From the sequence record PZ295659.1: 64,000 nt of DNA; one strand, written 5' to 3'. Shown here piece by piece: positions 1-64,000 of this stretch. The stretch is from a phage. How positions within the stretch are numbered: the stretch's first letter is position 1; the number at the start of each line of letters is the position of its first letter. The position numbers were made by a program, and so were the translations under genes. Under the pieces are notes generated by a model, which worked only from the letters and a program-made list of their open reading frames with translations, was not told the origin of the DNA and made no database searches.

Positions 1-1025
1 ATAAATACCCACGAGAAGAACACGCATGGGAATATCTTTGGTCTGAAATTTATAAACGGAACATTTATTTGAATGCTGAGAAACGTGATTTAGTTTCTAG
101 GTTCTTTGAGTCCAGAAGTTACGATTTTTATTCTACTAAAGGAACTGAAGCGTCGTATAAGTTTTTGTTTAAAGTTCTTTATAACGAAGACGTTGAAGTG
201 GAAATTGAGTCATCTGCTGGAACAGAGTACGATATCATAATTCAATCTGATTCTATAAGTGAAGATTTGGTTGGACAAACTATATACACCGCTACAGGTA
301 GATGTAATGTTACATATTTAGAAAGAAGCTATTCTAAAGGTAAATTACAATGGACTGTGACTATTCATAACCTTTTAGGTAGGCTTTTAGTCGGTCAAGA
401 AGTAAAAGCCGAAAGACTAGCAGATTTTGAAGGTGAAATAGTTCGCGGTATTAAAGGTAAAGAACTTGCCCAAAACACTATTGATTATTTTAATCGTGGT
501 AGAGCTTATTACGTCATGAAAATAAAGTCAAATCTTCCATCCTCTCGTTGGAAATCTGACGTACTACGTTTTGTACATCCGGTAGGATTTGGATTTATTG
601 CAATAACCTTATTAACAATGTTTATTAATACAGGATTAACGCTTAAACATGTTGAAACTATTATTAATAAATATAAAAATTATAAGTGGGATTCCGGACT
701 GCCTACGGAATATGCAGACCGCGTCGCTCGTTTAGACCCTCAAGGTAATGTAGAATTCAATCCTGTTACAGGTGAAGTAATTTATGATGCCGGTCCTTAT
801 GCCGGTATCGAATACCCTTTACCTGCAAATTATAACGAAGAAAATGATAACTCTATTTTCCAAGGACAATTACCGTCTGAACGACGCAAGCCAATGAGCC
901 CATTATTTGATGCATCAGGTACAACGTTCTCTAGATTTAGAGAGCTTGTTAATGAAAGATTGTTAGATAACGTGGGAAATCCTAGAGACCCGATTAATCC
1001 ACCACAGGTTAAATTAGATGAATGA
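1..1025 (+). CDS. 7: baseplate wedge protein gp7, C-terminal part (frame open from window start)
   Basis: Reading frame open from position 1; lies immediately upstream of a 334-aa gp8-like ORF with an 8-nt overlap, matching T4 gene order 7-8-9-10-11-12. Confidence 0.75.
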   Translation, partial: KYPREEHAWEYLWSEIYKRNIYLNAEKRDLVSRFFESRSYDFYSTKGTEASYKFLFKVLYNEDVEVEIESSAGTEYDIIIQSDSISEDLVGQTIYTATGRCNVTYLERSYSKGKLQWTVTIHNLLGRLLVGQEVKAERLADFEGEIVRGIKGKELAQNTIDYFNRGRAYYVMKIKSNLPSSRWKSDVLRFVHPVGFGFIAITLLTMFINTGLTLKHVETIINKYKNYKWDSGLPTEYADRVARLDPQGNVEFNPVTGEVIYDAGPYAGIEYPLPANYNEENDNSIFQGQLPSERRKPMSPLFDASGTTFSRFRELVNERLLDNVGNPRDPINPPQVKLDE

Positions 1026-2022
1026 TTCAAGTGTTGTCTATCGTGCGATAGTTACTTCAAAATTTAGAACTGAAAAAATGTTGAATTTCTACAATTCAAT
1101 AGGTGATGGTGATAATAAAAACACCATCTTTATAACGTTTGGTCGGTCTGAACCATGGGCTGCTAATGAAAATGAGGTGGGCTTCGCCCCACCGTATCCA
1201 ACAGACTCGGTTTTAGGTGTAACAGATATGTGGACTAACATGATGGGTTTAGTTAAAGTTATCCCATCTATGTTAGACTCGGTTATTCCTAGACGTGACT
1301 GGGGAGATATTCGTTATCCGGACCCTTATACATTCAAAATAAATGATATAGTCGTATGTAATACAGCCCCATATAATGCCACTGAAGTCGGGGCCGGATG
1401 GTTAGTATACCGTTGCGTAGATGTTCCTGATGTTGGGATGTGTTCTATTGAGTCTCTCGACAACAAAGAAGAATGTCTTAAATTAGGTGGTAAATGGACT
1501 CCGTCTGTTAGGTCTTTAACACCTCCTGAAGGCCGTGGAGATGCTGAAGGGATTATCGAAGTTGGTGATGGATATATATGGGAGTATCTTTATGAGATTC
1601 CACCTGATGTGTCTATAAACCGATGTACTAATGAATATATAGTCGTTCCATGGCCGGAAGAAGTTAAAGAAGACCCTGCTCGTTGGGGATATGAAAACAA
1701 TCTAACCTGGCAACAAGATGATTTTGGCCTTGTGTATAGAGTTAAAGCAAACATAATTCGTTTTAAAGCCTATTTAGACTCAGTTTATTTCCCTAATGCA
1801 GCACTGCCTGGTAATAAAGGATTTAGACAAATTTCTATTATCACAAACCCCTTGGAAGCTAAACTCCGTCCTAATGACCCTAATATAAAGGCTGAAAAGG
1901 ATTATTATGACCCCAGAGATTTACAGCGTCATTCTGGTGAAATGATTTATATGGAAAACCGTCCACCTATTATTATGGCAATGGACCAAACCGAAGAGAT
2001 CAATATTTTGTTTATGTTCTAA
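1018..2022 (+). CDS. 8: baseplate wedge protein gp8
   Basis: 334 aa, same length as T4 gp8; position between gp7 and gp9; UUCG hairpin terminator directly downstream. Confidence 0.8.
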   Translation: MNDSSVVYRAIVTSKFRTEKMLNFYNSIGDGDNKNTIFITFGRSEPWAANENEVGFAPPYPTDSVLGVTDMWTNMMGLVKVIPSMLDSVIPRRDWGDIRYPDPYTFKINDIVVCNTAPYNATEVGAGWLVYRCVDVPDVGMCSIESLDNKEECLKLGGKWTPSVRSLTPPEGRGDAEGIIEVGDGYIWEYLYEIPPDVSINRCTNEYIVVPWPEEVKEDPARWGYENNLTWQQDDFGLVYRVKANIIRFKAYLDSVYFPNAALPGNKGFRQISIITNPLEAKLRPNDPNIKAEKDYYDPRDLQRHSGEMIYMENRPPIIMAMDQTEEINILFMF

Positions 2023-2026
2023 TTTA

Positions 2027-2044
2027 GGGAGACTTCGGTCTCCC
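2027..2044 (+). terminator. GGGAGAC-UUCG-GUCUCCC hairpin after gene 8
   Basis: Identical 18-mer hairpin 5 nt after the gp8 stop, followed by UUUCG and the gene 9 late promoter. Confidence 0.6.
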
Positions 2045-2051
2045 TTTCGTG

Positions 2052-2059
2052 TATAAATA
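2052..2059 (+). promoter_or_regulatory. late promoter TATAAATA for gene 9
   Basis: Exact TATAAATA 26 nt upstream of the gp9 ATG. Confidence 0.6.
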
Positions 2060-2084
2060 GTATAAACTATTAAGGATTAGCCAC

Positions 2085-2948
2085 ATGTATATTCAAACTC
2101 CAAAACAATTGATTGACGTTGGCGAAATTGGTAACGCTTCTACAGGCGATATCCTTTTTGACGGCGGTGTTAAAATAAACAATGATATAAATGCTATTTA
2201 CAATGCGTTTGGTGACCAACGAAAAATGGCAACTGCTAATGGGACAGGACCAAATGGACAAATAATCCATGCCACTGGATACTACCAAAAAGGAGGTCCT
2301 ACTGATTATTTCACCCCTGTTCCAGTAGGAAGTAGACACGACATAGATGCTTCTACCGGTGGTGTTATTGTTACTGTTGCTAGAGGTGAACTCGGTGATT
2401 CCGTGGAATTTATAAATTCGAACGGGTCAATTTCTGTAAACAACCCATTAAGTATCCAAGCATTAGATTCTATTAAAGGTGTTGCAGGTAATTTAGTTAT
2501 AACTACACCTTATACTAAAGTTACTCTTCGTTGTATTTCTTCTGGTGCAGGCGGTTCAATATGGGATTATTCTACAGAAAGTATGTTTAGTCATACCGAA
2601 ATTCCTGTAGACGGGACATGGAATATTATTTCAGACTATGTCAATATTCCTCTATTTTATAAAACTGAATATAACGCTGCTAAACTTTTGGTTACATGCC
2701 AATCTGCCAACGGCAGAAAAATTAAATCATGCGAAATAAATATTCTAATAGATACAATTAATTCAAGAGTTATTTCAACCGAATACGCAGTTATGCGCGT
2801 TGGTAATGATAACGAAGAAGATGAAATTGCGAATATTAGTTTTTCGATAATTAACAATTTTGCCACTATGACAGTTTCTTCACATATAAATGGTCTTCGA
2901 GTGGCAGCTAAAGTTATTTCAACTCAGAAAATTAGGGTCGCTCAATAA
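2085..2948 (+). CDS. 9: baseplate wedge protein gp9 (long tail fiber socket)
   Basis: 287 aa (T4 gp9 288 aa); late promoter TATAAATA 25 nt upstream; synteny. Confidence 0.8.
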   Translation: MYIQTPKQLIDVGEIGNASTGDILFDGGVKINNDINAIYNAFGDQRKMATANGTGPNGQIIHATGYYQKGGPTDYFTPVPVGSRHDIDASTGGVIVTVARGELGDSVEFINSNGSISVNNPLSIQALDSIKGVAGNLVITTPYTKVTLRCISSGAGGSIWDYSTESMFSHTEIPVDGTWNIISDYVNIPLFYKTEYNAAKLLVTCQSANGRKIKSCEINILIDTINSRVISTEYAVMRVGNDNEEDEIANISFSIINNFATMTVSSHINGLRVAAKVISTQKIRVAQ

Positions 2949-4762
2949 TGAAACAAAATATTAAAATTGGGAACGTCGTTGATGACGGACAAGGCGATTA
3001 CCTTCGTCGTGGTGGTGCAAAAATTAATGAAAACTTTGATGAGTTGTATTATGAATTAGGCGATGGCGAAGTTCCGTATTCCGCTGGTGCCTGGAAAACA
3101 TACCATTCTTCAGATGGACTTAATTTAGCTGCTGAATGGGGTAAATCATACGCAATTGATACCTCAACAGGGCGTGTTTCTATAAATTTACCTAAAGGAA
3201 CAGTGGAAGATTATAATAAAGTAATTAGAGCCCGTGATGTATTCGCCACATGGAATATTAACCCTGTAACATTAATTGCTGCCAGCGGTGATACTATTAA
3301 AGGTTCTTCTAGCCCAGTAGAAATCAATGTGCAGTTTTCAGACTTAGAATTAGTTTACTGTTCTCCTGGGCGCTGGGAATACGTTAAAAATAAACAAATA
3401 GACAAAATTACTAGTTCTGATATTAGTAGTGTAGCTCGTAAAGAATTTTTAGTCGAAGTTCAAGGTCAAACTGATTTTCTTGATGTATTTGGGCCTGTTT
3501 CTTATAATGTGAATAATATCCGTGTAAAACATCGTGGTAACGAATTATACTACGGTGATGTGTTCAGTGACAATAGTGACTTTGGTTCTCCAGGAGCTAA
3601 TCCTGGAGAAATCGTTGCATTAGACGGTAAAAACATTCGTTTAAGACAACCATGTAATATTGGCGACACCGTACAAATTGAAACCTTTTTGGACGGGATT
3701 ACACAATTACGCAGTTCTTATTCTCGCCGCCAAATACGTATTTTAGATTCGAAATTAACAACCCGTCCTTCCTTAGAAGGAAGTGTATATGTCGCTGATT
3801 TGTCAACTTTGAAATCTATTCCTTTTTCGGCATTTGGAGTTAATCCTTCAGAACCGGTCAATACTAATTCTTTAGAAGTTCGTTTTAATGGCATTCTTCA
3901 AGAATTAGCTGGTACTGTTGGTTTACCTATGTTCAGATGTGAAGGTGCTGATGCAGAAACTTCTACTGAGTGTTCAGCTTTAGGTGGGACTTGGGTTACA
4001 TCTAACACAGATTATTCTATTGAATATGATGATAACGATGCAACTATTGCACGTGCTTTAGTCTTTGACCGTAAGTTTGAAGACCAAGACATTATTGATA
4101 TTACATGGTTTAATAACGATTTAGGCACCTTATTAAGTATCGATGACATTTTAGATACAACTGATGAAAAGTATGTCGCACAAGGTGCAACCGTAAATGT
4201 GACCGGCGATGTGGCTTTGACCGATTTCAATAATATCGGATGGCCTAATGTAGAATCTGTTCCGGCATATAGCAGGGAATTCTCATCTATTGCAAATATT
4301 TTTAACACTATTTACCCTGTCGGTACTATTTACGAAAATGCAGTGAACCCTAATAACCCAGCCACGTATTTAGGATTTGGTTCTTGGAAATTATGGGGAC
4401 AAGGAAAAGTATTAGTTGGATGGAACGACGATATTAGCGATCCTAATTTTGCATTAAATAATAACGACCTTGATTCTAGCGGGAATCCTACACATACCGC
4501 CGGTGGAACAGTCGGAACAACGTCTAACACACTAACTAATTCTGATTTACCTCCTACTCAAACTGACGAGAAAGTTCTTATTTCCGATGAGAACGGTACA
4601 ATTATTATTGGTGGATGTCAATACGACCCTGATGCAGAAGGTCCTATATACACCAAATACCGTGAAGGCCACGCCACAACGAATAGTACACACGTACCGC
4701 CTCAAACCGTAAATAATATTCAACCGTCAATTACCGTATACCGTTGGGTAAGGATTGCATAA
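2948..4762 (+). CDS. 10: baseplate wedge protein gp10
   Basis: 604 aa (T4 gp10 602 aa); ATGA overlap with gp9 stop; synteny. Confidence 0.85.
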
Positions 4763-5421
4763 TGACCATACTTAATACTAAAGCGGGAGTAATATCCCGC
4801 GAAGCAGATTTTTTAGGATTTAGAAAAAATCCTACTCAAATTGATATTTTAAACAACCAAGGCGTAGGTTCTGTAACTATTTCTCAATTGGCAAAAGGAT
4901 TCTACGATGATAACGTAGAATCTGCAATAAACGATGTTCATAATATTGCTAGAGCAGATGTAGGAACAGTTACAATTAACACCTCAGGTGTATCTCCTGA
5001 AGGAACTTCACAGGTAGATTATTGGTCCTTTAGTGGAAGTGTAACTGACCCTAGTTTGCCCGATGGAAGCCCTGTTATTGTAAAAGTTTACGGACTTCCT
5101 GTTAATGCTACTGTAGGTATGACAGCCGACGAATTTGTTGTACAATTACGTACTACTCTCCGGAATGCGATTTCCGACCAATTGGCCATTGCAGAGTATA
5201 AAGATGACCCTACTGTTGGGACTAAATTACAAATAACATATTTAGATAACCAAAGACACGTACTCCCAACGTATTCCGCTTATGGTATCACGGTTTCTCA
5301 AGAAATAGTGTCTCAGGCTAAGTCCGGGTACGGCACTTGGAATTTACTAGGTGCGCAAACCCTTACTCTTGACAACCATAATTCACCTACAACCTTTTAT
5401 TATTTTGTGAGAACCGCATGA
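4762..5421 (+). CDS. 11: baseplate wedge protein gp11 (short tail fiber attachment)
   Basis: Start moved to the ATG overlapping the gp10 stop (TAATG), giving 219 aa as in T4 gp11; N-terminus [13 protein letters not shown] and C-terminus FVRTA match recalled T4 gp11. Confidence 0.85.
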
Positions 5422-6968
5422 GTAACAATACATATCAACACGTTTCGAACGAATCTGTATATGTTGAATTTGACCCTACCGGGTCAAATTTTGATAGTTC
5501 AATAACCAATGTCCAGGCGGCCTTAGCCTCAATTAGCGCATATGGTGTTAAAGGTGTTCCGGACGCAAGTGAAACAGAAAAAGGTGTAATTCAATTAGCG
5601 TCGGAACAAGAAGTTCTTGACGGTTTTAATAGTACTAAGGCCGTTACACCTGCCACATTAAATGCAAGACTTCAGTATCCGAATGCGTCAGAAACACAAT
5701 ACGGCGTAACTAAATATGCAACACAAGAGGAGGCCATTGCTGGCACTTTAGACACTGTTTCTATTACTCCGCTTAAATTAAACCAAACTATTGATAACAC
5801 GTTCTCTACTCGTTATTCAACAGAAACAACTAACGGTGTTATTAAAATTGCAACTCAAACCGCTGCACTTGCCGGGTCTGATGACACCACAGCAATGACT
5901 CCGCTTAAAACGCAGCAATTAGCAATAAAATTAATTTCTCAAATAGCTCCTAATAACGACCCGGCTTCAGAATCTATTACCGGTGTTGTGCGTTTAGCTA
6001 CGGTGGCTCAAACACGTCAAGGAACTCTTCGCGAAGGATATGCAATTTCCCCGTATACCTTTATGAATTCTGTTGCAACACAAGAATATAAAGGTGTTAT
6101 ACGTCTAGGAACACAAGCGGAAATTAATAGCAATTTGGGAGATGTTGCTGTAACAGGTGAAACGCTAAATGGTAGAGGAGCTACCGGTTCTATGCGTGGA
6201 GTCGTAAAATTAACGACTCAGGCTGGTATTGCCCCTGAAGGCGATAGCTCTGGAGCATTAGCATGGAACGCAGATGTAATTAATACACGCGGTGGACAAA
6301 CTATTAATGGTTCTTTAAATTTAGATCACCTCACAGCAAATGGAATTTGGTCGCGTGGCGGAATGTGGAAAAACGGTGACCAGCCAGTTGCAACAGAGAG
6401 ATATGCATCTGAACGTGTTCCTGTTGGAACAATTCAAATGTTCGCAGGTGATAGCGCTCCTCCAGGCTGGGTTTTATGTCATGGTGGGACCATTTCTGGA
6501 AACCAATTTCCGGACTATCGAAATGTGGTTGGAACAAGATTTGGTGGTGATTGGAATAATCCTGGAATTCCGGATATGCGCGGTCTTTTTGTTAGAGGAG
6601 CTGGCACAGGCAGCCATATTTTAAATCAACGAGGACAAGATGGTTACGGGAAGGATAGACTTGGTGTAGGATGTGACGGAATGCATGTTGGCGGTGTCCA
6701 AGCACAGCAAATGTCATATCATAAACACGCTGGTGGATGGGGCGAATATCAACGTCATGAGGCGCCGTTCGGAGCATCCGTATATCAAGGTTATTTGGGT
6801 ACTAGAAAATACTCTGATTGGGATAACGCATCATATTTCACAAATGACGGCTTCGAATTAGGTGGTCACCGCGACGCAACAGGCACTCTTAACCGTGAAG
6901 GACTTATCGGATATGAGACTCGTCCATGGAATATATCTTTAAATTATATTATTAAAGTCCATTACTAA
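5418..6968 (+). CDS. 12: short tail fiber protein gp12
   Basis: 516 aa; internal repeated GV-K-ATQ--A-AG units typical of the gp12 beta-structure; ATGA overlap with gp11. Confidence 0.85.
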
Positions 6969-6977
6969 GGGTAAAAA

Positions 6978-8420
6978 ATGATCGAATTAAAAAGTCTACC
7001 ATACGTTGATGGCCCTCCTGATGAGGGTCAAAAACGTTTAAACTGGATTAAAAATTCAGAAGAAATAACTGGCGCTGATACGTTATACGGTTCTGAAGGA
7101 GTAATGAACCGTCCAATAACAGAAGTTCAACGAAATGTAGAAACAATTAACGATAACGTTAAGACTATCGCAGAATCTTTAGATACCGCTAATGCTGATA
7201 TTGTCACAATTAAAAGTATCTTGGATGTTTCTGGTGACGTAGATGCTTTAGCACAAATTGGACATAACACTGATGATATTGAAGTATTAAAACACACGGT
7301 AAATTCACACGGTGTTGATATTTTAAACACTGAAGAAAAACTAGATGATACTATTGCTAATATCGGAGTAGTTAATCCAGAAACAGATTCGGTGTATCGT
7401 ACGGTGCGTAACGACCTTCTTTGGATTAAAACCGAATTAGGGCAATATACTGGACAAGATATTAATGGTGTCCCAACCGAAGGTAATGAAAGCACCGGGA
7501 TGAAACGACGTATTATTACTAACAGTTCAGTGTTGGTTGACCAAGGCGTTCGTTTAACCGAGTTAGAAAATAAATTTGCCGATTCTGATGTTGGGGCTCT
7601 GACAACCGAAGTTGAAAACCTCCGTCAAGAAATAGGTCCTAGACCATCGTTAACAGTACCGGTTTACACTCGTTTATCCGGTATTGATTCATCCATTTCT
7701 ATCCAAACTAGAGATATTGCGGCATTAAAAGATTTTGTTGGATATCCTAATTCAACCGCTATTAAAACTCAAGTCGAGGCCAATCGTCTTTCTATATCAA
7801 CAATAAATTCAGACATTAACTCGCCTGGTGGTATTAAACCACGTTTGACAACGTTAGAAACTACTATAGGCTCTCCAGATTTACCGACTACTCTTCAGGG
7901 TAAGATCAAATTAAATACCGATTCCATTTCAGGTATTAACACAGTTTTAGGTGTTGATTCTTCTAGTGGTTTACGTTTTAATGTAGCATGGCTTAATCAG
8001 GTGGTTGGCGTTGATTCAAATGGTGGACAACCTGAACCGGCTGGTTCACTTTTATATAGGACCCGTATTCTTGAAACTGATGTTACTGACCTAGGCAATA
8101 ACATTCAAAACGTTCAAACCGAATTGGGAACTAATTCGTCCGGTATTAAAGGACAAGTGACTAGTTTAAATAAACTTATAAGCGGCACCAACCCAAACGG
8201 TCAAACCATAGAAGAACGTGGTATATTGCCAACAGTTAAAAACCATGATACGACAATTAATGGTTTAACTTCTAGAATTGCTACTCTTGAAACTGATTTG
8301 GCCGCCGCAGAAGCAGAAATTCAGGTCCTTAAAGAGGCTGGATATATTGAAGATGCTCCTTCAGACGGTAAATTCTATGTTCGTAAAGACGGTGCATGGG
8401 TTGAACTTCCTACAGCTTAA
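6978..8420 (+). CDS. wac: fibritin (whisker antigen control) Wac
   Basis: 480 aa; long heptad coiled-coil region; C-terminal foldon GYIEDAPSDGKFYVRKDGAWVELPTA. Confidence 0.9.
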   Translation: MIELKSLPYVDGPPDEGQKRLNWIKNSEEITGADTLYGSEGVMNRPITEVQRNVETINDNVKTIAESLDTANADIVTIKSILDVSGDVDALAQIGHNTDDIEVLKHTVNSHGVDILNTEEKLDDTIANIGVVNPETDSVYRTVRNDLLWIKTELGQYTGQDINGVPTEGNESTGMKRRIITNSSVLVDQGVRLTELENKFADSDVGALTTEVENLRQEIGPRPSLTVPVYTRLSGIDSSISIQTRDIAALKDFVGYPNSTAIKTQVEANRLSISTINSDINSPGGIKPRLTTLETTIGSPDLPTTLQGKIKLNTDSISGINTVLGVDSSSGLRFNVAWLNQVVGVDSNGGQPEPAGSLLYRTRILETDVTDLGNNIQNVQTELGTNSSGIKGQVTSLNKLISGTNPNGQTIEERGILPTVKNHDTTINGLTSRIATLETDLAAAEAEIQVLKEAGYIEDAPSDGKFYVRKDGAWVELPTA

Positions 8421-8426
8421 TGAAAA

Positions 8427-8440
8427 GGGCCTTCGGGCCC
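8427..8440 (+). terminator. GGGCC-UUCG-GGCCC hairpin downstream of wac
   Basis: Perfect 5-bp GC stem with UUCG tetraloop 7 nt after the wac stop codon. Confidence 0.55.
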
Positions 8441-8452
8441 TAAAGGATTTAT

Positions 8453-9379
8453 ATGTCAGGTTATAATGCACAAAACCCTAAAGAATTAAAGGACGTAATA
8501 TTACGTCGTTTAGGCGCTCCTATTGTAAATGTTGAATTAACTACAGATCAAATTTATGATTGTATTTCACGAGCGTTAGAACTTTATGGCGAATATCATT
8601 TTGATGGATTGAATAAAGGTTTCCATGTATTTTTTGTTGATGACGAAGAAAAATACCGTCACGGCGTATTTGATATGCGTGGTTCTAACGTATTTGCTGT
8701 AACAAGAATTATAAGAACAAACGTTGGCTCTATTACTTCAATGGATGGTAATGCAACTTATCCATGGTTCACTGATTTCCTTTTAGGAATGGCCGGTGTT
8801 TCAGGTGGTATGGGTAGTAATTGTGGTAAATTCTATGGACCGAACGCTTTTGGCGCTGATCTCGGGTATTATTCTCAATTAGTATCTTATATGGGTATGC
8901 TTCAAGATATGATTGCTCCTCTTCCAGATTTTTGGTTTAACTCTGCGAACGAGCAATTAAAAGTAATGGGTAACTTTAGACAGAAAGACGTCATTATCGT
9001 TGAATCGTATGTTCGCTCTTATATCGAGACCCATAAGATGGTAGGAAATACAGTAGGGTACGGTCAAGTAGGTCCTCGCGATTCATGGTCTATTTCTGAA
9101 CGTTATGATAACCCGGACCATAATTTGGTCGGACGTCGAGTTGGTGAAGATCCTGCAACTAAACAAGGCGCATATAACAACCGCTGGGTTAAAGATTATG
9201 CAACTGCATTAGCTAAAGAGCTTAATGGACAAATTCTTGCTAAACATCAAGGTATGATGTTACCGGGCGGCGTCACTGTCGATGGCGTTCGATTAATCGA
9301 AGAAGCTCGATTAGAGAAAGAAGCTTTACGAGAAGAGTTATATTTACTAGACCCTCCTGCAGGTATTTTGGTAGGTTAA
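8453..9379 (+). CDS. 13: neck protein gp13
   Basis: 308 aa (T4 gp13 309 aa); synteny wac-13-14-15. Confidence 0.8.
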
Positions 9380-9380
9380 T

Positions 9381-10145
9381 ATGGCAACTTATGATAAAAA
9401 TCTTTTCGCCAAACTAGAAAATCGCGGTGGGTATTCTCAGACAAATGAGACCGAAATCCTCAATCCATTTGTCAATTTTAATAACTATGAGAATAGTCAG
9501 ACATTAGCCGATGTTCTAGTGGCAGAAAGCATACAGATGCGCGGTATTGAATGTTTTTATGTTCCACGTGAATATGTTGCCGTGGACCTTATCTTTGGTG
9601 AGGACCTTAAAAATAAATTTACTAAAGCATGGAAATTTGCTGCATATCTGAACTCATTTGAAGGTTATGAAGGAGCGAAATCGTTCTTCAGCAACTTCGG
9701 AATGCAAGTTCAAGACGAAGTTACATTATCTATTAACCCAGGTCTTTTCAAACACCAGGTCAACAATCAGGAGCCTAAGGAAGGTGATTTAATATACTTC
9801 CCAATGGATAACAGTTTGTTTGAGATTAACTGGGTTGAACCATATGACCCATTCTATCAAGTAGGTAAAAATGCGATTCGTAAAATTACTGCAGGCAAGT
9901 TTATTTACTCTGGCGAAGAAATCAATCCGGTGCTTCAGAAAAATGAAGGTATCAATATACCTGAATTTAGTGACTTGGAACTTAACCCTGTTAGAAATCT
10001 TGACGGTATCCATGACATTAATATCGTTGAATATTCTGAAGTTGAGCAAATCAATTCAGAGGCAAGTGAATATGTTGAGCCGTATGTAGTAGTTAACAAC
10101 CGTGGTAGACAAAATTCACCATTTGACGATGGGTTTATGAATTAA
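9381..10145 (+). CDS. 14: neck protein gp14
   Basis: 254 aa (T4 gp14 256 aa); synteny. Confidence 0.8.
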
Positions 10146-10194
10146 TAAATAGATAAGATAAAGCAAACACCGGTCGAAAGGCCGGTTAGGAGAA

Positions 10195-11019
10195 ATGATG
10201 TTTGGTTATTTTTACAACTCGTCGTTCAGGCGATATATCACAATGATGGGCGATTTGTTTTCAAATATCCAAGTTAACCGTCAATTGTCTACAGGCAATA
10301 AATTAATTAGAGTTCCTATTACGTACGCATCTAAAGAGCACTTTATGATGAAACTTAATAAATGGACCTCTATAAACTCACAAGAAGATGTGGCTAAAGT
10401 CGAAACTATTCTACCACGTATAAATCTCCAAATGGTAGATTTCGTTTATAACCCAACGTTTAAAACGAATATATTGAATAACTCTCTTTTGAGTAAATCG
10501 ACTAAGGATATTGTAGACCAATACAACCCATCACCAATTAAAATGATTTTTGAACTGAGCATCTTTACTCGTTATGAAGATGATATGTTCCAAATCGTTG
10601 AGCAAATTATTCCATATTTTCAGCCGCATTTTAATACGACTATGATTGAGCAATATGGGCAGGATATTCCATTTGAAAGGGATATTAAAGTCGTATGGAT
10701 GTCAGCAGCAATGGATGAACAAATAGACGGTGATAATTTATCCCGTCGACGTTTAGAGTGGTCATTAACATTTGAAGTAAATGGATGGATGTATCCTCCG
10801 GTAGGCGCAGCTGAAGGCCTTATTAAAACGACTTATCTTGATTTTCATGCTAATGAACGAGACCTTCAAACAGCCGCCAGCGTTTTTGAATCAGTTGATA
10901 CAGAAATTAAACCGAGAGACGTTGAAGCACAAGATTGGAATGGCGAAGTTGAACAAACTTATACTCATGATATTCCAATCCCGACTCCACCAACCCCTCC
11001 TGGTCCTAGAAAACAATAA
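10195..11019 (+). CDS. 15: tail sheath stabilizer and completion protein gp15
   Basis: 274 aa; N-terminus MFGYFYNSSFRRY and length match recalled T4 gp15. Confidence 0.85.
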   Translation: MMFGYFYNSSFRRYITMMGDLFSNIQVNRQLSTGNKLIRVPITYASKEHFMMKLNKWTSINSQEDVAKVETILPRINLQMVDFVYNPTFKTNILNNSLLSKSTKDIVDQYNPSPIKMIFELSIFTRYEDDMFQIVEQIIPYFQPHFNTTMIEQYGQDIPFERDIKVVWMSAAMDEQIDGDNLSRRRLEWSLTFEVNGWMYPPVGAAEGLIKTTYLDFHANERDLQTAASVFESVDTEIKPRDVEAQDWNGEVEQTYTHDIPIPTPPTPPGPRKQ

Positions 11020-13345
<2,326 letters not shown>

Positions 13346-13372
13346 AAATAAAGCAAATTAAGAGGAATTAAA

Positions 13373-15355
13373 ATGGCACTTCTCTCTCCGGGCGTTGAGC
13401 TCAAAGAAACTACCGTACAGAGTACTGTAGTTAATAACTCCACTGGTACTGCTGCCCTGGCTGGAAAATTCCAATGGGGACCGGCATTCCAGATTAAACA
13501 AATCACTGATGAAGTTGCATTAGTTGATATGTTTGGTACTCCTAATACGGATACGGCAGATTATTTCATGTCTGCTATGAACTTCCTTCAATATGGTAAT
13601 GACCTTCGTGTTGTACGCGCAGTTGATCGTGCTACTGCTAAGAACTCATCTCCTGTAGCAGGCAATATTGAATTCACAATCTCTGCTGCTGGTAGTAACT
13701 ATGCAGTTGGTGATAAAATTATCGTTAAGTATTTGACCGAAACTGTTGAAGCAGATGGTTATGTCACTTCAGTTGATGTCGATGGTAAAATTCTTAACAT
13801 TTATATCCCAACCGGTAAAATTATTGCTCGTGCAAAAGAAATTAATGAATATCCGGCATTGGGTTCTAACTGGACCGCCGAAGTTGCCAGTTCTTCTTCT
13901 GGGCTTTCCGGCGTTATTACAATTGGTTCTATCGTAACCGATTCGGGTATTCTGTTAACTGAAGTTGAAACTTCTGAAGAAGCTATTACTTCTCTAACTT
14001 TCCAAGAATCTATTAAAAAATATGGTGTCCCAGGCGTAGTTGCTCTTTATCCTGGTGAACTTGGCGACCAGCTTGAAATTGAAATCGTATCTAAAGCGGA
14101 CTATGACAAAGGTGCTTCAGCCCAGTTAAAAATTTATCCTGATGGTGGTACTCGTGCATCTACTGCTAAAGCAGTGTTTGGATATGGCCCACAAACTGAT
14201 GACCAATATGCAATTATCGTTCGTCGTAACGATGCTGTAGTTCAGAGCGTAATTCTTTCTACTAAACGTGGTGAACGCGATATTTATGGTAGTAATATCT
14301 TTATTGATGATTTCTTTGCTAAAGGCGCAAGCAATTATATTTTCGCTACTGCACAAGGTTGGCCAAAAGGTTTCTCTGGCGTAATCAAACTGAATGGTGG
14401 CTTATCATCTAATGAAACGGTTGACGCTGGTGATTTAATGGAAGCTTGGGATTTGTTTGCTGACCGTGAATCTGTTAATGCGCAGTTGTTTATTGCCGGT
14501 TCTTGTGCAGGTGAATCTTTAGAAGTTGCTTCTACAGTTCAGAAACATGTTGTAGCAATTGGTGATTCTCGCCAAGATTGTTTGGTTCTTTGCTCACCGC
14601 CACGTGCAACTATAGTCGGTATTCCTGTTAATCGTGCAGTTGATAATCTGGTTGATTGGCGTACAGCGTCAGGAACTTACACTGATAATAACTTTAATAT
14701 AAGTTCTACTTATGCCGCTATTGATGGTAACTATAAATATCAATATGACAAATATAATGACGTGAATCGTTGGGTTCCATTAGCTGCTGATATCGCCGGT
14801 CTTTGTGCTCGCACAGACAATATTTCTCAGCCTTGGATGTCTCCTGCCGGTTATAACCGTGGACAAATTCTTAACGTTATTAAGCTTGCAATTGAAACTC
14901 GCCAACCACAACGTGATCGTTTGTATCAGGAAGCTATTAACCCTGTTACTGGTACCGGTGGTGATGGGTATGTTCTGTACGGTGATAAAACTGCCACTTC
15001 TGTTCCTTCACCGTTTGACCGTATTAACGTTCGTCGTTTGTTCAATATGGTTAAAACGAACATTGGTTCAGCATCTAAATATCGCCTGTTTGAATTGAAC
15101 AACGCATTTACCCGTTCTTCTTTCCGTACAGAGACTTCTCAATATCTACAGGGTATTAAAGCTCTTGGTGGTGTATATAACTTTAAAGTTGTTTGTGATA
15201 CTACCAATAACACCCCAGCAGTTATCGACCGTAATGAATTTGTAGCTACTTTCTACTTACAACCTGCCCGCTCGATAAATTATATTACGTTGAACTTTGT
15301 AGCAACAGCAACTGGTGCCGATTTCGACGAACTAATTGGTACTGTAAGTGGCTAA
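13373..15355 (+). CDS. 18: tail sheath protein gp18
   Basis: 660 aa (T4 gp18 659 aa); N-terminus MALLSPGVELKETT; synteny. Confidence 0.9.
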   Translation: MALLSPGVELKETTVQSTVVNNSTGTAALAGKFQWGPAFQIKQITDEVALVDMFGTPNTDTADYFMSAMNFLQYGNDLRVVRAVDRATAKNSSPVAGNIEFTISAAGSNYAVGDKIIVKYLTETVEADGYVTSVDVDGKILNIYIPTGKIIARAKEINEYPALGSNWTAEVASSSSGLSGVITIGSIVTDSGILLTEVETSEEAITSLTFQESIKKYGVPGVVALYPGELGDQLEIEIVSKADYDKGASAQLKIYPDGGTRASTAKAVFGYGPQTDDQYAIIVRRNDAVVQSVILSTKRGERDIYGSNIFIDDFFAKGASNYIFATAQGWPKGFSGVIKLNGGLSSNETVDAGDLMEAWDLFADRESVNAQLFIAGSCAGESLEVASTVQKHVVAIGDSRQDCLVLCSPPRATIVGIPVNRAVDNLVDWRTASGTYTDNNFNISSTYAAIDGNYKYQYDKYNDVNRWVPLAADIAGLCARTDNISQPWMSPAGYNRGQILNVIKLAIETRQPQRDRLYQEAINPVTGTGGDGYVLYGDKTATSVPSPFDRINVRRLFNMVKTNIGSASKYRLFELNNAFTRSSFRTETSQYLQGIKALGGVYNFKVVCDTTNNTPAVIDRNEFVATFYLQPARSINYITLNFVATATGADFDELIGTVSG

Positions 15356-15366
15356 TAAGACGCCTG

Positions 15367-15388
15367 ATGGGCTATTTCGGTAGCCCAT
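15367..15388 (+). terminator. hairpin after gene 18 (AUGGGCUA-UUUCGG-UAGCCCAU)
   Basis: 8-bp inverted repeat 12 nt after the gp18 stop; abuts the gene 19 late promoter. Confidence 0.45.
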
Positions 15389-15395
15389 ATAAATA
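15388..15395 (+). promoter_or_regulatory. late promoter TATAAATA for gene 19
   Basis: Exact TATAAATA within shared motif CCATATAAATATAACTATA (also found before gene 20 and uvsW). Confidence 0.6.
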
Positions 15396-15468
15396 TAACT
15401 ATATCGTTTAAAAATTAATTCTATGGGCATCTGGTTAATCCTAAGCCCATATTACTACAGAGGCTAAT

Positions 15469-15960
15469 ATGTTTGTAGATGACGTAACTCGTGCCTTCGA
15501 ATCAGGTGATTTCGCTCGCCCTAACCTGTTTGAAGTAGAAATCTCTTATCTTGGGCAAAACTTTAGCTTCCAGTGTCGTGCTACGGCTCTTCCTGCTGCG
15601 ATCGTTGAAAAGGTTCCTGTTTCTTATATGAACCGTAAAATTAACGTGGCTGGTGATCGTACATTCGATGATTGGACTATTACAGTAATGAACGATGATG
15701 CTCATAGCATTCGTCAGAAATTTGTTGATTGGCAAGGTATTGCAGCAGGACAAGGTAATGAAATTACTGGTGGTAAACCTGCTGAATATAAAAAGTCTGC
15801 TATCGTTCGTCAATTTGCTCGTGATGCTAAAACTGTCACTAAAGAAGTTGAAATTGTTGGCTTATGGCCTACTAACGTTGGTGAAGTATCTCTTGACTGG
15901 GACAGCAATAACGAGATTGAAACGTTCGAAGTAACTCTTGCTCTTGATTGGTGGGAATAA
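15469..15960 (+). CDS. 19: tail tube protein gp19
   Basis: 163 aa, same as T4 gp19; synteny. Confidence 0.9.
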   Translation: MFVDDVTRAFESGDFARPNLFEVEISYLGQNFSFQCRATALPAAIVEKVPVSYMNRKINVAGDRTFDDWTITVMNDDAHSIRQKFVDWQGIAAGQGNEITGGKPAEYKKSAIVRQFARDAKTVTKEVEIVGLWPTNVGEVSLDWDSNNEIETFEVTLALDWWE

Positions 15961-16008
15961 TCTGGTTGGGGAGAAATCCCCAGCTTCCCGTGATGACGGA
16001 GAAGTCCA

Positions 16009-16016
16009 TATAAATA
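16009..16016 (+). promoter_or_regulatory. late promoter TATAAATA for gene 20
   Basis: Exact TATAAATA 29 nt upstream of the gp20 ATG; preceded by a GAAA-loop hairpin at 15968-15984. Confidence 0.6.
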
Positions 16017-16044
16017 TAACTATAATTCCCATTCGGAGAATACA

Positions 16045-17616
16045 ATGAAATTTAATATCTTAAGTTTGTTTGCTCCATGGGCAAAAATGGACGAACGTGA
16101 TTACAAAGACCAAGAAAAAGAAAATTTAGAATCTATCACCACACCAAAATTAGACGACGGCGCTAAAGAATACGAAGTATCTGAAAATGAAGCACAGCAA
16201 ACATATAATGCTATGTTTCAGAGAATGTTCGGTAGCCAAGAACCAGGGCTCAAATCAACCCGTGAATTAATCGATACGTATCGAAATTTGATGACGAATT
16301 ATGAAGTGGATAATGCAGTCTCTGAAATAGTTTCTGATGCTATCGTATATGAAGATGATACAGAAGTCGTTTCTATAAATTTAGACAACACAAAATTTAG
16401 TCCAAATATCAAATCAATGATGTTGGATGAATTTAACGAAGTGTTAAATCATTTATCTTTCCAACGTAAAGGTTCAGATCATTTTAGACGTTGGTATGTG
16501 GATTCTCGAATTTTCTTCCATAAAATTATTGACCCTAAACGCCCTAAAGAAGGTATTAAAGAGCTTCGTCGTTTAGACCCACGTCAAGTTCAATATGTCC
16601 GTGAAGTTATTACAACCACTGAAGCCGGTGTTAAAATAGTCAAGGGTTATAAAGAATATTTCATTTATGACACATCACACGAATCTTATGCTTGTGATGG
16701 TCGCATATATGAAGCTGGCACAAAAATAAAAATCCCTAAAGCCGCGATTGTTTATGCCCATTCTGGTTTAGTTGATTGTTGTGGTAAAAATATCATTGGT
16801 TATTTGCATCGGGCTATTAAGCCGGCGAACCAATTAAAACTTCTTGAAGATGCCGTCGTAATTTATCGTATTACTCGTGCTCCTGATCGTCGTGTATGGT
16901 ATGTTGATACAGGTAATATGCCTTCAAGAAAAGCAGCAGAACATATGCAACATGTTATGAATACGATGAAAAACCGTATTGCATATGATGCTACTACAGG
17001 CAAGATTAAAAACCAGCAGCATATTATGTCGATGACCGAAGATTATTGGTTACAACGACGTGATGGTAAAGCGGTAACAGAAGTTGACACATTACCAGGT
17101 GCAGATAATACTGGAAATATGGAAGATGTACGTTGGTTCCGTAATGCGCTTTATATGGCTTTACGTATTCCTATTACCCGTATTCCAAGTGACCAAGGTG
17201 GTATACAGTTTGATGCTGGTACTTCTATTACACGAGATGAATTGACATTTGGTAAATTTATTCGTGAGCTGCAACATAAATTTGAAGAGATATTCCTAGA
17301 CCCGCTTAAAACTAATTTAATTCTTAAAGGAATTATTACAGAAGATGAGTGGAATGATGAAATAAATAATATTAAGATAAAATTTCATCGGGATAGTTAT
17401 TTCTCGGAATTAAAGGATGCTGAGATTCTGGAGCGTCGCATTAATATGCTTCAGATGGCCGAACCATTTATTGGTAAATATATTTCTCACAGAACAGCTA
17501 TGAAAGATATTCTTCAGATGTCTGACGAGGAAATTGAACAAGAGGCTAAGCAAATTGAAGAAGAGTCGAAAGAGGCTCGTTTCCAAGACCCCGACCAAGA
17601 ACAAGAGGATTTTTAA
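16045..17616 (+). CDS. 20: portal vertex protein gp20
   Basis: 523 aa (T4 gp20 524 aa); synteny 19-20-67-68-21-22-23. Confidence 0.9.
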
Positions 17617-17843
17617 TGGACGATTTAATTCAAGCTATTAAATCAAACGACCTCGTTGCTACTCGAAAGTTTTTTGAAAGTGCAATGGCAGAAAAAACGG
17701 TTCGTTTGATTGAAGCACGCAAAGCAGAAATCGCTTCTCAATTTTTGATTGAAGGCGAAGAACCTGAAGAAGAGAAAGATTCGGAAGACGACGCTGATGA
17801 AGGCGATGACGACGAAGACGAAGATGATGAGGACGATGAATAA
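17616..17843 (+). CDS. 67: prohead core protein gp67
   Basis: 75 aa with a poly-acidic D/E C-terminal tail; located between portal and gp68. Confidence 0.7.
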
Positions 17844-18268
17844 TGTATCTTATCCCTGAATCTTATGAATTGGTACTCGAAAATGTCGAAGCACTTATTC
17901 CTGAAGCACAGGGCCGAATCGATGCATTGTCTTCTGCTCTCGATATTGACGATATAAATACTATTATCGAGAACATGCTTGAAACTGAAACGGATTTAGC
18001 TGTTGCAATGGCTTCCATTATTAATGAAGAACAGTTAAATGAGTTTATCGTTAAACATGTTTCTTCTCGTGGTGAAGTCACTCGCACTAAAGACCGTAAA
18101 ACTCGTGAACGTAACGCGTTCCAAACAACTGGTCTTTCTAAAGCAAAACGTAGACAAATCGCTCGTAAGGTCGTTAAAGCTAAAAAAGCTAACCCTTCAG
18201 GCCAAGTTAAAGGCTTGCGTAAGCGTAAAAAAGCTCTTAAACGTCGTAAAGCATTAGGATTAAGCTAA
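17843..18268 (+). CDS. 68: prohead core protein gp68
   Basis: 141 aa, same as T4 gp68; basic K/R-rich C-terminus; synteny. Confidence 0.7.
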
Positions 18269-18909
18269 TGAATAAACCCGAGTTACTTATTGAAACTTGG
18301 GGTCAACCCGGTGAGATTATTGATGGCGTTCCAATGTTGGAATCTCATGATGGAAAAGATTCTGGCTTAAAACCAGGGCTTTATATAGAAGGTATTTTTC
18401 TTCAGGCAGAGGTTGTTAACCGAAATAAACGTTTATATCCTAAACGCGTTTTGGAAAAAGCAGTAAGTGACTATATTAAAGAACAAGTCGAAACCAAACA
18501 AGCCCTTGGAGAATTAAACCATCCACCTCGTGCAAATGTTGACCCCATGCAAGCCGCTATCATTATTGAAGATATGTGGTGGAAAGGAAACGATGTATAT
18601 GGACGTGCTAGAATTATTGAAGGCGACCATGGTCCCGGTGATAAATTAGCTGCTAATATACGAGCTGGTTGGATTCCAGGTGTTTCCTCTCGTGGTCTTG
18701 GTTCTTTAACCGACACCAATAAAGGGTACCGTATCGTGAACGAAGGATTTAAATTAACCGTCGGCGTAGATGCCGTATGGGGACCTTCTGCTCCAGATGC
18801 TTGGGTTACTCCTAAACAAATATCAGAATCAGAAAATTCGGTGGAAATCACCAAAAACAGTGCTGACGAAGCATTTAAAGCTCTCGCAGAGAGTTTAAAA
18901 GCATTATAA
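18268..18909 (+). CDS. 21: prohead core scaffold protease gp21
   Basis: 213 aa (T4 gp21 212 aa); synteny directly upstream of the scaffold gene. Confidence 0.85.
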   Translation: MNKPELLIETWGQPGEIIDGVPMLESHDGKDSGLKPGLYIEGIFLQAEVVNRNKRLYPKRVLEKAVSDYIKEQVETKQALGELNHPPRANVDPMQAAIIIEDMWWKGNDVYGRARIIEGDHGPGDKLAANIRAGWIPGVSSRGLGSLTDTNKGYRIVNEGFKLTVGVDAVWGPSAPDAWVTPKQISESENSVEITKNSADEAFKALAESLKAL

Positions 18910-18912
18910 ATA
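18905..18912 (+). promoter_or_regulatory. late promoter TATAAATA for gene 22
   Basis: Exact TATAAATA overlapping the gp21 stop, 30 nt upstream of the gp22 ATG. Confidence 0.55.
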
Positions 18913-18942
18913 ATAATGTAATCTAAACCACAGGACACTAAA

Positions 18943-19755
18943 ATGATCAAAGAACAACTTTTGAAAGAAGCTCAGAACATCGAGACTTCAGTTGCTCTTA
19001 ATAGTGTTTTCGAATCAGTAGAACTGTCTCCGGACGTTAAAGCTAATTTCAGCACTGTATTCGAAGCCACCGTTAAGCAGGAAGCAGTCAAACTGGCTGA
19101 ATCTCATATCAAAGCCATCGCCGAAAAGGCCGAAGAAGAAGTTGAAAAGGCTAAAGAAGATGCTGAAGAGAAAGCTGATAAAAAATTGGCTGAACAAGCT
19201 TCTAAATTCCTAGACCATCTTGCAAAAGAATGGCTCGCAGAAAACCAAATCGCAGTTGATAAAGGCATTAAAGCTGATTTGTTCGAATCCATGCTTGGTG
19301 GTCTGAAAGAACTGTTTGTTGAACATAACGTTGTTGTTCCAGAAGAATCTGTAGATGTTGTAGCAGAAATGGAAGAAGAGCTGGCCGAACATAAAGAAGA
19401 AACCGCTCGTTTGTTCGAAGAAGTTACCAAACGTGATGCATATATCAATTACGTTCAGCGTGAAACCGCTATTAATGAAAGCGTAAAAGACCTGACTGAA
19501 TCTCAGAAAGAAAAAGTTATTGGCCTGGTTGAAGGTATGGATTATTCTGACGCATTTGGTACTAAGTTAACTGCTATTGTAGAAATGGTTAAAGGTTCTA
19601 CTAAAGAAGAAGCCGCTATTACCGAAAATATAAATACAGTTGACAATGACGCTGCCGGTCTTAATTTTGTTGCCGAAGCAGTTGACACTACCACAACTCA
19701 GGTAGAACAGAATTCTAATGTAAGTTTATATGCGAAAGTCGCATCTCGTTTCTAA
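18943..19755 (+). CDS. 22: prohead scaffold protein gp22
   Basis: 270 aa (T4 gp22 269 aa); highly charged E/K-rich helical protein. Confidence 0.85.
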   Translation: MIKEQLLKEAQNIETSVALNSVFESVELSPDVKANFSTVFEATVKQEAVKLAESHIKAIAEKAEEEVEKAKEDAEEKADKKLAEQASKFLDHLAKEWLAENQIAVDKGIKADLFESMLGGLKELFVEHNVVVPEESVDVVAEMEEELAEHKEETARLFEEVTKRDAYINYVQRETAINESVKDLTESQKEKVIGLVEGMDYSDAFGTKLTAIVEMVKGSTKEEAAITENINTVDNDAAGLNFVAEAVDTTTTQVEQNSNVSLYAKVASRF

Positions 19756-19772
19756 TTTAAAGGTTAACACAA

Positions 19773-21341
19773 ATGACTACTATCAAAACTAAAGCTCAGC
19801 TCGTAGACAAATGGAAAGAACTGCTGGAAGGTGAAGGCCTGCCGGAAATCGCTAATAGCAAGCAGGCTATTATCGCTAAAATCTTCGAAAACCAGGAAAA
19901 AGATTTCGAAGTATCCCCTGAATATAAAGACGAGAAAATCGCTCAGGCATTTGGTTCTTTCTTGACCGAAGCTGAAATTGGTGGTGACCACGGTTATAAT
20001 GCTCAGAACATCGCAGCAGGTCAAACCTCTGGTGCAGTAACCCAGATTGGGCCGGCAGTTATGGGTATGGTTCGTCGTGCTATTCCTAATCTGATCGCTT
20101 TCGATATTTGTGGTGTTCAGCCTATGAACAGCCCTACCGGTCAGGTATTTGCTCTCCGTGCAGTATATGGTAAAGACCCTATCGCTGCTGACGCTAAAGA
20201 AGCTTTCCATCCGATGTATGCTCCAGACGCGATGTTCTCTGGTCAGGGTGCTGCTAAGAAATTCCCAGCTCTGGCTGCTAGCACACAAACCGTTGTAGGT
20301 GATATCTATACTCACTTCTTCCAGGAAACTGGTACTGTGTATCTACAAGCTTCCGCTGTAGTAACAATTGATGCTGGCGCTACCGATGCAACTAAACTGG
20401 ATGCTGAAATTAAGAAACAAATGGAAGCTGGTGTACTGGTAGAAATCGCTGAAGGTATGGCTACTTCTATCGCTGAACTTCAGGAAGGTTTCAACGGTTC
20501 TACCGATAACCCATGGAATGAAATGGGCTTCCGTATCGATAAACAAGTTATTGAAGCTAAATCTCGTCAGTTGAAAGCAGCTTACTCCATCGAATTGGCA
20601 CAAGACCTCCGTGCAGTACACGGTATGGATGCTGATGCTGAACTGAGCGGTATTCTTGCTACTGAAATTATGCTGGAAATCAACCGTGAAGTTGTTGACT
20701 GGATTAACTACTCCGCTCAGGTTGGTAAATCTGGTATGACTAATATCGTTGGTTCTAAAGCTGGTGTATTTGACTTCCAGGACCCGATTGATATCCGTGG
20801 TGCTCGTTGGGCCGGTGAAAGCTTTAAAGCTCTGTTGTTCCAGATTGATAAAGAAGCAGTTGAAATTGCTCGTCAAACCGGTCGTGGTGAAGGTAACTTC
20901 ATTATCGCTTCCCGTAACGTAGTTAACGTACTGGCTTCAGTTGATACTGGTATTTCTTACGCTGCACAGGGTCTGGCTTCTGGTTTTAATACCGACACTA
21001 CTAAGTCTGTATTTGCCGGTGTACTTGGTGGTAAATACCGCGTATACATCGACCAGTATGCTAAACAGGATTACTTCACCGTTGGTTACAAAGGCGCTAA
21101 CGAAATGGATGCAGGTATTTACTATGCTCCTTACGTTGCACTCACCCCACTGCGTGGTTCCGATCCTAAGAACTTCCAGCCGGTAATGGGCTTTAAAACT
21201 CGTTACGGTATCGGTGTTAACCCGTTTGCTGAAAGTTCCCTGCAGGCTCCAGGCGCTCGCATCCAGTCCGGTATGCCGTCTATCCTGAACAGCCTTGGTA
21301 AGAACGCTTACTTCCGCCGTGTATATGTAAAAGGCATCTAA
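19773..21341 (+). CDS. 23: major capsid protein gp23
   Basis: 522 aa; near-identical to recalled T4 gp23 (LLEGEGLPEIANSKQAIIAKIFENQEKDF, AIPNLIAFDICGVQPMNSPTGQVFALRAVYGKDP). Confidence 0.97.
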   Translation: MTTIKTKAQLVDKWKELLEGEGLPEIANSKQAIIAKIFENQEKDFEVSPEYKDEKIAQAFGSFLTEAEIGGDHGYNAQNIAAGQTSGAVTQIGPAVMGMVRRAIPNLIAFDICGVQPMNSPTGQVFALRAVYGKDPIAADAKEAFHPMYAPDAMFSGQGAAKKFPALAASTQTVVGDIYTHFFQETGTVYLQASAVVTIDAGATDATKLDAEIKKQMEAGVLVEIAEGMATSIAELQEGFNGSTDNPWNEMGFRIDKQVIEAKSRQLKAAYSIELAQDLRAVHGMDADAELSGILATEIMLEINREVVDWINYSAQVGKSGMTNIVGSKAGVFDFQDPIDIRGARWAGESFKALLFQIDKEAVEIARQTGRGEGNFIIASRNVVNVLASVDTGISYAAQGLASGFNTDTTKSVFAGVLGGKYRVYIDQYAKQDYFTVGYKGANEMDAGIYYAPYVALTPLRGSDPKNFQPVMGFKTRYGIGVNPFAESSLQAPGARIQSGMPSILNSLGKNAYFRRVYVKGI

Positions 21342-21365
21342 TCTTAATTGATTAAATCTTATTTT

Positions 21366-21383
21366 GGGAGACTTCGGTCTCCC
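21366..21383 (+). terminator. GGGAGAC-UUCG-GUCUCCC hairpin terminator after gene 23
   Basis: Perfect 7-bp stem with UUCG tetraloop followed by AUUUUGG; the same 18-mer recurs at 2027-2044 and, reverse-complemented, at 43864-43881 and 59231-59248. Confidence 0.7.
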
Positions 21384-21392
21384 ATTTTGGTT

Positions 21393-21662
21393 TTATTTCT
21401 GTGCAATTTCGATGTAAGTTTTCAAAATATTTTGCCAATTAGGCATACCTTCTTGGACATATGCTAGAGAACCGTCTTTGTTTTTGAATGATGCAAGTTT
21501 ATCAGTGGCCCAATAACCTTTAGCTCGAGCTTCAGAATCAACTTTCATCCATACTTTGTTGAAGGCATTACCATTAACTTTTGCACCATATTTTTCTACC
21601 AACTTAACTGCTTCAGCTTCCAGAACTTTTAAAGTATCTCGTAAGAAACGTGCTTTAGTCAT
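21393..21662 (-). CDS. hypothetical 89-aa protein, antisense to the late capsid operon
   Basis: Minus-strand ORF with its own early-type promoter and a GAGGAG RBS; sits in the 23-24 intergenic region where T4 carries segD; no recognisable motif. Confidence 0.5.
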   Translation of the reverse strand: MTKARFLRDTLKVLEAEAVKLVEKYGAKVNGNAFNKVWMKVDSEARAKGYWATDKLASFKNKDGSLAYVQEGMPNWQNILKTYIEIAQK

Positions 21663-21691
21663 TTTGTTTACTCCTCTGTAGTTGATAAGTC

Positions 21692-21721
21692 TATAGTATC
21701 ACATACTAAATACGTTGTAAA
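21692..21721 (-). promoter_or_regulatory. early promoter (GTTTAC-N18-TACTAT) for the 89-aa ORF
   Basis: Minus strand reads GTTTACAACGTATTTAGTATGTGATACTAT, matching the T4 early promoter architecture. Confidence 0.55.
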
Positions 21722-21727
21722 CAATCT

Positions 21728-21735
21728 TTATAAAT
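21728..21735 (+). promoter_or_regulatory. late promoter TATAAATA for gene 24
   Basis: Exact TATAAATA 28 nt upstream of the gp24 ATG. Confidence 0.6.
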
Positions 21736-21763
21736 AATCTATATCACATAAGGAAAAAATGCA

Positions 21764-23047
21764 ATGAGTAAAATCCAAAAATTATTGCGTGAATCTACAA
21801 CGTCTACTAGCAACTCAATTGGTCGCCCAAATCTCGTTGCTTTGACTCGCGCTACGACTAAATTAATATATTCTGACATTGTAGCAACACAAAGAACTAA
21901 TCAACCTGTTGCTGCTTTTTATGGTATCAAATATCTTAATCCAGATAACGAATTCACATTTAAAACTGGTGCTACTTATGCAGGCGAAGTTGGATATGTA
22001 GACCGAGAAAAAATTACTGAGCTCACAGAAGAATCAAAAGTCACACTAAATAAAGGCGATTTTTTCAAATATAATAATATCGTCTATAAAGTGTTAGAAG
22101 ATACACCATTTGCAGATATTCAAGAAAGTGATCTAGAATTAGCTCTTCAGATTGCGGTCGTTCATTTAAAGGTACGGTTATTTTCAGATGCAGCGGTAAC
22201 AAGCAAATTTGAAAGCTCTGGTAGCGAAATTTCTGATGCAAGATTCCAGATTAATAAATGGCAAACTTCGGTCAAATCTCGTAAACTTAAAACTGGTCTT
22301 ACAGTTGAATTAGCGCAAGATTTGGAAGCGAATGGATTTGATGCCCCTAACTTCTTAGAAGATTTGCTTGCTACTGAAATGGCTGATGAAATTAATAAAG
22401 ATATTCTTCAGTCTTTAATTACTGTATCGAAACGTTATAAAGTTACTGGAATTACTGACACCGGATTTATTGACTTGAGCTATGCATCCGCTCCAGAAGC
22501 AGGTCGTTCATTATATCGAATGGTGTGTGAAATGGTATCACACATTCAAAAAGAGACAACTTATACTGCAACGTTTTGTGTAGCCTCAGCTCGTGCAGCT
22601 GCTATTCTTGCTGCTTCCGGTTGGTTGAAACATAAGCCAGAAGATGACAAGTATCTTTCACAAAATGCTTATGGATTCTTGGCAAATGGATTACCTCTTT
22701 ACTGCGATACCAACAGTCCGTTAGATTATGTTATTGTGGGTGTTGTAGAAAATATCGGCGAAAAAGAAATTGTAGGGTCCATCTTTTATGCTCCATACAC
22801 TGAAGGAGTAGATTTAGATGACCCGGAACATGTCGGTGCATTTAAAGTTGTAGTTGATCCAGAAAGCTTGCAACCGTCTATCGGATTATTGGTTAGATAC
22901 GCTTTATCAGCAAATCCTTACACAGTAGCAAAAGATGAAAAAGAAGCGAGAATAATTGATGGCGGGGATATGGATAAAATGGCAGGACGTTCAGACTTGT
23001 CTGTTTTACTCGGTGTTAAATTGCCAAAAATTATCGTTGATGAATAA
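21764..23047 (+). CDS. 24: capsid vertex protein gp24
   Basis: 427 aa, same as T4 gp24; gp23-like fold paralog directly after the major capsid gene. Confidence 0.9.
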   Translation: MSKIQKLLRESTTSTSNSIGRPNLVALTRATTKLIYSDIVATQRTNQPVAAFYGIKYLNPDNEFTFKTGATYAGEVGYVDREKITELTEESKVTLNKGDFFKYNNIVYKVLEDTPFADIQESDLELALQIAVVHLKVRLFSDAAVTSKFESSGSEISDARFQINKWQTSVKSRKLKTGLTVELAQDLEANGFDAPNFLEDLLATEMADEINKDILQSLITVSKRYKVTGITDTGFIDLSYASAPEAGRSLYRMVCEMVSHIQKETTYTATFCVASARAAAILAASGWLKHKPEDDKYLSQNAYGFLANGLPLYCDTNSPLDYVIVGVVENIGEKEIVGSIFYAPYTEGVDLDDPEHVGAFKVVVDPESLQPSIGLLVRYALSANPYTVAKDEKEARIIDGGDMDKMAGRSDLSVLLGVKLPKIIVDE

Positions 23048-23052
23048 AACAA

Positions 23053-23070
23053 AGGGACCGTAAGGTCCCT
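23053..23070. terminator. bidirectional hairpin terminator between convergent genes 24 and rnlB
   Basis: AGGGACC-GUAA-GGUCCCU stem-loop flanked by an A-run upstream and a T-run downstream. Confidence 0.6.
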
Positions 23071-23077
23071 TTTTTCG

Positions 23078-24076
23078 TTATGATACTAATTCAATCCATG
23101 CAGGGCGCAGAACATCTTGCACCATTCGGACTAATTCTTTCTTAACAAGATTCGGATTATCAGATGATGTTAATACAATACCTTCACGAGAAGTTTCTTC
23201 CAGAATATCTTGAACAGTCAATCCCATCACTTTACCAAAATCTTTTGGCGTTACAGTCCCAATCTTAGAAATCACATTATTAACACGATTTAATGTAACA
23301 TAACAAGCTAGAACATCAAGCAAGTTTTTGTCAATTTCGGTTAATGGAACCTGAGTTTTAATAGGCTTATCAGACTTTTTCTTTTCACTGAATTTAGAGT
23401 TCTTGCACTTAATAGCTACACGAGTACCGTTTGGCAGCCATTTAGGGAAACAAGGCTTCAGAACATAACCTTCTGCCGTATTATCGCCAATAACATTAGC
23501 ATCAAATACACAATTATTTGCTTCTACAAGGTCTTCTGACGCAGTAGCATTATAAGCGGCTAAGATTGAATCAAGGTCATTTGGAATCATGATAAGAGAA
23601 TCAAATGTTCCACGTCCAAGCATTGGTGCCATTTTAAAACCGAATTCATTACAGAAATCTTGCATTTCGTAATCAGTCAAATACGTATTATCACCACTTT
23701 CTGTATTGATAAGGATATCGAACACATAAAAATCTTTTTCACCGTAGTCAACACCTTTCTGGATTCCACCACCAGCGAATTCACCGAATACTTGATATGA
23801 TACTGCTCGATCTGCGTGCATTAATTCCTGAACGGCTTTAATAGCTTTATCATACTTCTTGAGTACGATTTCATAGCCGTAAAAATCTTCTGCTGGAAGA
23901 ATAGGGCCTGTGCGCTTAGCGCATGTGACGTTGTCACGTTCAATTATTAACGAGAAGTTGGTCCCATGGATTTTCTCACGTGCTACCCAAACACCAGTAG
24001 TCAAACCATTAGTGTAGAGTTTTTCAATAAACTTAGAGTTGTAGTGGTTTTCAAGACTGCTGTATTTCTTAAACAT
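23078..24076 (-). CDS. rnlB: RNA ligase 2 (RnlB)
   Basis: 332 aa; nucleotidyltransferase motif I KIHGTN near the N-terminus; synteny next to gene 24. Confidence 0.85.
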
Positions 24077-24166
24077 AAATCACCATTATAAATAATAATA
24101 TCAAAATAATTAGCAGAGACTCTGTCTCCGACCCAATGTTTAATTTGAATGGATAGAACCTAGATT

Positions 24167-24192
24167 CATTATACCATCAAAAAATGTAAAGC
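24167..24192 (-). promoter_or_regulatory. middle promoter (MotA box TGCTTTA + TATAAT) for rnlB
   Basis: Minus strand reads TGCTTTACATTTTTTGATGGTATAAT: MotA box with a 13-nt spacer to the -10 element. Confidence 0.5.
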
Positions 24193-24195
24193 ATA

Positions 24196-24447
24196 CTAGA
24201 ACTTGATTTCTATCCAGTGCCCATCACGCTGGTCGTGATTAATTTTGTACTGAAAGCCGTTATCACGGAACCACTGACCGATTTGCTCGGTGATAGTTAA
24301 ATCATTCTTTGACGGATAGTATGTAAATTGTGTCTGGCCTTTGTCAGCGGCTTTCTCTGCCATCACAGAGAAGTTAGTAATAAAATCTTTCAACAAATTG
24401 GCTTTAGTGGCCAGCGCCCTTTCTCTTAATTCCTGTGCAAAACTCAT
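24196..24447 (-). CDS. hypothetical protein (83 aa)
   Basis: ORF between hoc and rnlB; ATGA overlap with the upstream small ORF. Confidence 0.45.
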   Translation of the reverse strand: MSFAQELRERALATKANLLKDFITNFSVMAEKAADKGQTQFTYYPSKNDLTITEQIGQWFRDNGFQYKINHDQRDGHWIEIKF

Positions 24448-24638
24448 TTCTTCACCTTTTTGTTAATAAAACGTTTACGGTATACAACTTTTTCTTTTGC
24501 TTTAAACTTTGACCGAGCTGTCTCAGCTTTAGTCCATAATAATCCAACTTCTTTAGGTTGTAAACCGATTTTTTGAGCAATTTCTACGAATGAAAATCCC
24601 GCCTCATGTAATGTATAAACTTCAACTTCAGCTCTCAT
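24444..24638 (-). CDS. small HTH-like protein with basic C-terminal tail (64 aa from ATG)
   Basis: Segment YTLHEAGFSFVEIAQKIGLQPKEV resembles a sigma region 4 / LuxR-type helix-turn-helix; the track start at 24644 is a TTG, the first ATG is at 24638. Confidence 0.4.
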   Translation of the reverse strand: MRAEVEVYTLHEAGFSFVEIAQKIGLQPKEVGLLWTKAETARSKFKAKEKVVYRKRFINKKVKK

Positions 24639-24716
24639 AATCAATCCCGTATTATTTGGTTTGTGCCATTATACATCAATCTCAAGACGTGTTTGTATGC
24701 TTTAAAAACGAAGAAA

Positions 24717-24730
24717 GGGGCCGAAGCCCC
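24717..24730 (-). terminator. GGGGC-UUCG-GCCCC hairpin after hoc
   Basis: On the minus strand, a 5-bp GC stem with UUCG loop followed by UUUCUUCGUUUUU, just after the hoc stop. Confidence 0.6.
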
Positions 24731-24736
24731 TTACGA

Positions 24737-25867
24737 TTATGGATAGGTATAGATGATACCAGTTTCTAAAGCAGTTTTATGAATGATGTATCCATTACGT
24801 GATTCTTGAACATCAACTTCTGGATAGTCTTTCATCATCTTCTGAAGGGTGTAACGATGCAAGTAGTACTTACTATCTGGGTCGTCAGTTTTCCAGTCTT
24901 TACCTTCTTCAGCCATTTTTTGGATTTCATCCATAACCCACCAACCGCACCAGATATAAGCTGAAGTACGATGTGGAAGAGGATGAACATAAGGTAATTC
25001 ACCTTCTGGTTCCGGAGCAACTTTATCAGTTACCTGAACTTGACCTGTTGTTTTAACTGTTTTGCTATCATAGTCAGTTGCTGTAACGACAGCAGTAACT
25101 TCAATAGTTTGACTTCCAACAGATGAGGTATCAATAGTATATACGTTAGTTGACCCTTCTACAGGAGAAGAATCTTTCTTCCACGAGTAAGTAATTTGTG
25201 CTGCGTCAGGTGCGCCAGTAACATTAGCAGTAAATGTAGCCGAAGCATCTTGCTGAACGTTAATAGAAGGAGGAGTCAATGCAATCTGTGGATTCATTGT
25301 CTTCTTATTAACCGTCAATGATACTTCATTAGAAGTAACGCTCAGTGCATCATAATCTGTCGCTGTTACTTGAGCTACACACTTGATTTTTTTAACTCCA
25401 CTTGTAGTAGGAGTGTAATTGAATGTAGCACTAGTTGCTTCGCTCACAGGAGAACCATCTACATGCCATTGATACGTAGCAGACGCCCCGGCCGGTTGAG
25501 AAGCTAAGGCAGCAGTAAATTGAACTGGGGTTCCAATTACTCCAGCTGAAGGACTATCAGGAGTTACAGCTAAGGTAGTCGTCTGTGTCTTGTTTTGAAC
25601 TGTGATAGTTGTAGTAGCTTCTGCTGTTTCAGCATCAGAATCAGGAATAGTATTTGTTGCAACTACCTTAATAGTCTTTTGACCGGCAGGTCCTTTTAAT
25701 ACATAATCAAAAGTTGCTTCAGCTCCATCTTGTGGAACATTATCTACAGTCCAAGCATATGTAATAGGTCCATCTCCAGTTTGACCACTGGGTGTAGCAG
25801 TAAACTGCTTGGTTTCATCAATAACTCCTGTTGGTGTTTTAGGAGTTATATCAACTGTAAAAGCCAT
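24737..25867 (-). CDS. hoc: highly immunogenic outer capsid protein Hoc
   Basis: 376 aa, same as T4 Hoc; S/T-rich repeated Ig-like segments (TATDYD repeated twice). Confidence 0.85.
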   Translation of the reverse strand: MAFTVDITPKTPTGVIDETKQFTATPSGQTGDGPITYAWTVDNVPQDGAEATFDYVLKGPAGQKTIKVVATNTIPDSDAETAEATTTITVQNKTQTTTLAVTPDSPSAGVIGTPVQFTAALASQPAGASATYQWHVDGSPVSEATSATFNYTPTTSGVKKIKCVAQVTATDYDALSVTSNEVSLTVNKKTMNPQIALTPPSINVQQDASATFTANVTGAPDAAQITYSWKKDSSPVEGSTNVYTIDTSSVGSQTIEVTAVVTATDYDSKTVKTTGQVQVTDKVAPEPEGELPYVHPLPHRTSAYIWCGWWVMDEIQKMAEEGKDWKTDDPDSKYYLHRYTLQKMMKDYPEVDVQESRNGYIIHKTALETGIIYTYP

Positions 25868-25876
25868 AAGTTATCC

Positions 25877-26545
25877 TTATTTTAATGTTACGAAAGAAGA
25901 ATTACGAGATTCACGAATTAGAACTGATCCATCGCGATTAATATAATAAATTAAGCTAAATAATGTTTGGTGAGCAGAAGCATGCACAAAACTAGTTGGG
26001 CGAGATTTCCAATCTGGGGTTTCGGCTATCCATTGATAAATCCACCAAGGAACAGTAACATATCCTGGGCTTTTGCCTAATTTAATGAGTGTAGGACTAA
26101 AATTTTCAGGCAGAACAAATTTTACTTCTTTATTTACCTCTGCCTCAGGCTCTTTTTCGGATTCAACAACCTGAGTAATTGCTTCTTCGAATTTATCATG
26201 GTCGAATTCTTTTTCTTGTTCAACAACTTCTAATACTTCAACTTGTTCTGTTGGAGAATCAAACAACAGAATAGCCTCTTCTTTAACTTCTTCGTTGGTG
26301 AAATTAACACCGTCTACATCATCTGCGGCAGTAATTAAATCGGTGATAGATAATCCATCAGTTTCAGGTAATGGTTCATCAGCCAGTGCGTTAAGAGCTT
26401 CTTCGATATCAATAACAATATTATCGAATGATTTTGTTTTCTTAACACTAATGCCAAATTGTTCTGCATATTCAAACAGTTTAGCTTTGGCTTCCTTTTT
26501 ATCAGAAAGAGCACGTAACTCTTCAATATAGTCTTTATCGATCAT
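25877..26545 (-). CDS. inh: Inh, inhibitor of prohead protease (internal head protein)
   Basis: 222 aa acidic protein immediately upstream of hoc (T4 Inh about 226 aa); synteny. Confidence 0.6.
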   Translation of the reverse strand: MIDKDYIEELRALSDKKEAKAKLFEYAEQFGISVKKTKSFDNIVIDIEEALNALADEPLPETDGLSITDLITAADDVDGVNFTNEEVKEEAILLFDSPTEQVEVLEVVEQEKEFDHDKFEEAITQVVESEKEPEAEVNKEVKFVLPENFSPTLIKLGKSPGYVTVPWWIYQWIAETPDWKSRPTSFVHASAHQTLFSLIYYINRDGSVLIRESRNSSFVTLK

Positions 26546-26558
26546 GGTATTTCCTCAT

Positions 26559-26566
26559 TATAAATA
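26559..26566 (+). promoter_or_regulatory. late promoter TATAAATA for uvsW
   Basis: Exact TATAAATA in shared motif ATAAATATAACTATA, 30 nt upstream of the uvsW ATG. Confidence 0.55.
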
Positions 26567-26595
26567 TAACTATATTTATTACATGGTAATTTGAC

Positions 26596-28110
26596 ATGAC
26601 TGACATTAAAGTACATTTTTATGATTTTAGTCACGTGCGCATTGAATGCGACGAAAGTACGTTTTACGAACTTCGTGACTTTTTTAGCTTTGAAGCTGAC
26701 GGGTATAAATTTAACCCAAAATATCGCTATGGGCAATGGGATGGTAGAATTCGACTTTTAGATTATAACCGTTTGTTACCATATGGACTTGTAGGACAAA
26801 TAAAAAAGTTCTGTAACAATATGAGTTATTCTGTATGGATTGACCCTAAAATCTTTGAGACAGAAGACCTTACCAGGGAAGATTTTGACGCATGGCTTTC
26901 TAAACAAGAAATTTATTCGGGCAACGCCAAAATCGAACCACATTGGTATCAAAAAGATGCAGTATACGAAGGACTAGTTAATCGTCGTCGAATTTTAAAC
27001 CTTCCGACATCAGCAGGTAAATCACTAATCCAAGCACTTTTAGCTCGATATTATCTAGAGAACTATGAAGGTAAAATTCTCATTATCGTCCCTACAACAG
27101 CATTGACAACCCAGATGGCTAATGATTTTGTTGATTATCGCTTGTTTAGTCATTCGATGATTAAGAAAATTGGCGGTGGTGCTGATAAAGCAGACAGAGC
27201 TAAAAACGACGCTCCAATTATTGTTGGCACATGGCAAACAGTAGTTAAGCAGCCTAAAGAATGGTTCTCTCAGTTCGGTATGATGATGAATGATGAATGC
27301 CACTTAGCAACAGGCAAAAGTATTTCTTCAATCATCTCAGGATTAAATAATTGCATGTTTAAATTCGGTTTATCTGGCTCATTAAGAGACGGAAAAGCCA
27401 ATGTAATGCAGTACGTAGGTATGTTCGGCGAAATCTTCCGTCCTGTTAGCACGTCTAAATTAATGGAAGACGGACAGGTAACTGAGCTTAAGATTAATAG
27501 TATTTTCCTTCGTTATCCAGACGAATTCACTGTTAAATTAAAAGGTAAAACATACCAAGAAGAAGTTAAAATTATTACCGGACTAAAACGACGTACAAAG
27601 TGGATTGCTCAACTTTCAGTCAAATTGGCTAAGAAAGACGAGAACGCCTTTGTAATGTTTAAACATGTTACACACGGTAAAGAAATATTTGAAGCTATTA
27701 AAGAGCTTGGATACGAAAAAGTTTATTACGTATCAGGTGAAGTTGATACTGAAACACGTAACGCGCTTAAAGTCATGGCAGAAAATGGTAAAGGCATCAT
27801 TATTGTCGCATCATATGGAGTATTCTCTACTGGTATTTCAGTCAAGAATCTTCATCATGTTATTTTCGCCCATGGTGTTAAATCAAAAATTATCGTACTT
27901 CAAACCGTAGGTCGCGTGCTTCGTAAGCATGGTTCTAAAACTGTTGCTACAGTTTGGGATCTCATCGATGACGCAGGTGTAAAACCTAAATCATTAAATA
28001 CTAAAAAGAAGTATACTCATCTTAATTACTTGTTAAAACACGGTATTGATCGTATCCAACGTTACGCTGATGAGAAATTTAACTATGTAATGAAAACAAT
28101 TAATTTATAA
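26596..28110 (+). CDS. uvsW: UvsW RNA-DNA / DNA helicase (SF2)
   Basis: 504 aa; Walker A PTSAGKS, DExH box MMNDECHL, helicase C-terminal motifs. Confidence 0.9.
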   Translation: MTDIKVHFYDFSHVRIECDESTFYELRDFFSFEADGYKFNPKYRYGQWDGRIRLLDYNRLLPYGLVGQIKKFCNNMSYSVWIDPKIFETEDLTREDFDAWLSKQEIYSGNAKIEPHWYQKDAVYEGLVNRRRILNLPTSAGKSLIQALLARYYLENYEGKILIIVPTTALTTQMANDFVDYRLFSHSMIKKIGGGADKADRAKNDAPIIVGTWQTVVKQPKEWFSQFGMMMNDECHLATGKSISSIISGLNNCMFKFGLSGSLRDGKANVMQYVGMFGEIFRPVSTSKLMEDGQVTELKINSIFLRYPDEFTVKLKGKTYQEEVKIITGLKRRTKWIAQLSVKLAKKDENAFVMFKHVTHGKEIFEAIKELGYEKVYYVSGEVDTETRNALKVMAENGKGIIIVASYGVFSTGISVKNLHHVIFAHGVKSKIIVLQTVGRVLRKHGSKTVATVWDLIDDAGVKPKSLNTKKKYTHLNYLLKHGIDRIQRYADEKFNYVMKTINL

Positions 28111-28122
28111 GGGCTTCGGCCC
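28111..28122 (+). terminator. GGGC-UUCG-GCCC intercistronic hairpin
   Basis: Perfect hairpin immediately after the uvsW stop and before the uvsW.1 RBS. Confidence 0.45.
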
Positions 28123-28134
28123 TTAGGAGATAAA

Positions 28135-28368
28135 ATGGTACTTGAATTTAAACAATTTTTATACGAAGCATCTATTGACGAATTCATGGGTAAAATTGCT
28201 AGTTGTCATACCTTAGAAGGGCTTGAAGAATTGGAAGCTTATTATAAGAAACGTATAAAAGAAACGGAATTAAAAGATACAGATGATATTTCTGTCAGGG
28301 ATGCCTTAGCAGGTAAGCGTGCCGAACTTGAAGGCGACGATGATGAGGATGAGGAAGAAGACTTCTAA
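28135..28368 (+). CDS. uvsW.1: UvsW.1 accessory protein
   Basis: 77 aa (T4 UvsW.1 76 aa) with acidic C-terminus; directly after uvsW. Confidence 0.7.
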   Translation: MVLEFKQFLYEASIDEFMGKIASCHTLEGLEELEAYYKKRIKETELKDTDDISVRDALAGKRAELEGDDDEDEEEDF

Positions 28369-28375
28369 TTAAAAA

Positions 28376-28403
28376 AAGGCCCGACCTTTTTGGAAGGGCC
28401 AAA
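28376..28403. terminator. bidirectional bulged hairpin between uvsW.1 and the uvsY operon
   Basis: GGCCCGACCUU...AAGGGCC stem flanked by A-runs on both sides (U-runs on either transcript). Confidence 0.45.
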
Positions 28404-28427
28404 AACCATAGGCAAAAAAAGGTAACA

Positions 28428-28595
28428 CTATAGTAAAAGTTGGGTTTCGTTCAATTGCTCTTCTGAACTTTCTGAAACCGGCATTTGTTGGACATAATTA
28501 TAACAAGGTCCAGGATGTGCTGGTCCTTTGTCTGTTTCAACAACCAATGCAGAATCGATTGGAGTTTTACAGACAACACAAATCTTATCTGACAT
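28428..28595 (-). CDS. small Cys-containing protein (55 aa), uvsY.-2-like
   Basis: Hand-translated minus-strand ORF MSDKICVVCKTPIDS...GPCYNY, below the ORF-track size cutoff; strong AGGAGG RBS 7 nt upstream. Confidence 0.5.
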   Translation of the reverse strand: MSDKICVVCKTPIDSALVVETDKGPAHPGPCYNYVQQMPVSESSEEQLNETQLLL

Positions 28596-28625
28596 GATTG
28601 CCTCCTAAGTTGAAATTACATATCT

Positions 28626-28633
28626 ATTTATAC
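28626..28633 (-). promoter_or_regulatory. late promoter TATAAATA (minus strand) upstream of the 55-aa ORF
   Basis: Plus-strand TATTTATA is TATAAATA on the minus strand, 31 nt upstream of the ATG. Confidence 0.4.
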
Positions 28634-28852
28634 CACTCGCATGCACATATCGATACCCATATCTTTTGTATAAAAATACTCGTCGATGTACCCAGCAAAC
28701 TTCCCTTTAATATAAAGGACGTCTTCGCCACAAGGATGGTCTGCCAGAATACGAATATCCTGACGACGTAGACGATACTTTTCCATTAAGAATTTAATTT
28801 CAGTTTCAAATTCTTCATCATTATTAAAGGCATCTTCAATCGAATAACGCAT
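28628..28852 (-). CDS. hypothetical protein (uvsY.-1-like)
   Basis: 74-aa ORF directly downstream of uvsY with ATGA-type overlap; synteny. Confidence 0.5.
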   Translation of the reverse strand: MRYSIEDAFNNDEEFETEIKFLMEKYRLRRQDIRILADHPCGEDVLYIKGKFAGYIDEYFYTKDMGIDMCMRVV

Positions 28853-29265
28853 TATTGCCCCGCTTCAAATTCTCGCATATCCTGGATATGTTTAAGTGCA
28901 AAACTACGAGACTTAACTGCGTCAAGTGCACCACTACAGAACTCAAGTAAAATTCCCCAGTATTGTAAAGTAGTCTCTATTTTAAGCACATCTTTATCTG
29001 CAGCCAGGACAGTTTTCATTTCAGATTTCTCGTATCTGTCCATACTGAATTCATCACCGTCACCTCGTCCCGAGTAGTAGTCTAATCTTGCTTTTAGAGC
29101 AGTTTTCTTCTGAGTCTCTATACGCAACATTTCTTTACGAATAAATGAGTGCTTACGTAGCCATTTGCTGTATAACTTAACATTATTCGCCGTCTCATAT
29201 TGCAACTTTGTCATATCAATAGCTAAGTCTGCGTCTAACTCTTCCTGTAAATCTTCCAGCTTCAT
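28852..29265 (-). CDS. uvsY: UvsY recombination mediator protein
   Basis: Start set at the internal ATG (MKLEDLQEEL...), giving 137 aa as in T4 UvsY; most of the sequence matches recalled T4 UvsY (KARLDYYSGRGDGDEFSMDRYEKSEMKTVL). Confidence 0.9.
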   Translation of the reverse strand: MKLEDLQEELDADLAIDMTKLQYETANNVKLYSKWLRKHSFIRKEMLRIETQKKTALKARLDYYSGRGDGDEFSMDRYEKSEMKTVLAADKDVLKIETTLQYWGILLEFCSGALDAVKSRSFALKHIQDMREFEAGQ

Positions 29266-29320
29266 AATGTTCTCTCTTTTAACTAATAATCTCCCGGCTG
29301 TATCGGAAGGACCTAAAACC

Positions 29321-29345
29321 ATTATACATAGGTTGCCTTGAAGCA
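29321..29345 (-). promoter_or_regulatory. middle promoter P-uvsY (MotA box TGCTTCA + TATAAT)
   Basis: Minus strand reads TGCTTCAAGGCAACCTATGTATAAT with a 12-nt spacer; uvsY has a classic MotA-dependent middle promoter in T4. Confidence 0.65.
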
Positions 29346-29744
29346 TTACACTCTATTGCTTGACGCTAACTGAAGTTTAATTTGTTCAATATCATCAGGG
29401 TTGTCTACGACAGAAAATCTAATCTCTACTATAACCGTATAGTCATCATATACTGGCGTTACGCTTACAGAAAGTTTGTCGATGCGTGGCTCATAGTTAC
29501 GAACAGCTGCCTGGATATTACGTTCAATCGTATCGGCTGTAAGTGGTGTCATGTTCTCGAAAAGTTCGTCGACCAAATCGCATCCAAATTCAGGGTCGAA
29601 GGGGCGTGAGCCTTTTCTAGTTGTCACTATGCCAAGAAGACTATTTTTAATAGAACGAAGTCCTACAGAACGAGCAACATCCTTGTTCCAATCCATACGC
29701 ATTTCTGGGTCGATATCTGAATAAAGTTTATTGATATTAGACAT
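29346..29744 (-). CDS. 25: baseplate wedge protein gp25
   Basis: 132 aa, same as T4 gp25; synteny. Confidence 0.85.
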   Translation of the reverse strand: MSNINKLYSDIDPEMRMDWNKDVARSVGLRSIKNSLLGIVTTRKGSRPFDPEFGCDLVDELFENMTPLTADTIERNIQAAVRNYEPRIDKLSVSVTPVYDDYTVIVEIRFSVVDNPDDIEQIKLQLASSNRV

Positions 29745-30370
29745 TATAGTAACTCAAAGAATTCTTTGAGGCCTCGTATTGTGTGAACGTGTGACGCCCC
29801 ACATTTGGGACATTTAATAGGGGTTGCCAGATAAATTGATGGCGATACTAAAAGATTTTTAATATTGATCATGTCATCTTCTGTTATAAGGCCGTAAAGG
29901 TCGTTTATTTCTGCTTCAGTTAAATCTTCAACAGGGATGGACTCTCCATTGACAAAAACGGCCTCAATACATGAAGCAATCATTAATGCGATATTTTTAT
30001 CGTCAAATAATTTAGGTTGACGGAACTTAATTTTAATACCACTGAACGAATACCAGGGATCGGCCTGTTCATCTAATTGAGTGTGCAATAAATTCATATA
30101 GACTTGAAATGAATGCCCACAGGAACAATTCCAGGTGTGTTCTTGATTCACTTCACCTAATGAATGTGCCCACAGATTTACCAACAATAGCTCGGCTTCT
30201 TGTTTAGTCAAGTTTTTAGCATTAGAGCAATTAGTGATAATATTGTTCACTGCTGATTCAATAGTACCGGTAGCCCGCGCACCTATGAGTCCTAAATATT
30301 CTTTTAAAGTAAAGGCTCTACAATTCACTTCTTTATCGCCTAAACGTACGGTAAACGTATATTTGTACAT
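29744..30370 (-). CDS. 26: baseplate hub protein gp26
   Basis: 208 aa, same as T4 gp26; divergent from gene 51. Confidence 0.8.
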   Translation of the reverse strand: MYKYTFTVRLGDKEVNCRAFTLKEYLGLIGARATGTIESAVNNIITNCSNAKNLTKQEAELLLVNLWAHSLGEVNQEHTWNCSCGHSFQVYMNLLHTQLDEQADPWYSFSGIKIKFRQPKLFDDKNIALMIASCIEAVFVNGESIPVEDLTEAEINDLYGLITEDDMINIKNLLVSPSIYLATPIKCPKCGASHVHTIRGLKEFFELL

Positions 30371-30388
30371 GTTAACTCCTTTATTGTG

Positions 30389-30396
30389 TATTTATA
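30389..30396 (-). promoter_or_regulatory. late promoter TATAAATA (minus strand) for genes 26-25
   Basis: Plus-strand TATTTATAAATA holds overlapping TATAAATA boxes on both strands; the minus copy is 18 nt upstream of the gp26 ATG with an AAGGAG RBS. Confidence 0.55.
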
Positions 30397-30400
30397 AATA
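30393..30400 (+). promoter_or_regulatory. late promoter TATAAATA for gene 51
   Basis: Exact TATAAATA 18 nt upstream of the gp51 ATG. Confidence 0.6.
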
Positions 30401-30417
30401 ATAGAAAAGGAGTAATT

Positions 30418-31170
30418 ATGGCTAATATAATTCGTTGTAAATTACCGGATGGTGTTCATCGTTTTAAGCCGTTCACTGTGGCGGATTATAGAGACTTTTT
30501 ACTAGTTAGAAATGATATCGAACATCGTTCGCCGCAAGAACAAAAAGAAATAATTGCCGATCTGATTGATGATTATTTTGGCGAGTACCCTAAAACATGG
30601 CAACCATTTATATTCCTGCAAGTTTTTGCAGGCTCTATAGGCAAAACAAAAGTTCCTGTTATTTTCACTTGCCCTAAATGCTCTAAAGAAAAAACTGCAC
30701 CATTTGAGATATATCAAAAAGAACTAGTCGAACCTGAACTTGATGTTGCTGGTATAAAAATACGTTTTTCTTTCCCTGAAAAGTTTTATGACAATAAAGC
30801 ATTAATGATAAGTGAAAACATAAAAGAAATATATTATAATGATGAATGGTACCCATGGAATGATTTGACTGAAGAGAACCAAATCCAAGTAATAGAAGCA
30901 ATAGACATTGACTCACTCGAAAAGGTTATTGCTTCTATGAACCCTATTAATTTGACCCTTAGATTAGGTTGTTGTGAACGTCATGTTAAAACATATACTG
31001 ATATCTTAGAGGTTTTTAAATTGTTAGTTAACCCTGATGAGATTTTTACATTCTATCAGATAAACCATTCACTAGTAAAGAGTCAATACACATTGGATTC
31101 TATTATGCAAATGATTCCTGTTGAACGTGGTATTGCTTTAACATTAGTAGAAAAGGACCATAAAAAATGA
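30418..31170 (+). CDS. 51: baseplate hub assembly catalyst gp51
   Basis: 250 aa (T4 gp51 249 aa); synteny 51-27-28-29-48-54. Confidence 0.8.
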
Positions 31171-32339
31171 CAGTATTCCAACGTCCAGGATATCCTAACT
31201 TAAGCGTTAAATTATATCAAGATTATTCGGCTTGGCAAGAAAATAGATATGTTGAACTCGCAGCAACAATAACAACTTTAACCATGCGAGATTCGCTATA
31301 TGGAAGAAATGAAGGGATTCTTCAATTTTATGACACTAAAAACATCCACACTAAAATGGATGGTAGACAGATAGTCCAAATCTCTGTTTCAAATTCAAAC
31401 ACACCTCTCCAAGTTAGAACTCGAATTTATGGATGCAGACATTATTCTGTGTCTGTGGACTCAAAAGGTGACAATATTATTGCAATTGAGCTTGGAACAA
31501 TACATTCTATAGAGAACCTTAAATTTGGGCGACCATTCTTCTCAGACGCAGGAGAATCTATACGTGAAATGTTAGGTGTCATATATAAAGACCGTACGTT
31601 AATTACTCCGCCAATAAACACTATTAATGCTTATGTTCCTGATATTCCTTGGACAAGCACATTTGATGATTATTTGGCATATGTCAGAGAATTAGGACTT
31701 GCTACAGCGAGTGATAAGTTCGTATTCGTATGGCAAGATATTTTAGGCGTAAACATGATTGACTATGATACTCTTATTGGTCAGGAAGGCATTAAGATGA
31801 TTGTAGGCGAGCCAAATACTGTAGGTCAGTATATTCAAGAGCTTGAGTATCCATTAGTATGGGATTTCACCTGGATGACTAAAGCTAACCAATTTACAAG
31901 AGACCCTATTAAAAACGCCACGATATTCGCTCATTCATTTTTAGATACATCTATTCCGGTTATTGTTACAGGTGATGGTGATAATGCTATTCTTGTATCA
32001 AGATCAGGTGGATATTCTGAAATGACCTATCGTAATGGATTTGAAGAAGCAAGTCGTCTTCAGACAATGGCTCAATATGACGGATATGCTAAATGCACTA
32101 CTACAGGTAATTTTAACATAACACCTGCTACTAAAATTATATTTGTTGACCAAAAGAACCAATTCAAATCTGAATTTTACGTGGATGAAGTTATTCATGA
32201 GTTATCAAATAACAACTCACAAACTCATCTGTACATGTTTACCAACTCAATGGTGTTAGAACCTGTTAACCCAGTTAAGGTTAAAAATGAACTTAAATCT
32301 GATTCTACCTCTAAAGAAAATAATTCTACCACAGTCTAA
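31167..32339 (+). CDS. 27: baseplate hub protein gp27
   Basis: 390 aa (T4 gp27 391 aa); synteny. Confidence 0.85.
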
Positions 32340-32820
32340 TAAAAAGGTGATGATTCCCAAATTAGGGCTCAAACATTATAATCTTTTAAAGGACGTTAAA
32401 GGTCCTGACGAAAACATGAAAATCTTAGCTGATTCTATTTGTAAAAATATGAGTCCAGCAGATTTTGATTTTGCGTGTCTACACATATTGGAATTTAATA
32501 ACAAACTTAAGTCTGAAGTTGAAAAAGATGGATTCACTTATAAACTAGATGACGTCTATGTATGCCAACGAACAGAATTCCAATTTCAAGGTAATACTTT
32601 TTATTTTAGACCCCCAGGCAAATTTGAACAGTTCGCTACAATCAGTGAAATGCTATCAAATTGCTTAATAAAAGTTAATGACGAAGAGAAAGAAATTTCT
32701 TTCCTTGAGATGCCTGCTTTTGTAATCAAATGGGCAGAAGACCTTTCGACAACTATTGCTATTCCAGGCCCTAATGGTCCTATTAAGGGTATAGCAGAAA
32801 TTATTGGATTGCTTGAATGA
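32287..32820 (+). CDS. 28: baseplate hub distal subunit gp28
   Basis: 177 aa, same as T4 gp28; overlaps the gp27 3' end. Confidence 0.75.
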
Positions 32821-34592
32821 AACCTGAAGAAATGAAATCCATGCGTAGAAATAAGGTCATTGCCGATAATAAACCACAAAAAGTAGCTGCAACAGCAGCT
32901 ACTGATTCATTAGAAGCATTGAATGACATTTCATCAAAACTAGACGATGTCCAAGCCGCGTCTGAACTCACATCACAAAGTGTAGAAGATAAAGGCAATG
33001 GAATTATTGAATCAATTGGAGACTTAAAGAATTCGACAGATAATACTGCTGAAGGCACAGAGCTTATCGCAGAAGTTATTGAAAAACAAACTGAAGTCAC
33101 TAAAAGTATAAACGAAGTTTCTAGTGCAATAAGCTCTAAGTTAGACCGATTAGCTACATTATTAGAGCAAAAATTACAAACATCTACCGCTATTCAAAAT
33201 ACAGGAGGCACCTCTCTTGAAGTAATTGAGAACGCAATACCTGTTAAAGTGGTTGATAACGAAACTTATGATGAGTTGTTTAAAGCATTACCTACACCTG
33301 AAAAGATTGATAATAAGCCAGACGAAGATTTCTTCCCAGCCCCGGTTCAAGAAAGTGCTAATTCTACTTCTTCTGATTCTAAAGGCGGAATTAGCTTTAA
33401 ATTGAGCGATAAAATTGCAATGCTCACCAAAACAGTTCAAGCCGGGTTTAATAAATCAATATCAATTTCAGACAGAATTGCTGGAATGCTTTTCAAATAC
33501 ACTATAACGGCTGCTATTGAAGCAGCAAAAATGGCCGCACTTATTCTTGGTATTGTTATCGGTATTGATTTATTGATAGTCCATTTCAAATATTGGACAG
33601 ACAAGTTCACTTCTGCCTGGGATTTATTTGATGAAAACTTTACTAAATTCTCCGATGAAGCTAAAGAGTGGGGTAAATTCTTAAGTGATATATTCACTTC
33701 TATTGACTCGATAAAACAATTGTGGGAAGCCGGAGACTGGGGTGGTTTAACCGTTGCTATTGTCAAAGGTGTAGGAACAGCATTAATGAACTTAGGTGAA
33801 CTAATTCAATTAGGAATGGCTAAACTCTCCGCGTCTATATTGCGTGCTATAGGTTTTGGTGATACCGCAGACGAAATAGAAGGACGTGCTTTGGAAGGAT
33901 TCCAAGAAACTACCGGGAACAAATTAAAGAAAGAAGACCAAGAGAAAGTCGCTAAATATCAAATGAAGCGTGACGACGGGGAATTAGGAACCGTTTCTAA
34001 AGGTCTTGATATGTTACAACGCGGCAAAACATTCGTTACTAACTGGGTTCGTGGTAATGACAATAAAGAAGAGTTTAGTACAAGCGATGAGCGTGCTGCG
34101 GAATCGGCAAAATTAAAAGAGTTACCTGAAGAGGAGCGTAAAGAGGCGTATATAAAAGCTAATGAAACTCGTGCGGCACTAGTTAGATTTGAGGATTATA
34201 TCGATAAAATCGATATGTCTAATCCGGAAAATGCTAAAAACGTCGAGAAGTCTTATGCTGATTTAAGTAAACTTATTAAAGACCCTGAACTTAATAAAAC
34301 TCCTGTTGTTAAAAAGGAATTGGATGCTAGATTTGAAAAGCTAAATAATAAAATGGCTGAAGCCAAAAAGGCTCAGACGACAGTTAAGCCTGAATCTTCG
34401 ACTAAATCTCCGGAAGCAAAACAAGTTCAGTCAATAGAGAAAGGACGTGCTTCTGAATCTAAACAACAGCAACCGGTAGCGGCGATTAGTAACACAAATA
34501 ATGTCGTCAAAAAGAATACCGTAGTCCAGAATATGACCCCTGTAACAAGTACAACGGCTCCTGGAATTTTCCATGCCACCGGTGTTAATTAA
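32817..34592 (+). CDS. 29: tail length tape measure / baseplate hub protein gp29
   Basis: 591 aa (T4 gp29 590 aa); internal hydrophobic segment; synteny. Confidence 0.85.
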   Translation: MKPEEMKSMRRNKVIADNKPQKVAATAATDSLEALNDISSKLDDVQAASELTSQSVEDKGNGIIESIGDLKNSTDNTAEGTELIAEVIEKQTEVTKSINEVSSAISSKLDRLATLLEQKLQTSTAIQNTGGTSLEVIENAIPVKVVDNETYDELFKALPTPEKIDNKPDEDFFPAPVQESANSTSSDSKGGISFKLSDKIAMLTKTVQAGFNKSISISDRIAGMLFKYTITAAIEAAKMAALILGIVIGIDLLIVHFKYWTDKFTSAWDLFDENFTKFSDEAKEWGKFLSDIFTSIDSIKQLWEAGDWGGLTVAIVKGVGTALMNLGELIQLGMAKLSASILRAIGFGDTADEIEGRALEGFQETTGNKLKKEDQEKVAKYQMKRDDGELGTVSKGLDMLQRGKTFVTNWVRGNDNKEEFSTSDERAAESAKLKELPEEERKEAYIKANETRAALVRFEDYIDKIDMSNPENAKNVEKSYADLSKLIKDPELNKTPVVKKELDARFEKLNNKMAEAKKAQTTVKPESSTKSPEAKQVQSIEKGRASESKQQQPVAAISNTNNVVKKNTVVQNMTPVTSTTAPGIFHATGVN

Positions 34593-34600
34593 GGATTATT

Positions 34601-35710
34601 ATGATTAGTGTAAAAGAAATAGTAGTAGATGCAAAGGATTTAAATAAAGCAATCCCAGTCTCAGAAAGTGCTGGGCAAAGCACTAAAACCGAAACAACTA
34701 CTAAAACTTATGTTGCTCAATTTCCTACAGGAAGAGCAGCCGGAAATGACTCCACAGGAGACTTCCAGGTAACAGACCTTTATAAGAATGGATTATTATT
34801 TACCGCGTACAATATGTCTGCACGCGATTCAGGATCCCTCAGGAATTTACGTCCGGCATACGCCGGCACTTCATCTAACGGTATCATATCAGATTTAACT
34901 GATAATGTGAAAGATGCAGTGACTAAATTCTCTAATGGGTTGCTTCCTGCCGGAGCTAATAAACCTACTATAAATAAAACTCCTGTTGCTAATATACTTT
35001 TGCCACGTTCCAAATCTGACGTTGATACAACTTCACATCGTTTTAATGATATTGGTGATAGCCTTATTACTAAAGGTGGAGGTACTGCTACGGGCGTTTT
35101 AAGTAACATTGCTTCTACTGCAGTTTTTGGTGCATTAGATTCTATTACTCAAGGGCTTATGGCTGATAATAACGAACAGATTTATACGACTTCTCGTAGT
35201 ATGTATGGCGGTGCTGAGAACCGTACTAAAGTCTTTACATGGGATTTAACTCCGCGTTCAACTGAAGACCTTATGGCTATTATAAACATTTACCAGTATT
35301 TTAACTATTTCTCATATGGTGAGACCGGTAAATCACAATACGCCCAAGAGATTAAAAGTTATTTAGACGAATGGTACCGTTCAACGTTTATTGAGCCTAT
35401 GACGCCTGATGATGCAGTAAAAAATAAGACATTGTTTGAAAAGATTACTGCGTCATTAACAAATGTATTAGTTGTAAGCAACCCTACAATTTGGATGGTT
35501 AAAAACTTTGGTTATACGTCTAAATTTGATGGATTAACTGACGTATTTGGCCCATGTCAAATTCAAAGCGTACGTTTTGATAAAACTCCAAATGGACAAT
35601 TTAATGGTCTTTCTGTTGCTCCTAACTTACCGTCAACATTTACGTTAGAGATAACAATGCGAGAAATTATTACATTAAACCGTTCTTCACTTTATGCGGG
35701 GACTTTCTAA
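34601..35710 (+). CDS. 48: baseplate tail tube cap gp48
   Basis: 369 aa (T4 gp48 364 aa); synteny. Confidence 0.85.
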   Translation: MISVKEIVVDAKDLNKAIPVSESAGQSTKTETTTKTYVAQFPTGRAAGNDSTGDFQVTDLYKNGLLFTAYNMSARDSGSLRNLRPAYAGTSSNGIISDLTDNVKDAVTKFSNGLLPAGANKPTINKTPVANILLPRSKSDVDTTSHRFNDIGDSLITKGGGTATGVLSNIASTAVFGALDSITQGLMADNNEQIYTTSRSMYGGAENRTKVFTWDLTPRSTEDLMAIINIYQYFNYFSYGETGKSQYAQEIKSYLDEWYRSTFIEPMTPDDAVKNKTLFEKITASLTNVLVVSNPTIWMVKNFGYTSKFDGLTDVFGPCQIQSVRFDKTPNGQFNGLSVAPNLPSTFTLEITMREIITLNRSSLYAGTF

Positions 35711-36672
35711 TGTACTCTTTAGAAGAATTTAATAACCAAGCTATAAATGCAGATTTCCAACGAAACAATATGTTTAGTTGTGTATTTGCTACTACACCAT
35801 CGACCAAATCGTCTTCACTAATTTCGTCAATTGGTAGTTTTGCTTATAATAACTTAGGGTTGGATTCCGATTGGCTAGGATTGACTCAAGGTGATATCAA
35901 TCAGGGCGTAACAACCCTGATTACAGCAGGAACACAGAAATTAATTCGAAAATCAGGTGTAAGTAAATATCTGATTGGAGCAATGAGTCAACGTACGGTA
36001 CAAAGCTTGTTAGGCGAGTTCACAGTAGGATCTTATCTGATAGACTTCTTCAATATGGCATATAATAATACAGGTTTAATGATTTATTCTGTAAAAATGC
36101 CTGAGAACCGATTATCTTATGAAACAGATTTCAACTATAACTCCCCGAACATCCGAATTACCGGCCGTGAAATGGACCCGTTAGTAATAAGCTTTAGAAT
36201 GGATTCCGAAGCATCTAACTTTAGAGCAATGCAAGACTGGGTAAACTCGGTCCAAGACCCTGTAACAGGTCTTCGTGCTTTACCACAAGACGTCGAAGCA
36301 GATATTCAGGTTAATTTACATGCACGAAATGGTTTACCACATACCGCTGTCATGTTCACTGGATGTATTCCTGTTAGTGTCTCTTCTCCTGAGTTAACGT
36401 ATGATGGTGATAATCAGATAACAGTTTTTGATGTAACATTTGCTTATCGCGTTATGCAATCAGGTGCTGTAAATAGACAGGCCGCTTTAGAATGGCTGGA
36501 ATCAGGACTTATTAGTAGTGTTTCAGGAATGTTTGGAAATAATCAGAATGATTCTGGCCTAGGAAGTGCAGTATCAAGACTTTCTAGATTAGGTGGGACT
36601 GCTGGAGGTGTGTCTAATATAAACACATTGACAGGTGTGGTGAATTCTACGTCAAGAGTTTTAGGACTATAA
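35710..36672 (+). CDS. 54: baseplate tail tube initiator gp54
   Basis: 320 aa, same as T4 gp54; ATGA overlap with gp48. Confidence 0.85.
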   Translation: MYSLEEFNNQAINADFQRNNMFSCVFATTPSTKSSSLISSIGSFAYNNLGLDSDWLGLTQGDINQGVTTLITAGTQKLIRKSGVSKYLIGAMSQRTVQSLLGEFTVGSYLIDFFNMAYNNTGLMIYSVKMPENRLSYETDFNYNSPNIRITGREMDPLVISFRMDSEASNFRAMQDWVNSVQDPVTGLRALPQDVEADIQVNLHARNGLPHTAVMFTGCIPVSVSSPELTYDGDNQITVFDVTFAYRVMQSGAVNRQAALEWLESGLISSVSGMFGNNQNDSGLGSAVSRLSRLGGTAGGVSNINTLTGVVNSTSRVLGL

Positions 36673-36680
36673 GAAAAAAA

Positions 36681-36699
36681 AGGGAGACGTTGTCTCCCT
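36681..36699. terminator. bidirectional hairpin terminator between gene 54 and the alt region
   Basis: AGGGAGAC-GUUG-GUCUCCCU stem-loop preceded by an A-run and followed by UUUAGGGG. Confidence 0.55.
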
Positions 36700-36707
36700 T
36701 TAGGGGT

Positions 36708-37001
36708 TTATTTACGGAATGAAAGGAATGCTGGTGCTCGGAATGGAGTATCATCTTTAGAGTATTTAACTAATACGACCATTGGCACCTCTGTTTCTAA
36801 ATGACCTGTCACTACACCGACAAAAATTTGATCAGTGTGCTCAGGGTCACGAAAGTTTTTAAGAGGTTCCATAGCAATATGGAATGCACCTGGGAATACT
36901 CGATTCAATTCGTCAATCACAGCTTCGTTAAAAGCATCATCCGCTGGGATAACATCTTCAACTACTAGTTCTTGACCATTAAAGCGAAGCATAGATTTCA
37001 T
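36708..37001 (-). CDS. hypothetical protein (97 aa, alt.-1-like)
   Basis: Start moved to an internal ATG preceded by a GAGGAAAA RBS so it no longer overlaps alt; own early promoter upstream. Confidence 0.4.
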   Translation of the reverse strand: MKSMLRFNGQELVVEDVIPADDAFNEAVIDELNRVFPGAFHIAMEPLKNFRDPEHTDQIFVGVVTGHLETEVPMVVLVKYSKDDTPFRAPAFLSFRK

Positions 37002-37030
37002 AACGTTTTCCTCATGTTGTTGATGGGATG

Positions 37031-37060
37031 ATAGTATCACACATCCATGTGTTTGTAAAC
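37031..37060 (-). promoter_or_regulatory. early promoter (GTTTAC-N18-TACTAT)
   Basis: Minus strand reads GTTTACAAACACATGGATGTGTGATACTAT, between the alt stop and the downstream ORF. Confidence 0.5.
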
Positions 37061-39147
37061 TATCCTTGGACAAATTTAAACGGAACTGATTCTAAATCCA
37101 TTAAAGATGCTAACAATTTCAATCCTTTAGGAGCACTAGTTTTTTCTACAAATGAGGAGAACGATATCGGCTCATCTGATTCGATTTCACCCGTCATAGC
37201 AACCACCTCACCTGTTTCCATGAGAACATCACCGTCGTAAATGACAGCTTCGTCCAACTGGTCTGAGGACATGACTTCAGCTTGAATAAATTTAAGGTTG
37301 GATTCTAAACCTGCACCAGTGTCAGATGACGCATCTGTAATTTTATTTATCTGCAAGAGAATGCCTCTAGGCAAAATAATTTCTTGCTCATTAGGGTGAT
37401 TACTCAACTGTCCAGGATAAATCACGTTAACTTTATGGGCGCCATCAATAGCCCATCCAACGTTAACACGGATTTGGTCTGGTGCATGCATAGCTGTTCT
37501 TACTTGACTAGGAGAAATAGTAACACCTTCGTCATTATTGTCAATGTTAAGCTCTTTGCGAACTTCTTCAGGAGCAAGTCCAAGGGCAACGTTCTCTTTA
37601 AACCCACCGAAAATAATAGGAGCTAGTGAAGTGGAAACATAGTTTCTGAAGTAGAATACCTTATTTTTAACCATTGCTTCGTAAATAGGCATTCTGATAG
37701 ACTGAGCTCTATATAACGTTAGTCCTTCAGGTAAACGGTCTCCATTTAAAAACGCTGAATCAAGACCATCAATAGCGCGTTTAACTTCATCTTCATCTGC
37801 AACATCGTAAAAATCTGGTTTATAACGACCTAACAGCATATTATTGATATCGGTATACGCAGAAGAGGCATATTCACGAATAGCTCGTTTTTCAGCAACA
37901 GAGTATTGATTAGGGACCCGATTCATTGTTATATTAAAGGTGCCTCTAGCCGATTCTCGTGCATAAGTATACATCACATTAGACAAGAACGCTGATTTAC
38001 GTTGTTTCCAAGTTTTTTCAGATACTTCAGCTAAAACGTCGTCAGCCAGTTGGAAATTATCACGTCTAAAATCTTCAAACCATTCGTCTTTAATAGAGTC
38101 GGCAATTTCATTTGCAGCTTCAACAAAAGCAGTTAATGCTTTAACAGATGTTGTTTTTTCAGTTTTAATTTTCTTAGCAAACTTTTCTAAAGTTGGCTTA
38201 ATAACACTACCATAAGAAACTTCATCAGCAAATCTAAAGGATTCATCAATACGATTATAAATCTTATTTTCGATATCAGCAACTAAAGTGCCTTTTGCTG
38301 TGGACGATGCTTGGGCTAGTACGATTTCATATGCTTCAGGAAGTAATTCGGCTGTAGCTGGGCCACTAACTTCTTTAGCAGAATTTTCGTATTTCTGGAA
38401 TAACTCACCTTCTTGTCGGTCAGCTTCTAAAGATTGACTTGCTGCAATAGCACGACGAGAAATTTTAGTACGAGCAATAACAGGCTTATCTTTACGTTTT
38501 TCTTCTACAGCAGCAATAGAACCAGCGATAGCCGTTTCTTTGGTGACCTTTTCGCCAGTCTTTTTACTCACATAAACTTCGCCAACATCAGAATCTACTT
38601 TCGTGTACAACTCTGTGTTAATGTTAGGGATGCCTTTAATATCTTCAATGTTGGCATTTTTACGAACCATCATCACATAGGTGTGTTTACCTGTGAATTG
38701 ATACATTGCCGACAATACTTTAAAACGACCACCGGTTTTAGTAGAAACTAAACGAGCAAGAAGAGTTTGAAGCTGCTGTCCGCGTCCTTTCAATTTCTTG
38801 GTAGGGAATCGGAATAGAACTGCATCCATACGAAGAGCTTTAACCTGTTCATATACTGTATTGAAAATGGTGTTGATTGCATCAATAGGAGCAGGACCAA
38901 GGCCATTTTTCAATTCAGCGAGATTGCCCTTTTCAGATAGACTCATAATAACAACATGAGCGTATTTGTCGCCAAGTTTAACTTGTTTTACAGCATCACC
39001 TTCGGAAAGGTAAGAGAATAAGCGAACTACGATGTTTGTATCGATATCACCAATTTTCCAGACTTGTGGAACTTTAGCTTTAGGGTTCAAATTGACGACA
39101 GGAAGACTGCCTTCAGATTCAAACACTTCATTTAATTGTTCAGACAT
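37060..39147 (-). CDS. alt: Alt ADP-ribosyltransferase (capsid-packaged, modifies host RNA polymerase)
   Basis: 695 aa (T4 Alt 682 aa); arginine-specific ART triad in order: Arg in TLYRAQS, S-T-S in NYVSTSLAP, E-x-E in NEQEIILPRG. Confidence 0.85.
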   Translation of the reverse strand: MSEQLNEVFESEGSLPVVNLNPKAKVPQVWKIGDIDTNIVVRLFSYLSEGDAVKQVKLGDKYAHVVIMSLSEKGNLAELKNGLGPAPIDAINTIFNTVYEQVKALRMDAVLFRFPTKKLKGRGQQLQTLLARLVSTKTGGRFKVLSAMYQFTGKHTYVMMVRKNANIEDIKGIPNINTELYTKVDSDVGEVYVSKKTGEKVTKETAIAGSIAAVEEKRKDKPVIARTKISRRAIAASQSLEADRQEGELFQKYENSAKEVSGPATAELLPEAYEIVLAQASSTAKGTLVADIENKIYNRIDESFRFADEVSYGSVIKPTLEKFAKKIKTEKTTSVKALTAFVEAANEIADSIKDEWFEDFRRDNFQLADDVLAEVSEKTWKQRKSAFLSNVMYTYARESARGTFNITMNRVPNQYSVAEKRAIREYASSAYTDINNMLLGRYKPDFYDVADEDEVKRAIDGLDSAFLNGDRLPEGLTLYRAQSIRMPIYEAMVKNKVFYFRNYVSTSLAPIIFGGFKENVALGLAPEEVRKELNIDNNDEGVTISPSQVRTAMHAPDQIRVNVGWAIDGAHKVNVIYPGQLSNHPNEQEIILPRGILLQINKITDASSDTGAGLESNLKFIQAEVMSSDQLDEAVIYDGDVLMETGEVVAMTGEIESDEPISFSSFVEKTSAPKGLKLLASLMDLESVPFKFVQG

Positions 39148-39182
39148 AGTGTTTTCCTTTTAGTAATAATTTATATTTATGC

Positions 39183-39200
39183 CAAAAAGAGCCCGAAGGC
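39183..39200 (-). terminator. AAGAGCC-UUCG-GGCUCUU hairpin upstream of alt
   Basis: Perfect 7-bp stem with UUCG loop on the minus strand between the small ORF and alt. Confidence 0.5.
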
Positions 39201-39202
39201 TC

Positions 39203-39391
39203 TTAATCCACAATCGGGAGCAAAGTACGATAAACTTCAAAATTAGGGCCTTTTTCGTACCCATTAACGTTATCTACGAAAACCCGATACGAATTTTCAT
39301 TAGGAAAATCTAATATAATCTGAGAGCAAGAGGTGGAAACATCTCCACCATCCTTCTTAGCTACAATAACTGTTTCTAAATAAGCTTTCAT
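39203..39391 (-). CDS. hypothetical small protein (62 aa)
   Basis: ATG overlapping the gp30 stop codon (TAATG coupling); start moved from the track's upstream in-frame codon. Confidence 0.4.
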   Translation of the reverse strand: MKAYLETVIVAKKDGGDVSTSCSQIILDFPNENSYRVFVDNVNGYEKGPNFEVYRTLLPIVD

Positions 39392-40884
39392 TATAAACCT
39401 GTCTGGGACCACGGTCCAAATACGTCTTCAAATGAATCCGCTTCTGTTTTATCAAAACGGAACCCTTTAATAATTGGAAGGAAAATACCTACAGTGCCTT
39501 CACGGCCTTTAGAATGAACCCAACCATTACATTCACAATCAGCGATACGTCCGATTAATTTACCTTCACGAGCTTCGGTCATTAATCGTTCACGGTCTAA
39601 ATCATGACGCTCGTCTAAAGGAATAAGAACCTTTACACCGTCAACTGTTTTATGAGTTGTATCTTTAAACCCTGAACCACAATCGGTTGTAATACGACGA
39701 CAACGTGATACGAGTTCGACACCACCTAATTTGTTAGGGTCTTTAGAATGTTCATAGTATCCTACAACTTCTAAAGCGATATCAATAACTTCTTTAAATT
39801 TAATTAGGTTCTTAGAGCGTTTGTTTTCCCAATATGAATCACGGTTTTTAAGGATAATACCTTCAAGACCTTGGTCAACATATTTTTTATAAACCACTTT
39901 AGCTTCGTCAAGATTACGAACTAACTGATTTTCAATTGGCTCAATTCGCTTAAAGCCTTCAGCCATATTTTCAAGAGCAGCAAAACGAACATCGTATTTC
40001 TGACCTTTAATTTTGCCATCAGAATAGACTTCATCTAAAGGAATATAGTCCCAGGCTTGAAGAACCATACCTTCCGCTTCTTTAGGAGAAATAGTCCCTT
40101 GAAGAGATTTATTTGCTAAACCATTTGAAGTGCTACGGTCTGCAACCTGTACTTCTTCGGATTCTTCATTATCACCAAATAAGAACGACAGGTCATTTCC
40201 TGAGCTCACAGCCTTTTTAATATCGAATGAATGATAAACTAATTCACCGTCGATTAAAACCCCATTAGGGTGTCTTTCACGAGCTTCTTTAGTCATTTCC
40301 ATTAGTTCATCAGCTAATAGAGTAAGACCGTGGTATTCGTTACCAGCACGAGAAAAGAATTGAACACCATCATCGCGAACTTCAGCGAAACAACGAGCAC
40401 CATCTGCTTTTAATTGGGCAAATGCGGGCCATTTAATATTTTTAGTAATCAATTTCTCATCATATGCAGATGCTAACATCTGTGGTTGCAATTGAATAAG
40501 TCCAGGCCACACCTTATTCGCGATAGACACTGAAGCACCTACTTCAAGGTCGCGCATCATTACACGACGAAGGACTTCTACATCATCAGGTTTACCGTCA
40601 GCGATATAACCCATGAGCTCTTTAATTGCAGCATTACCAGTGAGTTTACGAGTGGCTAATGTGAACTCAATAAAATCCAACATGTCATCTAATTCAAGAA
40701 GTCCATATGCTTGAGACCTTTCACCCGGTCCAGGCCATTTCTTAATATAATACTGGATACCACGTGCATATGTTAAACGATACACACGTTCAAGTAATTT
40801 GTTGTCCTTATTTTTCTTAAGGATTTCTTGTTTTGTTTTAGTAGAACCGATCGCAGCTATTTGGTTTAAAATATCTAAAATCAT
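39391..40884 (-). CDS. 30: ATP-dependent DNA ligase gp30
   Basis: 497 aa (T4 ligase 487 aa); adenylation motif I KADGARC. Confidence 0.9.
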   Translation of the reverse strand: MILDILNQIAAIGSTKTKQEILKKNKDNKLLERVYRLTYARGIQYYIKKWPGPGERSQAYGLLELDDMLDFIEFTLATRKLTGNAAIKELMGYIADGKPDDVEVLRRVMMRDLEVGASVSIANKVWPGLIQLQPQMLASAYDEKLITKNIKWPAFAQLKADGARCFAEVRDDGVQFFSRAGNEYHGLTLLADELMEMTKEARERHPNGVLIDGELVYHSFDIKKAVSSGNDLSFLFGDNEESEEVQVADRSTSNGLANKSLQGTISPKEAEGMVLQAWDYIPLDEVYSDGKIKGQKYDVRFAALENMAEGFKRIEPIENQLVRNLDEAKVVYKKYVDQGLEGIILKNRDSYWENKRSKNLIKFKEVIDIALEVVGYYEHSKDPNKLGGVELVSRCRRITTDCGSGFKDTTHKTVDGVKVLIPLDERHDLDRERLMTEAREGKLIGRIADCECNGWVHSKGREGTVGIFLPIIKGFRFDKTEADSFEDVFGPWSQTGL

Positions 40885-41150
40885 TTGATGTCCTCGATTT
40901 TGGTTACGGTTCTATTATAAGCCACTTCATCTAGAAGCGATTTCAGCGTTTTCTGATAAGTGGTAACCCATTTACCAAGTCCTTCAACATAATATTCTGA
41001 AATGTAGATGAACCCTTGTTCAACACACTCTTTAAATATTTCTGCGTCTTTTACTGAACGAAACATTGGCCAGTCTCGAAAGAACATGTTAACGTGACCG
41101 TAGTCACGCGTTGTGTTTTTGCCATCTGTAATATCATGAACTACAAACAT
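40881..41150 (-). CDS. hypothetical protein (30.1-like)
   Basis: 89-aa ORF translationally coupled upstream of the ligase gene; synteny with the T4 30.x cluster. Confidence 0.5.
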   Translation of the reverse strand: MFVVHDITDGKNTTRDYGHVNMFFRDWPMFRSVKDAEIFKECVEQGFIYISEYYVEGLGKWVTTYQKTLKSLLDEVAYNRTVTKIEDIK

Positions 41151-41159
41151 AATTAACCC

Positions 41160-41975
41160 TTAACAATTTGTAGACCAAGTCCATTTGGACGAATCTAAAG
41201 GAAAGTTTTGAATCGTCCACCACGGCTGCATATCGGTTGGTCCTGGGGTTCGCCAGGTACATGGATTCGACGGACCGCCAATTTGATTAGGCCATGCGCC
41301 TGGACTTGTTGTACCAGATTCTTTAAGCAAATCAGCCAATCGTTTTAAAAGGTCTTCACGATCTGAATCTGAATTATGCTCGGGTGGAACCAAACGAGAT
41401 TCAATATCATCCCACGTGTGTACACGTTGTGCAGTACGAGGAATGGCATCACGTTCACCACGAGCCAACCAATAAATCGGTACATTAAGAATTTCTGCTG
41501 CATGGTCACAGTGATGAGCTAAATCGTCAACGTAACAAATCACGTTATATTTTGTTTTAGCTAGTTCGAATAATTGTTCCTTTGAAGAATCATGACCACA
41601 CATCATTACTTCAGAGAAAGCGCCTGGGAACAAAGCATTCAAATTAAATTGTCTATTCAATCGAGCATCAATTGAATCACCTAGCGCCGTCACGGCTACA
41701 AAATTATAGTCTTCTTTTATTTTATTGATAACTCGAAGAGCATCCGAATAAGGCGCTAAGTAACGAATAAAATCAGAGCTATTATATTTTTCTATTAATT
41801 GTTTACCGAGGTTATCGTCGGTATTGAATAGTTTACCAGGAGAAATAAATTTTTCGTCCTGAATCATTTTTAAAATATGTTCTAACGGAAGATTATATTT
41901 TTGGGCAAAATAAGGAAGTCCAGATTGCCAACTTAAACATACACCATCAATATCGGTCAAAATAGTAGGCTTCAT
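41160..41975 (-). CDS. HAD-like phosphatase-fold protein with W/P-rich C-terminal tail (30.2-like)
   Basis: N-terminal DxDG motif (LTDIDGV) and downstream YVDD resemble the HAD superfamily; 271 aa. Confidence 0.5.
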   Translation of the reverse strand: MKPTILTDIDGVCLSWQSGLPYFAQKYNLPLEHILKMIQDEKFISPGKLFNTDDNLGKQLIEKYNSSDFIRYLAPYSDALRVINKIKEDYNFVAVTALGDSIDARLNRQFNLNALFPGAFSEVMMCGHDSSKEQLFELAKTKYNVICYVDDLAHHCDHAAEILNVPIYWLARGERDAIPRTAQRVHTWDDIESRLVPPEHNSDSDREDLLKRLADLLKESGTTSPGAWPNQIGGPSNPCTWRTPGPTDMQPWWTIQNFPLDSSKWTWSTNC

Positions 41976-42424
41976 AAAGAGTCTCTTAATAGGTTTAACA
42001 CATCAATAAATTCAGCTTCGGTTAGTATTGTATCATCTTTTGTTAGGTGGCTGGCCATGCTGTGCTTCAAAACTTTTCCTTTCGAGGCTTGTAATGCATC
42101 ACGAAAGCCCCTGTTTTGGATCGCTGCTTCAAAATATGCATTTGTGTATAATTCTTTCCACGCCGGAGAGTATCTTGAAAACGGAACTCCAAGCCAGAAG
42201 AGGGTCCCACGGTCCTGAGCTCTAGCATAAGCTCGTCCAGCTTGTTGGGCGGCAAGCCCGGATAACCCAAATATACGTTTTTGTTGTTCAACATTTTTCA
42301 CCTTACATCCTTGGAGAAATCCTTCAAGTCCTCCGAATTGAATACCATCCATAACAAAAGGCCATTGAGCAAAGTTACTTAATGCACATGACGGCCATGG
42401 AAAATTGCTTCTGATTTCAATCAT
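41972..42424 (-). CDS. NADAR / YbiA-like (DUF1768) domain protein (30.3-like)
   Basis: LSNFAQWPFVMDG...EGFLQGCK matches the YbiA/NADAR signature FSNFAAWP..VDG...EHYFQA.K as recalled. Confidence 0.55.
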   Translation of the reverse strand: MIEIRSNFPWPSCALSNFAQWPFVMDGIQFGGLEGFLQGCKVKNVEQQKRIFGLSGLAAQQAGRAYARAQDRGTLFWLGVPFSRYSPAWKELYTNAYFEAAIQNRGFRDALQASKGKVLKHSMASHLTKDDTILTEAEFIDVLNLLRDSL

Positions 42425-42615
42425 AGTCTTTTAAGGCTTTTGATAATTTCTAATTCAGAACTCATGCGAACGTCTTCAGTTCCATCGACCCATAGGACGG
42501 TGTAGGCTTCTTTAATTTGAGTATTACCTAATTTAAAAGCAGGTAGAACCTTGGAAATCATTCCAGGAATACCTATACCTTTTAACTGGACTGTTTGTGA
42601 TAAGAATAGTTGCAT
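42421..42615 (-). CDS. hypothetical protein (64 aa)
   Basis: ORF in the coupled 30.x operon (ATGA overlaps on both sides). Confidence 0.4.
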   Translation of the reverse strand: MQLFLSQTVQLKGIGIPGMISKVLPAFKLGNTQIKEAYTVLWVDGTEDVRMSSELEIIKSLKRL

Positions 42616-42902
42616 TAGAACCTCATCTGAAAGCCGTGCGATTTAACATTACCACCATAGATGTCAGAGGTATTGACTTCACGGGCGACACTTGGGTCGA
42701 TATTGATGTCACAGTTGAGCTTAGTGATTGCCAGGGTATCACGTTCATTAACAGTACGGAATTCTACCGGGCATACAACATCAGCATAAGCCTTAATAGA
42801 TTCACGAGTAGGTTGTTTGTCGGCAGGAACATCTTTACCAGCTTTAGAGAAAACAACTTCACAGAAATTTTTACGAGTATCAAAATAAGTGGTCATAAAC
42901 AT
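42615..42902 (-). CDS. hypothetical protein (95 aa)
   Basis: ORF downstream of a UUCG terminator hairpin and an upstream gene; no motif recognised. Confidence 0.45.
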   Translation of the reverse strand: MFMTTYFDTRKNFCEVVFSKAGKDVPADKQPTRESIKAYADVVCPVEFRTVNERDTLAITKLNCDINIDPSVAREVNTSDIYGGNVKSHGFQMRF

Positions 42903-42917
42903 AATATTTTCCTAAAA

Positions 42918-42933
42918 GGAGGCCGAAGCCTCC
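42918..42933 (-). terminator. GGAGGC-UUCG-GCCUCC hairpin
   Basis: On the minus strand the hairpin follows the stop of ORF 42944-43309 and is followed by UUUUAGG. Confidence 0.5.
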
Positions 42934-42943
42934 ATTTTTAAGA

Positions 42944-43309
42944 TTAGATATCAAATTCGTTAAGAACTACATCAAAGATTGCTTCGAGATGTTCAGGTTT
43001 AGCTCGGTTGCTCAGGATGTGACGAATCCAAGTTTTAACCAGAAGTTTACGATTAACACCGTTCCAGCAAGGATGAGTACCTAAATCACGTTGACGGAAA
43101 TCGTCATCTAATGCAATTTTGAAGTTGGAACCTTCCATCGTGATTGAAACCGTGATGCCATTTTCAAATCGCATATAAACGTAATTAGGAGTCATATACT
43201 GCTCAATTTCGCATACTGAACCGTTATTATGCTTCCATAAGCAAATTGTATCGATAGAACCAGCAATACCGTTAGAAACATATTTACGTTCGAAGTTGAT
43301 GTAGTTCAT
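42944..43309 (-). CDS. hypothetical early protein (121 aa)
   Basis: Own early promoter; translation initiation region GGAGAATAAAATGAAC identical to that of the next gene. Confidence 0.5.
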   Translation of the reverse strand: MNYINFERKYVSNGIAGSIDTICLWKHNNGSVCEIEQYMTPNYVYMRFENGITVSITMEGSNFKIALDDDFRQRDLGTHPCWNGVNRKLLVKTWIRHILSNRAKPEHLEAIFDVVLNEFDI

Positions 43310-43350
43310 TTTATTCTCCAGATGTTTAAGTTGTTTGTTGGTACAGGTCT

Positions 43351-43379
43351 ATAATAACAAAACCTGTACCAAAGTAAAC
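43351..43379 (-). promoter_or_regulatory. early promoter (GTTTAC-N17-TATTAT)
   Basis: Minus strand reads GTTTACTTTGGTACAGGTTTTGTTATTAT, upstream of ORF 42944-43309. Confidence 0.5.
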
Positions 43380-43383
43380 ATTT

Positions 43384-43755
43384 TTATTTGATTTTTGTCC
43401 ACTTAGCTGAATCAATAACACCTTTTGCTTTAATCTTCTCGATTAATGACTCTGCACGATTTCTGGCATTTTCATACCATACAACATCTTCAGAGTAACC
43501 TGTTTCTTCATCTTCGTAAGTTTTAGAACGAATACAACCATAAACTGTAGAATTCAGACGGTAAATTTCACCAGTGAAAAAGTTTTCGATTTCGATATGA
43601 TAACAAAAATCGTCTGAAGGGCCATCAGGAGTTGTACAATAAACTACATCACCTTGAATCGAACGAACCATCCACTGTAACTCGTTAACAACTTGAGATT
43701 TATATCCATCGTGGTCACGGCATTTAATTGTAGCATTTAAATTGATAGTGTTCAT
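43384..43755 (-). CDS. hypothetical early protein (123 aa)
   Basis: Own early promoter and the same RBS-start cassette as its neighbour; several Cys residues. Confidence 0.5.
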   Translation of the reverse strand: MNTINLNATIKCRDHDGYKSQVVNELQWMVRSIQGDVVYCTTPDGPSDDFCYHIEIENFFTGEIYRLNSTVYGCIRSKTYEDEETGYSEDVVWYENARNRAESLIEKIKAKGVIDSAKWTKIK

Positions 43756-43797
43756 TTTATTCTCCGGTTGTTTTTATTGATTAGGTGGTACAAGTCT

Positions 43798-43826
43798 ATA
43801 GTAACACATCCTACAGGAGAGTAAAC
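43798..43826 (-). promoter_or_regulatory. early promoter (GTTTAC-N17-TACTAT)
   Basis: Minus strand reads GTTTACTCTCCTGTAGGATGTGTTACTAT, upstream of ORF 43384-43755. Confidence 0.5.
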
Positions 43827-43863
43827 ATCTTTTTTAAACTTTTTCTGCCCTAAACGCACAAAA

Positions 43864-43881
43864 GGGAGACCGAAGTCTCCC
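43864..43881 (-). terminator. GGGAGAC-UUCG-GUCUCCC hairpin terminator
   Basis: Third copy of the identical 18-mer hairpin, 5 nt after the stop of the 59-aa ORF and followed by a U-run on the minus strand. Confidence 0.6.
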
Positions 43882-43886
43882 TAAAA

Positions 43887-44066
43887 TTATGCAACAACCT
43901 TTCCAAAACGAGAAGCATCATCTCGAAGAACTGCACGTGCTCTGCGCATGATCTTCTCAACGGTTTGATTAATACGAGAGTTCGACCCACGCTTGTATCC
44001 AGCGCGTTTAGAGGTACCATCAACTTTCTTTTCTACTGCTTTCTTTGCTTTAGCTTGTTTTGCCAT
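43887..44066 (-). CDS. small basic protein (59 aa), absent from the ORF track
   Basis: Hand-translated MAKQAKAKKAVEKKVDGTSKRAGYKRGSNSRINQTVEKIMRRARAVLRDDASRFGKVVA; terminator hairpin immediately downstream. Confidence 0.45.
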   Translation of the reverse strand: MAKQAKAKKAVEKKVDGTSKRAGYKRGSNSRINQTVEKIMRRARAVLRDDASRFGKVVA

Positions 44067-44285
44067 TATAAATTCTCTTTAAATGAAAATGCAGGACTTA
44101 TTGACATTGCCTGCCCAAGCCCTCAAGGGGAACATAGGTTTTTGGATATTTAACGACAGGATAACCATAAACCCGTCATCATACCGACCACGACTTAGAC
44201 AGATAACCTTTTTCTGACGCGTGATAGTACAAAATACATTCAAGAGGTACACCGTAAAATTGTCGGGGCGGTACTTCTAAAACAT

Positions 44286-44303
44286 ATCGATTCGCAAATC
44301 GAT
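44286..44303 (-). terminator. perfect palindromic hairpin downstream of rIII
   Basis: AUCGAUU-loop-AAUCGAU 7-bp stem about 33 nt after the rIII stop; no clear U-tract. Confidence 0.35.
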
Positions 44304-44335
44304 AATCAGACAATTCGACGGCTCCTCGATTTAAC

Positions 44336-44584
44336 TTACTTCAGGGTAATAACAAAATGACGAACTGCTTTACGTGCTGCAGAAGCCAGAGGCTTAGCAT
44401 ATTTCAATTCATCTTTCTGAACCAGGATATCGCGAAGATCGGCTTGTGCTGGATTCAGATGTTTGAAATACTGTAAGATTTCAAGAGCTTCGGCTTCAAC
44501 ATCAATAGATGCGCCGTAATTGTCATGGCCATTATTCCATGCATGGCGTTGCAGTTCAAGAGCGTGTTGTAATTGTTTAATCAT
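44336..44584 (-). CDS. rIII: rIII lysis inhibition accessory protein
   Basis: 82 aa, same as T4 RIII; located just downstream of gene 31 on the same strand as in T4. Confidence 0.65.
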   Translation of the reverse strand: MIKQLQHALELQRHAWNNGHDNYGASIDVEAEALEILQYFKHLNPAQADLRDILVQKDELKYAKPLASAARKAVRHFVITLK

Positions 44585-44700
44585 TTTAAATTCTCAATTC
44601 GAGATAATACTTAGTAGCCACGTTCTTCTGAATTTCACTTTCTTTCGACAAGTCTCTCAGTTGTAGGCTACCGCTTAGAAGAGTGTTCTCTTCATATAGT

Positions 44701-44708
44701 TATTTATA
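44701..44708 (-). promoter_or_regulatory. late promoter TATAAATA (minus strand) between gene 31 and rIII
   Basis: Plus-strand TATTTATA immediately after the gp31 stop. Confidence 0.4.
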
Positions 44709-45041
44709 TCACTTATAAAGACATGGAATAGCTTTATAGTGGCATGTTACGAATTTCTGTTTAATTTCTTTAGGTTGTTTAAGACCTAAAGCCACAAATG
44801 GATGTGGAACATTTCGAATTTGTCCAACCGGTAGTGGAGTCAAATCACCGACTTCAACAAAACCTTCAGGAACATCAGGACCTACAGAATGAACTACACA
44901 TAGTTCAGGAACTTCACCTTGAACACGTTTACCAATCACAAGTCCTGATTCTGTAACTTCTTCATCACCCGCTTGAGCGGGTTCAGAAACCAGAATGACA
45001 TATTCACCAACAGCACGAATTGGGAGTTGTACTTCAGACAT
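44709..45041 (-). CDS. 31: head assembly co-chaperonin gp31 (GroES analogue)
   Basis: 110 aa (T4 gp31 111 aa); synteny next to cd; middle promoter upstream. Confidence 0.85.
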
Positions 45042-45071
45042 CTTATTTCCTTGTTGTTTGACGATAGATTA

Positions 45072-45096
45072 ATAATACCATACTATTCGTAAAGCA
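45072..45096 (-). promoter_or_regulatory. middle promoter (MotA box TGCTTTA + TATTAT) for gene 31
   Basis: Minus strand reads TGCTTTACGAATAGTATGGTATTAT with a 12-nt spacer, 30-55 nt upstream of the gp31 ATG. Confidence 0.55.
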
Positions 45097-45098
45097 TA

Positions 45099-45395
45099 TT
45101 ACATAAGAAGCAAACTTTCCACCGGAGTACCATCAACCGAAATTACTTTATCAAGGCGGAAAGAACGCCACTGACCTAACTTGGTGTCGAATGCTCGAAC
45201 TGATTCACGAGGTTCATAACGAACTTCTGTTGCTGGATTGTTATTTTCATATTTGACTTCAAGTTCATCGCGCGAAGCAAACATAGTGCGTACCTCGCCG
45301 TTAGCCTTTTCAAATACAACACAATGAACGCCTACAGATAGAATAGTTTTAATACGTTCACGAAGAACCATAGTTTCTTGTTCAGTTAAAATCAT
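45099..45395 (-). CDS. hypothetical protein (98 aa, 31.1-like)
   Basis: Start moved to the ATG 2 nt after the cd stop; the track start is a GTG inside cd. Confidence 0.5.
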   Translation of the reverse strand: MILTEQETMVLRERIKTILSVGVHCVVFEKANGEVRTMFASRDELEVKYENNNPATEVRYEPRESVRAFDTKLGQWRSFRLDKVISVDGTPVESLLLM

Positions 45396-45396
45396 A

Positions 45397-45978
45397 TTAT
45401 TCACCACAAAAGTTTCGGATTTGTTCCCAATTCAGAGAACGAAGATTATTACGAGAGTACTGAATTACTTCAATACCGGCTTGTTTTAGAATGTCTGCCC
45501 AATTTTCAGGAGATCTGTCATATAATTCTGCGTATACAACCTTTTTAATACCTGACTGCGTAATAGCTTTAGTGCAATCAGGACATGGAGAAAGCGTCGT
45601 ATATAACGTAGCACCTTCAATAGAATTACCTTTACGAGCTGCAAACAAAATTGCATTCAATTCTGCATGGATTTCATTATTAGCAGACCATGCACTATGA
45701 GCGGCCCGATGTTCTTTAGCCAAAACAAAATTATCTGCCCGTCCAAATGCTGTAGTGCCTTCTTTATGTCCAGCAACGATGACCGGGCTTGGTTTATTCT
45801 TCAACCAACCGTTTTCGGATGCATGTTCGCAACAGTTTGTACCACCTGAAGGAGAGCCATTATAACCTGTAGAAATAATGCGTCCATCTTTTTCAATGAC
45901 TGCGCCAACTTTCCATGAACAACATTTTGATTCTTGAGAAATCAGATATGCAATCTGAAGGTATGTGCTAGCTTTCAT
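45397..45978 (-). CDS. cd: dCMP deaminase
   Basis: 193 aa, same as T4 Cd; zinc-binding cytidine/deoxycytidylate deaminase motifs HAELNAI and PCPDC. Confidence 0.9.
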   Translation of the reverse strand: MKASTYLQIAYLISQESKCCSWKVGAVIEKDGRIISTGYNGSPSGGTNCCEHASENGWLKNKPSPVIVAGHKEGTTAFGRADNFVLAKEHRAAHSAWSANNEIHAELNAILFAARKGNSIEGATLYTTLSPCPDCTKAITQSGIKKVVYAELYDRSPENWADILKQAGIEVIQYSRNNLRSLNWEQIRNFCGE

Positions 45979-46970
45979 TATTGAACCTTATTAATATAAG
46001 TTAACAGCTCTTTAGTTTGTTCCCAACTGATGCACGCATCGGTAATGGAAACGCCATAGGACATATTATCAGAAATTTTTTGATTTCCTTCATGTAGGAA
46101 TGATTCTATCATAATTCCTTTGACCAAATCATTAGCTGCTAAATTTTTACCAATACCAATTTGATTGCTATAATGCCCATCAGCGTTTGCATGGCTACAG
46201 TCAACCATTACATAATGATTCAGACCTACTGCACTTGCTTTGTTAGAAGCTTCTTGAATATCAGAAGAATGATAGTTCGGGCCGTTGGTCCCGCCACGCA
46301 ATACGATATGCGTATTCTGATTACCTTCAGCTTCAACAATGCCTATAGTACCATCGACGTCCATACCCATATACCGATGAGGCCAGGCGGCACTATACAT
46401 CGCGTCTGTAGCTACTTTAATAGAACCATTGGTTGCGTTCTTGAAGCCTACGCACATCGGTAGACCTGAAGCAATTTCACGATGTGTCTGACTTTCAGTC
46501 GTACGGGCGCCAATAGCAACCCATGAGAAAATACCAGAAAGATACTTAATCGTGAATGGGTCTAATACTTCAGTTGCTAATGGAAGTCCCATACGTAGAA
46601 GTTTACGACACAATGTTCGTGCAACTATAAGACCGTGGTTCATATCAAAACTTCCGTCAAGATATGGATCATTTACAAGACCTTTCCAACCTACGGTAGT
46701 TCGAGGCTTTTCAAAATAAACGCGCATCACTAACAGAACATTAGGAAGACGAGTTTGAAGTTCAGCCAGACGTTTGCCGTATTCAACAGCAGCAATAGGG
46801 TCATGAATTGAACAAGGACCTACAACAATAAGTTTGCGTGGGTCTTCACCGTTCATAATCGAATTAACTTGTTCGCGATGAGAAGCCACTTGTGATGCGT
46901 AAGCTTCCGACAAAGGAATAATCTCAGCCAGTTCTTTTGGAGAAATAAGTTTTCTGACGATAGGTAACAT
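45978..46970 (-). CDS. 3-deoxy-D-arabino-heptulosonate-7-phosphate (DAHP) synthase, class I AroG/AroF/AroH-like
   Basis: 330 aa aligning along its length with E. coli AroG as recalled: KLIVVGPCSIHDP, MRVYFEKPRTTVGWKGL, SWVAIGARTTESQTHRE, GFKNATNGSIKVA, IVLRGG, MVDCSHAN, ESFLHEGNQ, SITDACISWE. Confidence 0.85.
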   Translation of the reverse strand: MLPIVRKLISPKELAEIIPLSEAYASQVASHREQVNSIMNGEDPRKLIVVGPCSIHDPIAAVEYGKRLAELQTRLPNVLLVMRVYFEKPRTTVGWKGLVNDPYLDGSFDMNHGLIVARTLCRKLLRMGLPLATEVLDPFTIKYLSGIFSWVAIGARTTESQTHREIASGLPMCVGFKNATNGSIKVATDAMYSAAWPHRYMGMDVDGTIGIVEAEGNQNTHIVLRGGTNGPNYHSSDIQEASNKASAVGLNHYVMVDCSHANADGHYSNQIGIGKNLAANDLVKGIMIESFLHEGNQKISDNMSYGVSITDACISWEQTKELLTYINKVQ

Positions 46971-47090
46971 AACAATCCTTAGGAGATATAAACAGATTCT
47001 GATTCAACAATACCTTTAACCGGATTAGACAGGCTAAGTTGGTAGTGCTCAGATTTATGACCATTCTCGATAGTAATGAGATAGCTCTAA

Positions 47091-47327
47091 TTATAGTGTT
47101 CCATATACTCGAGTTGCTTCAACAAGACCATCACTGCCTAATTTAAGATTAGTAATTTGGTCACCATCTTTAGGATTAACGATTATGAGAAAAGAACGTG
47201 GAGATTCTTGAATAACTCGTAATGTTGCATCCTGGAAACGTTCAGACACTTTATTGATGAGTGCTTGAGCGAATTCTTTTACTTTAATCTGAAATTCGTG
47301 TACTGTAATTGGATTTTCACTTAGCAT
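47091..47327 (-). CDS. hypothetical early protein (78 aa)
   Basis: ORF with an early promoter upstream; first gene of the transcript that continues into the DAHP synthase and cd. Confidence 0.45.
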   Translation of the reverse strand: MLSENPITVHEFQIKVKEFAQALINKVSERFQDATLRVIQESPRSFLIIVNPKDGDQITNLKLGSDGLVEATRVYGTL

Positions 47328-47354
47328 TTCGATTTCCTCATTTTAGTAGAGTTA

Positions 47355-47384
47355 ATCATATCACAACTCTACTGTGTTGTAAAC
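47355..47384 (-). promoter_or_regulatory. early promoter (GTTTAC-N18-TATGAT)
   Basis: Minus strand reads GTTTACAACACAGTAGAGTTGTGATATGAT. Confidence 0.5.
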
Positions 47385-47660
47385 TTAAATTGCAAAACAT
47401 TTAATTTCTTGTGAATCGAAATCAACTTCACATTGAATTACTAGATCAGCGTCAAGTCCAAACACAACAATCACATGAGCCGAGCTTGGCAACAGTGTAA
47501 CAGACACAGAATCCACTTGGTCCGGGACCAGAGTATTCAAAACGTAAAGTAGTTCAGAGTGGACCTTAAGCTCAGTAGCCGTATCCGGCTTATCAAAGAA
47601 ATGATTTGCGATAATCTGACTAAAAACTACCTTTACAATTTCAGAATATTTAGGGAACAT
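47385..47660 (-). CDS. hypothetical protein (91 aa)
   Basis: ORF in the cd-pseT accessory interval. Confidence 0.45.
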   Translation of the reverse strand: MFPKYSEIVKVVFSQIIANHFFDKPDTATELKVHSELLYVLNTLVPDQVDSVSVTLLPSSAHVIVVFGLDADLVIQCEVDFDSQEIKCFAI

Positions 47661-47667
47661 AATTACC

Positions 47668-47892
47668 TCAGTGTACAGTATTTACTTTAACTCGAACAAC
47701 AAATTGCTCGGTCGGTTCACCTACAGGAACAAACTCTACATGATATTCACCTTTGTAACGAGTATTCAGGTCGTTACGAATTTCGGTAAGCTTGTTGATT
47801 AATGTAGAACTCATATTAAGTCCCACTAGTTTACGAAGCATTTTGTATGCTTCATCTTCGATTTCATGATGTTTATCGTACATAGTTTTCAT
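47668..47892 (-). CDS. hypothetical protein (74 aa)
   Basis: ORF in the cd-pseT accessory interval. Confidence 0.45.
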   Translation of the reverse strand: MKTMYDKHHEIEDEAYKMLRKLVGLNMSSTLINKLTEIRNDLNTRYKGEYHVEFVPVGEPTEQFVVRVKVNTVH

Positions 47893-48063
47893 TTAACCAT
47901 TCAATTGCCTGGTCGACGTTATCAAATATACCGCCGTCCAAACGTTCTTCATGCTCATAGTCCAGCACATCAATACCGAACTGTCCATTTACTAAAGGCC
48001 AGGCTACAAACAAATATTCTTTATGCTGTTCGATGGCCTCAATCACTTCATATAATCGTTTCA

Positions 48064-48064
<1 letters not shown>
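47873..48064 (-). CDS. hypothetical acidic protein (63 aa)
   Basis: ORF coupled to the pseT stop (ATGA-type overlap). Confidence 0.45.
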
Positions 48065-49150
<1,086 letters not shown>

Positions 49151-49151
<1 letters not shown>

Positions 49152-49450
49152 TATTTTATTCCTAAGAAAGTTTCAAGAATACGAATGTTATGCTCGCGCC
49201 GATCTTTGTTAATTTCAGCAACGTTTTTATTAATTGACGTACTTCTAACGTTTGAAGAAATAAATTTAATCATATGGCTTTTGAGTTGTTGCAAATCTAA
49301 CCCTTTTTCTTTAGCAGCTTTACGAAGAGCTTTACCTGCTTCATCTAGTGCCTTTGCTGCATCTTTGTCATAATCACCAAGTGACATTCCACGGCAGATG
49401 TCAATATACTCATCAGACCGTTTGATGTAATTCTCTAGTAATGTTTTCAT
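49151..49450 (-). CDS. hypothetical protein (99 aa)
   Basis: ORF with an early promoter upstream. Confidence 0.45.
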
Positions 49451-49478
49451 TTAGATTTCCTCAATTATCCATAGGAGC

Positions 49479-49508
49479 ATTATACTCTGCTCCCGAGAGT
49501 TTGTAAAC
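49479..49508 (-). promoter_or_regulatory. early promoter (GTTTAC-N18-TATAAT)
   Basis: Minus strand reads GTTTACAAACTCTCGGGAGCAGAGTATAAT. Confidence 0.55.
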
Positions 49509-49732
49509 TATTTTACTAAAGATTCAATATACTCATGAAGAGCTTTAGTCGCTACTGCCCACTTATTCTGATATTCATTTTTCAGATTAGCACGAGACTG
49601 AACTAACAAGCGGTCGTTAGTCGGAGGCAAAGACTCTAATCGTTGAATCTGACGGCCATAAATCATAGCCGCCATTTCAGAGTCATAGATAAGTCCTTTA
49701 AGGTATTCATGCTGTTCTTTAGTCATTGACAT
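49508..49732 (-). CDS. hypothetical protein (74 aa)
   Basis: ORF between the spanin pair and the pseT-proximal genes. Confidence 0.45.
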   Translation of the reverse strand: MSMTKEQHEYLKGLIYDSEMAAMIYGRQIQRLESLPPTNDRLLVQSRANLKNEYQNKWAVATKALHEYIESLVK

Positions 49733-50013
49733 TTTTCCTCTTTTAAACCACTACGATAATAACATAACATAGTCTTCTGGTCATGTACATATCTTTTTAC
49801 GTCGTTTAACCAGATACGAAATTCTTGAGAGTCTTCAAATGGCATTCCAACCCACGGACTACCATCAATAACCTTTACTTGCCATTTCTGGTTATATTCA
49901 CCAATAGATTCAGGCCATGGCGGATGTAAAGTTTCTTTAGGGCTTAAGGGCACATCCTGGGCACATCCGGCTAAAATGCCAATAGATAATACAACTGCGG
50001 TTAATTTAATCAT
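49723..50013 (-). CDS. outer-membrane spanin lipoprotein (o-spanin, pseT.2-like)
   Basis: 96 aa; N-terminal signal peptide with lipobox LAGC; gene immediately follows the i-spanin candidate with a 4-nt overlap. Confidence 0.6.
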   Translation of the reverse strand: MIKLTAVVLSIGILAGCAQDVPLSPKETLHPPWPESIGEYNQKWQVKVIDGSPWVGMPFEDSQEFRIWLNDVKRYVHDQKTMLCYYRSGLKEEKCQ

Positions 50014-50366
50014 TCTGAGAGCTTCCTGAGGTCTTCTGCAAAGGAATCGAAGGACCTGTTGATTTGTTTTTCGACCAATCCTGGTTTACTTGCCACCACG
50101 TTCTTCTTCTTCGAATCCTTACGGAGCTTTTCATTTTCGGCCTTAAGTTGGTCAACTAAAACACGGTTCTTATAAGTCATTTCTTCGATTGACTGATATT
50201 GAACCTTGAAGTCGTCTAATACTTTAGCATTGTTTTTAGCGGTCTCTTTGACAGAAGCTAATTCAGTATTCAACGAATCAACTTTGTTGTTTAAGACAAC
50301 TATTGTTACCGTAGAAACTAGAGCAAAAGCTGCTACTATAGCGTAAATCGGATTTACTTTAAGCAT
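50010..50366 (-). CDS. inner-membrane spanin (i-spanin, pseT.3-like)
   Basis: 118 aa; N-terminal transmembrane helix IYAIVAAFALVSTVTIVVL followed by a charged coiled-coil region. Confidence 0.6.
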   Translation of the reverse strand: MLKVNPIYAIVAAFALVSTVTIVVLNNKVDSLNTELASVKETAKNNAKVLDDFKVQYQSIEEMTYKNRVLVDQLKAENEKLRKDSKKKNVVASKPGLVEKQINRSFDSFAEDLRKLSE

Positions 50367-50854
50367 GTTTTAATAATCTCAATGATTTCATCTCGGGATA
50401 ATCCATTGATAAGAACGGTTTTCGGGCCATCACACTGGATTTTGTACGATTCAAACAATACACACAACTCTTCTGCTGTATGATACGGACTTGAAATTCC
50501 GAGGCGGTTGAATTTGTCGGTAAGAGGGTCGCAAATAATGTAGAATTTTATACCTGCGATATGTACGTTTGGTTGACTAATATTAATGAACACATTAGCG
50601 TCGTATTTAGTCAAATTGTTTTGAAGAAATTCTACCATGGCATTAACTGCTTCTGGCATCGCTTCACGTTTCTCTTCGGTGTAACGTGTTGAATATTCCT
50701 TTTGCTTTAACTTCTTTTTAAGATTTTTGGCCAGTGTAACACGTAGGTCAGTAAGATAACCAACTGGACGTCCTTTCTTAAAGACTCGGATTCCATCTGT
50801 AGAATCACCAAATGCTGCCACAACCATATCGTTAGTAATCAATTGCATATTCAT
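50354..50854 (-). CDS. alc: Alc-like protein (inhibitor of host transcription on cytosine-containing DNA)
   Basis: Start set at an internal ATG with GAGGAGAAAATT RBS (166 aa; T4 Alc 167 aa); located between rnlA and the spanins; an early promoter lies inside the track's 5' extension. Confidence 0.5.
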   Translation of the reverse strand: MNMQLITNDMVVAAFGDSTDGIRVFKKGRPVGYLTDLRVTLAKNLKKKLKQKEYSTRYTEEKREAMPEAVNAMVEFLQNNLTKYDANVFINISQPNVHIAGIKFYIICDPLTDKFNRLGISSPYHTAEELCVLFESYKIQCDGPKTVLINGLSRDEIIEIIKTCLK

Positions 50855-50884
50855 AATTTTCTCCTCGTGATGTTGATAAAAGCC

Positions 50885-50914
50885 ATAGTAACACCATCCT
50901 TGGTGTTTGTAAAC
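50885..50914 (-). promoter_or_regulatory. early promoter (GTTTAC-N18-TACTAT)
   Basis: Minus strand reads GTTTACAAACACCAAGGATGGTGTTACTAT. Confidence 0.5.
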
Positions 50915-50916
50915 CA

Positions 50917-52050
<1,134 letters not shown>

Positions 52051-52068
52051 TCAGTTAGTTTTTTTTAA

Positions 52069-52098
52069 ATTGTACCACAATCCTTGTGGTATGTAAAC
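52069..52098 (-). promoter_or_regulatory. early promoter (GTTTAC-N18-TACAAT) for rnlA
   Basis: Minus strand reads GTTTACATACCACAAGGATTGTGGTACAAT. Confidence 0.5.
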
Positions 52099-52508
52099 TA
52101 CTTTTTCTTATGTTGGATATTCCAAGGCGGGTTGAACTTTTTGATAAAAAGCGGTTCTTCAAGGTCCATTGTTGCGATGGTCATTGAACCAAGTTCATTG
52201 GTGACTGAAAGGTCAAAACATTGGCGGGCCCAGAATTCAACCTTTTTGCCTTGCATTAAGGCATCCAAAATCATAAGTGATTTTCTTGAATCTGAAGTCT
52301 GGTCTTTTCGATTTATGGCTGTTCGATAATAGTTAATGCGTTTCTTTAAATTCTTGGTTTTACCAATATACACAAGTTCGTCATCTATAGCAATAGCATA
52401 TATAACATTTTTCTTATTAGGGGCATCAATGGTTTTAATTGTTGCATCTTCTAATAGCTCCAATTCTATATATTTAATAAAGGAATATTCGGCGGCAATA
52501 TCTTTCAT
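52098..52508 (-). CDS. denA: endonuclease II (GIY-YIG)
   Basis: 136 aa, same as T4 EndoII; GIY-YIG-type motif VIYAIAIDDELVYIGKTKNLKKRINYY. Confidence 0.8.
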   Translation of the reverse strand: MKDIAAEYSFIKYIELELLEDATIKTIDAPNKKNVIYAIAIDDELVYIGKTKNLKKRINYYRTAINRKDQTSDSRKSLMILDALMQGKKVEFWARQCFDLSVTNELGSMTIATMDLEEPLFIKKFNPPWNIQHKKK

Positions 52509-52516
52509 AATAAAGT

Positions 52517-52530
52517 GGGACCGAAGTCCC
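52517..52530 (-). terminator. GGGAC-UUCG-GUCCC intercistronic hairpin between nrdB and denA
   Basis: UUCG-loop hairpin located 4 nt after the nrdB stop and 8 nt before the denA ATG. Confidence 0.45.
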
Positions 52531-52534
52531 GTCC

Positions 52535-53713
52535 TTAGAAATATTTTTTGTATGAATTGATTACATTTTGGTCTACATCATTATCAATTTGTGCAACAAG
52601 ATAAGAACTGATTTCAACTTCCTGAGGAGCTGCTTGAACTAAATCAGAGTTCAGATATTCACGAATCCAAGGATAAGGATGTTTGGTCGGAGCATCAGTA
52701 ATTGGACACGGCAAACCACACTGTTTCATACGAGACACAGTCAAGTAATCAACAAAAGCACACATACTCTGTGTATTGATACCTGGACATGTACCGTCTT
52801 TAAAGAGATGTGCAGCCCATTCCTTCTCTTGTCTATTTACTTCCATAAAAATGTCAACTGCTTCTTGTTCACATTCTTTAACAATTTGAACCCACTCATC
52901 ACCATCAGTACCAGATTGAAGTTGACGGATAATGTACTGAGTACCCTTGAGGTGGAGTTGTTCGTCACGAGCAATGAACTTCATAATCTTTGCATTACCT
53001 TCCATAATTTCCATATTTTTATGGAAGTTGAAAGTACATGCAAATGATACGTAAAAACGAATAGCTTCTAAGGCGTTGATAACATGCAAACAGAGATAAA
53101 GAGACTTCATTAAATCACGCTTAGCAGCGGCTTCTTGCTTAATAGCACGTTCTAATTGAAGGTCTGCATTAATTGACGCTTTGGCTAGTTCCGTGAATTC
53201 TTTCTGGTTTTCCCAATGGCGAGTCTTGACTAGAACATCATCGTAATATTTACCTATTGATTCAGCTCGTTTCATGATTGCTTCGTCTAATACAATTTCA
53301 TCAAATACCTTAGATGGATCAGTATAAAGATTTCGCATAATATGAGTATACGAACGAGAGTGAATAGTTTCACTGAATGTCCATGTTGCAACCCACGTAT
53401 CTAATGAAGGGTCAGAAATCAGTGCCATAAGTACCGCAGATGGGGCCCTGCCTTGGATAGAATCTAATAATGATTGATATTTAAGATTGTTTGTAAAGAT
53501 GTCCTGTTGGAACTGAGGAAGCTTATTGAACTGCGCAGAGTCCAACATCAAGTTTACCTCTTCAGGACGCCAGAAAAATGATAATTGCTTTTCGGTTAAA
53601 TCTTCAAAAACTTTATGGCGTTGAATATCATAACGCGCAATACCAAGACCAGAACCAAAGAACATCGGTTCATTCAAAACATCGACTTGTTGTGTGTTAA
53701 AAACTGTACTCAT
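52535..53713 (-). CDS. nrdB: ribonucleotide reductase class Ia beta subunit
   Basis: 392 aa (T4 NrdB 388 aa), continuous with no intron; di-iron/radical site segments including YVSFACTFNFH. Confidence 0.9.
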   Translation of the reverse strand: MSTVFNTQQVDVLNEPMFFGSGLGIARYDIQRHKVFEDLTEKQLSFFWRPEEVNLMLDSAQFNKLPQFQQDIFTNNLKYQSLLDSIQGRAPSAVLMALISDPSLDTWVATWTFSETIHSRSYTHIMRNLYTDPSKVFDEIVLDEAIMKRAESIGKYYDDVLVKTRHWENQKEFTELAKASINADLQLERAIKQEAAAKRDLMKSLYLCLHVINALEAIRFYVSFACTFNFHKNMEIMEGNAKIMKFIARDEQLHLKGTQYIIRQLQSGTDGDEWVQIVKECEQEAVDIFMEVNRQEKEWAAHLFKDGTCPGINTQSMCAFVDYLTVSRMKQCGLPCPITDAPTKHPYPWIREYLNSDLVQAAPQEVEISSYLVAQIDNDVDQNVINSYKKYF

Positions 53714-53766
53714 TATATTTTCTCACTTAGTTTAACTCATCCATGAGTAAATTATAATCAAAAGTC

Positions 53767-56022
53767 TTAAAGCTTACAAGCAGAGCAATCTTCAGCTTTA
53801 GGTGTTTCTAATTCATAGTCATCTGTACCTGACCCATCACGAGTGTTATGATAGTAGAGGTTTTTTCCACCAAAGTACCAGAAGTAAAGCAGATCGTCAA
53901 GCATTACCGACATTGGCACTTTACCTTTCTCAAATACCGCAGGGTCATAATAAGTATTAGCAGAAGCAGATTGGCACACCCATTTCAACATGATAGCAAC
54001 TTGGGTCAAATAAGGTTTATTACCTTTCTTAGCAAGTTTCCACGCGTAGTCGTAAAGACTCATGTTATGTTCGATATTAGGAACAACCTGACGGAAGTTA
54101 CCTTCTTTAGATTCTTTAATACTTACCGGACCACGTGGAGGTTCGATACCGTTTGTAGAGTTTGATACTTGACTGCTTGACTCACAAGGCATGAGTGCAG
54201 ACAACGTCGAGTTACGAATTCCATGTTCTTTGAGTTCAGCTCGAAGTTCTTCCCAGTCACAGACGTAGTTCGGGGCTGCGATTTGGTCAATCTTTTTATT
54301 GTACCAGTCGATAGGTAATTCGCCTCTAGACCATTTAGTATCTGAATAATACTCGCAAGGTCCTTTTTCTTTGGCGAGTTTGATTGAAGCTTTAATAAGG
54401 CCATATTGCAATCTCTCGAACAATTCATGAGTCAAATCGTTAGCGTCTTCATATGAAGCAAAGTTAGAAGCTAACCATGCAGCATAGTTCGTCACACCGA
54501 CACCGAGATTTCGACGCTTTTTAGCTTTTAAAGCTTCTGGAACCGGATAATCTTGATAGTCTAACAGGTTATCAAGTGCACGTACTTGTACTTCAGCAAG
54601 TTCATTAATTTTATCTTGGTCTTGCCAATCAAATTTATCTAATACAAAAGCAGATAATGTGCATAAACCAATTTCAGCATCAGGACCATTCACATCATTA
54701 GTTGGAATAGCGATTTCACAACATAAGTTACTCTGACGAATTGGAGCTTTTTCACGAATAAACGGAGTGTAGTTATTCGTGTTATCAACAAACTGTGGAT
54801 AAATTCGAGCAGTGCCAGAACGTTCAGTCATGAACAATTCAAAGAGTTCTAGTGCTTTGATTCTTTTCTTTCTGATTGTTGGGTCTTTTTCAGCTTTCTC
54901 ATAAAGCTCACGGAATTTATCTTGATCTTCAAAGAACGAGTAGTATAGTTCGCCTGACATTTCGTGAGGGCTAAATAAAGTAATATAATCATTTTTACCA
55001 AGGCGTTCCATCATGAGGTCATTAATCTGAATTCCGTAGTCCATATGTCGAATACGGTTTTCATCCACGCCTTTGTTATTTTTCAGAACTAATAGGTTCT
55101 CTACTTCTAAGTGCCACATCGGATAATACGCTGTAGCAGCACCACCACGAATACCACCTTGAGAACAAGATTTTACTGCAGTTTGGAAATGTTTCCAGAA
55201 TGGAATAACACCAGTATGTCGAACTTCACCCATACCGATCTTAGAACCTTCTGCACGAAGCATACCAACGTTGATACCGATACCAGCTCGTTTAGAAATA
55301 TATTCAATAATTGATGCTGAAGTTTTGTTAATAGATTTTAACGAATCACCGGCTTCAATAACTACACAACTAGAGAACTGGCGAGTCGGAGTACGAGCAC
55401 CTGCCATAATTGGGGTTGGCAATGAAACTTGATGAGTAGAAACGGCATCATAAAAACGAATAATATGTTTCAAACGGTCATGAGTTTCGTCTTGATGTAA
55501 GGCCATACCGATAGCCATGATAGCAAACTGTGGAGTTTCATAAATCTTACCAGTTGTTTTATCTTTAACCAGGTATTTTTCTTTAAGCTGCATAGCACCA
55601 GCATAAGTCAGATCAAAATCTCGCTCATGTTTAATCCGAGAATCAAGATAAATGATTTCTTCTGCAGAATATCTAGACAACAACTCAGGATCATATTTGC
55701 CTTCATTAACACAATAAGAAATATGGTCGATAAAAGCAGGCGGTTCAAACTGCCCATATACATCTTTACGAAGTGCAAACATTAGCCCTTTGGCGGCGAC
55801 ATACTGATAATCAGGTTCTTCGACAGAAATCGAGTTAGCTGCAACTTTAATACAAATCTTCTGAATATCTTTGGTGCTCATCCCATCGACAAGATGGGTC
55901 TTAATTTCTTCGTATAATTCATATGGGTCAATTTGTGTTCCTTCACATTGCCAAGTTAAAACTTGAATAATTTTCTGTGCATCAAAATTTTGGGATACAC
56001 CACTGCTCTTAGTTACTTGCAT
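53767..56022 (-). CDS. nrdA: ribonucleotide reductase class Ia alpha subunit
   Basis: 751 aa (T4 NrdA 754 aa); ATP-cone N-terminus; active-site region SNLCCEI; C-terminal CxxC tail (CSACKL). Confidence 0.95.
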   Translation of the reverse strand: MQVTKSSGVSQNFDAQKIIQVLTWQCEGTQIDPYELYEEIKTHLVDGMSTKDIQKICIKVAANSISVEEPDYQYVAAKGLMFALRKDVYGQFEPPAFIDHISYCVNEGKYDPELLSRYSAEEIIYLDSRIKHERDFDLTYAGAMQLKEKYLVKDKTTGKIYETPQFAIMAIGMALHQDETHDRLKHIIRFYDAVSTHQVSLPTPIMAGARTPTRQFSSCVVIEAGDSLKSINKTSASIIEYISKRAGIGINVGMLRAEGSKIGMGEVRHTGVIPFWKHFQTAVKSCSQGGIRGGAATAYYPMWHLEVENLLVLKNNKGVDENRIRHMDYGIQINDLMMERLGKNDYITLFSPHEMSGELYYSFFEDQDKFRELYEKAEKDPTIRKKRIKALELFELFMTERSGTARIYPQFVDNTNNYTPFIREKAPIRQSNLCCEIAIPTNDVNGPDAEIGLCTLSAFVLDKFDWQDQDKINELAEVQVRALDNLLDYQDYPVPEALKAKKRRNLGVGVTNYAAWLASNFASYEDANDLTHELFERLQYGLIKASIKLAKEKGPCEYYSDTKWSRGELPIDWYNKKIDQIAAPNYVCDWEELRAELKEHGIRNSTLSALMPCESSSQVSNSTNGIEPPRGPVSIKESKEGNFRQVVPNIEHNMSLYDYAWKLAKKGNKPYLTQVAIMLKWVCQSASANTYYDPAVFEKGKVPMSVMLDDLLYFWYFGGKNLYYHNTRDGSGTDDYELETPKAEDCSACKL

Positions 56023-56109
56023 ATAGTCCTCAGTATAGGTTGATAGACATTACTCCAAACGGGATAGTATTTATCCCGTTAATTTATTATAAACTTTTAA
56101 ACTGAAGCG

Positions 56110-56364
56110 TTAATTATCTTCAGCAATAATTTCTTCGTATTCTTTAGGTGTCAAGACTGTGATATCGAAATAAACCAACGGTTCTTTTTCTATACCGTAA
56201 CCACCACAAAATTCACGATAGTCATAAATTCGTTCATGTGAATAGCAAATGAATCGTTCACCTTTAACTGTGATTTCACTATTCGGTGAAGGGATATCCA
56301 GTTCGGTAGGATTTTTCATTTCAAAAATTGTGGTGCCGTATGAATTAATAAAACGTAAAATCAT
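56110..56364 (-). CDS. hypothetical protein (84 aa)
   Basis: ORF between td and nrdA, coupled to the td stop. Confidence 0.45.
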   Translation of the reverse strand: MILRFINSYGTTIFEMKNPTELDIPSPNSEITVKGERFICYSHERIYDYREFCGGYGIEKEPLVYFDITVLTPKEYEEIIAEDN

Positions 56365-56365
56365 T

Positions 56366-57226
56366 TTATACCGCCATTTTAGCTTTGATAGCTGGATGTG
56401 ATTCGTAATTTTTAAGAACGAAATCAGAATATGTCATCGTTCCAGTAACCCAGTCCATTTGGATTTTTGTAGGCCAATTCTCAAAATTACTAGGCCAATT
56501 AATTTCAAGAGAACATAACTCTTTAGGTTCACGACGAAGAACTTCTTTGCATTGTTCTACATGATTGCTGTAGATATGCGTGTTGCCGCCTGAGAACACT
56601 AAATCACCTGGGATAAGGTTACACATCTTCGCTACAATATGCGTCAAGGCAGCGTACGAGGCAATGTTGAACGGCAGGCCTAAGAAAACATCTACACTGC
56701 GTTGGTACCATTGTAAATCAAGATGTCCATTACGCACATTAAATTGATAGAACATATGACAAGGAGGAAGAGCCATTTGGTCAATTTCGGCCGGGTTCCA
56801 TGCAGAAACTATTTGACGACGATCATTAGGAAGAGCTTTAATACGGTCGATAGTTTTGACCAATTGGTCTACACCGCCGAAATCACGCCATTGCTTACCA
56901 TAAATAGGACCAAGTTCGCCACTATGATATCCAAGGTCTTTTGCCTGATTTTCATAGTTATCGTCCCAAATAGTTTTACCTTGAATAAGACTACCATGAG
57001 TACGAATACGCAAATCATTAACATTGGTAGAACCAGACATGAACCACAGCAACTCGGCAATACAAGCTTTCCATGCAAGCTTCTTGGTTGTTACTGCAGG
57101 AAATCCTTTAGTAAGGTCCCATCTCAATTTAGTTCCGAATAGAGCAATAGTGCCGGTACCTGTACGGTCGTCTGTTTCATAGCCATTTTCTAAGATAACT
57201 TTAATCAAATCTTGATATTGTTTCAT
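56366..57226 (-). CDS. td: thymidylate synthase
   Basis: 286 aa, same as T4 Td, continuous (no intron); catalytic region ALPPCHMFYQFNV and DLQWYQRSVD. Confidence 0.95.
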   Translation of the reverse strand: MKQYQDLIKVILENGYETDDRTGTGTIALFGTKLRWDLTKGFPAVTTKKLAWKACIAELLWFMSGSTNVNDLRIRTHGSLIQGKTIWDDNYENQAKDLGYHSGELGPIYGKQWRDFGGVDQLVKTIDRIKALPNDRRQIVSAWNPAEIDQMALPPCHMFYQFNVRNGHLDLQWYQRSVDVFLGLPFNIASYAALTHIVAKMCNLIPGDLVFSGGNTHIYSNHVEQCKEVLRREPKELCSLEINWPSNFENWPTKIQMDWVTGTMTYSDFVLKNYESHPAIKAKMAV

Positions 57227-57241
57227 TTAGCACCTATATAA

Positions 57242-58424
<1,183 letters not shown>

Positions 58425-58448
58425 TTTATTCTCCTTCACTTTTATTTG

Positions 58449-58472
58449 ATAGGGCTACTATAACATAGCCCT
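58449..58472 (-). terminator. UAGGGCUA-loop-UAGCCCUA hairpin
   Basis: Perfect 8-bp stem after the stop of ORF 58486-58878. Confidence 0.4.
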
Positions 58473-58485
58473 ATTATGTTTTACA

Positions 58486-58878
58486 CTACTTTTTAAAAGT
58501 TTTTTGCAAAAGTTTGATGATTTCGTCGACGTTGGTTTCATCTACGATACAATGGATTTTTGTTACACCTAAAGTTATACCTTCGTTAGTAGGTTGAGGC
58601 TTTACTAAATCTACCTCAATAAAGTATTTGAACTCGTCAGGATAAATCTCAAAATAAGTTTCAATTTCACCACCGGCCGAACATACAGTACCGTCTTCCA
58701 TAGTTACACTTACTACGTTTGACGTATCGCTATCATAATCAGGTTCCATTCCGTTTACAACAAAACTAGGCCCATGGAGTTCAATCAATTTTAACATCTT
58801 AGCGTTATTGTGTGGTGCTTCTTGAACAAAGTCGTCTTTAAATAAAGGGTTGATGATATAAGATTTTCCGATTTCCAT
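58486..58878 (-). CDS. hypothetical protein (130 aa)
   Basis: Start moved to the internal ATG with GAGGAAA RBS, which removes an 89-nt overlap with the upstream ORF. Confidence 0.45.
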   Translation of the reverse strand: MEIGKSYIINPLFKDDFVQEAPHNNAKMLKLIELHGPSFVVNGMEPDYDSDTSNVVSVTMEDGTVCSAGGEIETYFEIYPDEFKYFIEVDLVKPQPTNEGITLGVTKIHCIVDETNVDEIIKLLQKTFKK

Positions 58879-58888
58879 TTTGATTTCC

Positions 58889-59140
58889 TCATTTGTTGAT
58901 GTGTTGTAATAAAGATTCTGCAAACATCTCATATGATTCCAGGTGTTCTTCTTTAATGCGAACTGCATGATTATCACCCGAAGAATAGAACATCTGTACG
59001 ATAAGAGCTTCGTAATCAGACGAAATACATGCTACGTTTTCCGGCTTCAGGCATTCATTGTATGTCGCAACCGGGTCAGTGAAAGCTGCAACGTTTTTGC
59101 TACCGCAGTAATCCATACTTCTTTGAATAATAAAAATCAT
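58889..59140 (-). CDS. hypothetical protein (83 aa)
   Basis: First ORF downstream of the gp32 terminator with its own early promoter and GAGAGGAAAA RBS. Confidence 0.45.
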   Translation of the reverse strand: MIFIIQRSMDYCGSKNVAAFTDPVATYNECLKPENVACISSDYEALIVQMFYSSGDNHAVRIKEEHLESYEMFAESLLQHINK

Positions 59141-59170
59141 TTTATTTTCCTCTCATTTGTTGATAAGTCT

Positions 59171-59199
59171 ATAGTATCATGTTTAAAGGAAAAGTAAAC
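59171..59199 (-). promoter_or_regulatory. early promoter (GTTTAC-N17-TACTAT)
   Basis: Minus strand reads GTTTACTTTTCCTTTAAACATGATACTAT; shares the 20-nt block TTGATAAGTCTATAGTATCA with the promoter at 21692-21721. Confidence 0.55.
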
Positions 59200-59230
59200 A
59201 ACTTTTTTGGCAATTTACAGATACTCAAAA

Positions 59231-59248
59231 GGGAGACCGAAGTCTCCC
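59231..59248 (-). terminator. gene 32 terminator hairpin GGGAGAC-UUCG-GUCUCCC
   Basis: Fourth copy of the identical 18-mer, 7 nt after the gp32 stop, followed by UUUUGAG on the minus strand. Confidence 0.7.
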
Positions 59249-59254
59249 AATTTA

Positions 59255-60154
59255 TTATAGACCAGCTAACAGGTCATCGAGGTCGCCATCGTCAGAAGAC
59301 GAGGAACTCATGAAGTCATCTTCAGTTTTTGCAGAACTAAAGGCTTCCATGTCTTTATCAAAATCGTCAAGGTCAGAAGCAACTTTATCTGCAACAGAAG
59401 CTGCGGCAGCTGCTGCACCGCCCAGAGCGGCAGTACCAAGAACTTGTTTAAATTTAGTATTCAATTCTTCAAACGATTTGAACTTATCTTTAGAAGTCAT
59501 TTCAGAAAGGTCAACCATTTGTTCGAACAATTCTTTCTGGAAAGATTCATCATCAATGTTTGGAATCGCAGATTGATTCAGGAATTTAGATTCGTCGTAA
59601 TTACTGAAACCAGAAACCTGTTTAACTTTCAGCACAAAGTTAGCACCTTCCCATGGGCAAGTTACATCAACAGGAGTTTCACCCATTTCAGTATCGACTG
59701 CAATCATTGCATTGATTTTGTCCCAAATCTTTTTACCAAAACGGTATTTGAATACTTTACCTTCATTATCTGGAGCTTGTGGGTCTTTAACAACCAGGAT
59801 ATTAGCCCAATAAGAAGTTTTACGTTTCAGTTGAGAATATTCTGTTTTGTTTGTATTGTACAGATCATTTTTACTAATGTACTGACATACTGGACAAGAG
59901 TCATAATCGCCGTGTGTAGATGAACAGGTTTCAATATACCATTTGCCGTTTTTCTTGAACCCGTGGTTAACAAGAATTGCAAACGGAAGTGCGTCATCTG
60001 TTTTTGCCGGCAGGAAACGAATTACCGCTTGACCATTACCGGATGCATCGAGTTTCAGCTTCCATTCACCTTTATCTTCTGAAGAGAAACCTTTGTTACC
60101 ATTCAGTTTAGCCATCTGAGCTGCGAGGTCTGCGGTACTTTTACGTTTAAACAT
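59255..60154 (-). CDS. 32: single-stranded DNA-binding protein gp32
   Basis: 299 aa (T4 gp32 301 aa); near-identical to recalled T4 gp32 including the zinc-binding region [11 protein letters not shown] and the acidic S/D-rich C-terminus. Confidence 0.95.
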
Positions 60155-60271
60155 TTTATTTGCCTTTATTTAGATTATTAATTAAATTTTACAGTTGGTT
60201 GCTACGACACTTATACCTCGTAGCTGGTATGATTTATTTATAAAGTAATTTTAACACACAAGAAATAAAGC
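60155..60271 (-). promoter_or_regulatory. gene 32 leader: A/U-rich translational operator with upstream hairpin and late promoter
   Basis: A/U-rich stretch AAAUUUAAUUAAUAAUCUAAAUAAAGGCAAAUAAA before the AUG; CUACGA/UCGUAG hairpin upstream; TATAAATA on the minus strand at 60235-60242. Confidence 0.45.
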
Positions 60272-60925
60272 TTAATACTTACATGATTTGATTGTTTCTA
60301 TGAACAATTTCTTAGCAGCATTTCCATCGATTTGAAGTATTTTTCGATATGCCTTTAATTTGGTAGAATAATTTTGCCAGACTAAGTTATCGGTGAGTTC
60401 GTCGTGCTTATCTATAATATTCAAAAATGAGTCCAACAATAAGAAAGTCTCAAATGAAATTATATTGCTTTGTAGCAATTTGAATATGTAGCTCGACTGA
60501 ACTTTGTTATTATAATCAAATATCTCTTGAAGCGCACTAACTTCAACTTTCTTACTGAAATAGTAGATGTTACGTACGTCTTCAGCAAACGTCTCTTTAG
60601 CTTGTTTGAGACGTCCAATATATTCCCTATAGAAAACTAATGCATCAGCGTCTGATATCTCACCAATCCATGCATCTTGGTTAGCAACTAAGTTGCTTAT
60701 GAATATCAAGGTGAGTTCCTTCAATTTATATTTCTCTGCTAGTTTTTCAAAGAAATATTTATCTCGGCGTTTTTGATACGCGTTATCAGAAACACGCATG
60801 CACCAGTTATATTTGATTACGTCATACCGACCACCAAAATGGTTTTTGCACATCAAGTATAGTTTATATACCGATTTTCCATTAATATAACGTTCTCCAT
60901 CAGGAGGCATGCGTATTTTAATCAT
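60272..60925 (-). CDS. 59: helicase loader gp59
   Basis: 217 aa, same as T4 gp59; synteny 33-59-32. Confidence 0.85.
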   Translation of the reverse strand: MIKIRMPPDGERYINGKSVYKLYLMCKNHFGGRYDVIKYNWCMRVSDNAYQKRRDKYFFEKLAEKYKLKELTLIFISNLVANQDAWIGEISDADALVFYREYIGRLKQAKETFAEDVRNIYYFSKKVEVSALQEIFDYNNKVQSSYIFKLLQSNIISFETFLLLDSFLNIIDKHDELTDNLVWQNYSTKLKAYRKILQIDGNAAKKLFIETIKSCKY

Positions 60926-61260
60926 AATAAGAAATCTAATGTATTAGTTTTTTCACCACGAGCAACTGATGGGCGAAGCATGTTTTCGTCAATTGCTTCG
61001 CTTGTAATTTTTTCGACAATTCCTGTAGGAATAAATTTAGCAAATTGTGTTTCTGGAATAGAATTTTCTTCCAAGAAAGCAGTTGTTGCTTCTAAATAAG
61101 ACATACCAAATTGTTCAACCATGGATTCGATAATGAATCCGTTTTCTTGTCTGTCAAGCAATTTAGCGATATCATCTTTATCGTGTTTTACTGCTAATTC
61201 TTGTTCAGATAAACCGGCCTCATCAACCGGCTTAATATCACTTAGTGAAAACTGTGTCAT
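60922..61260 (-). CDS. 33: late transcription co-activator gp33
   Basis: 112 aa, same as T4 gp33; acidic protein; synteny. Confidence 0.8.
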   Translation of the reverse strand: MTQFSLSDIKPVDEAGLSEQELAVKHDKDDIAKLLDRQENGFIIESMVEQFGMSYLEATTAFLEENSIPETQFAKFIPTGIVEKITSEAIDENMLRPSVARGEKTNTLDFLL

Positions 61261-61525
61261 AAAGCTCGACTACCTCTTCGTTTTCAGCTTCAAATTGGTC
61301 ACGAGCATCTTTATGATAAAGAGCTAACAAACGATTAAACATTTTTCCATCAACGCCAAGCTCTTCTTTAGCACGAGTACGAATGTCTTTAATCAGTTCA
61401 TTATAACCAGAAATTTTAAGTTTGTTATCGGAAGCTTCCTTGACTAGTTTAGCCAGTTCTTCACCATGCACATCTTGATTAAATTCAACTGCTTCTTTCT
61501 TAGCCATGTTTACCTCAGAATTCAT
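61238..61525 (-). CDS. dsbA: double-stranded DNA-binding protein DsbA
   Basis: 95 aa (T4 DsbA 89 aa); position between rnh and gene 33. Confidence 0.7.
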   Translation of the reverse strand: MNSEVNMAKKEAVEFNQDVHGEELAKLVKEASDNKLKISGYNELIKDIRTRAKEELGVDGKMFNRLLALYHKDARDQFEAENEEVVELYDTVFTK

Positions 61526-62432
61526 TAATTACACTTGTTAATTTAGAAAGACCGGATTTTACAAAGTATGAATAAATCTTGCCTTTAGGTTGTTGTTTAT
61601 ATGAGTTATAATACTCTATAATGGTTGAAGCAATATTATCAGGGATATAATCAAAATCAATGAGAACCAAATTTTCTTGATACCGTTTATATTCTTCTGC
61701 ACTTAATAATACTTCAGCTTGAGAACGGTCATTGGCAATTGCTTCAATAATCGTTGTTTTCATGCTTGGAGTTCGTTCGCCTTCAACTCGAGTAAACCAG
61801 AAATCACCACGAACTCGAACAGACGCAACACCGTCTTTACGGTCGCCTTTAAGAATTTTAGTCATGCAATCAATTTCGGCAGAACCATTCTTAATTTTAA
61901 CCCATTTTTTCTGCGGTGGCGACCACTGTTTAACGTTAGGATATTTGTGTAATTGTGTAAAGTCACCATCCGATGCAACAATACATACCTTATGTCCAGC
62001 TAATGACAAATATTTAGTTAATACACCGATATGGTCATCCGCTTCATACTTGTCAATATCCATTACAACGTATGGCATGTATTTCTTAATCTCATCAACA
62101 ACTTGACGGAGCGCAGTAAAATATCCTTCCCAATCCCACTTTGAAGCTTCACGATCGGTTTTACGATTTTTCTTGTAATAGTAAGCAAAGTCACGACGCC
62201 AATAACCTGAAGTAGCATTATCCATACACAATACAAATTTTGTATAGCCTTGCTTACGGAACATCACTACGTTTTTACGAATTGAATTCAAGATTACATG
62301 GCGAACCATCGGAACGGTAATTTTATCACCATCTTCAAAGTTGTTTAATGCAGCTGCCAATGCAATGTTACTAAAGTCTGCAAGCGCAATACCTTCTTTG
62401 TAATCTTCATCCAACATCATTTCTAAATCCAT
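61515..62432 (-). CDS. rnh: RNase H (5'-3' exonuclease, FEN family)
   Basis: 305 aa, same as T4 RNase H; acidic-residue clusters of the FEN-type nuclease fold. Confidence 0.9.
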   Translation of the reverse strand: MDLEMMLDEDYKEGIALADFSNIALAAALNNFEDGDKITVPMVRHVILNSIRKNVVMFRKQGYTKFVLCMDNATSGYWRRDFAYYYKKNRKTDREASKWDWEGYFTALRQVVDEIKKYMPYVVMDIDKYEADDHIGVLTKYLSLAGHKVCIVASDGDFTQLHKYPNVKQWSPPQKKWVKIKNGSAEIDCMTKILKGDRKDGVASVRVRGDFWFTRVEGERTPSMKTTIIEAIANDRSQAEVLLSAEEYKRYQENLVLIDFDYIPDNIASTIIEYYNSYKQQPKGKIYSYFVKSGLSKLTSVINEF

Positions 62433-62465
62433 ATGAACCTCTTGTTCAGTTAGTCAACTTAGACC

Positions 62466-62495
62466 ATAGTAACATACTAGTTCGAAAGCGTAAAT
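62466..62495 (-). promoter_or_regulatory. early promoter (ATTTAC-N18-TACTAT) for rnh
   Basis: Minus strand reads ATTTACGCTTTCGAACTAGTATGTTACTAT. Confidence 0.45.
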
Positions 62496-62510
62496 AGTCT
62501 TTTACTCATT

Positions 62511-62518
62511 TATAAATA
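62511..62518 (+). promoter_or_regulatory. late promoter TATAAATA for gene 34
   Basis: Exact TATAAATA 35 nt upstream of the gp34 ATG; AAGAGGA RBS. Confidence 0.6.
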
Positions 62519-62552
62519 GTAAAATAGAACACATAATGATAAGAGGACTACC

Positions 62553-64000
62553 ATGGTTGACATCAAACGTAAGTTCAGGGCCGAAGATGGTCTTGACGCA
62601 GGCGGTGATAAGATAGTTAACGTTGCGCTTGCTGACCGCACAGTTGGCACCGATGGCGTGAACGTTGACTTTTTGGTGCAAGAAAACACCGTACAGAATT
62701 ATGACGAGACGCGCGCGTATACAAAAGATTTTATTGTTCTTTATGATAATCGTTTTTATCAAGCTTTAAACGATATTCCAGCTCCGGCGGGCCCTTTCTC
62801 TTTGGCTAAATGGAAGGCAACTCGTACAGATGCAGAATGGATTACAGTTCAAGGCGGAGATTTCCAATTATCAGTAGGTAACTCTATTGCGGTTGATACT
62901 TCAGCTGGCACTGATATTAATTTCACTTTGCCTCAAAATCCTTTAGATGGCGATACAGTTATTTTGTCTGATATTGGCGGTAGAGTAGGCTATGTAAAAG
63001 TTCAAATTACTGCAGCGGCTCAAAGTATTGTAAACTTTAGAGGACAACAGGTTCGTTCAGTTTTAATGACGCACCCAAAATCTAAAATGGTCTTCATTTT
63101 TAGCAACCGCCTATGGCAAATGTATGTTTCTGATTACGAACGTAATGCAGTCACAGTGACTCCTGCTACGCCATATCAAGCACAACCTAATGATTTTATC
63201 ATTCGACGTTTTACATCAGCCGCTCCTATTAATATTACATTGCCTCGTAATGCTAATAATGGCGATATTATTAATTTAGTGGATTTAGACAAATTAAACC
63301 CATTATATCACACAATTGTCAAAACTTACGATGATACAACTTCTATACGAGAAGCGGGTGTTCATGTAGCAGAAGGACGTAATACTGCGGAAGCATTCTT
63401 TGTTTATGATTCTGCCAATAGTTTATGGCGTGTTTGGGAAGGTGACCAGAAATCTCGTTTACGTATAGTTCGTAATGATACTGATTTACGCCCTAATGAA
63501 GAAGTTCTTGTTTTTGGAACTAATAATGATACAATCTCGACGGTAAATCTTACTTTGCCTACAGATATTTTGTCTGGCGATACTGTTAAAATATCGTTGA
63601 ATTATATGCGTAAAGGGCAAACTGTAAAAATTAAAGCTGCTGAAGGCGATACAATTGCTAGCAGTATTTCTTTATTACAGTTCCCAAAACGTTCGGAGTA
63701 TCCACCTGATGCACAATGGGTTTCTGTTAGTGAGCTGGAATTTAATGGTGATACTTCGTATGTACCTGTACTTGAGTTATCTTATATAGAAGATTATTCA
63801 TCTGAAACAAAATATTGGGTAGTTCAACAAAACACCGTAACCGTCGAACGAGTCGATGCATCTAGCAATAACACTCGAGCTCGTTTAGGTGTTATTGCTC
63901 TTGCTTCTCAAGAGCAAGCAAATGTCGATTTAGAAAATGCTCCTGGTAAAGAACTGGCTATTACTCCGGAAACATTAGCAAATCGTACAGCAACTGAAAC
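62553..64000 (+). CDS. 34: long tail fiber proximal subunit gp34, N-terminal part (runs off window end)
   Basis: ORF absent from the track because it has no stop in the window; N-terminus MVDIKRKFRAEDGLDAGGDKIVNVALADRTVGTDGVNVDF matches recalled T4 gp34; repeated LP-N--DGD-I-L-D modules. Confidence 0.85.
   Translation, partial: MVDIKRKFRAEDGLDAGGDKIVNVALADRTVGTDGVNVDFLVQENTVQNYDETRAYTKDFIVLYDNRFYQALNDIPAPAGPFSLAKWKATRTDAEWITVQGGDFQLSVGNSIAVDTSAGTDINFTLPQNPLDGDTVILSDIGGRVGYVKVQITAAAQSIVNFRGQQVRSVLMTHPKSKMVFIFSNRLWQMYVSDYERNAVTVTPATPYQAQPNDFIIRRFTSAAPINITLPRNANNGDIINLVDLDKLNPLYHTIVKTYDDTTSIREAGVHVAEGRNTAEAFFVYDSANSLWRVWEGDQKSRLRIVRNDTDLRPNEEVLVFGTNNDTISTVNLTLPTDILSGDTVKISLNYMRKGQTVKIKAAEGDTIASSISLLQFPKRSEYPPDAQWVSVSELEFNGDTSYVPVLELSYIEDYSSETKYWVVQQNTVTVERVDASSNNTRARLGVIALASQEQANVDLENAPGKELAITPETLANRTATE

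What the first reader, a model, noticed from the sequence alone, without database searches (positions are those of the whole stretch)
43887..44066. Unlisted 59-aa highly basic protein gene with its own terminator
This ORF is below the ORF-track size cutoff but has a clean ATG and ends 5 nt before one of the four identical UUCG hairpin terminators. The product is very lysine/arginine-rich (MAKQAKAKKAVEKKVDGTSKRAGYKRGSNSRINQ...), as in nucleic-acid-binding or histone-like proteins and some packaged internal proteins.
Basis: seen in the sequence. Interest (0 to 1): 0.4.

Follow-up and report, generated by a model that had tools for sequence, protein, structure and literature searches.

The report
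T4-type gene 30.9 with structured leader
The 59-codon reading frame is a real gene already annotated as gene 30.9 of T4-like phages; its function is still unknown, and the new observation is the long, conserved, folded RNA leader in front of it.

Summary
On the minus strand, 43887-44066 holds an ATG-started 59-aa ORF (6.6 kDa, pI 11.4). It ends 5 nt before a GGGAGAC-UUCG-GUCUCCC hairpin that occurs four times in the window.

It is not a new gene. It is the ortholog of T4/RB69 gene 30.9 (PHROG 1427, "conserved hypothetical"), and the window is an RB69-like Mosigvirus. Coding is well supported:
- the frame, start and stop are kept in 48 loci from many genera;
- changes concentrate at third codon positions, with dN/dS 0.13-0.5;
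- the SKRAGYKR motif is invariant despite synonymous changes.

A hairpin plus T-run follows the stop in all Tevenvirinae loci.

The family is small, phage-only, and matches no Pfam, NCBIfam, PADLOC or PDB entry. AlphaFold predicts a disordered lysine-rich tail and one amphipathic arginine-rich helix. That fits nucleic-acid binding, which was not tested. A packaged or histone-like role is disfavoured.

Beyond the finding, the 269-nt rIII-30.9 spacer is a promoterless mosaic of RNA stem-loops supported by covariation. It includes an H-type pseudoknot, has no Rfam match, and occurs once per genome in 774 phage records.

Verdict: a known gene and an ordinary terminator. The leader is the part worth following.

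The parts
43887..44066 (-). Gene 30.9 (59 aa, 6.56 kDa, pI 11.35): disordered Lys/Ala-rich N-tail, invariant SKRAGYKR-x2-N-x-R motif, amphipathic Arg-rich C-terminal helix
44075..44080 (-). Shine-Dalgarno-like AAAGAG, 8 nt before the ATG
   Evidence: Read from the sequence. Homologues have GGAAG or GAGG at the same place.
43860..43881 (-). Intrinsic terminator: GGGAGAC-UUCG-GUCUCCC hairpin (43864-43881) plus UUUU (43860-43863). It ends the 31-rIII-30.9 transcription unit.
   Evidence: A hairpin plus T-run follows the stop in all Tevenvirinae homologues, with 20 different hairpin sequences, 3-11 nt after TAA. The generic scan did not call it.
43798..43825 (-). Early (sigma-70-type) promoter-like TTTACT-16 nt-TACTAT for gene 30.8. 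Together with the terminator it forms a PeSL-type terminator/early-promoter cassette.
   Evidence: T4 has the equivalent GTTTACA...TAGTAT after its terminator. The PeSL concept is from PMC4122927 and PMC2839356. This is a consensus match only.
44067..44335 (-). 269-nt promoterless structured leader between the rIII stop and the 30.9 start
   Evidence: 62 pairs, 98.8% of cells paired. No promoter-like site inside. No Rfam match. One copy per genome in 774 phage records. No match in E. coli genomes.
44244..44327 (-). Leader module A: nested helices GAGG/CCUC, GCCGU/ACGGU and GAAUUGUC/GACAAUUU, plus hairpin UAUCGAUU-UGCG-AAUCGAUA
   Evidence: 25 pairs, 6 with compensatory changes
44189..44223 (-). 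Leader module B: hairpin CACGC..G(U)CGUG with inner CAGA/UCUG and loop AAAAGGUUA. Absent from T4.
   Evidence: The inner stem is CAGC/GCUG in L010 and L037. Weaker support than the other modules.
44137..44181 (-). Leader module C: H-type pseudoknot. Stem 1 is 44181-44172 with 44160-44151; stem 2 is loop GGUU 44166-44163 with AACC 44140-44137. The joining strand GUUAAAUAUCCAAAA is conserved.
   Evidence: Stem 1: 87.5% paired, 3 pairs with double changes, 0/500 shuffles. Stem 2: cognate duplexes -6.5 against non-cognate -4.4 kcal/mol, 0/5000 permutations. The covariance model gives a single strong hit, 72.5 bits.
44120..44130 (-). Leader module D: small hairpin CCC-CUUGA-GGG followed by the conserved CUUG
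   Evidence: Unique in the window. Variants CCUC-UUA-GAGG, GCCU-UCG-AGGC and CCC-UUA-GGG keep the pairing.
44091..44114 (-). Leader module E: hairpin GCAGG-(14-nt loop CAAUGUCAAUAAGU)-CCUGC directly upstream of the ribosome-binding site. The loop is complementary to the start region.
   Evidence: At least 6 different complementary stems at this position across genera: GCAGG/CCUGC, GGGAGC/GCUCCC, GGGAAC/GUUCC, GAACUGG/CCAGUUC and others. Local folds pair the loop with the AUG region.
44072..44090 (-). Possible mini-hairpin AUUUUC-AUUUAAA-GAGAAU that covers the Shine-Dalgarno element
   Evidence: helix 10: 92% paired. Other genera have a CUCC..GGAAG equivalent. The mean pairing probability of positions -15..-5 is only about 0.5, so this part is tentative.
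44336..44584 (-). Gene rIII (lysis-inhibition accessory protein), the upstream cistron of the same transcription unit
44701..44708 (-). T4-type late promoter motif TATAAATA between gene 31 and rIII, the nearest upstream promoter-like site for 30.9
   Evidence: A MotA-box-like middle promoter motif lies at about 45096, upstream of gene 31. Both are consensus matches only.

Best explanation
The ORF is the ortholog of T4/RB69 gene 30.9. It is a real and already annotated gene for a 59-aa, strongly basic protein with no assigned function.

Shown:
- It is the last cistron of a minus-strand gene 31 - rIII - 30.9 transcription unit.
- It has no promoter of its own.
- It is followed by a conserved UUCG-loop intrinsic terminator, and then by an early-type promoter for gene 30.8. 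This is a PeSL-like terminator/promoter cassette.
- It is preceded by a 269-nt leader built from conserved RNA stem-loops with compensatory base changes, including an H-type pseudoknot.

Inferred:
- The protein works by binding nucleic acid, RNA more likely than DNA. The binding would use the lysine-rich disordered tail, the invariant SKRAGYKR motif and the arginine-rich helix, which fold on the target.
- Its synthesis is set after transcription by the leader, whose last hairpins can occlude the ribosome-binding site.
- Autogenous repression, as for T4 gp32, RegA or gp43, is one possible form of this control.

My confidence is about 0.95 that it is a real 30.9 gene with this architecture, about 0.45 that it binds nucleic acid, and about 0.2 that it regulates its own leader. 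The overall confidence of 0.7 is weighted toward the shown part.
For: Identity and synteny. The region is 98.7% identical to Mosigvirus DCP548 and 94% to RB69. In RB69 the same ORF is annotated gp30.9, between rIII and 30.8. It matches PHROG 1427 at E=2e-31. tblastn finds it in 1007 phage records.

Coding.
- The start, stop and frame are kept in 48 loci.
- dN/dS against the window is 0.13-0.51.
- Variable states per codon position are 46/38/90.
- SKRAGYKR is invariant while 5 of its 8 codons vary synonymously.

Protein features. The family has 25 clusters at 50% identity among 1.84 billion proteins; the listed hits are small (41-97 aa) apart from one 513-aa multi-stretch hit, and every hit with a source name or examined context is from a phage. 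AlphaFold gives a disordered 1-19, then helices at 20-24 and 34-54. Net charge is +13.

Expression. T4 30.9 RNA is classed early. Distant homologues are monocistronic units of promoter, about 70-nt leader, gene and terminator.

Terminator.

Promoters.

Leader.
- Pairing and covariation.
- About 87 G-U cells against 3 A-C cells in modules A and C. This places the structure on the mRNA-sense strand, so it is RNA rather than duplex DNA.
- Single-nucleotide indels in the spacer exclude a coding reading.
Against: - No experiment or family match assigns any function, and no paper in the library characterises gp30.9.
- The protein was not detected in T4 proteomics, although trypsin would hardly leave a detectable peptide.
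- The structural model has low confidence (pLDDT 67.6, pTM 0.35).
- The leader is not thermodynamically unusual as a whole (z = -0.27). Its support comes from covariation only.
- Occlusion of the ribosome-binding site is only moderate in local folds (about 0.5).
- Distant homologues keep SKRAGYKR but lack every leader module.
- Protein C-terminal types and leader module types assort independently.

The last two points argue against a dedicated protein-leader pair.
Confidence: 0.7

Rival explanations
1. gp30.9 is a host-takeover or counter-defence effector that acts by protein-protein contact. The basic tail and helix would dock onto an acidic or nucleic-acid-binding surface of a conserved host protein, for example part of the transcription, translation, RNA-decay or defence machinery. 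It would not bind nucleic acid itself.
For: It is a small gene with early RNA in T4, as is typical of T4 host-takeover proteins. Distant homologues sit in stand-alone early promoter-gene-terminator cassettes. The strictly invariant short motif across hosts from Escherichia to the unidentified hosts of metagenomic T4-like contigs suggests one conserved target. The fold is disordered until bound.
Against: There is no similarity to any known phage inhibitor or PADLOC-related family. A net charge of +13 in 59 residues is more typical of nucleic-acid binders. Nothing here identifies a target.
Confidence: 0.25
2. gp30.9 is a ribosome-associated factor. It would resemble a ribosomal-protein extension or a peptide that plugs the mRNA channel, and would bias translation toward phage messages.
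For: Its size, charge and tail-plus-helix architecture resemble small ribosomal proteins. Early expression. Very strong conservation of a short basic motif.
Against: A profile search of all PDB chains, which include very many ribosome structures, gives nothing better than E=0.68 to SlmA. There is no Pfam or NCBIfam ribosomal family match, and no Foldseek match.
Confidence: 0.12
3. The leader is the main functional element. It would be one or more stable non-coding RNAs or cis-acting RNA modules, concerned with stability, processing or sensing for the rIII/30.9 message. Gene 30.9 would merely lie downstream and have an unrelated role.
For: Modules are shuffled, gained and lost independently of the protein type. 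The 137-nt module F is 90-100% identical in nearly all of 403 records from many genera, which is more conserved than the neighbouring proteins. The pseudoknot lies anywhere from 80 to 356 nt from the ATG, so it is not a fixed-distance translational operator. Distant 30.9 homologues lack all modules.
Against: In every Tevenvirinae locus examined, the modules lie only in this one spacer and directly upstream of 30.9. The last hairpins abut the ribosome-binding site. No promoter or terminator inside the spacer would release a separate RNA.
Confidence: 0.2
4. gp30.9 is a packaged internal or histone-like protein that coats phage DNA in the head.
For: High lysine and arginine content.
Against: T4 30.9 RNA is classed early and homologues have early-type promoters. 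By inspection, and from established knowledge of T4 IPI-III/Alt, the N-terminus MAKQAKAKKAVEKK lacks a capsid-targeting sequence with a (L/I)-x-E gp21 cleavage site. There is no HU/IHF or other DNA-binding family match.
Confidence: 0.04
5. The ORF is not translated, and its conservation reflects an RNA or DNA element.
For: It is a short ORF with no peptide evidence. Chance ORFs of this size are common in the window.
Against: There is codon-position periodicity of substitutions, dN/dS below 1, and in-frame indels only. The start and stop are conserved across genera with about 55-65% amino-acid identity, and the invariant motif carries synonymous changes.
Confidence: 0.03

Closest known systems
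T4 gene 30.9 (synonym 31.-2; NP_049823 / UniProt P17310) and RB69 gp30.9 (NP_861910); PHROG 1427
   Same: Same position between rIII and 30.8, and the same length class (T4 58 aa, RB69 59 aa). Global identity to T4 is 93%, and 97.5% over residues 17-56. The window protein is identical to those of RB69 and DCP548. Same terminator arrangement.
   Different: Nothing of substance: this is an allele of a known gene. Only the last three residues differ between the Mosigvirus (VVA) and T4 (QKA) types. The old 97-aa '11.1 kDa' UniProt model of T4 starts inside the pseudoknot and is not conserved.
PeSL (promoter-early stem-loop) terminator/promoter cassettes of T4-type phages (Arbiol et al. 2010, PMC2839356; Comeau et al. 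2014, PMC4122927)
   Same: A GC-rich stem-loop terminator is followed within about 40 nt by an early sigma-70-type promoter, at a boundary between gene modules. The next gene, 30.8, is only 39% identical to T4, while 30.7 and 30.9 are 98% and 93% identical. That fits module exchange at such a boundary.
   Different: Those papers do not mention 30.9 or rIII. The stem-loop here is the UUCG-tetraloop type. Promoter function was not tested.
T4 gene 32 mRNA leader (5' H-type pseudoknot used for autogenous translational repression), and the RegA and gp43 operators. This comparison rests on established knowledge, not on a test here.
   Same: A T4-type message with an H-type pseudoknot in a long leader, upstream of a gene for a putative nucleic-acid-binding protein.
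   Different: There is no sequence relation. The Rfam scans of this region and of six related loci returned no family at its gathering score. The pseudoknot's distance to the start varies from 80 to 356 nt. Binding of gp30.9 to the leader is untested, and the distant homologues argue against it.
Arginine-rich-motif RNA-binding peptides such as lambda N (from established knowledge)
   Same: A small early phage protein, unstructured alone, with a basic helix that could fold onto an RNA hairpin.
   Different: No sequence similarity, no boxB-like site identified, and no evidence for antitermination.
T4 head internal proteins IPI, IPII, IPIII
   Same: Small basic phage proteins.
   Different: gp30.9 lacks the capsid-targeting leader and cleavage site, has an early rather than a virion-assembly expression pattern, and shows no homology.

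Membership tests
gp30.9 family (PHROG 1427) | Significant profile match over the full length | tested here: met
   phrog_1427: E=2.4e-31, residues 1-57. Profile hits down to 1.8e-29.
gp30.9 family (PHROG 1427) | Invariant core S-K-R-A-G-Y-K-R ... N-x-R followed by a basic helix | tested here: met
   Alignments A1 and A2. The window has SKRAGYKRGSNSRIN.
gp30.9 family (PHROG 1427) | Synteny: downstream of gene 31 / rIII and upstream of 30.8 ... DNA ligase (gene 30) | tested here: met
   The synteny is kept even in a distant metagenomic T4-like contig (L053).
Intrinsic (rho-independent) terminator | GC-rich hairpin directly followed by a U-tract, downstream of a stop codon | tested here: met
   A 7-8 bp stem with a UUCG loop, then UUUUGUG. 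Conserved with 20 different stems in homologues. The U-tract is short and the generic scan missed it. Termination activity was not measured.
PeSL terminator/early-promoter cassette | Stem-loop terminator immediately followed by an early sigma-70-type promoter | tested here: met
   TTTACT-16-TACTAT at 43825-43798, 38 nt after the hairpin. This is a consensus match only.
PeSL terminator/early-promoter cassette | Acts as a recombination point for module shuffling | tested here: inconclusive
   30.8 is 39% identical to T4, against 93-98% for its neighbours. That fits but does not prove the point.
H-type RNA pseudoknot | Two helices in which the loop of the first pairs with sequence 3' of it, both supported by covariation | tested here: met
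   Stem 1. Stem 2: with stem-2 types GGUU/AACC, CAAGGUU/AACCUUG, GUUGGUU/AACCAAC, UGUGAG/CUCACA and UAGUAG/CUACUA. The relatedness of the sequences inflates the shuffle statistics. There is no chemical probing.
Any Rfam 15 family (riboswitches, r-protein leaders, ribozymes, T4 gene 32 element and others) | Covariance-model score at or above the family's gathering threshold | tested here: not met
   Only sub-threshold chance hits on the terminator. No tRNA or tmRNA.
T4 internal head proteins (IPI-III, Alt) | N-terminal capsid-targeting sequence ending in a (L/I)-x-E gp21 cleavage site | tested here: not met
   By inspection of MAKQAKAKKAVEKKV. The criterion comes from established knowledge of T4 head assembly. 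Virion content cannot be tested here.
Bacterial histone-like / HU-IHF or ribosomal protein families | Pfam or NCBIfam match above the curated cutoff, or a PDB sequence or fold match | tested here: not met
   Best Pfam hit 13 bits against cutoffs of 25-28. NCBIfam 13.9 bits against 153. PDB profile best E=0.68. Foldseek returned 0 hits.
Autogenously regulated T4 RNA-binding proteins (gp32, RegA, gp43 type) | The protein binds an operator in its own leader and represses its own translation | not testable with these tools
   Only circumstantial: a structured leader next to the ribosome-binding site. Counter-evidence comes from homologues without the modules.

The most novel reading that the evidence does not exclude
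The rIII-30.9 spacer of Tevenvirinae would be an undescribed class of modular structured RNA. Its modules are an H-type pseudoknot, a multi-helix domain A, hairpins D and E and, in many relatives, a 137-nt pseudoknotted domain F. The modules are shuffled between phages like cassettes. They would act as a sensor or regulatory platform, or as a stable RNA, with the invariant basic protein gp30.9 either as their protein partner or as the gene they control.
Probability: 0.3. Interest if true: 0.65.

Novelty: already known. Interest (0 to 1): 0.33.

Why it matters
The ORF itself adds nothing new. It is gene 30.9, annotated since the T4 sequence of the early 1990s. Showing this removes a false "unlisted gene" lead.

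Two points still matter:
- gp30.9 belongs to the set of small, strongly conserved T4 early proteins that have no function after decades of work. Its extreme charge, its invariant motif and its near-invisibility to tryptic proteomics explain why it has been missed, and they suggest how to look for it.
- The spacer in front of it has mostly been left unannotated or filled with spurious ORFs in GenBank records. It carries several covariation-supported RNA structures with no Rfam match, in the best-studied phage family.

If these RNAs regulate 30.9, or act on their own, they would be a new case of RNA-based control in T4-type phages. They would also be an example of RNA modules being exchanged like gene cassettes.

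Tried and rejected
- Family and structure searches for the protein all gave nothing usable: Pfam, NCBIfam, PADLOC, PDB profile search (best E=0.68 to SlmA, judged chance), and Foldseek against PDB and BFVD (0 hits).
- An exhaustive profile search of 1.84 billion representatives found only the phage family itself. I therefore rejected any link to cellular proteins.
- Paralogs in the window: none.
- Literature: no paper in the library characterises gp30.9 or this spacer. Miller et al. 2003 is not held. The catalogue of more than 10,000 viral RNA motifs (PMC10690425) does not mention it in its text, and its supplements are not held, so prior listing there cannot be excluded.
- Leader as a known RNA: Rfam and ARAGORN were negative. 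By eye I considered hammerhead-like and preQ1-I-like readings and dropped both for lack of the conserved cores.
- Leader as coding: the 97-aa T4 model starting at the ATGATG of the pseudoknot stops after 10 codons in the window, and 1-nt indels break all frames.
- Leader as a readthrough or frameshift signal for rIII: rejected, because there is no conserved extension frame and the distance varies.
- Promoter inside the leader: none is conserved.
- Host origin of the leader: no match in 5,426 E. coli genomes.
- A second pseudoknot copy at 53577-53620 (20.5 bits) lies inside a CDS on the other strand, so I treated it as chance.
- Exceptional conservation of gp30.9 relative to its neighbours: not upheld. 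Its identity is similar to that of gp31 and rIII, except for the high 88% to a Klebsiella Jiaodavirus.

Full report
**Observation.** On the minus strand, 43887-44066 is a 59-codon ORF that starts with ATG and encodes the quoted peptide. An AAAGAG Shine-Dalgarno-like element lies 8 nt before the ATG. The TAA stop (43889-43887) is followed after 5 nt by GGGAGAC-TTCG-GTCTCCC (43881-43864) and then TTTTGTG. This 18-mer occurs four times in the window against 0 expected. Each copy has a T-rich tail, and one copy follows gene 32. The protein is 6.56 kDa, pI 11.35, net charge +13. An ORF of this length is common by chance here, so everything rests on comparison with relatives.

**What it is.** The window comes from an RB69-like T4-type phage (Mosigvirus). 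The 1-kb region is 98.7% identical to phage DCP548 and 94% identical to RB69.
- In RB69 the same ORF is annotated "gp30.9 conserved hypothetical protein; T4 synonym 31.-2", between rIII and 30.8. T4 itself has it as NP_049823.
- It matches PHROG 1427, function unknown, at E=2e-31.
- tblastn finds it in 1007 phage records from hosts including Escherichia, Klebsiella, Enterobacter, Yersinia, Salmonella, Serratia and Citrobacter.
- The neighbours are gene 31, rIII, 30.8, 30.7, 30.3, 31.1 and cd.

The gene is "unlisted" only because it falls one residue below a 60-aa cutoff.

**Is it coding?** Yes.
- In 48 loci the start, stop and frame are kept, and length changes are whole codons.
- dN/dS against the window is 0.13-0.51.
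- Variable states per codon position are 46, 38 and 90.
- SKRAGYKR never changes, although five of its eight codons show synonymous variants.
- More distant homologues at 33-50% identity keep the same motif and architecture.

T4 omics data class the 30.9 RNA as early and list no protein class, meaning the protein was not detected (supplement of PMC9697503). The longest tryptic peptide is 7 residues, so that absence carries little weight.

**The protein.**
- The family is tiny: 131 clusters at 90% identity and 25 at 50% identity among 1.84 billion representatives. All listed members are small proteins except one 513-aa multi-stretch hit, and every member with a source name or examined context is from a phage.
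- There is no Pfam, NCBIfam, PADLOC or PDB relative.
- AlphaFold with a 37-sequence alignment gives a disordered N-terminal 19 residues, a short helix at 20-24 and a long amphipathic helix at 34-54 (pLDDT 67.6).
- Foldseek finds nothing.

This is the look of a peptide that folds on a partner. The charge favours nucleic acid, but that is inference.

**Transcription unit.** On the minus strand I found a MotA-box-like motif before gene 31 (about 45096) and a perfect late-promoter TATAAATA at 44708-44701 before rIII. There is no promoter-like site in the 269-nt rIII-30.9 spacer. A TTTACT-16-TACTAT early-type promoter lies at 43825-43798, right after the terminator and before 30.8.
- Gene 30.9 is therefore the last cistron of the 31-rIII-30.9 unit.
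- A hairpin plus T-run follows the stop in all Tevenvirinae homologues. There are 20 different stems, mostly with UUCG loops, so the element is maintained by compensatory change.
- Terminator plus early promoter is the PeSL arrangement described for T4-type phages.
- It fits that 30.8 is only 39% identical to T4 while 30.7 and 30.9 are 98% and 93% identical.
- In distant T4-like contigs the homologue is a stand-alone cassette of early promoter, about 70-nt leader, gene and terminator.

**The leader.** This is the unexpected part. In every Tevenvirinae genus a spacer of about 150-370 nt separates rIII from 30.9. It is highly conserved: 88% mean column identity among T4, RB69 and Dhakavirus-type sequences. 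It is built from modules that are present, absent or reordered between phages. The window carries these modules:
- Module A (44327-44244): 25 pairs, 6 with compensatory changes.
- Module B (44223-44189).
- Module C (44181-44137), an H-type pseudoknot. Stem 1 is 87.5% paired with three doubly changed pairs, 0 of 500 shuffles reach the observed score, and slid controls score 0.111 or less against 0.281. Stem 2 joins the loop to a downstream strand, and cognate pairs are more stable than swapped ones (-6.5 against -4.4 kcal/mol; 0 of 5000 permutations). Five clearly different stem-2 sequences occur.
- Module D, a small hairpin (44130-44120), whose variants keep the pairing.
- Module E (44114-44091), a hairpin with at least six different complementary stems across genera. 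Its conserved loop can pair with the start region.
- A possible mini-hairpin over the Shine-Dalgarno element (44090-44072).

Over the 15 closest sequences, 98.8% of 882 cells are paired, against 34-48% in slid controls. G-U pairs (about 87 cells) far outnumber A-C (3 cells) in modules A and C. The structure therefore belongs to the mRNA-sense RNA. One-nucleotide indels rule out a coding reading.

The caveats are these:
- The whole leader is no more stable than shuffled sequence (z = -0.27).
- The sequences are related, so the shuffle statistics overstate significance.
- Nothing was probed experimentally.

On distribution and novelty:
- The leader has no Rfam 15 match and no tRNA-like call.
- It has no relative in E. 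coli genomes.
- It occurs once per genome in 774 phage records, usually unannotated.
- A covariance model of the pseudoknot hits the window only here (72.5 bits).

**Does the protein go with the leader?** The evidence is mixed.
- For: in Tevenvirinae the modules are found only in this spacer and abut the 30.9 ribosome-binding site.
- Against: distant homologues keep SKRAGYKR with none of the modules.
- Against: protein C-terminal types and module types assort independently.
- Against: the pseudoknot lies 80-356 nt from the ATG.

I therefore treat leader-dependent control of 30.9 translation as likely. I treat autogenous binding by gp30.9 as only one possibility.

**Mechanism and rivals.** Best reading: gp30.9 is a real, early-expressed, small basic protein that acts by binding nucleic acid (RNA favoured), and its translation is gated by a structured leader. 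The rivals, with my confidence in each, are:
- a protein-protein host-takeover or counter-defence effector (0.25);
- a ribosome-associated factor (0.12);
- the leader as the main functional element, independent of 30.9 (0.2; not exclusive of the others);
- a packaged or histone-like protein (0.04);
- an untranslated ORF (0.03).

**Novelty.** The gene is already known and the terminator is ordinary. Interest comes only from the unknown function and the leader RNA, which I could not find described. Large automated catalogues may list it.

Noticed in passing
Related loci, e.g. L008:869-1007, L004:910-1048, L029:1244-1382 (not in the window): Many relatives carry a 137-nt RNA domain ('module F', GCGGCAAGTGCATGCTACC...CAGATAAGAGC) in the same rIII-30.9 spacer. 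It is found in 403 phage records, with one match in all but one, at 90-100% identity in nearly all, across Klebsiella, Escherichia, Enterobacter, Citrobacter, Yersinia and Erwinia phages. It has 39 predicted pairs, 12 with compensatory changes. An extra loop-loop pairing also covaries (GGCGAUGG/CCAUCGGU, GGUGAUGG/CCAUCAGU, GGCUAUGG/CCAUAGGU). There is no Rfam match.
   Followed up: partly
window 45978-46970 (-): A 330-aa gene with a full-length DAHP synthase family I match (PF00793, E=5.5e-75) lies next to the dCMP deaminase gene cd. RB69 has no gene at this position: cd is followed directly by cd.2. A shikimate-pathway enzyme in a T4-type phage looks like an auxiliary metabolic gene.
   Followed up: partly
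GenBank records under the 30.9 match (e.g. OR352942, MK524178, LR597660): Several phage records label this 58-59-aa protein '1,4-alpha-glucan (glycogen) branching enzyme, GH-13-type'. That is impossible for a protein of this size and looks like a propagated annotation error.
   Followed up: no
window 44181-44151 (-); T4 L003:1340-1455: The old 97-aa UniProt model of T4 30.9 ('11.1 kDa protein', P0035) starts at the ATGATG that forms the 5' strand of the pseudoknot. In the window that frame stops after 10 codons, so the long model is an artefact of one extra G in T4.
   Followed up: yes
window 2027-2044 (+), 21366-21383 (+), 43864-43881 (-), 59231-59248 (-): Four identical UUCG-tetraloop terminator hairpins are oriented with their local transcription units. 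The one at 59231 follows gene 32. Identity down to the base at four distant sites suggests copying or homogenisation of the element, not just convergence.
   Followed up: partly
window 43384-43755 (-), gene 30.8: gp30.8 is only 39% identical to T4 gp30.8, while the flanking gp30.7 and gp30.9 are 98% and 93% identical. It is closer (53-62%) to the alleles of Klebsiella, Proteus, Enterobacter and Citrobacter phages. This suggests a swapped gene module bounded by the terminator/promoter cassette.
   Followed up: partly
window 44200-44216 and 44157-44172 (-): The loop of module B (AAAAAGGUUAUCUGUC) and the pseudoknot loop with its 3' strand (UUUAUGGUUAUCCUGUC) share GGUUAUC(C)UGUC. Module B may therefore be a degenerate duplicate of the pseudoknot. 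The covariance model did not score B as a hit.
   Followed up: partly
L050-L052 (metagenomic contigs carrying the distant homologue P0111): One distant 30.9 homologue sits in a different context: downstream of Shufflon_N-domain proteins and upstream of HMG-CoA reductase and UbiA genes, on contigs of up to 179 kb. It still has its own sigma-70-type promoter and terminator.
   Followed up: no

Follow-up and report, generated by a model that had tools for sequence, protein, structure and literature searches.

A gene in the nucleotide-precursor cluster of a T4-like Mosigvirus encodes a class I-alpha DAHP synthase (DAHPS). In the reading that we consider likely, the gene is a long-resident accessory gene, and its product is a functional enzyme with a rebuilt inhibitor pocket, which is constitutively active and feeds the shikimate pathway of the host. 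The gene lies in the window, the 64,000-nucleotide stretch of phage DNA that was analysed (PZ295659.1). An earlier note on this DNA had proposed a full-length class I DAHP synthase on the minus strand at 45978–46970, and profile searches bear this out, with Pfam and NCBIfam scores above the cutoffs. The open reading frame starts with ATG, and all seven motifs quoted in the earlier note are present in its translation. The gene and its translation signals are located as follows:

45978–46970, minus strand: DAHP synthase gene, 330 amino acids plus stop, class I-alpha, AroF/G/H family (open reading frame, Pfam, NCBIfam, PHROG, AlphaFold)
46976–46980, minus strand: Shine-Dalgarno sequence AAGGA, 5 nt 5' of the ATG at 46970 (direct sequence reading)
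46953–46970, minus strand: truncated DAHPS N-terminus, residues 1–6 (alignments, upstream stop)
45976–45980, minus strand: TAATG, in which the DAHPS stop (45980–45978) overlaps the start of cd (45978–45976)

An in-frame TGA is located 12 codons 5' of the DAHPS ATG, and no ATG, GTG or TTG codon lies between them. Therefore, the short N-terminus of the protein is real.

The match to the Pfam family DAHP_synth_1 (PF00793; E=5.5e-75, 252 bits at a cutoff of 25.5) covers residues 36–323 of the protein and positions 8–269 of the 270-position profile. The NCBIfam equivalog TIGR00034 (aroFGH) reached 427 bits, with its cutoff at 173, and PRK12755 reached 455 bits, with its cutoff at 343. The isoenzyme-specific NCBIfam models remained below their cutoffs, with 364 of 568 bits for AroG (NF006723) and 387 of 463 bits for AroH (NF009396). 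The match to PHROG 5045 extends over the full length of the protein (E=5e-182). Among solved structures, E. coli AroF is the best match (6agm; E=8e-105, residues 7–327 aligned to AroF 16–344), and the identities to E. coli AroF, AroG and AroH are 50, 47 and 44%, respectively. The phage protein shares the family, fold and length class of these three enzymes, and has kept their metal, phosphoenolpyruvate (PEP) and erythrose-4-phosphate (E4P) residues as well as their hairpin. The AlphaFold prediction (pLDDT 91.4, pTM 0.91) superposes on AroG and on N. meningitidis DAH7PS, and Foldseek returned a TM score of 0.96 and an rmsd of 1.5 Å to 4hso, 8e0u and 1kfl. The extra β6a/6b hairpin of the (β/α)8 barrel is formed in the model by residues 198–203 and 209–214. 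The metal ligands are encoded as follows:

46038–46814, minus strand: metal-ligand codon span, with C53 at 46814–46812, H260 at 46193–46191, E289 at 46106–46104 and D311 at 46040–46038

These residues correspond to AroG Cys61, His268, Glu302 and Asp326, and show no variation among the 127 aligned sequences. The metal-binding cysteine and histidine that the earlier note had singled out, C53 and H260, are thus intact. The PEP and E4P residues R83, K88, P89, R90, T91, A155, R156, K177 and R225, which are encoded within this span as well, are the same as in E. coli AroG, AroF and AroH. Six of them (R83, K88, A155, R156, K177 and R225) are equivalent to the PEP-binding residues R92, K97, A164, R165, K186 and R234 of AroG, and the KPRTT motif for the E4P phosphate is kept at positions 88–92. 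At the metal, PEP and E4P positions, none of the 29 phage-clade proteins and none of the 98 bacterial proteins deviates; the bacterial set consists of the best-scoring hits rather than a random draw from the family. The dN/dS ratio of 0.16–0.20 relative to four other genera indicates purifying selection. We infer that the phage enzyme would convert PEP and E4P to DAHP.

The positions that are conserved in both groups of proteins but differ between phages and bacteria number five in 328 aligned columns (Q151K, D155G, S180P, F209Y and T223A in AroG numbering). All five are in or beside the inhibitor pocket, the codons of which are:

46329–46550, minus strand: rebuilt allosteric-pocket codons, with I141 at 46550–46548, K142 at 46547–46545 and G146 at 46535–46533
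within 46329–46550, minus strand: rebuilt allosteric-pocket codons, continued, with P171 at 46460–46458, Y200 at 46373–46371 and A214 at 46331–46329

The phage residues I141, K142, G146, P171, Y200 and A214 are equivalent to AroG P150, Q151, D155, S180, F209 and T223. The last five equivalents, which are replaced relative to AroF, AroG and AroH, are constant inside the phage clade (28–29 of 29 proteins), and the canonical pocket residues are present in 88–98 of the 98 best-scoring bacterial homologues. AroG P150 is changed to Ile in 28 of the 29 phage-clade proteins. Position 150 is naturally variable, with Gly in AroH and Val in nine of the 98 bacterial proteins, and F209Y is a conservative change.

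Experimentally documented feedback-resistance positions account for three of the five differing sites (hypergeometric P=6.5e-4). AroG variants P150L, S180F and F209A/S and variants of Gln151 are feedback-resistant, Ser180/181 binds the main chain of the inhibitor, and D155 buttresses the site (PMC9529685). The same positions that were altered in feedback-resistant AroG for metabolic engineering are changed in the phage enzyme (I141, K142, P171 and Y200), with the catalytic residues untouched. Compared with engineered or selected AroG, the phage amino acids are different, are combined with an N-terminal deletion, and have become fixed in at least six phage lineages. The deletion concerns a segment of about nine N-terminal residues, which includes the inhibitor-contacting Asp6/Asp7 of AroG (Asn7/Asn8 of AroF) and is missing in 29 of 29 phage-clade proteins. 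Only 52 residues precede the metal-binding cysteine in the phage DAHPS, versus at least 58 in 98 of the 98 bacterial homologues. Alignments with AroF and AroG are thus in agreement with the earlier observation that the N-terminus is shortened in the region of allosteric inhibition. Given the rebuilt inhibitor pocket and the lost N-terminal segment, constitutive activity of the enzyme is most likely. The bypass of Phe/Tyr/Trp feedback, predicted from the altered pocket and the missing segment, is the best-supported part of the earlier note, and the case for it is stronger than could be seen then, since the whole inhibitor pocket has been rebuilt.

The DAHPS of Aeromonas phage HJ05, an independent phage copy, has kept the catalytic residues and carries P150A, Q151H, D155P, S180P and F209V. 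This unrelated enzyme shows parallel pocket changes, and HJ05 alone was usable for a comparison with independent phage copies. A gut 'Bacteriophage sp.' scaffold was rejected as a further case of convergence, since it is unverified and of a different subtype. The contig 'Acinetobacter phage MD-2021a' was rejected because it looks bacterial (cobS neighbours) and has canonical residues.

Pocket residues that are replaced and yet invariant would fit a locked-open structure and a new ligand specificity equally well. It is unlikely, in our assessment, that the pocket has been re-tuned, so that K142, G146, P171, Y200 and A214 bind another effector, such as a nucleotide or an infection-specific metabolite, and the enzyme is still allosteric. 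The five diverged positions are conserved rather than drifting in the phage clade, the model still has the β-hairpin that is part of the regulatory site, and Lys in place of the inhibitor-contacting Gln would suit an anionic ligand. However, every phage-clade member lacks the N-terminal segment with which the partner subunit completes the site, and the residues of HJ05 are different (H, P, P and V), which resembles loss more than a common new specificity. We know of no candidate ligand. We give only a slender chance to a rebuilt pocket that binds a nucleotide- or folate-type effector and couples shikimate entry or E4P drain to the DNA-precursor programme. If true, the pocket would represent a natural viral allosteric re-wiring of a central metabolic enzyme.

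It is similarly improbable that the gene encodes an ordinary feedback-regulated DAHPS, providing an extra dose in place of the host enzyme that is not re-synthesised after host shut-off. The phage protein is closest to the Tyr-sensitive AroF, and has kept both an AroF-like Gly (position 211 in AroG) and the Pro at position 148 of AroF. Nevertheless, Q151, S180 and the N-terminal contacts, which are required for inhibition and near-invariant in the 98 bacterial homologues, are replaced or deleted.

The surroundings of the gene contain the following features:

45397–45978, minus strand: cd, dCMP deaminase, the downstream gene, the start of which overlaps the DAHPS stop
46971–47090, minus strand: 120-nt spacer from the cd.2 stop to the DAHPS start, within a 1113-nt cassette
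47091–47327, minus strand: cd.2 homologue (DUF7320, phrog_1504), the upstream neighbour of DAHPS
47383–47355, minus strand: promoter-like site TTTACA-17-TATGAT, 5' of the cd.2 homologue

The overlapping stop and start codons place DAHPS directly upstream of cd, as the earlier note had stated, and their TAATG arrangement is compatible with translational coupling of the two genes. The early-cluster neighbours that it had named, pseT, nrdB, nrdA, td and frd, were identified by Pfam, all on the minus strand, and DAHPS is thus part of the nucleotide-precursor cluster frd-td-nrdAB...cd. A scan of the 120-nt spacer found neither a promoter-like nor a terminator-like site, and a promoter or terminator of the gene's own in the spacer was therefore rejected. 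In shuffled sequence, promoter-like sites occur at least as often as in the DAHPS region. DAHPS is probably expressed from minus-strand transcripts common to pseT and cd. We infer the timing of its expression, and the single early transcript of the earlier note is a tentative reading, drawn only from the common orientation of the genes, the lack of any terminator-like site and the stop–start overlap.

In the constitutively active enzyme that we favour, an unchanged catalytic centre would be combined with a rebuilt pocket for Phe/Tyr/Trp inhibition and with the loss of the N-terminal segment that closes this pocket. Carbon would still enter the shikimate pathway of the infected cell at any level of aromatic amino acids. 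Since the gene is transcribed from phage DNA, it would also escape transcriptional control by host TyrR/TrpR. The later steps to chorismate would be carried out by surviving host enzymes. We reason that deregulation would be useful chiefly in the presence of ample aromatic amino acids, with the host DAHP synthases shut down. Therefore, products other than amino acids, for example pABA/folate or quinones, may be favoured. An argument via folate is speculative, and the earlier note was inexact in its wording, since folate is not consumed in the Td/Frd cycle, which regenerates tetrahydrofolate. The residue analysis predicts a naturally feedback-insensitive DAHPS, the loss of which would be felt only under defined nutritional conditions. 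If this is confirmed, a lytic coliphage overrides the main control valve of aromatic/chorismate metabolism, and metabolic engineering could draw on the naturally evolved deregulated DAHPS scaffolds of phages. Conceptually, the gene resembles auxiliary metabolic genes for flux control, such as those of the cyanophage pentose-phosphate pathway and Calvin cycle or of phage NAD salvage, but the pathway is another one. In each case, a host-derived enzyme at a flux-controlling step is kept by a lytic phage and expressed along with genes for nucleotide metabolism.

We regard it as very unlikely that the benefit lies in the removal of the substrate, with the irreversible use of E4P pulling transketolase (F6P + G3P → E4P + Xu5P) towards pentose phosphates. 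These would supply nucleotides and the ribulose-5-P-derived DNA arabinose of many such phages. The location in the nucleotide-precursor cluster agrees with this proposal, most DAHPS-positive genera have an arabinose-5-P isomerase pathway that draws on ribulose-5-P, and the pentose-phosphate genes of cyanophages are a precedent. However, the isomerase is present without DAHPS in RB69, about 57 Acinetobacter phages and Yersinia phages, is missing in approximately 22 or more DAHPS-positive Klebsiella phages, and one PEP would be wasted per turn. The arabinosylation papers, which describe the diversion of ribulose-5-P via arabinose-5-P isomerase in RB69-type phages, do not mention DAHPS. A strict coupling of DAHPS to arabinosylated-cytosine DNA was rejected, since the isomerase occurs alone in RB69 and in Acinetobacter and Yersinia phages, and DAHPS occurs alone in Klebsiella Marfavirus-type phages.

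A role in counter-defence, in which the enzyme replenishes a chorismate-derived or PEP/E4P-linked metabolite depleted by host immunity, is highly improbable. The next gene downstream of DAHPS in HJ05 belongs to the Acb2/Tad1 family of sponges (PF24729, E=8.5e-17), the T-even pseT-rnlA region already contains counter-defence genes, and DAHPS is accessory with a patchy distribution. Against this, the evidence comes from one neighbouring gene in one phage, and the literature search gave no defence system aimed at the shikimate pathway; to our knowledge, no defence system targets this aromatic pathway. It is scarcely credible that the protein is not a DAHPS in function but a KDO8P-synthase-like enzyme acting on arabinose-5-P or a decaying passenger: KDO8P synthase belongs to the same Pfam family PF00793, and one genome paper loosely ties the domain to lipopolysaccharide synthesis, but the NCBIfam matches are to DAHP-synthase models only, KPRTTVGWKG is a DAHPS-type motif and the metal-binding cysteine is intact, so KdsA was rejected, and decay is excluded by the dN/dS ratio and the invariant catalytic residues across 29 sequences.

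The gene itself is already known from GenBank annotations, PHROGs and several genome papers, and the novelty implied by the earlier note does not hold. Annotations of the same gene (at least 99% nucleotide identity) are found in about 140 Mosigvirus records, 213 phage records carry DAHPS, and PHROG 5045 already has the category of auxiliary metabolic gene. Papers mention it for Mosigvirus and Kanagawavirus as an auxiliary metabolic gene of unknown function. A full-text literature search on phage DAHPS returned annotation-level mentions only; no report was found in which a phage DAHP synthase had been assayed, knocked out or measured in its expression.

The slot between cd.2 and cd is occupied by DAHPS in six or more lineages of the Straboviridae, namely Mosigvirus, Kanagawavirus, Marfavirus, Winklervirus, Bragavirus and a metagenomic T4-like contig. 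The PHROG 5045 orthologues of Mosigvirus PhAPEC2, HY126 and phiC120, Kanagawavirus PEi20 and KLB31, Marfavirus F48, Winklervirus CHI14 and Bragavirus PM2 have amino acid identities of 59–99%, the same gene order cd.2–DAHPS–cd and the same pocket signature. The copy in the window differs from that of PhAPEC2 at four variable residues, and CHI14 and PM2 have one or two additional small open reading frames between DAHPS and cd. The phage proteins form one clade in 100 of 100 bootstraps, and are only 50–55% identical to any bacterial enzyme. A grouping with enterobacterial AroF/G/H, which the earlier note had proposed to check by phylogeny, is contradicted by the tree, in which the phage proteins form a separate old clade that is not nested among the enterobacterial enzymes. 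The divergence of phage DAHPS parallels that of cd and pseT. In several genera of the Straboviridae, DAHPS has probably occupied its place between cd.2 and cd for a long time. The 44–50% identity to AroF/G/H and the separate clade with 100% bootstrap support led us to reject a recent acquisition of the gene from the E. coli host.

DAHPS is an accessory gene, absent from T4, RB69, JS98 and one Mosigvirus strain, mar007P3. The plaque-forming relatives RB69, JS98 and mar007P3 can dispense with it, and any benefit must therefore be conditional. Mosigvirus relatives with and without DAHPS occur naturally, which allows their comparison. Strain mar007P3 lacks a cassette of 1113 nt, which includes the 120-nt spacer and is flanked by an imperfect direct repeat:

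47082–47094, minus strand: imperfect 13-nt direct repeat, left copy, ATAATTAGAGCTA (manual alignment)
45969–45981, minus strand: imperfect 13-nt direct repeat, right copy, ATAATGAAAGCTA, 1113 nt from the left copy

The repeat is present in one copy in mar007P3. It was identified by manual alignment, and was not reported by the repeat finder because the exact seeds are too short. The corresponding interval of T4 contains small open reading frames only (cd.4, cd.3, cd.2 and the 112-residue cd.1), as the earlier note had stated. T4 cd.1 was rejected as a remnant of DAHPS, since the two have no similarity (E=12). In Serratia phage CHI14, a homologue of T4 cd.1 (E=1e-10) is located 3' of DAHPS, which places the position of DAHPS between cd.2 and cd.1.

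The minus-strand ORF at 45978..46970 starts with ATG, comprises 330 codons and encodes a DAHP synthase (DAHPS). This annotation, proposed in an earlier note from sequence inspection, is secure. All seven motifs quoted there were found in the translation, and a profile search aligned the protein full-length with Pfam DAHP_synth_1 (E=5.5e-75, residues 36-323 on profile positions 8-269 of 270). The protein scores 427 bits against the NCBIfam aroFGH equivalog (curated cutoff 173) and 455 bits against the subfamily PRK12755 (cutoff 343), and lies below both the AroG- and the AroH-specific NCBIfam cutoffs. It is 50, 47 and 44% identical to AroF, AroG and AroH of E. coli, respectively, and among solved structures E. 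coli Tyr-sensitive AroF is its nearest by sequence (6agm, E=8e-105). The AlphaFold model, calculated with 68 homologues as input, is a confident one (pLDDT 91.4, pTM 0.91) and superposes on both E. coli AroG and the DAH7PS of N. meningitidis with TM 0.96 and rmsd 1.5 Å. Family scores and motifs rule out KDO8P-synthase-like activity.

The catalytic residues are the same as in AroG, whose numbering is used unless stated otherwise. The metal ligands C61, H268, E302 and D326 correspond to window C53, H260, E289 and D311, and the PEP ligands R92, K97, A164, R165, K186 and R234 and the KPRT motif are retained. Loss of metal-binding or catalytic residues, which the note had named as evidence against its annotation, was not seen, since these residues are kept in 29/29 proteins of the phage clade, as they are in the 98/98 best-scoring bacterial homologues. 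A scan of 328 aligned columns for positions at least 90% conserved in each group and different between the groups identified just five sites, Q151K, D155G, S180P, F209Y and T223A (window K142, G146, P171, Y200 and A214); 96 columns are conserved and identical in both groups. In addition, P150 is replaced by Ile in 28 of the 29 phage proteins. Feedback-resistant AroG variants include P150L, S180F, F209A/S, V221A and substitutions of Gln151; Ser180 (AroF Ser181) contacts the inhibitor main chain, and the salt bridge of Asp155 supports the inhibitor site (PMC9529685). Thr223 belongs to the same hairpin strand as Val221, two residues apart. Of the six positions conserved in bacteria at which feedback-resistance mutations are documented, three are among the five diverged sites (hypergeometric P=6.5e-4); the list of positions was set before the scan was run. 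The shorter N-terminus noticed previously was also borne out: 48-52 residues precede the metal-binding Cys in phage proteins versus at least 58 in each bacterial homologue, and the segment bearing AroG Asp6/Asp7 (AroF Asn7/Asn8) is absent. The N-terminus of the window protein is not longer than annotated, because an in-frame TGA is located 12 codons 5' of the ATG with zero canonical start codons between them. The five diverged sites and the absent segment support well, at the level of sequence, the idea that the enzyme bypasses feedback. Most strongly supported is a reading in which the DAHP synthase is catalytically normal but would no longer respond to Phe, Tyr or Trp, with both activity and insensitivity predicted.

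Aeromonas phage HJ05 (L012, OQ594355.1), a 79-kb, non-T4-like phage, encodes a distant DAHPS of 387 residues, annotated as hypothetical (3899-5062), which is about 37% identical to the T-even clade and likewise to bacterial enzymes. It keeps all catalytic residues and carries P150A, Q151H, D155P, S180P, F209V, S211A and V221S; these substitutions indicate an independent case of inhibitor-pocket residue loss, parallel to the T-even clade. In one of two main rivals to the feedback-insensitive reading, the pocket would instead be re-tuned for a new effector, as the new residues are invariant across the phage clade and not drifting. However, HJ05 has other residues at these positions, and the N-terminal lid of the pocket is absent. 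The aroF of the 'Acinetobacter phage MD-2021a' contig (L014, CAKLQH020000056.1) keeps all canonical residues; the contig looks bacterial, with aroF beside cobS and ribazole-phosphatase genes.

A role for a deregulated DAHPS can be proposed. The enzyme would be made from phage transcripts, and transcription from phage DNA would also let it escape TyrR/TrpR repression. With it, the shikimate pathway's entry valve would stay open through infection, and host enzymes would carry out the remaining steps to chorismate. It can be argued that the benefit of such an enzyme would be greatest with the host enzymes off and aromatic amino acids plentiful, which would point to non-amino-acid products of chorismate (pABA/folate, quinones). 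Folate, favored in the note, is a possible beneficial product; the wording that the Td/Frd cycle consumes it was inexact, since the cycle recycles the cofactor. As weak background to these ideas, Phe, Tyr and Trp make up 4.1, 4.0 and 1.4%, respectively, of the predicted proteins of the 38%-GC window, taken from a partly spurious ORF set. In the other main rival, DAHPS may be an erythrose-4-phosphate sink drawing flux to pentose phosphates, as Mosigvirus and Serratia relatives build arabinosylated 5-hydroxycytosine from ribulose-5-phosphate (PMC13326640, PMC6024577, PMC8056088). However, the co-occurrence of DAHPS and arabinose-5-phosphate isomerase is not strict: the isomerase without DAHPS is present in RB69, in about 57 Acinetobacter phages and in Yersinia phages, and DAHPS without the isomerase in Klebsiella F48-type phages. 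The sole hint of a suggested counter-defence role is the next gene downstream of HJ05 DAHPS (5196-5546), which encodes a hairpin-domain protein (PF24729, E=8.5e-17) of the Acb2/Tad1 family of anti-CBASS/Thoeris sponges. The value of the deregulated-enzyme reading is its specific prediction, testable with existing natural DAHPS-plus and -minus strains. The isomerase (arabinosyl-5-hydroxycytosine pathway; RB69, L016, NC_004928.1, 24047-30598) occurs in 276 phage records, which take in almost all DAHPS-bearing Mosigvirus records. It is therefore very probable that the cytosine in the DNA of the window phage is arabinosylated; the pathway region lies outside the 64,000-nt window.

The minus-strand gene order is frd, td, nrdA, nrdB, denA, rnlA, alc, pseT, homologues of cd.3 and cd.2, DAHPS, cd, gp31. 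The cluster neighbours named in the note (pseT, nrdAB, td and frd) were verified by Pfam, all on the minus strand:

57586-58173, minus strand, frd (Pfam)
56366-57226, minus strand, td (Pfam)
53767-56022, minus strand, nrdA (Pfam)
52535-53713, minus strand, nrdB (Pfam)
48064-48963, minus strand, pseT (Pfam)
45397-45978, minus strand, cd, adjoining DAHPS downstream

The sequence AAGGA is positioned 5 nt 5' of the DAHPS start codon. Co-transcription of DAHPS and cd is plausible from sequence signals, since the DAHPS stop and cd start overlap (TAATG, 45980-45976), no terminator-like site was found on the minus strand from pseT to gp31, and no promoter-like site was found in the 120-nt spacer 5' of DAHPS. 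A promoter-like site upstream of cd.2 (47383-47355) is of a kind no commoner in the region than in shuffled sequence. The sole ORF between cd and gp31 is a 31.1 homologue (45099-45407, phrog_1086) overlapping the cd end, whereas T4, PEi20 and JS98 additionally have a 31.2 ORF there.

A tblastn search found the DAHPS protein in 213 phage records, the Edwardsiella PEi20/PEi26 and Enterobacter Entb_45 copies being about 77% identical, those of Klebsiella F48-type, Serratia CHI14 and Erwinia phages about 67%, and those of Proteus PM2/phiP4-3 and of Shigella SdyM_006 about 59%. As cd homologues of at least 60% identity occur in about 1,020 records, roughly one fifth of T-even-like genomes carry DAHPS. 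It occupies the cd.2-cd slot in each lineage examined (PhAPEC2, PEi20, F48, CHI14, PM2 and a 29-kb metagenomic T4-like contig with just 57% identity). T4 lacks DAHPS, in line with the note, and has the 112-residue cd.1 in this slot; cd.1 was rejected as a DAHPS relative because the sequences are unrelated. In CHI14 (L005), a cd.1 homologue (3998-4339; 30% identity, E=1e-10) is kept between DAHPS and cd, so DAHPS is additional to cd.1, placed between it and cd.2, and does not replace it. Proteus phage PM2 (L006, 1606-2322 and 3957-4516) has two added small ORFs between DAHPS and cd, and just upstream it has a homing endonuclease. Small genes come and go in the pseT-cd interval, a turnover hot spot where DAHPS keeps a fixed position.

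In a neighbour-joining tree of 127 sequences, the 29 phage-type proteins form a single clade (100/100 bootstraps), separate from enterobacterial AroG/AroF/AroH, with which the note had considered a grouping. The nearest bacterial proteins are 51-55% identical and come from very diverse phyla. Recent capture from E. coli was rejected, given the separate clade and an enterobacterial AroF no nearer than other bacterial enzymes. Divergence between genera (DAHPS 76/67/67/59% identity) runs parallel to what is seen in the neighbouring cd (82/79/70/64%) and in pseT (58/67/57/45%), and dN/dS against other genera is 0.16-0.20. Together with the clade, these values indicate that DAHPS is an old, vertically maintained, selected phage resident. 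The selection signal, motifs and family scores rule out gene decay.

The gene is accessory: it is present in about 140 of 153 records at least 90% identical across the pseT-gp31 stretch, and cd.2 directly abuts cd in JS98 (Dhakavirus), RB69 and vB_Eco_mar007P3 (both Mosigvirus). The 1113-nt cassette of spacer and ORF is flanked by an imperfect 13-nt direct repeat (45969-45981 and 47082-47094), with copies ATAATTAGAGCTA and ATAATGAAAGCTA matching at 11 of 13 positions. In vB_Eco_mar007P3 (L011, LR027383.1, ~2385), exactly one copy is present and cd.2 overlaps cd. The cassette absence resembles the outcome of a precise deletion (or insertion) via microhomology including the cd start.

The novelty implied by the note does not hold. 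A nucleotide search matched 146 phage records, 128 at ≥99% identity and almost all Mosigvirus (including PhAPEC2, O157 typing phages 3/6/13, phiC120, HY126 and APCEc01), and in the majority the annotation reads phospho-2-dehydro-3-deoxyheptonate aldolase, DAHP synthase or aroF. Among PHROGs the protein hits number 5045 (PHROG 5045, E=5e-182), whose class is 'moron, auxiliary metabolic gene and host takeover'. Sources in which the gene is already known include Olsen et al. and the phiC120 genome paper, which records the domain (PMC8022965); a 2025 paper on Kanagawavirus KLB31 flags the gene and hypothesizes aromatic amino-acid supply (PMC11845039). A full-text literature search found no enzymology, expression study or knockout of a phage DAHP synthase. 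Public data also show labelling problems, as with the 'Acinetobacter phage MD-2021a' contig above: the representative of protein cluster P0001 (98% identical) is named '3-deoxy-7-phosphoheptulonate synthase [Escherichia coli]' yet lies on a 170,875-bp, phage-sized contig. The best nucleotide match, in Escherichia phage vB_EcoM_G53 (MK327943.1, 133134-134181), is annotated merely 'similar to hypothetical protein' and spans 1048 nt in two pieces versus 993 nt; this copy may contain a ~55-nt insertion or disruption.
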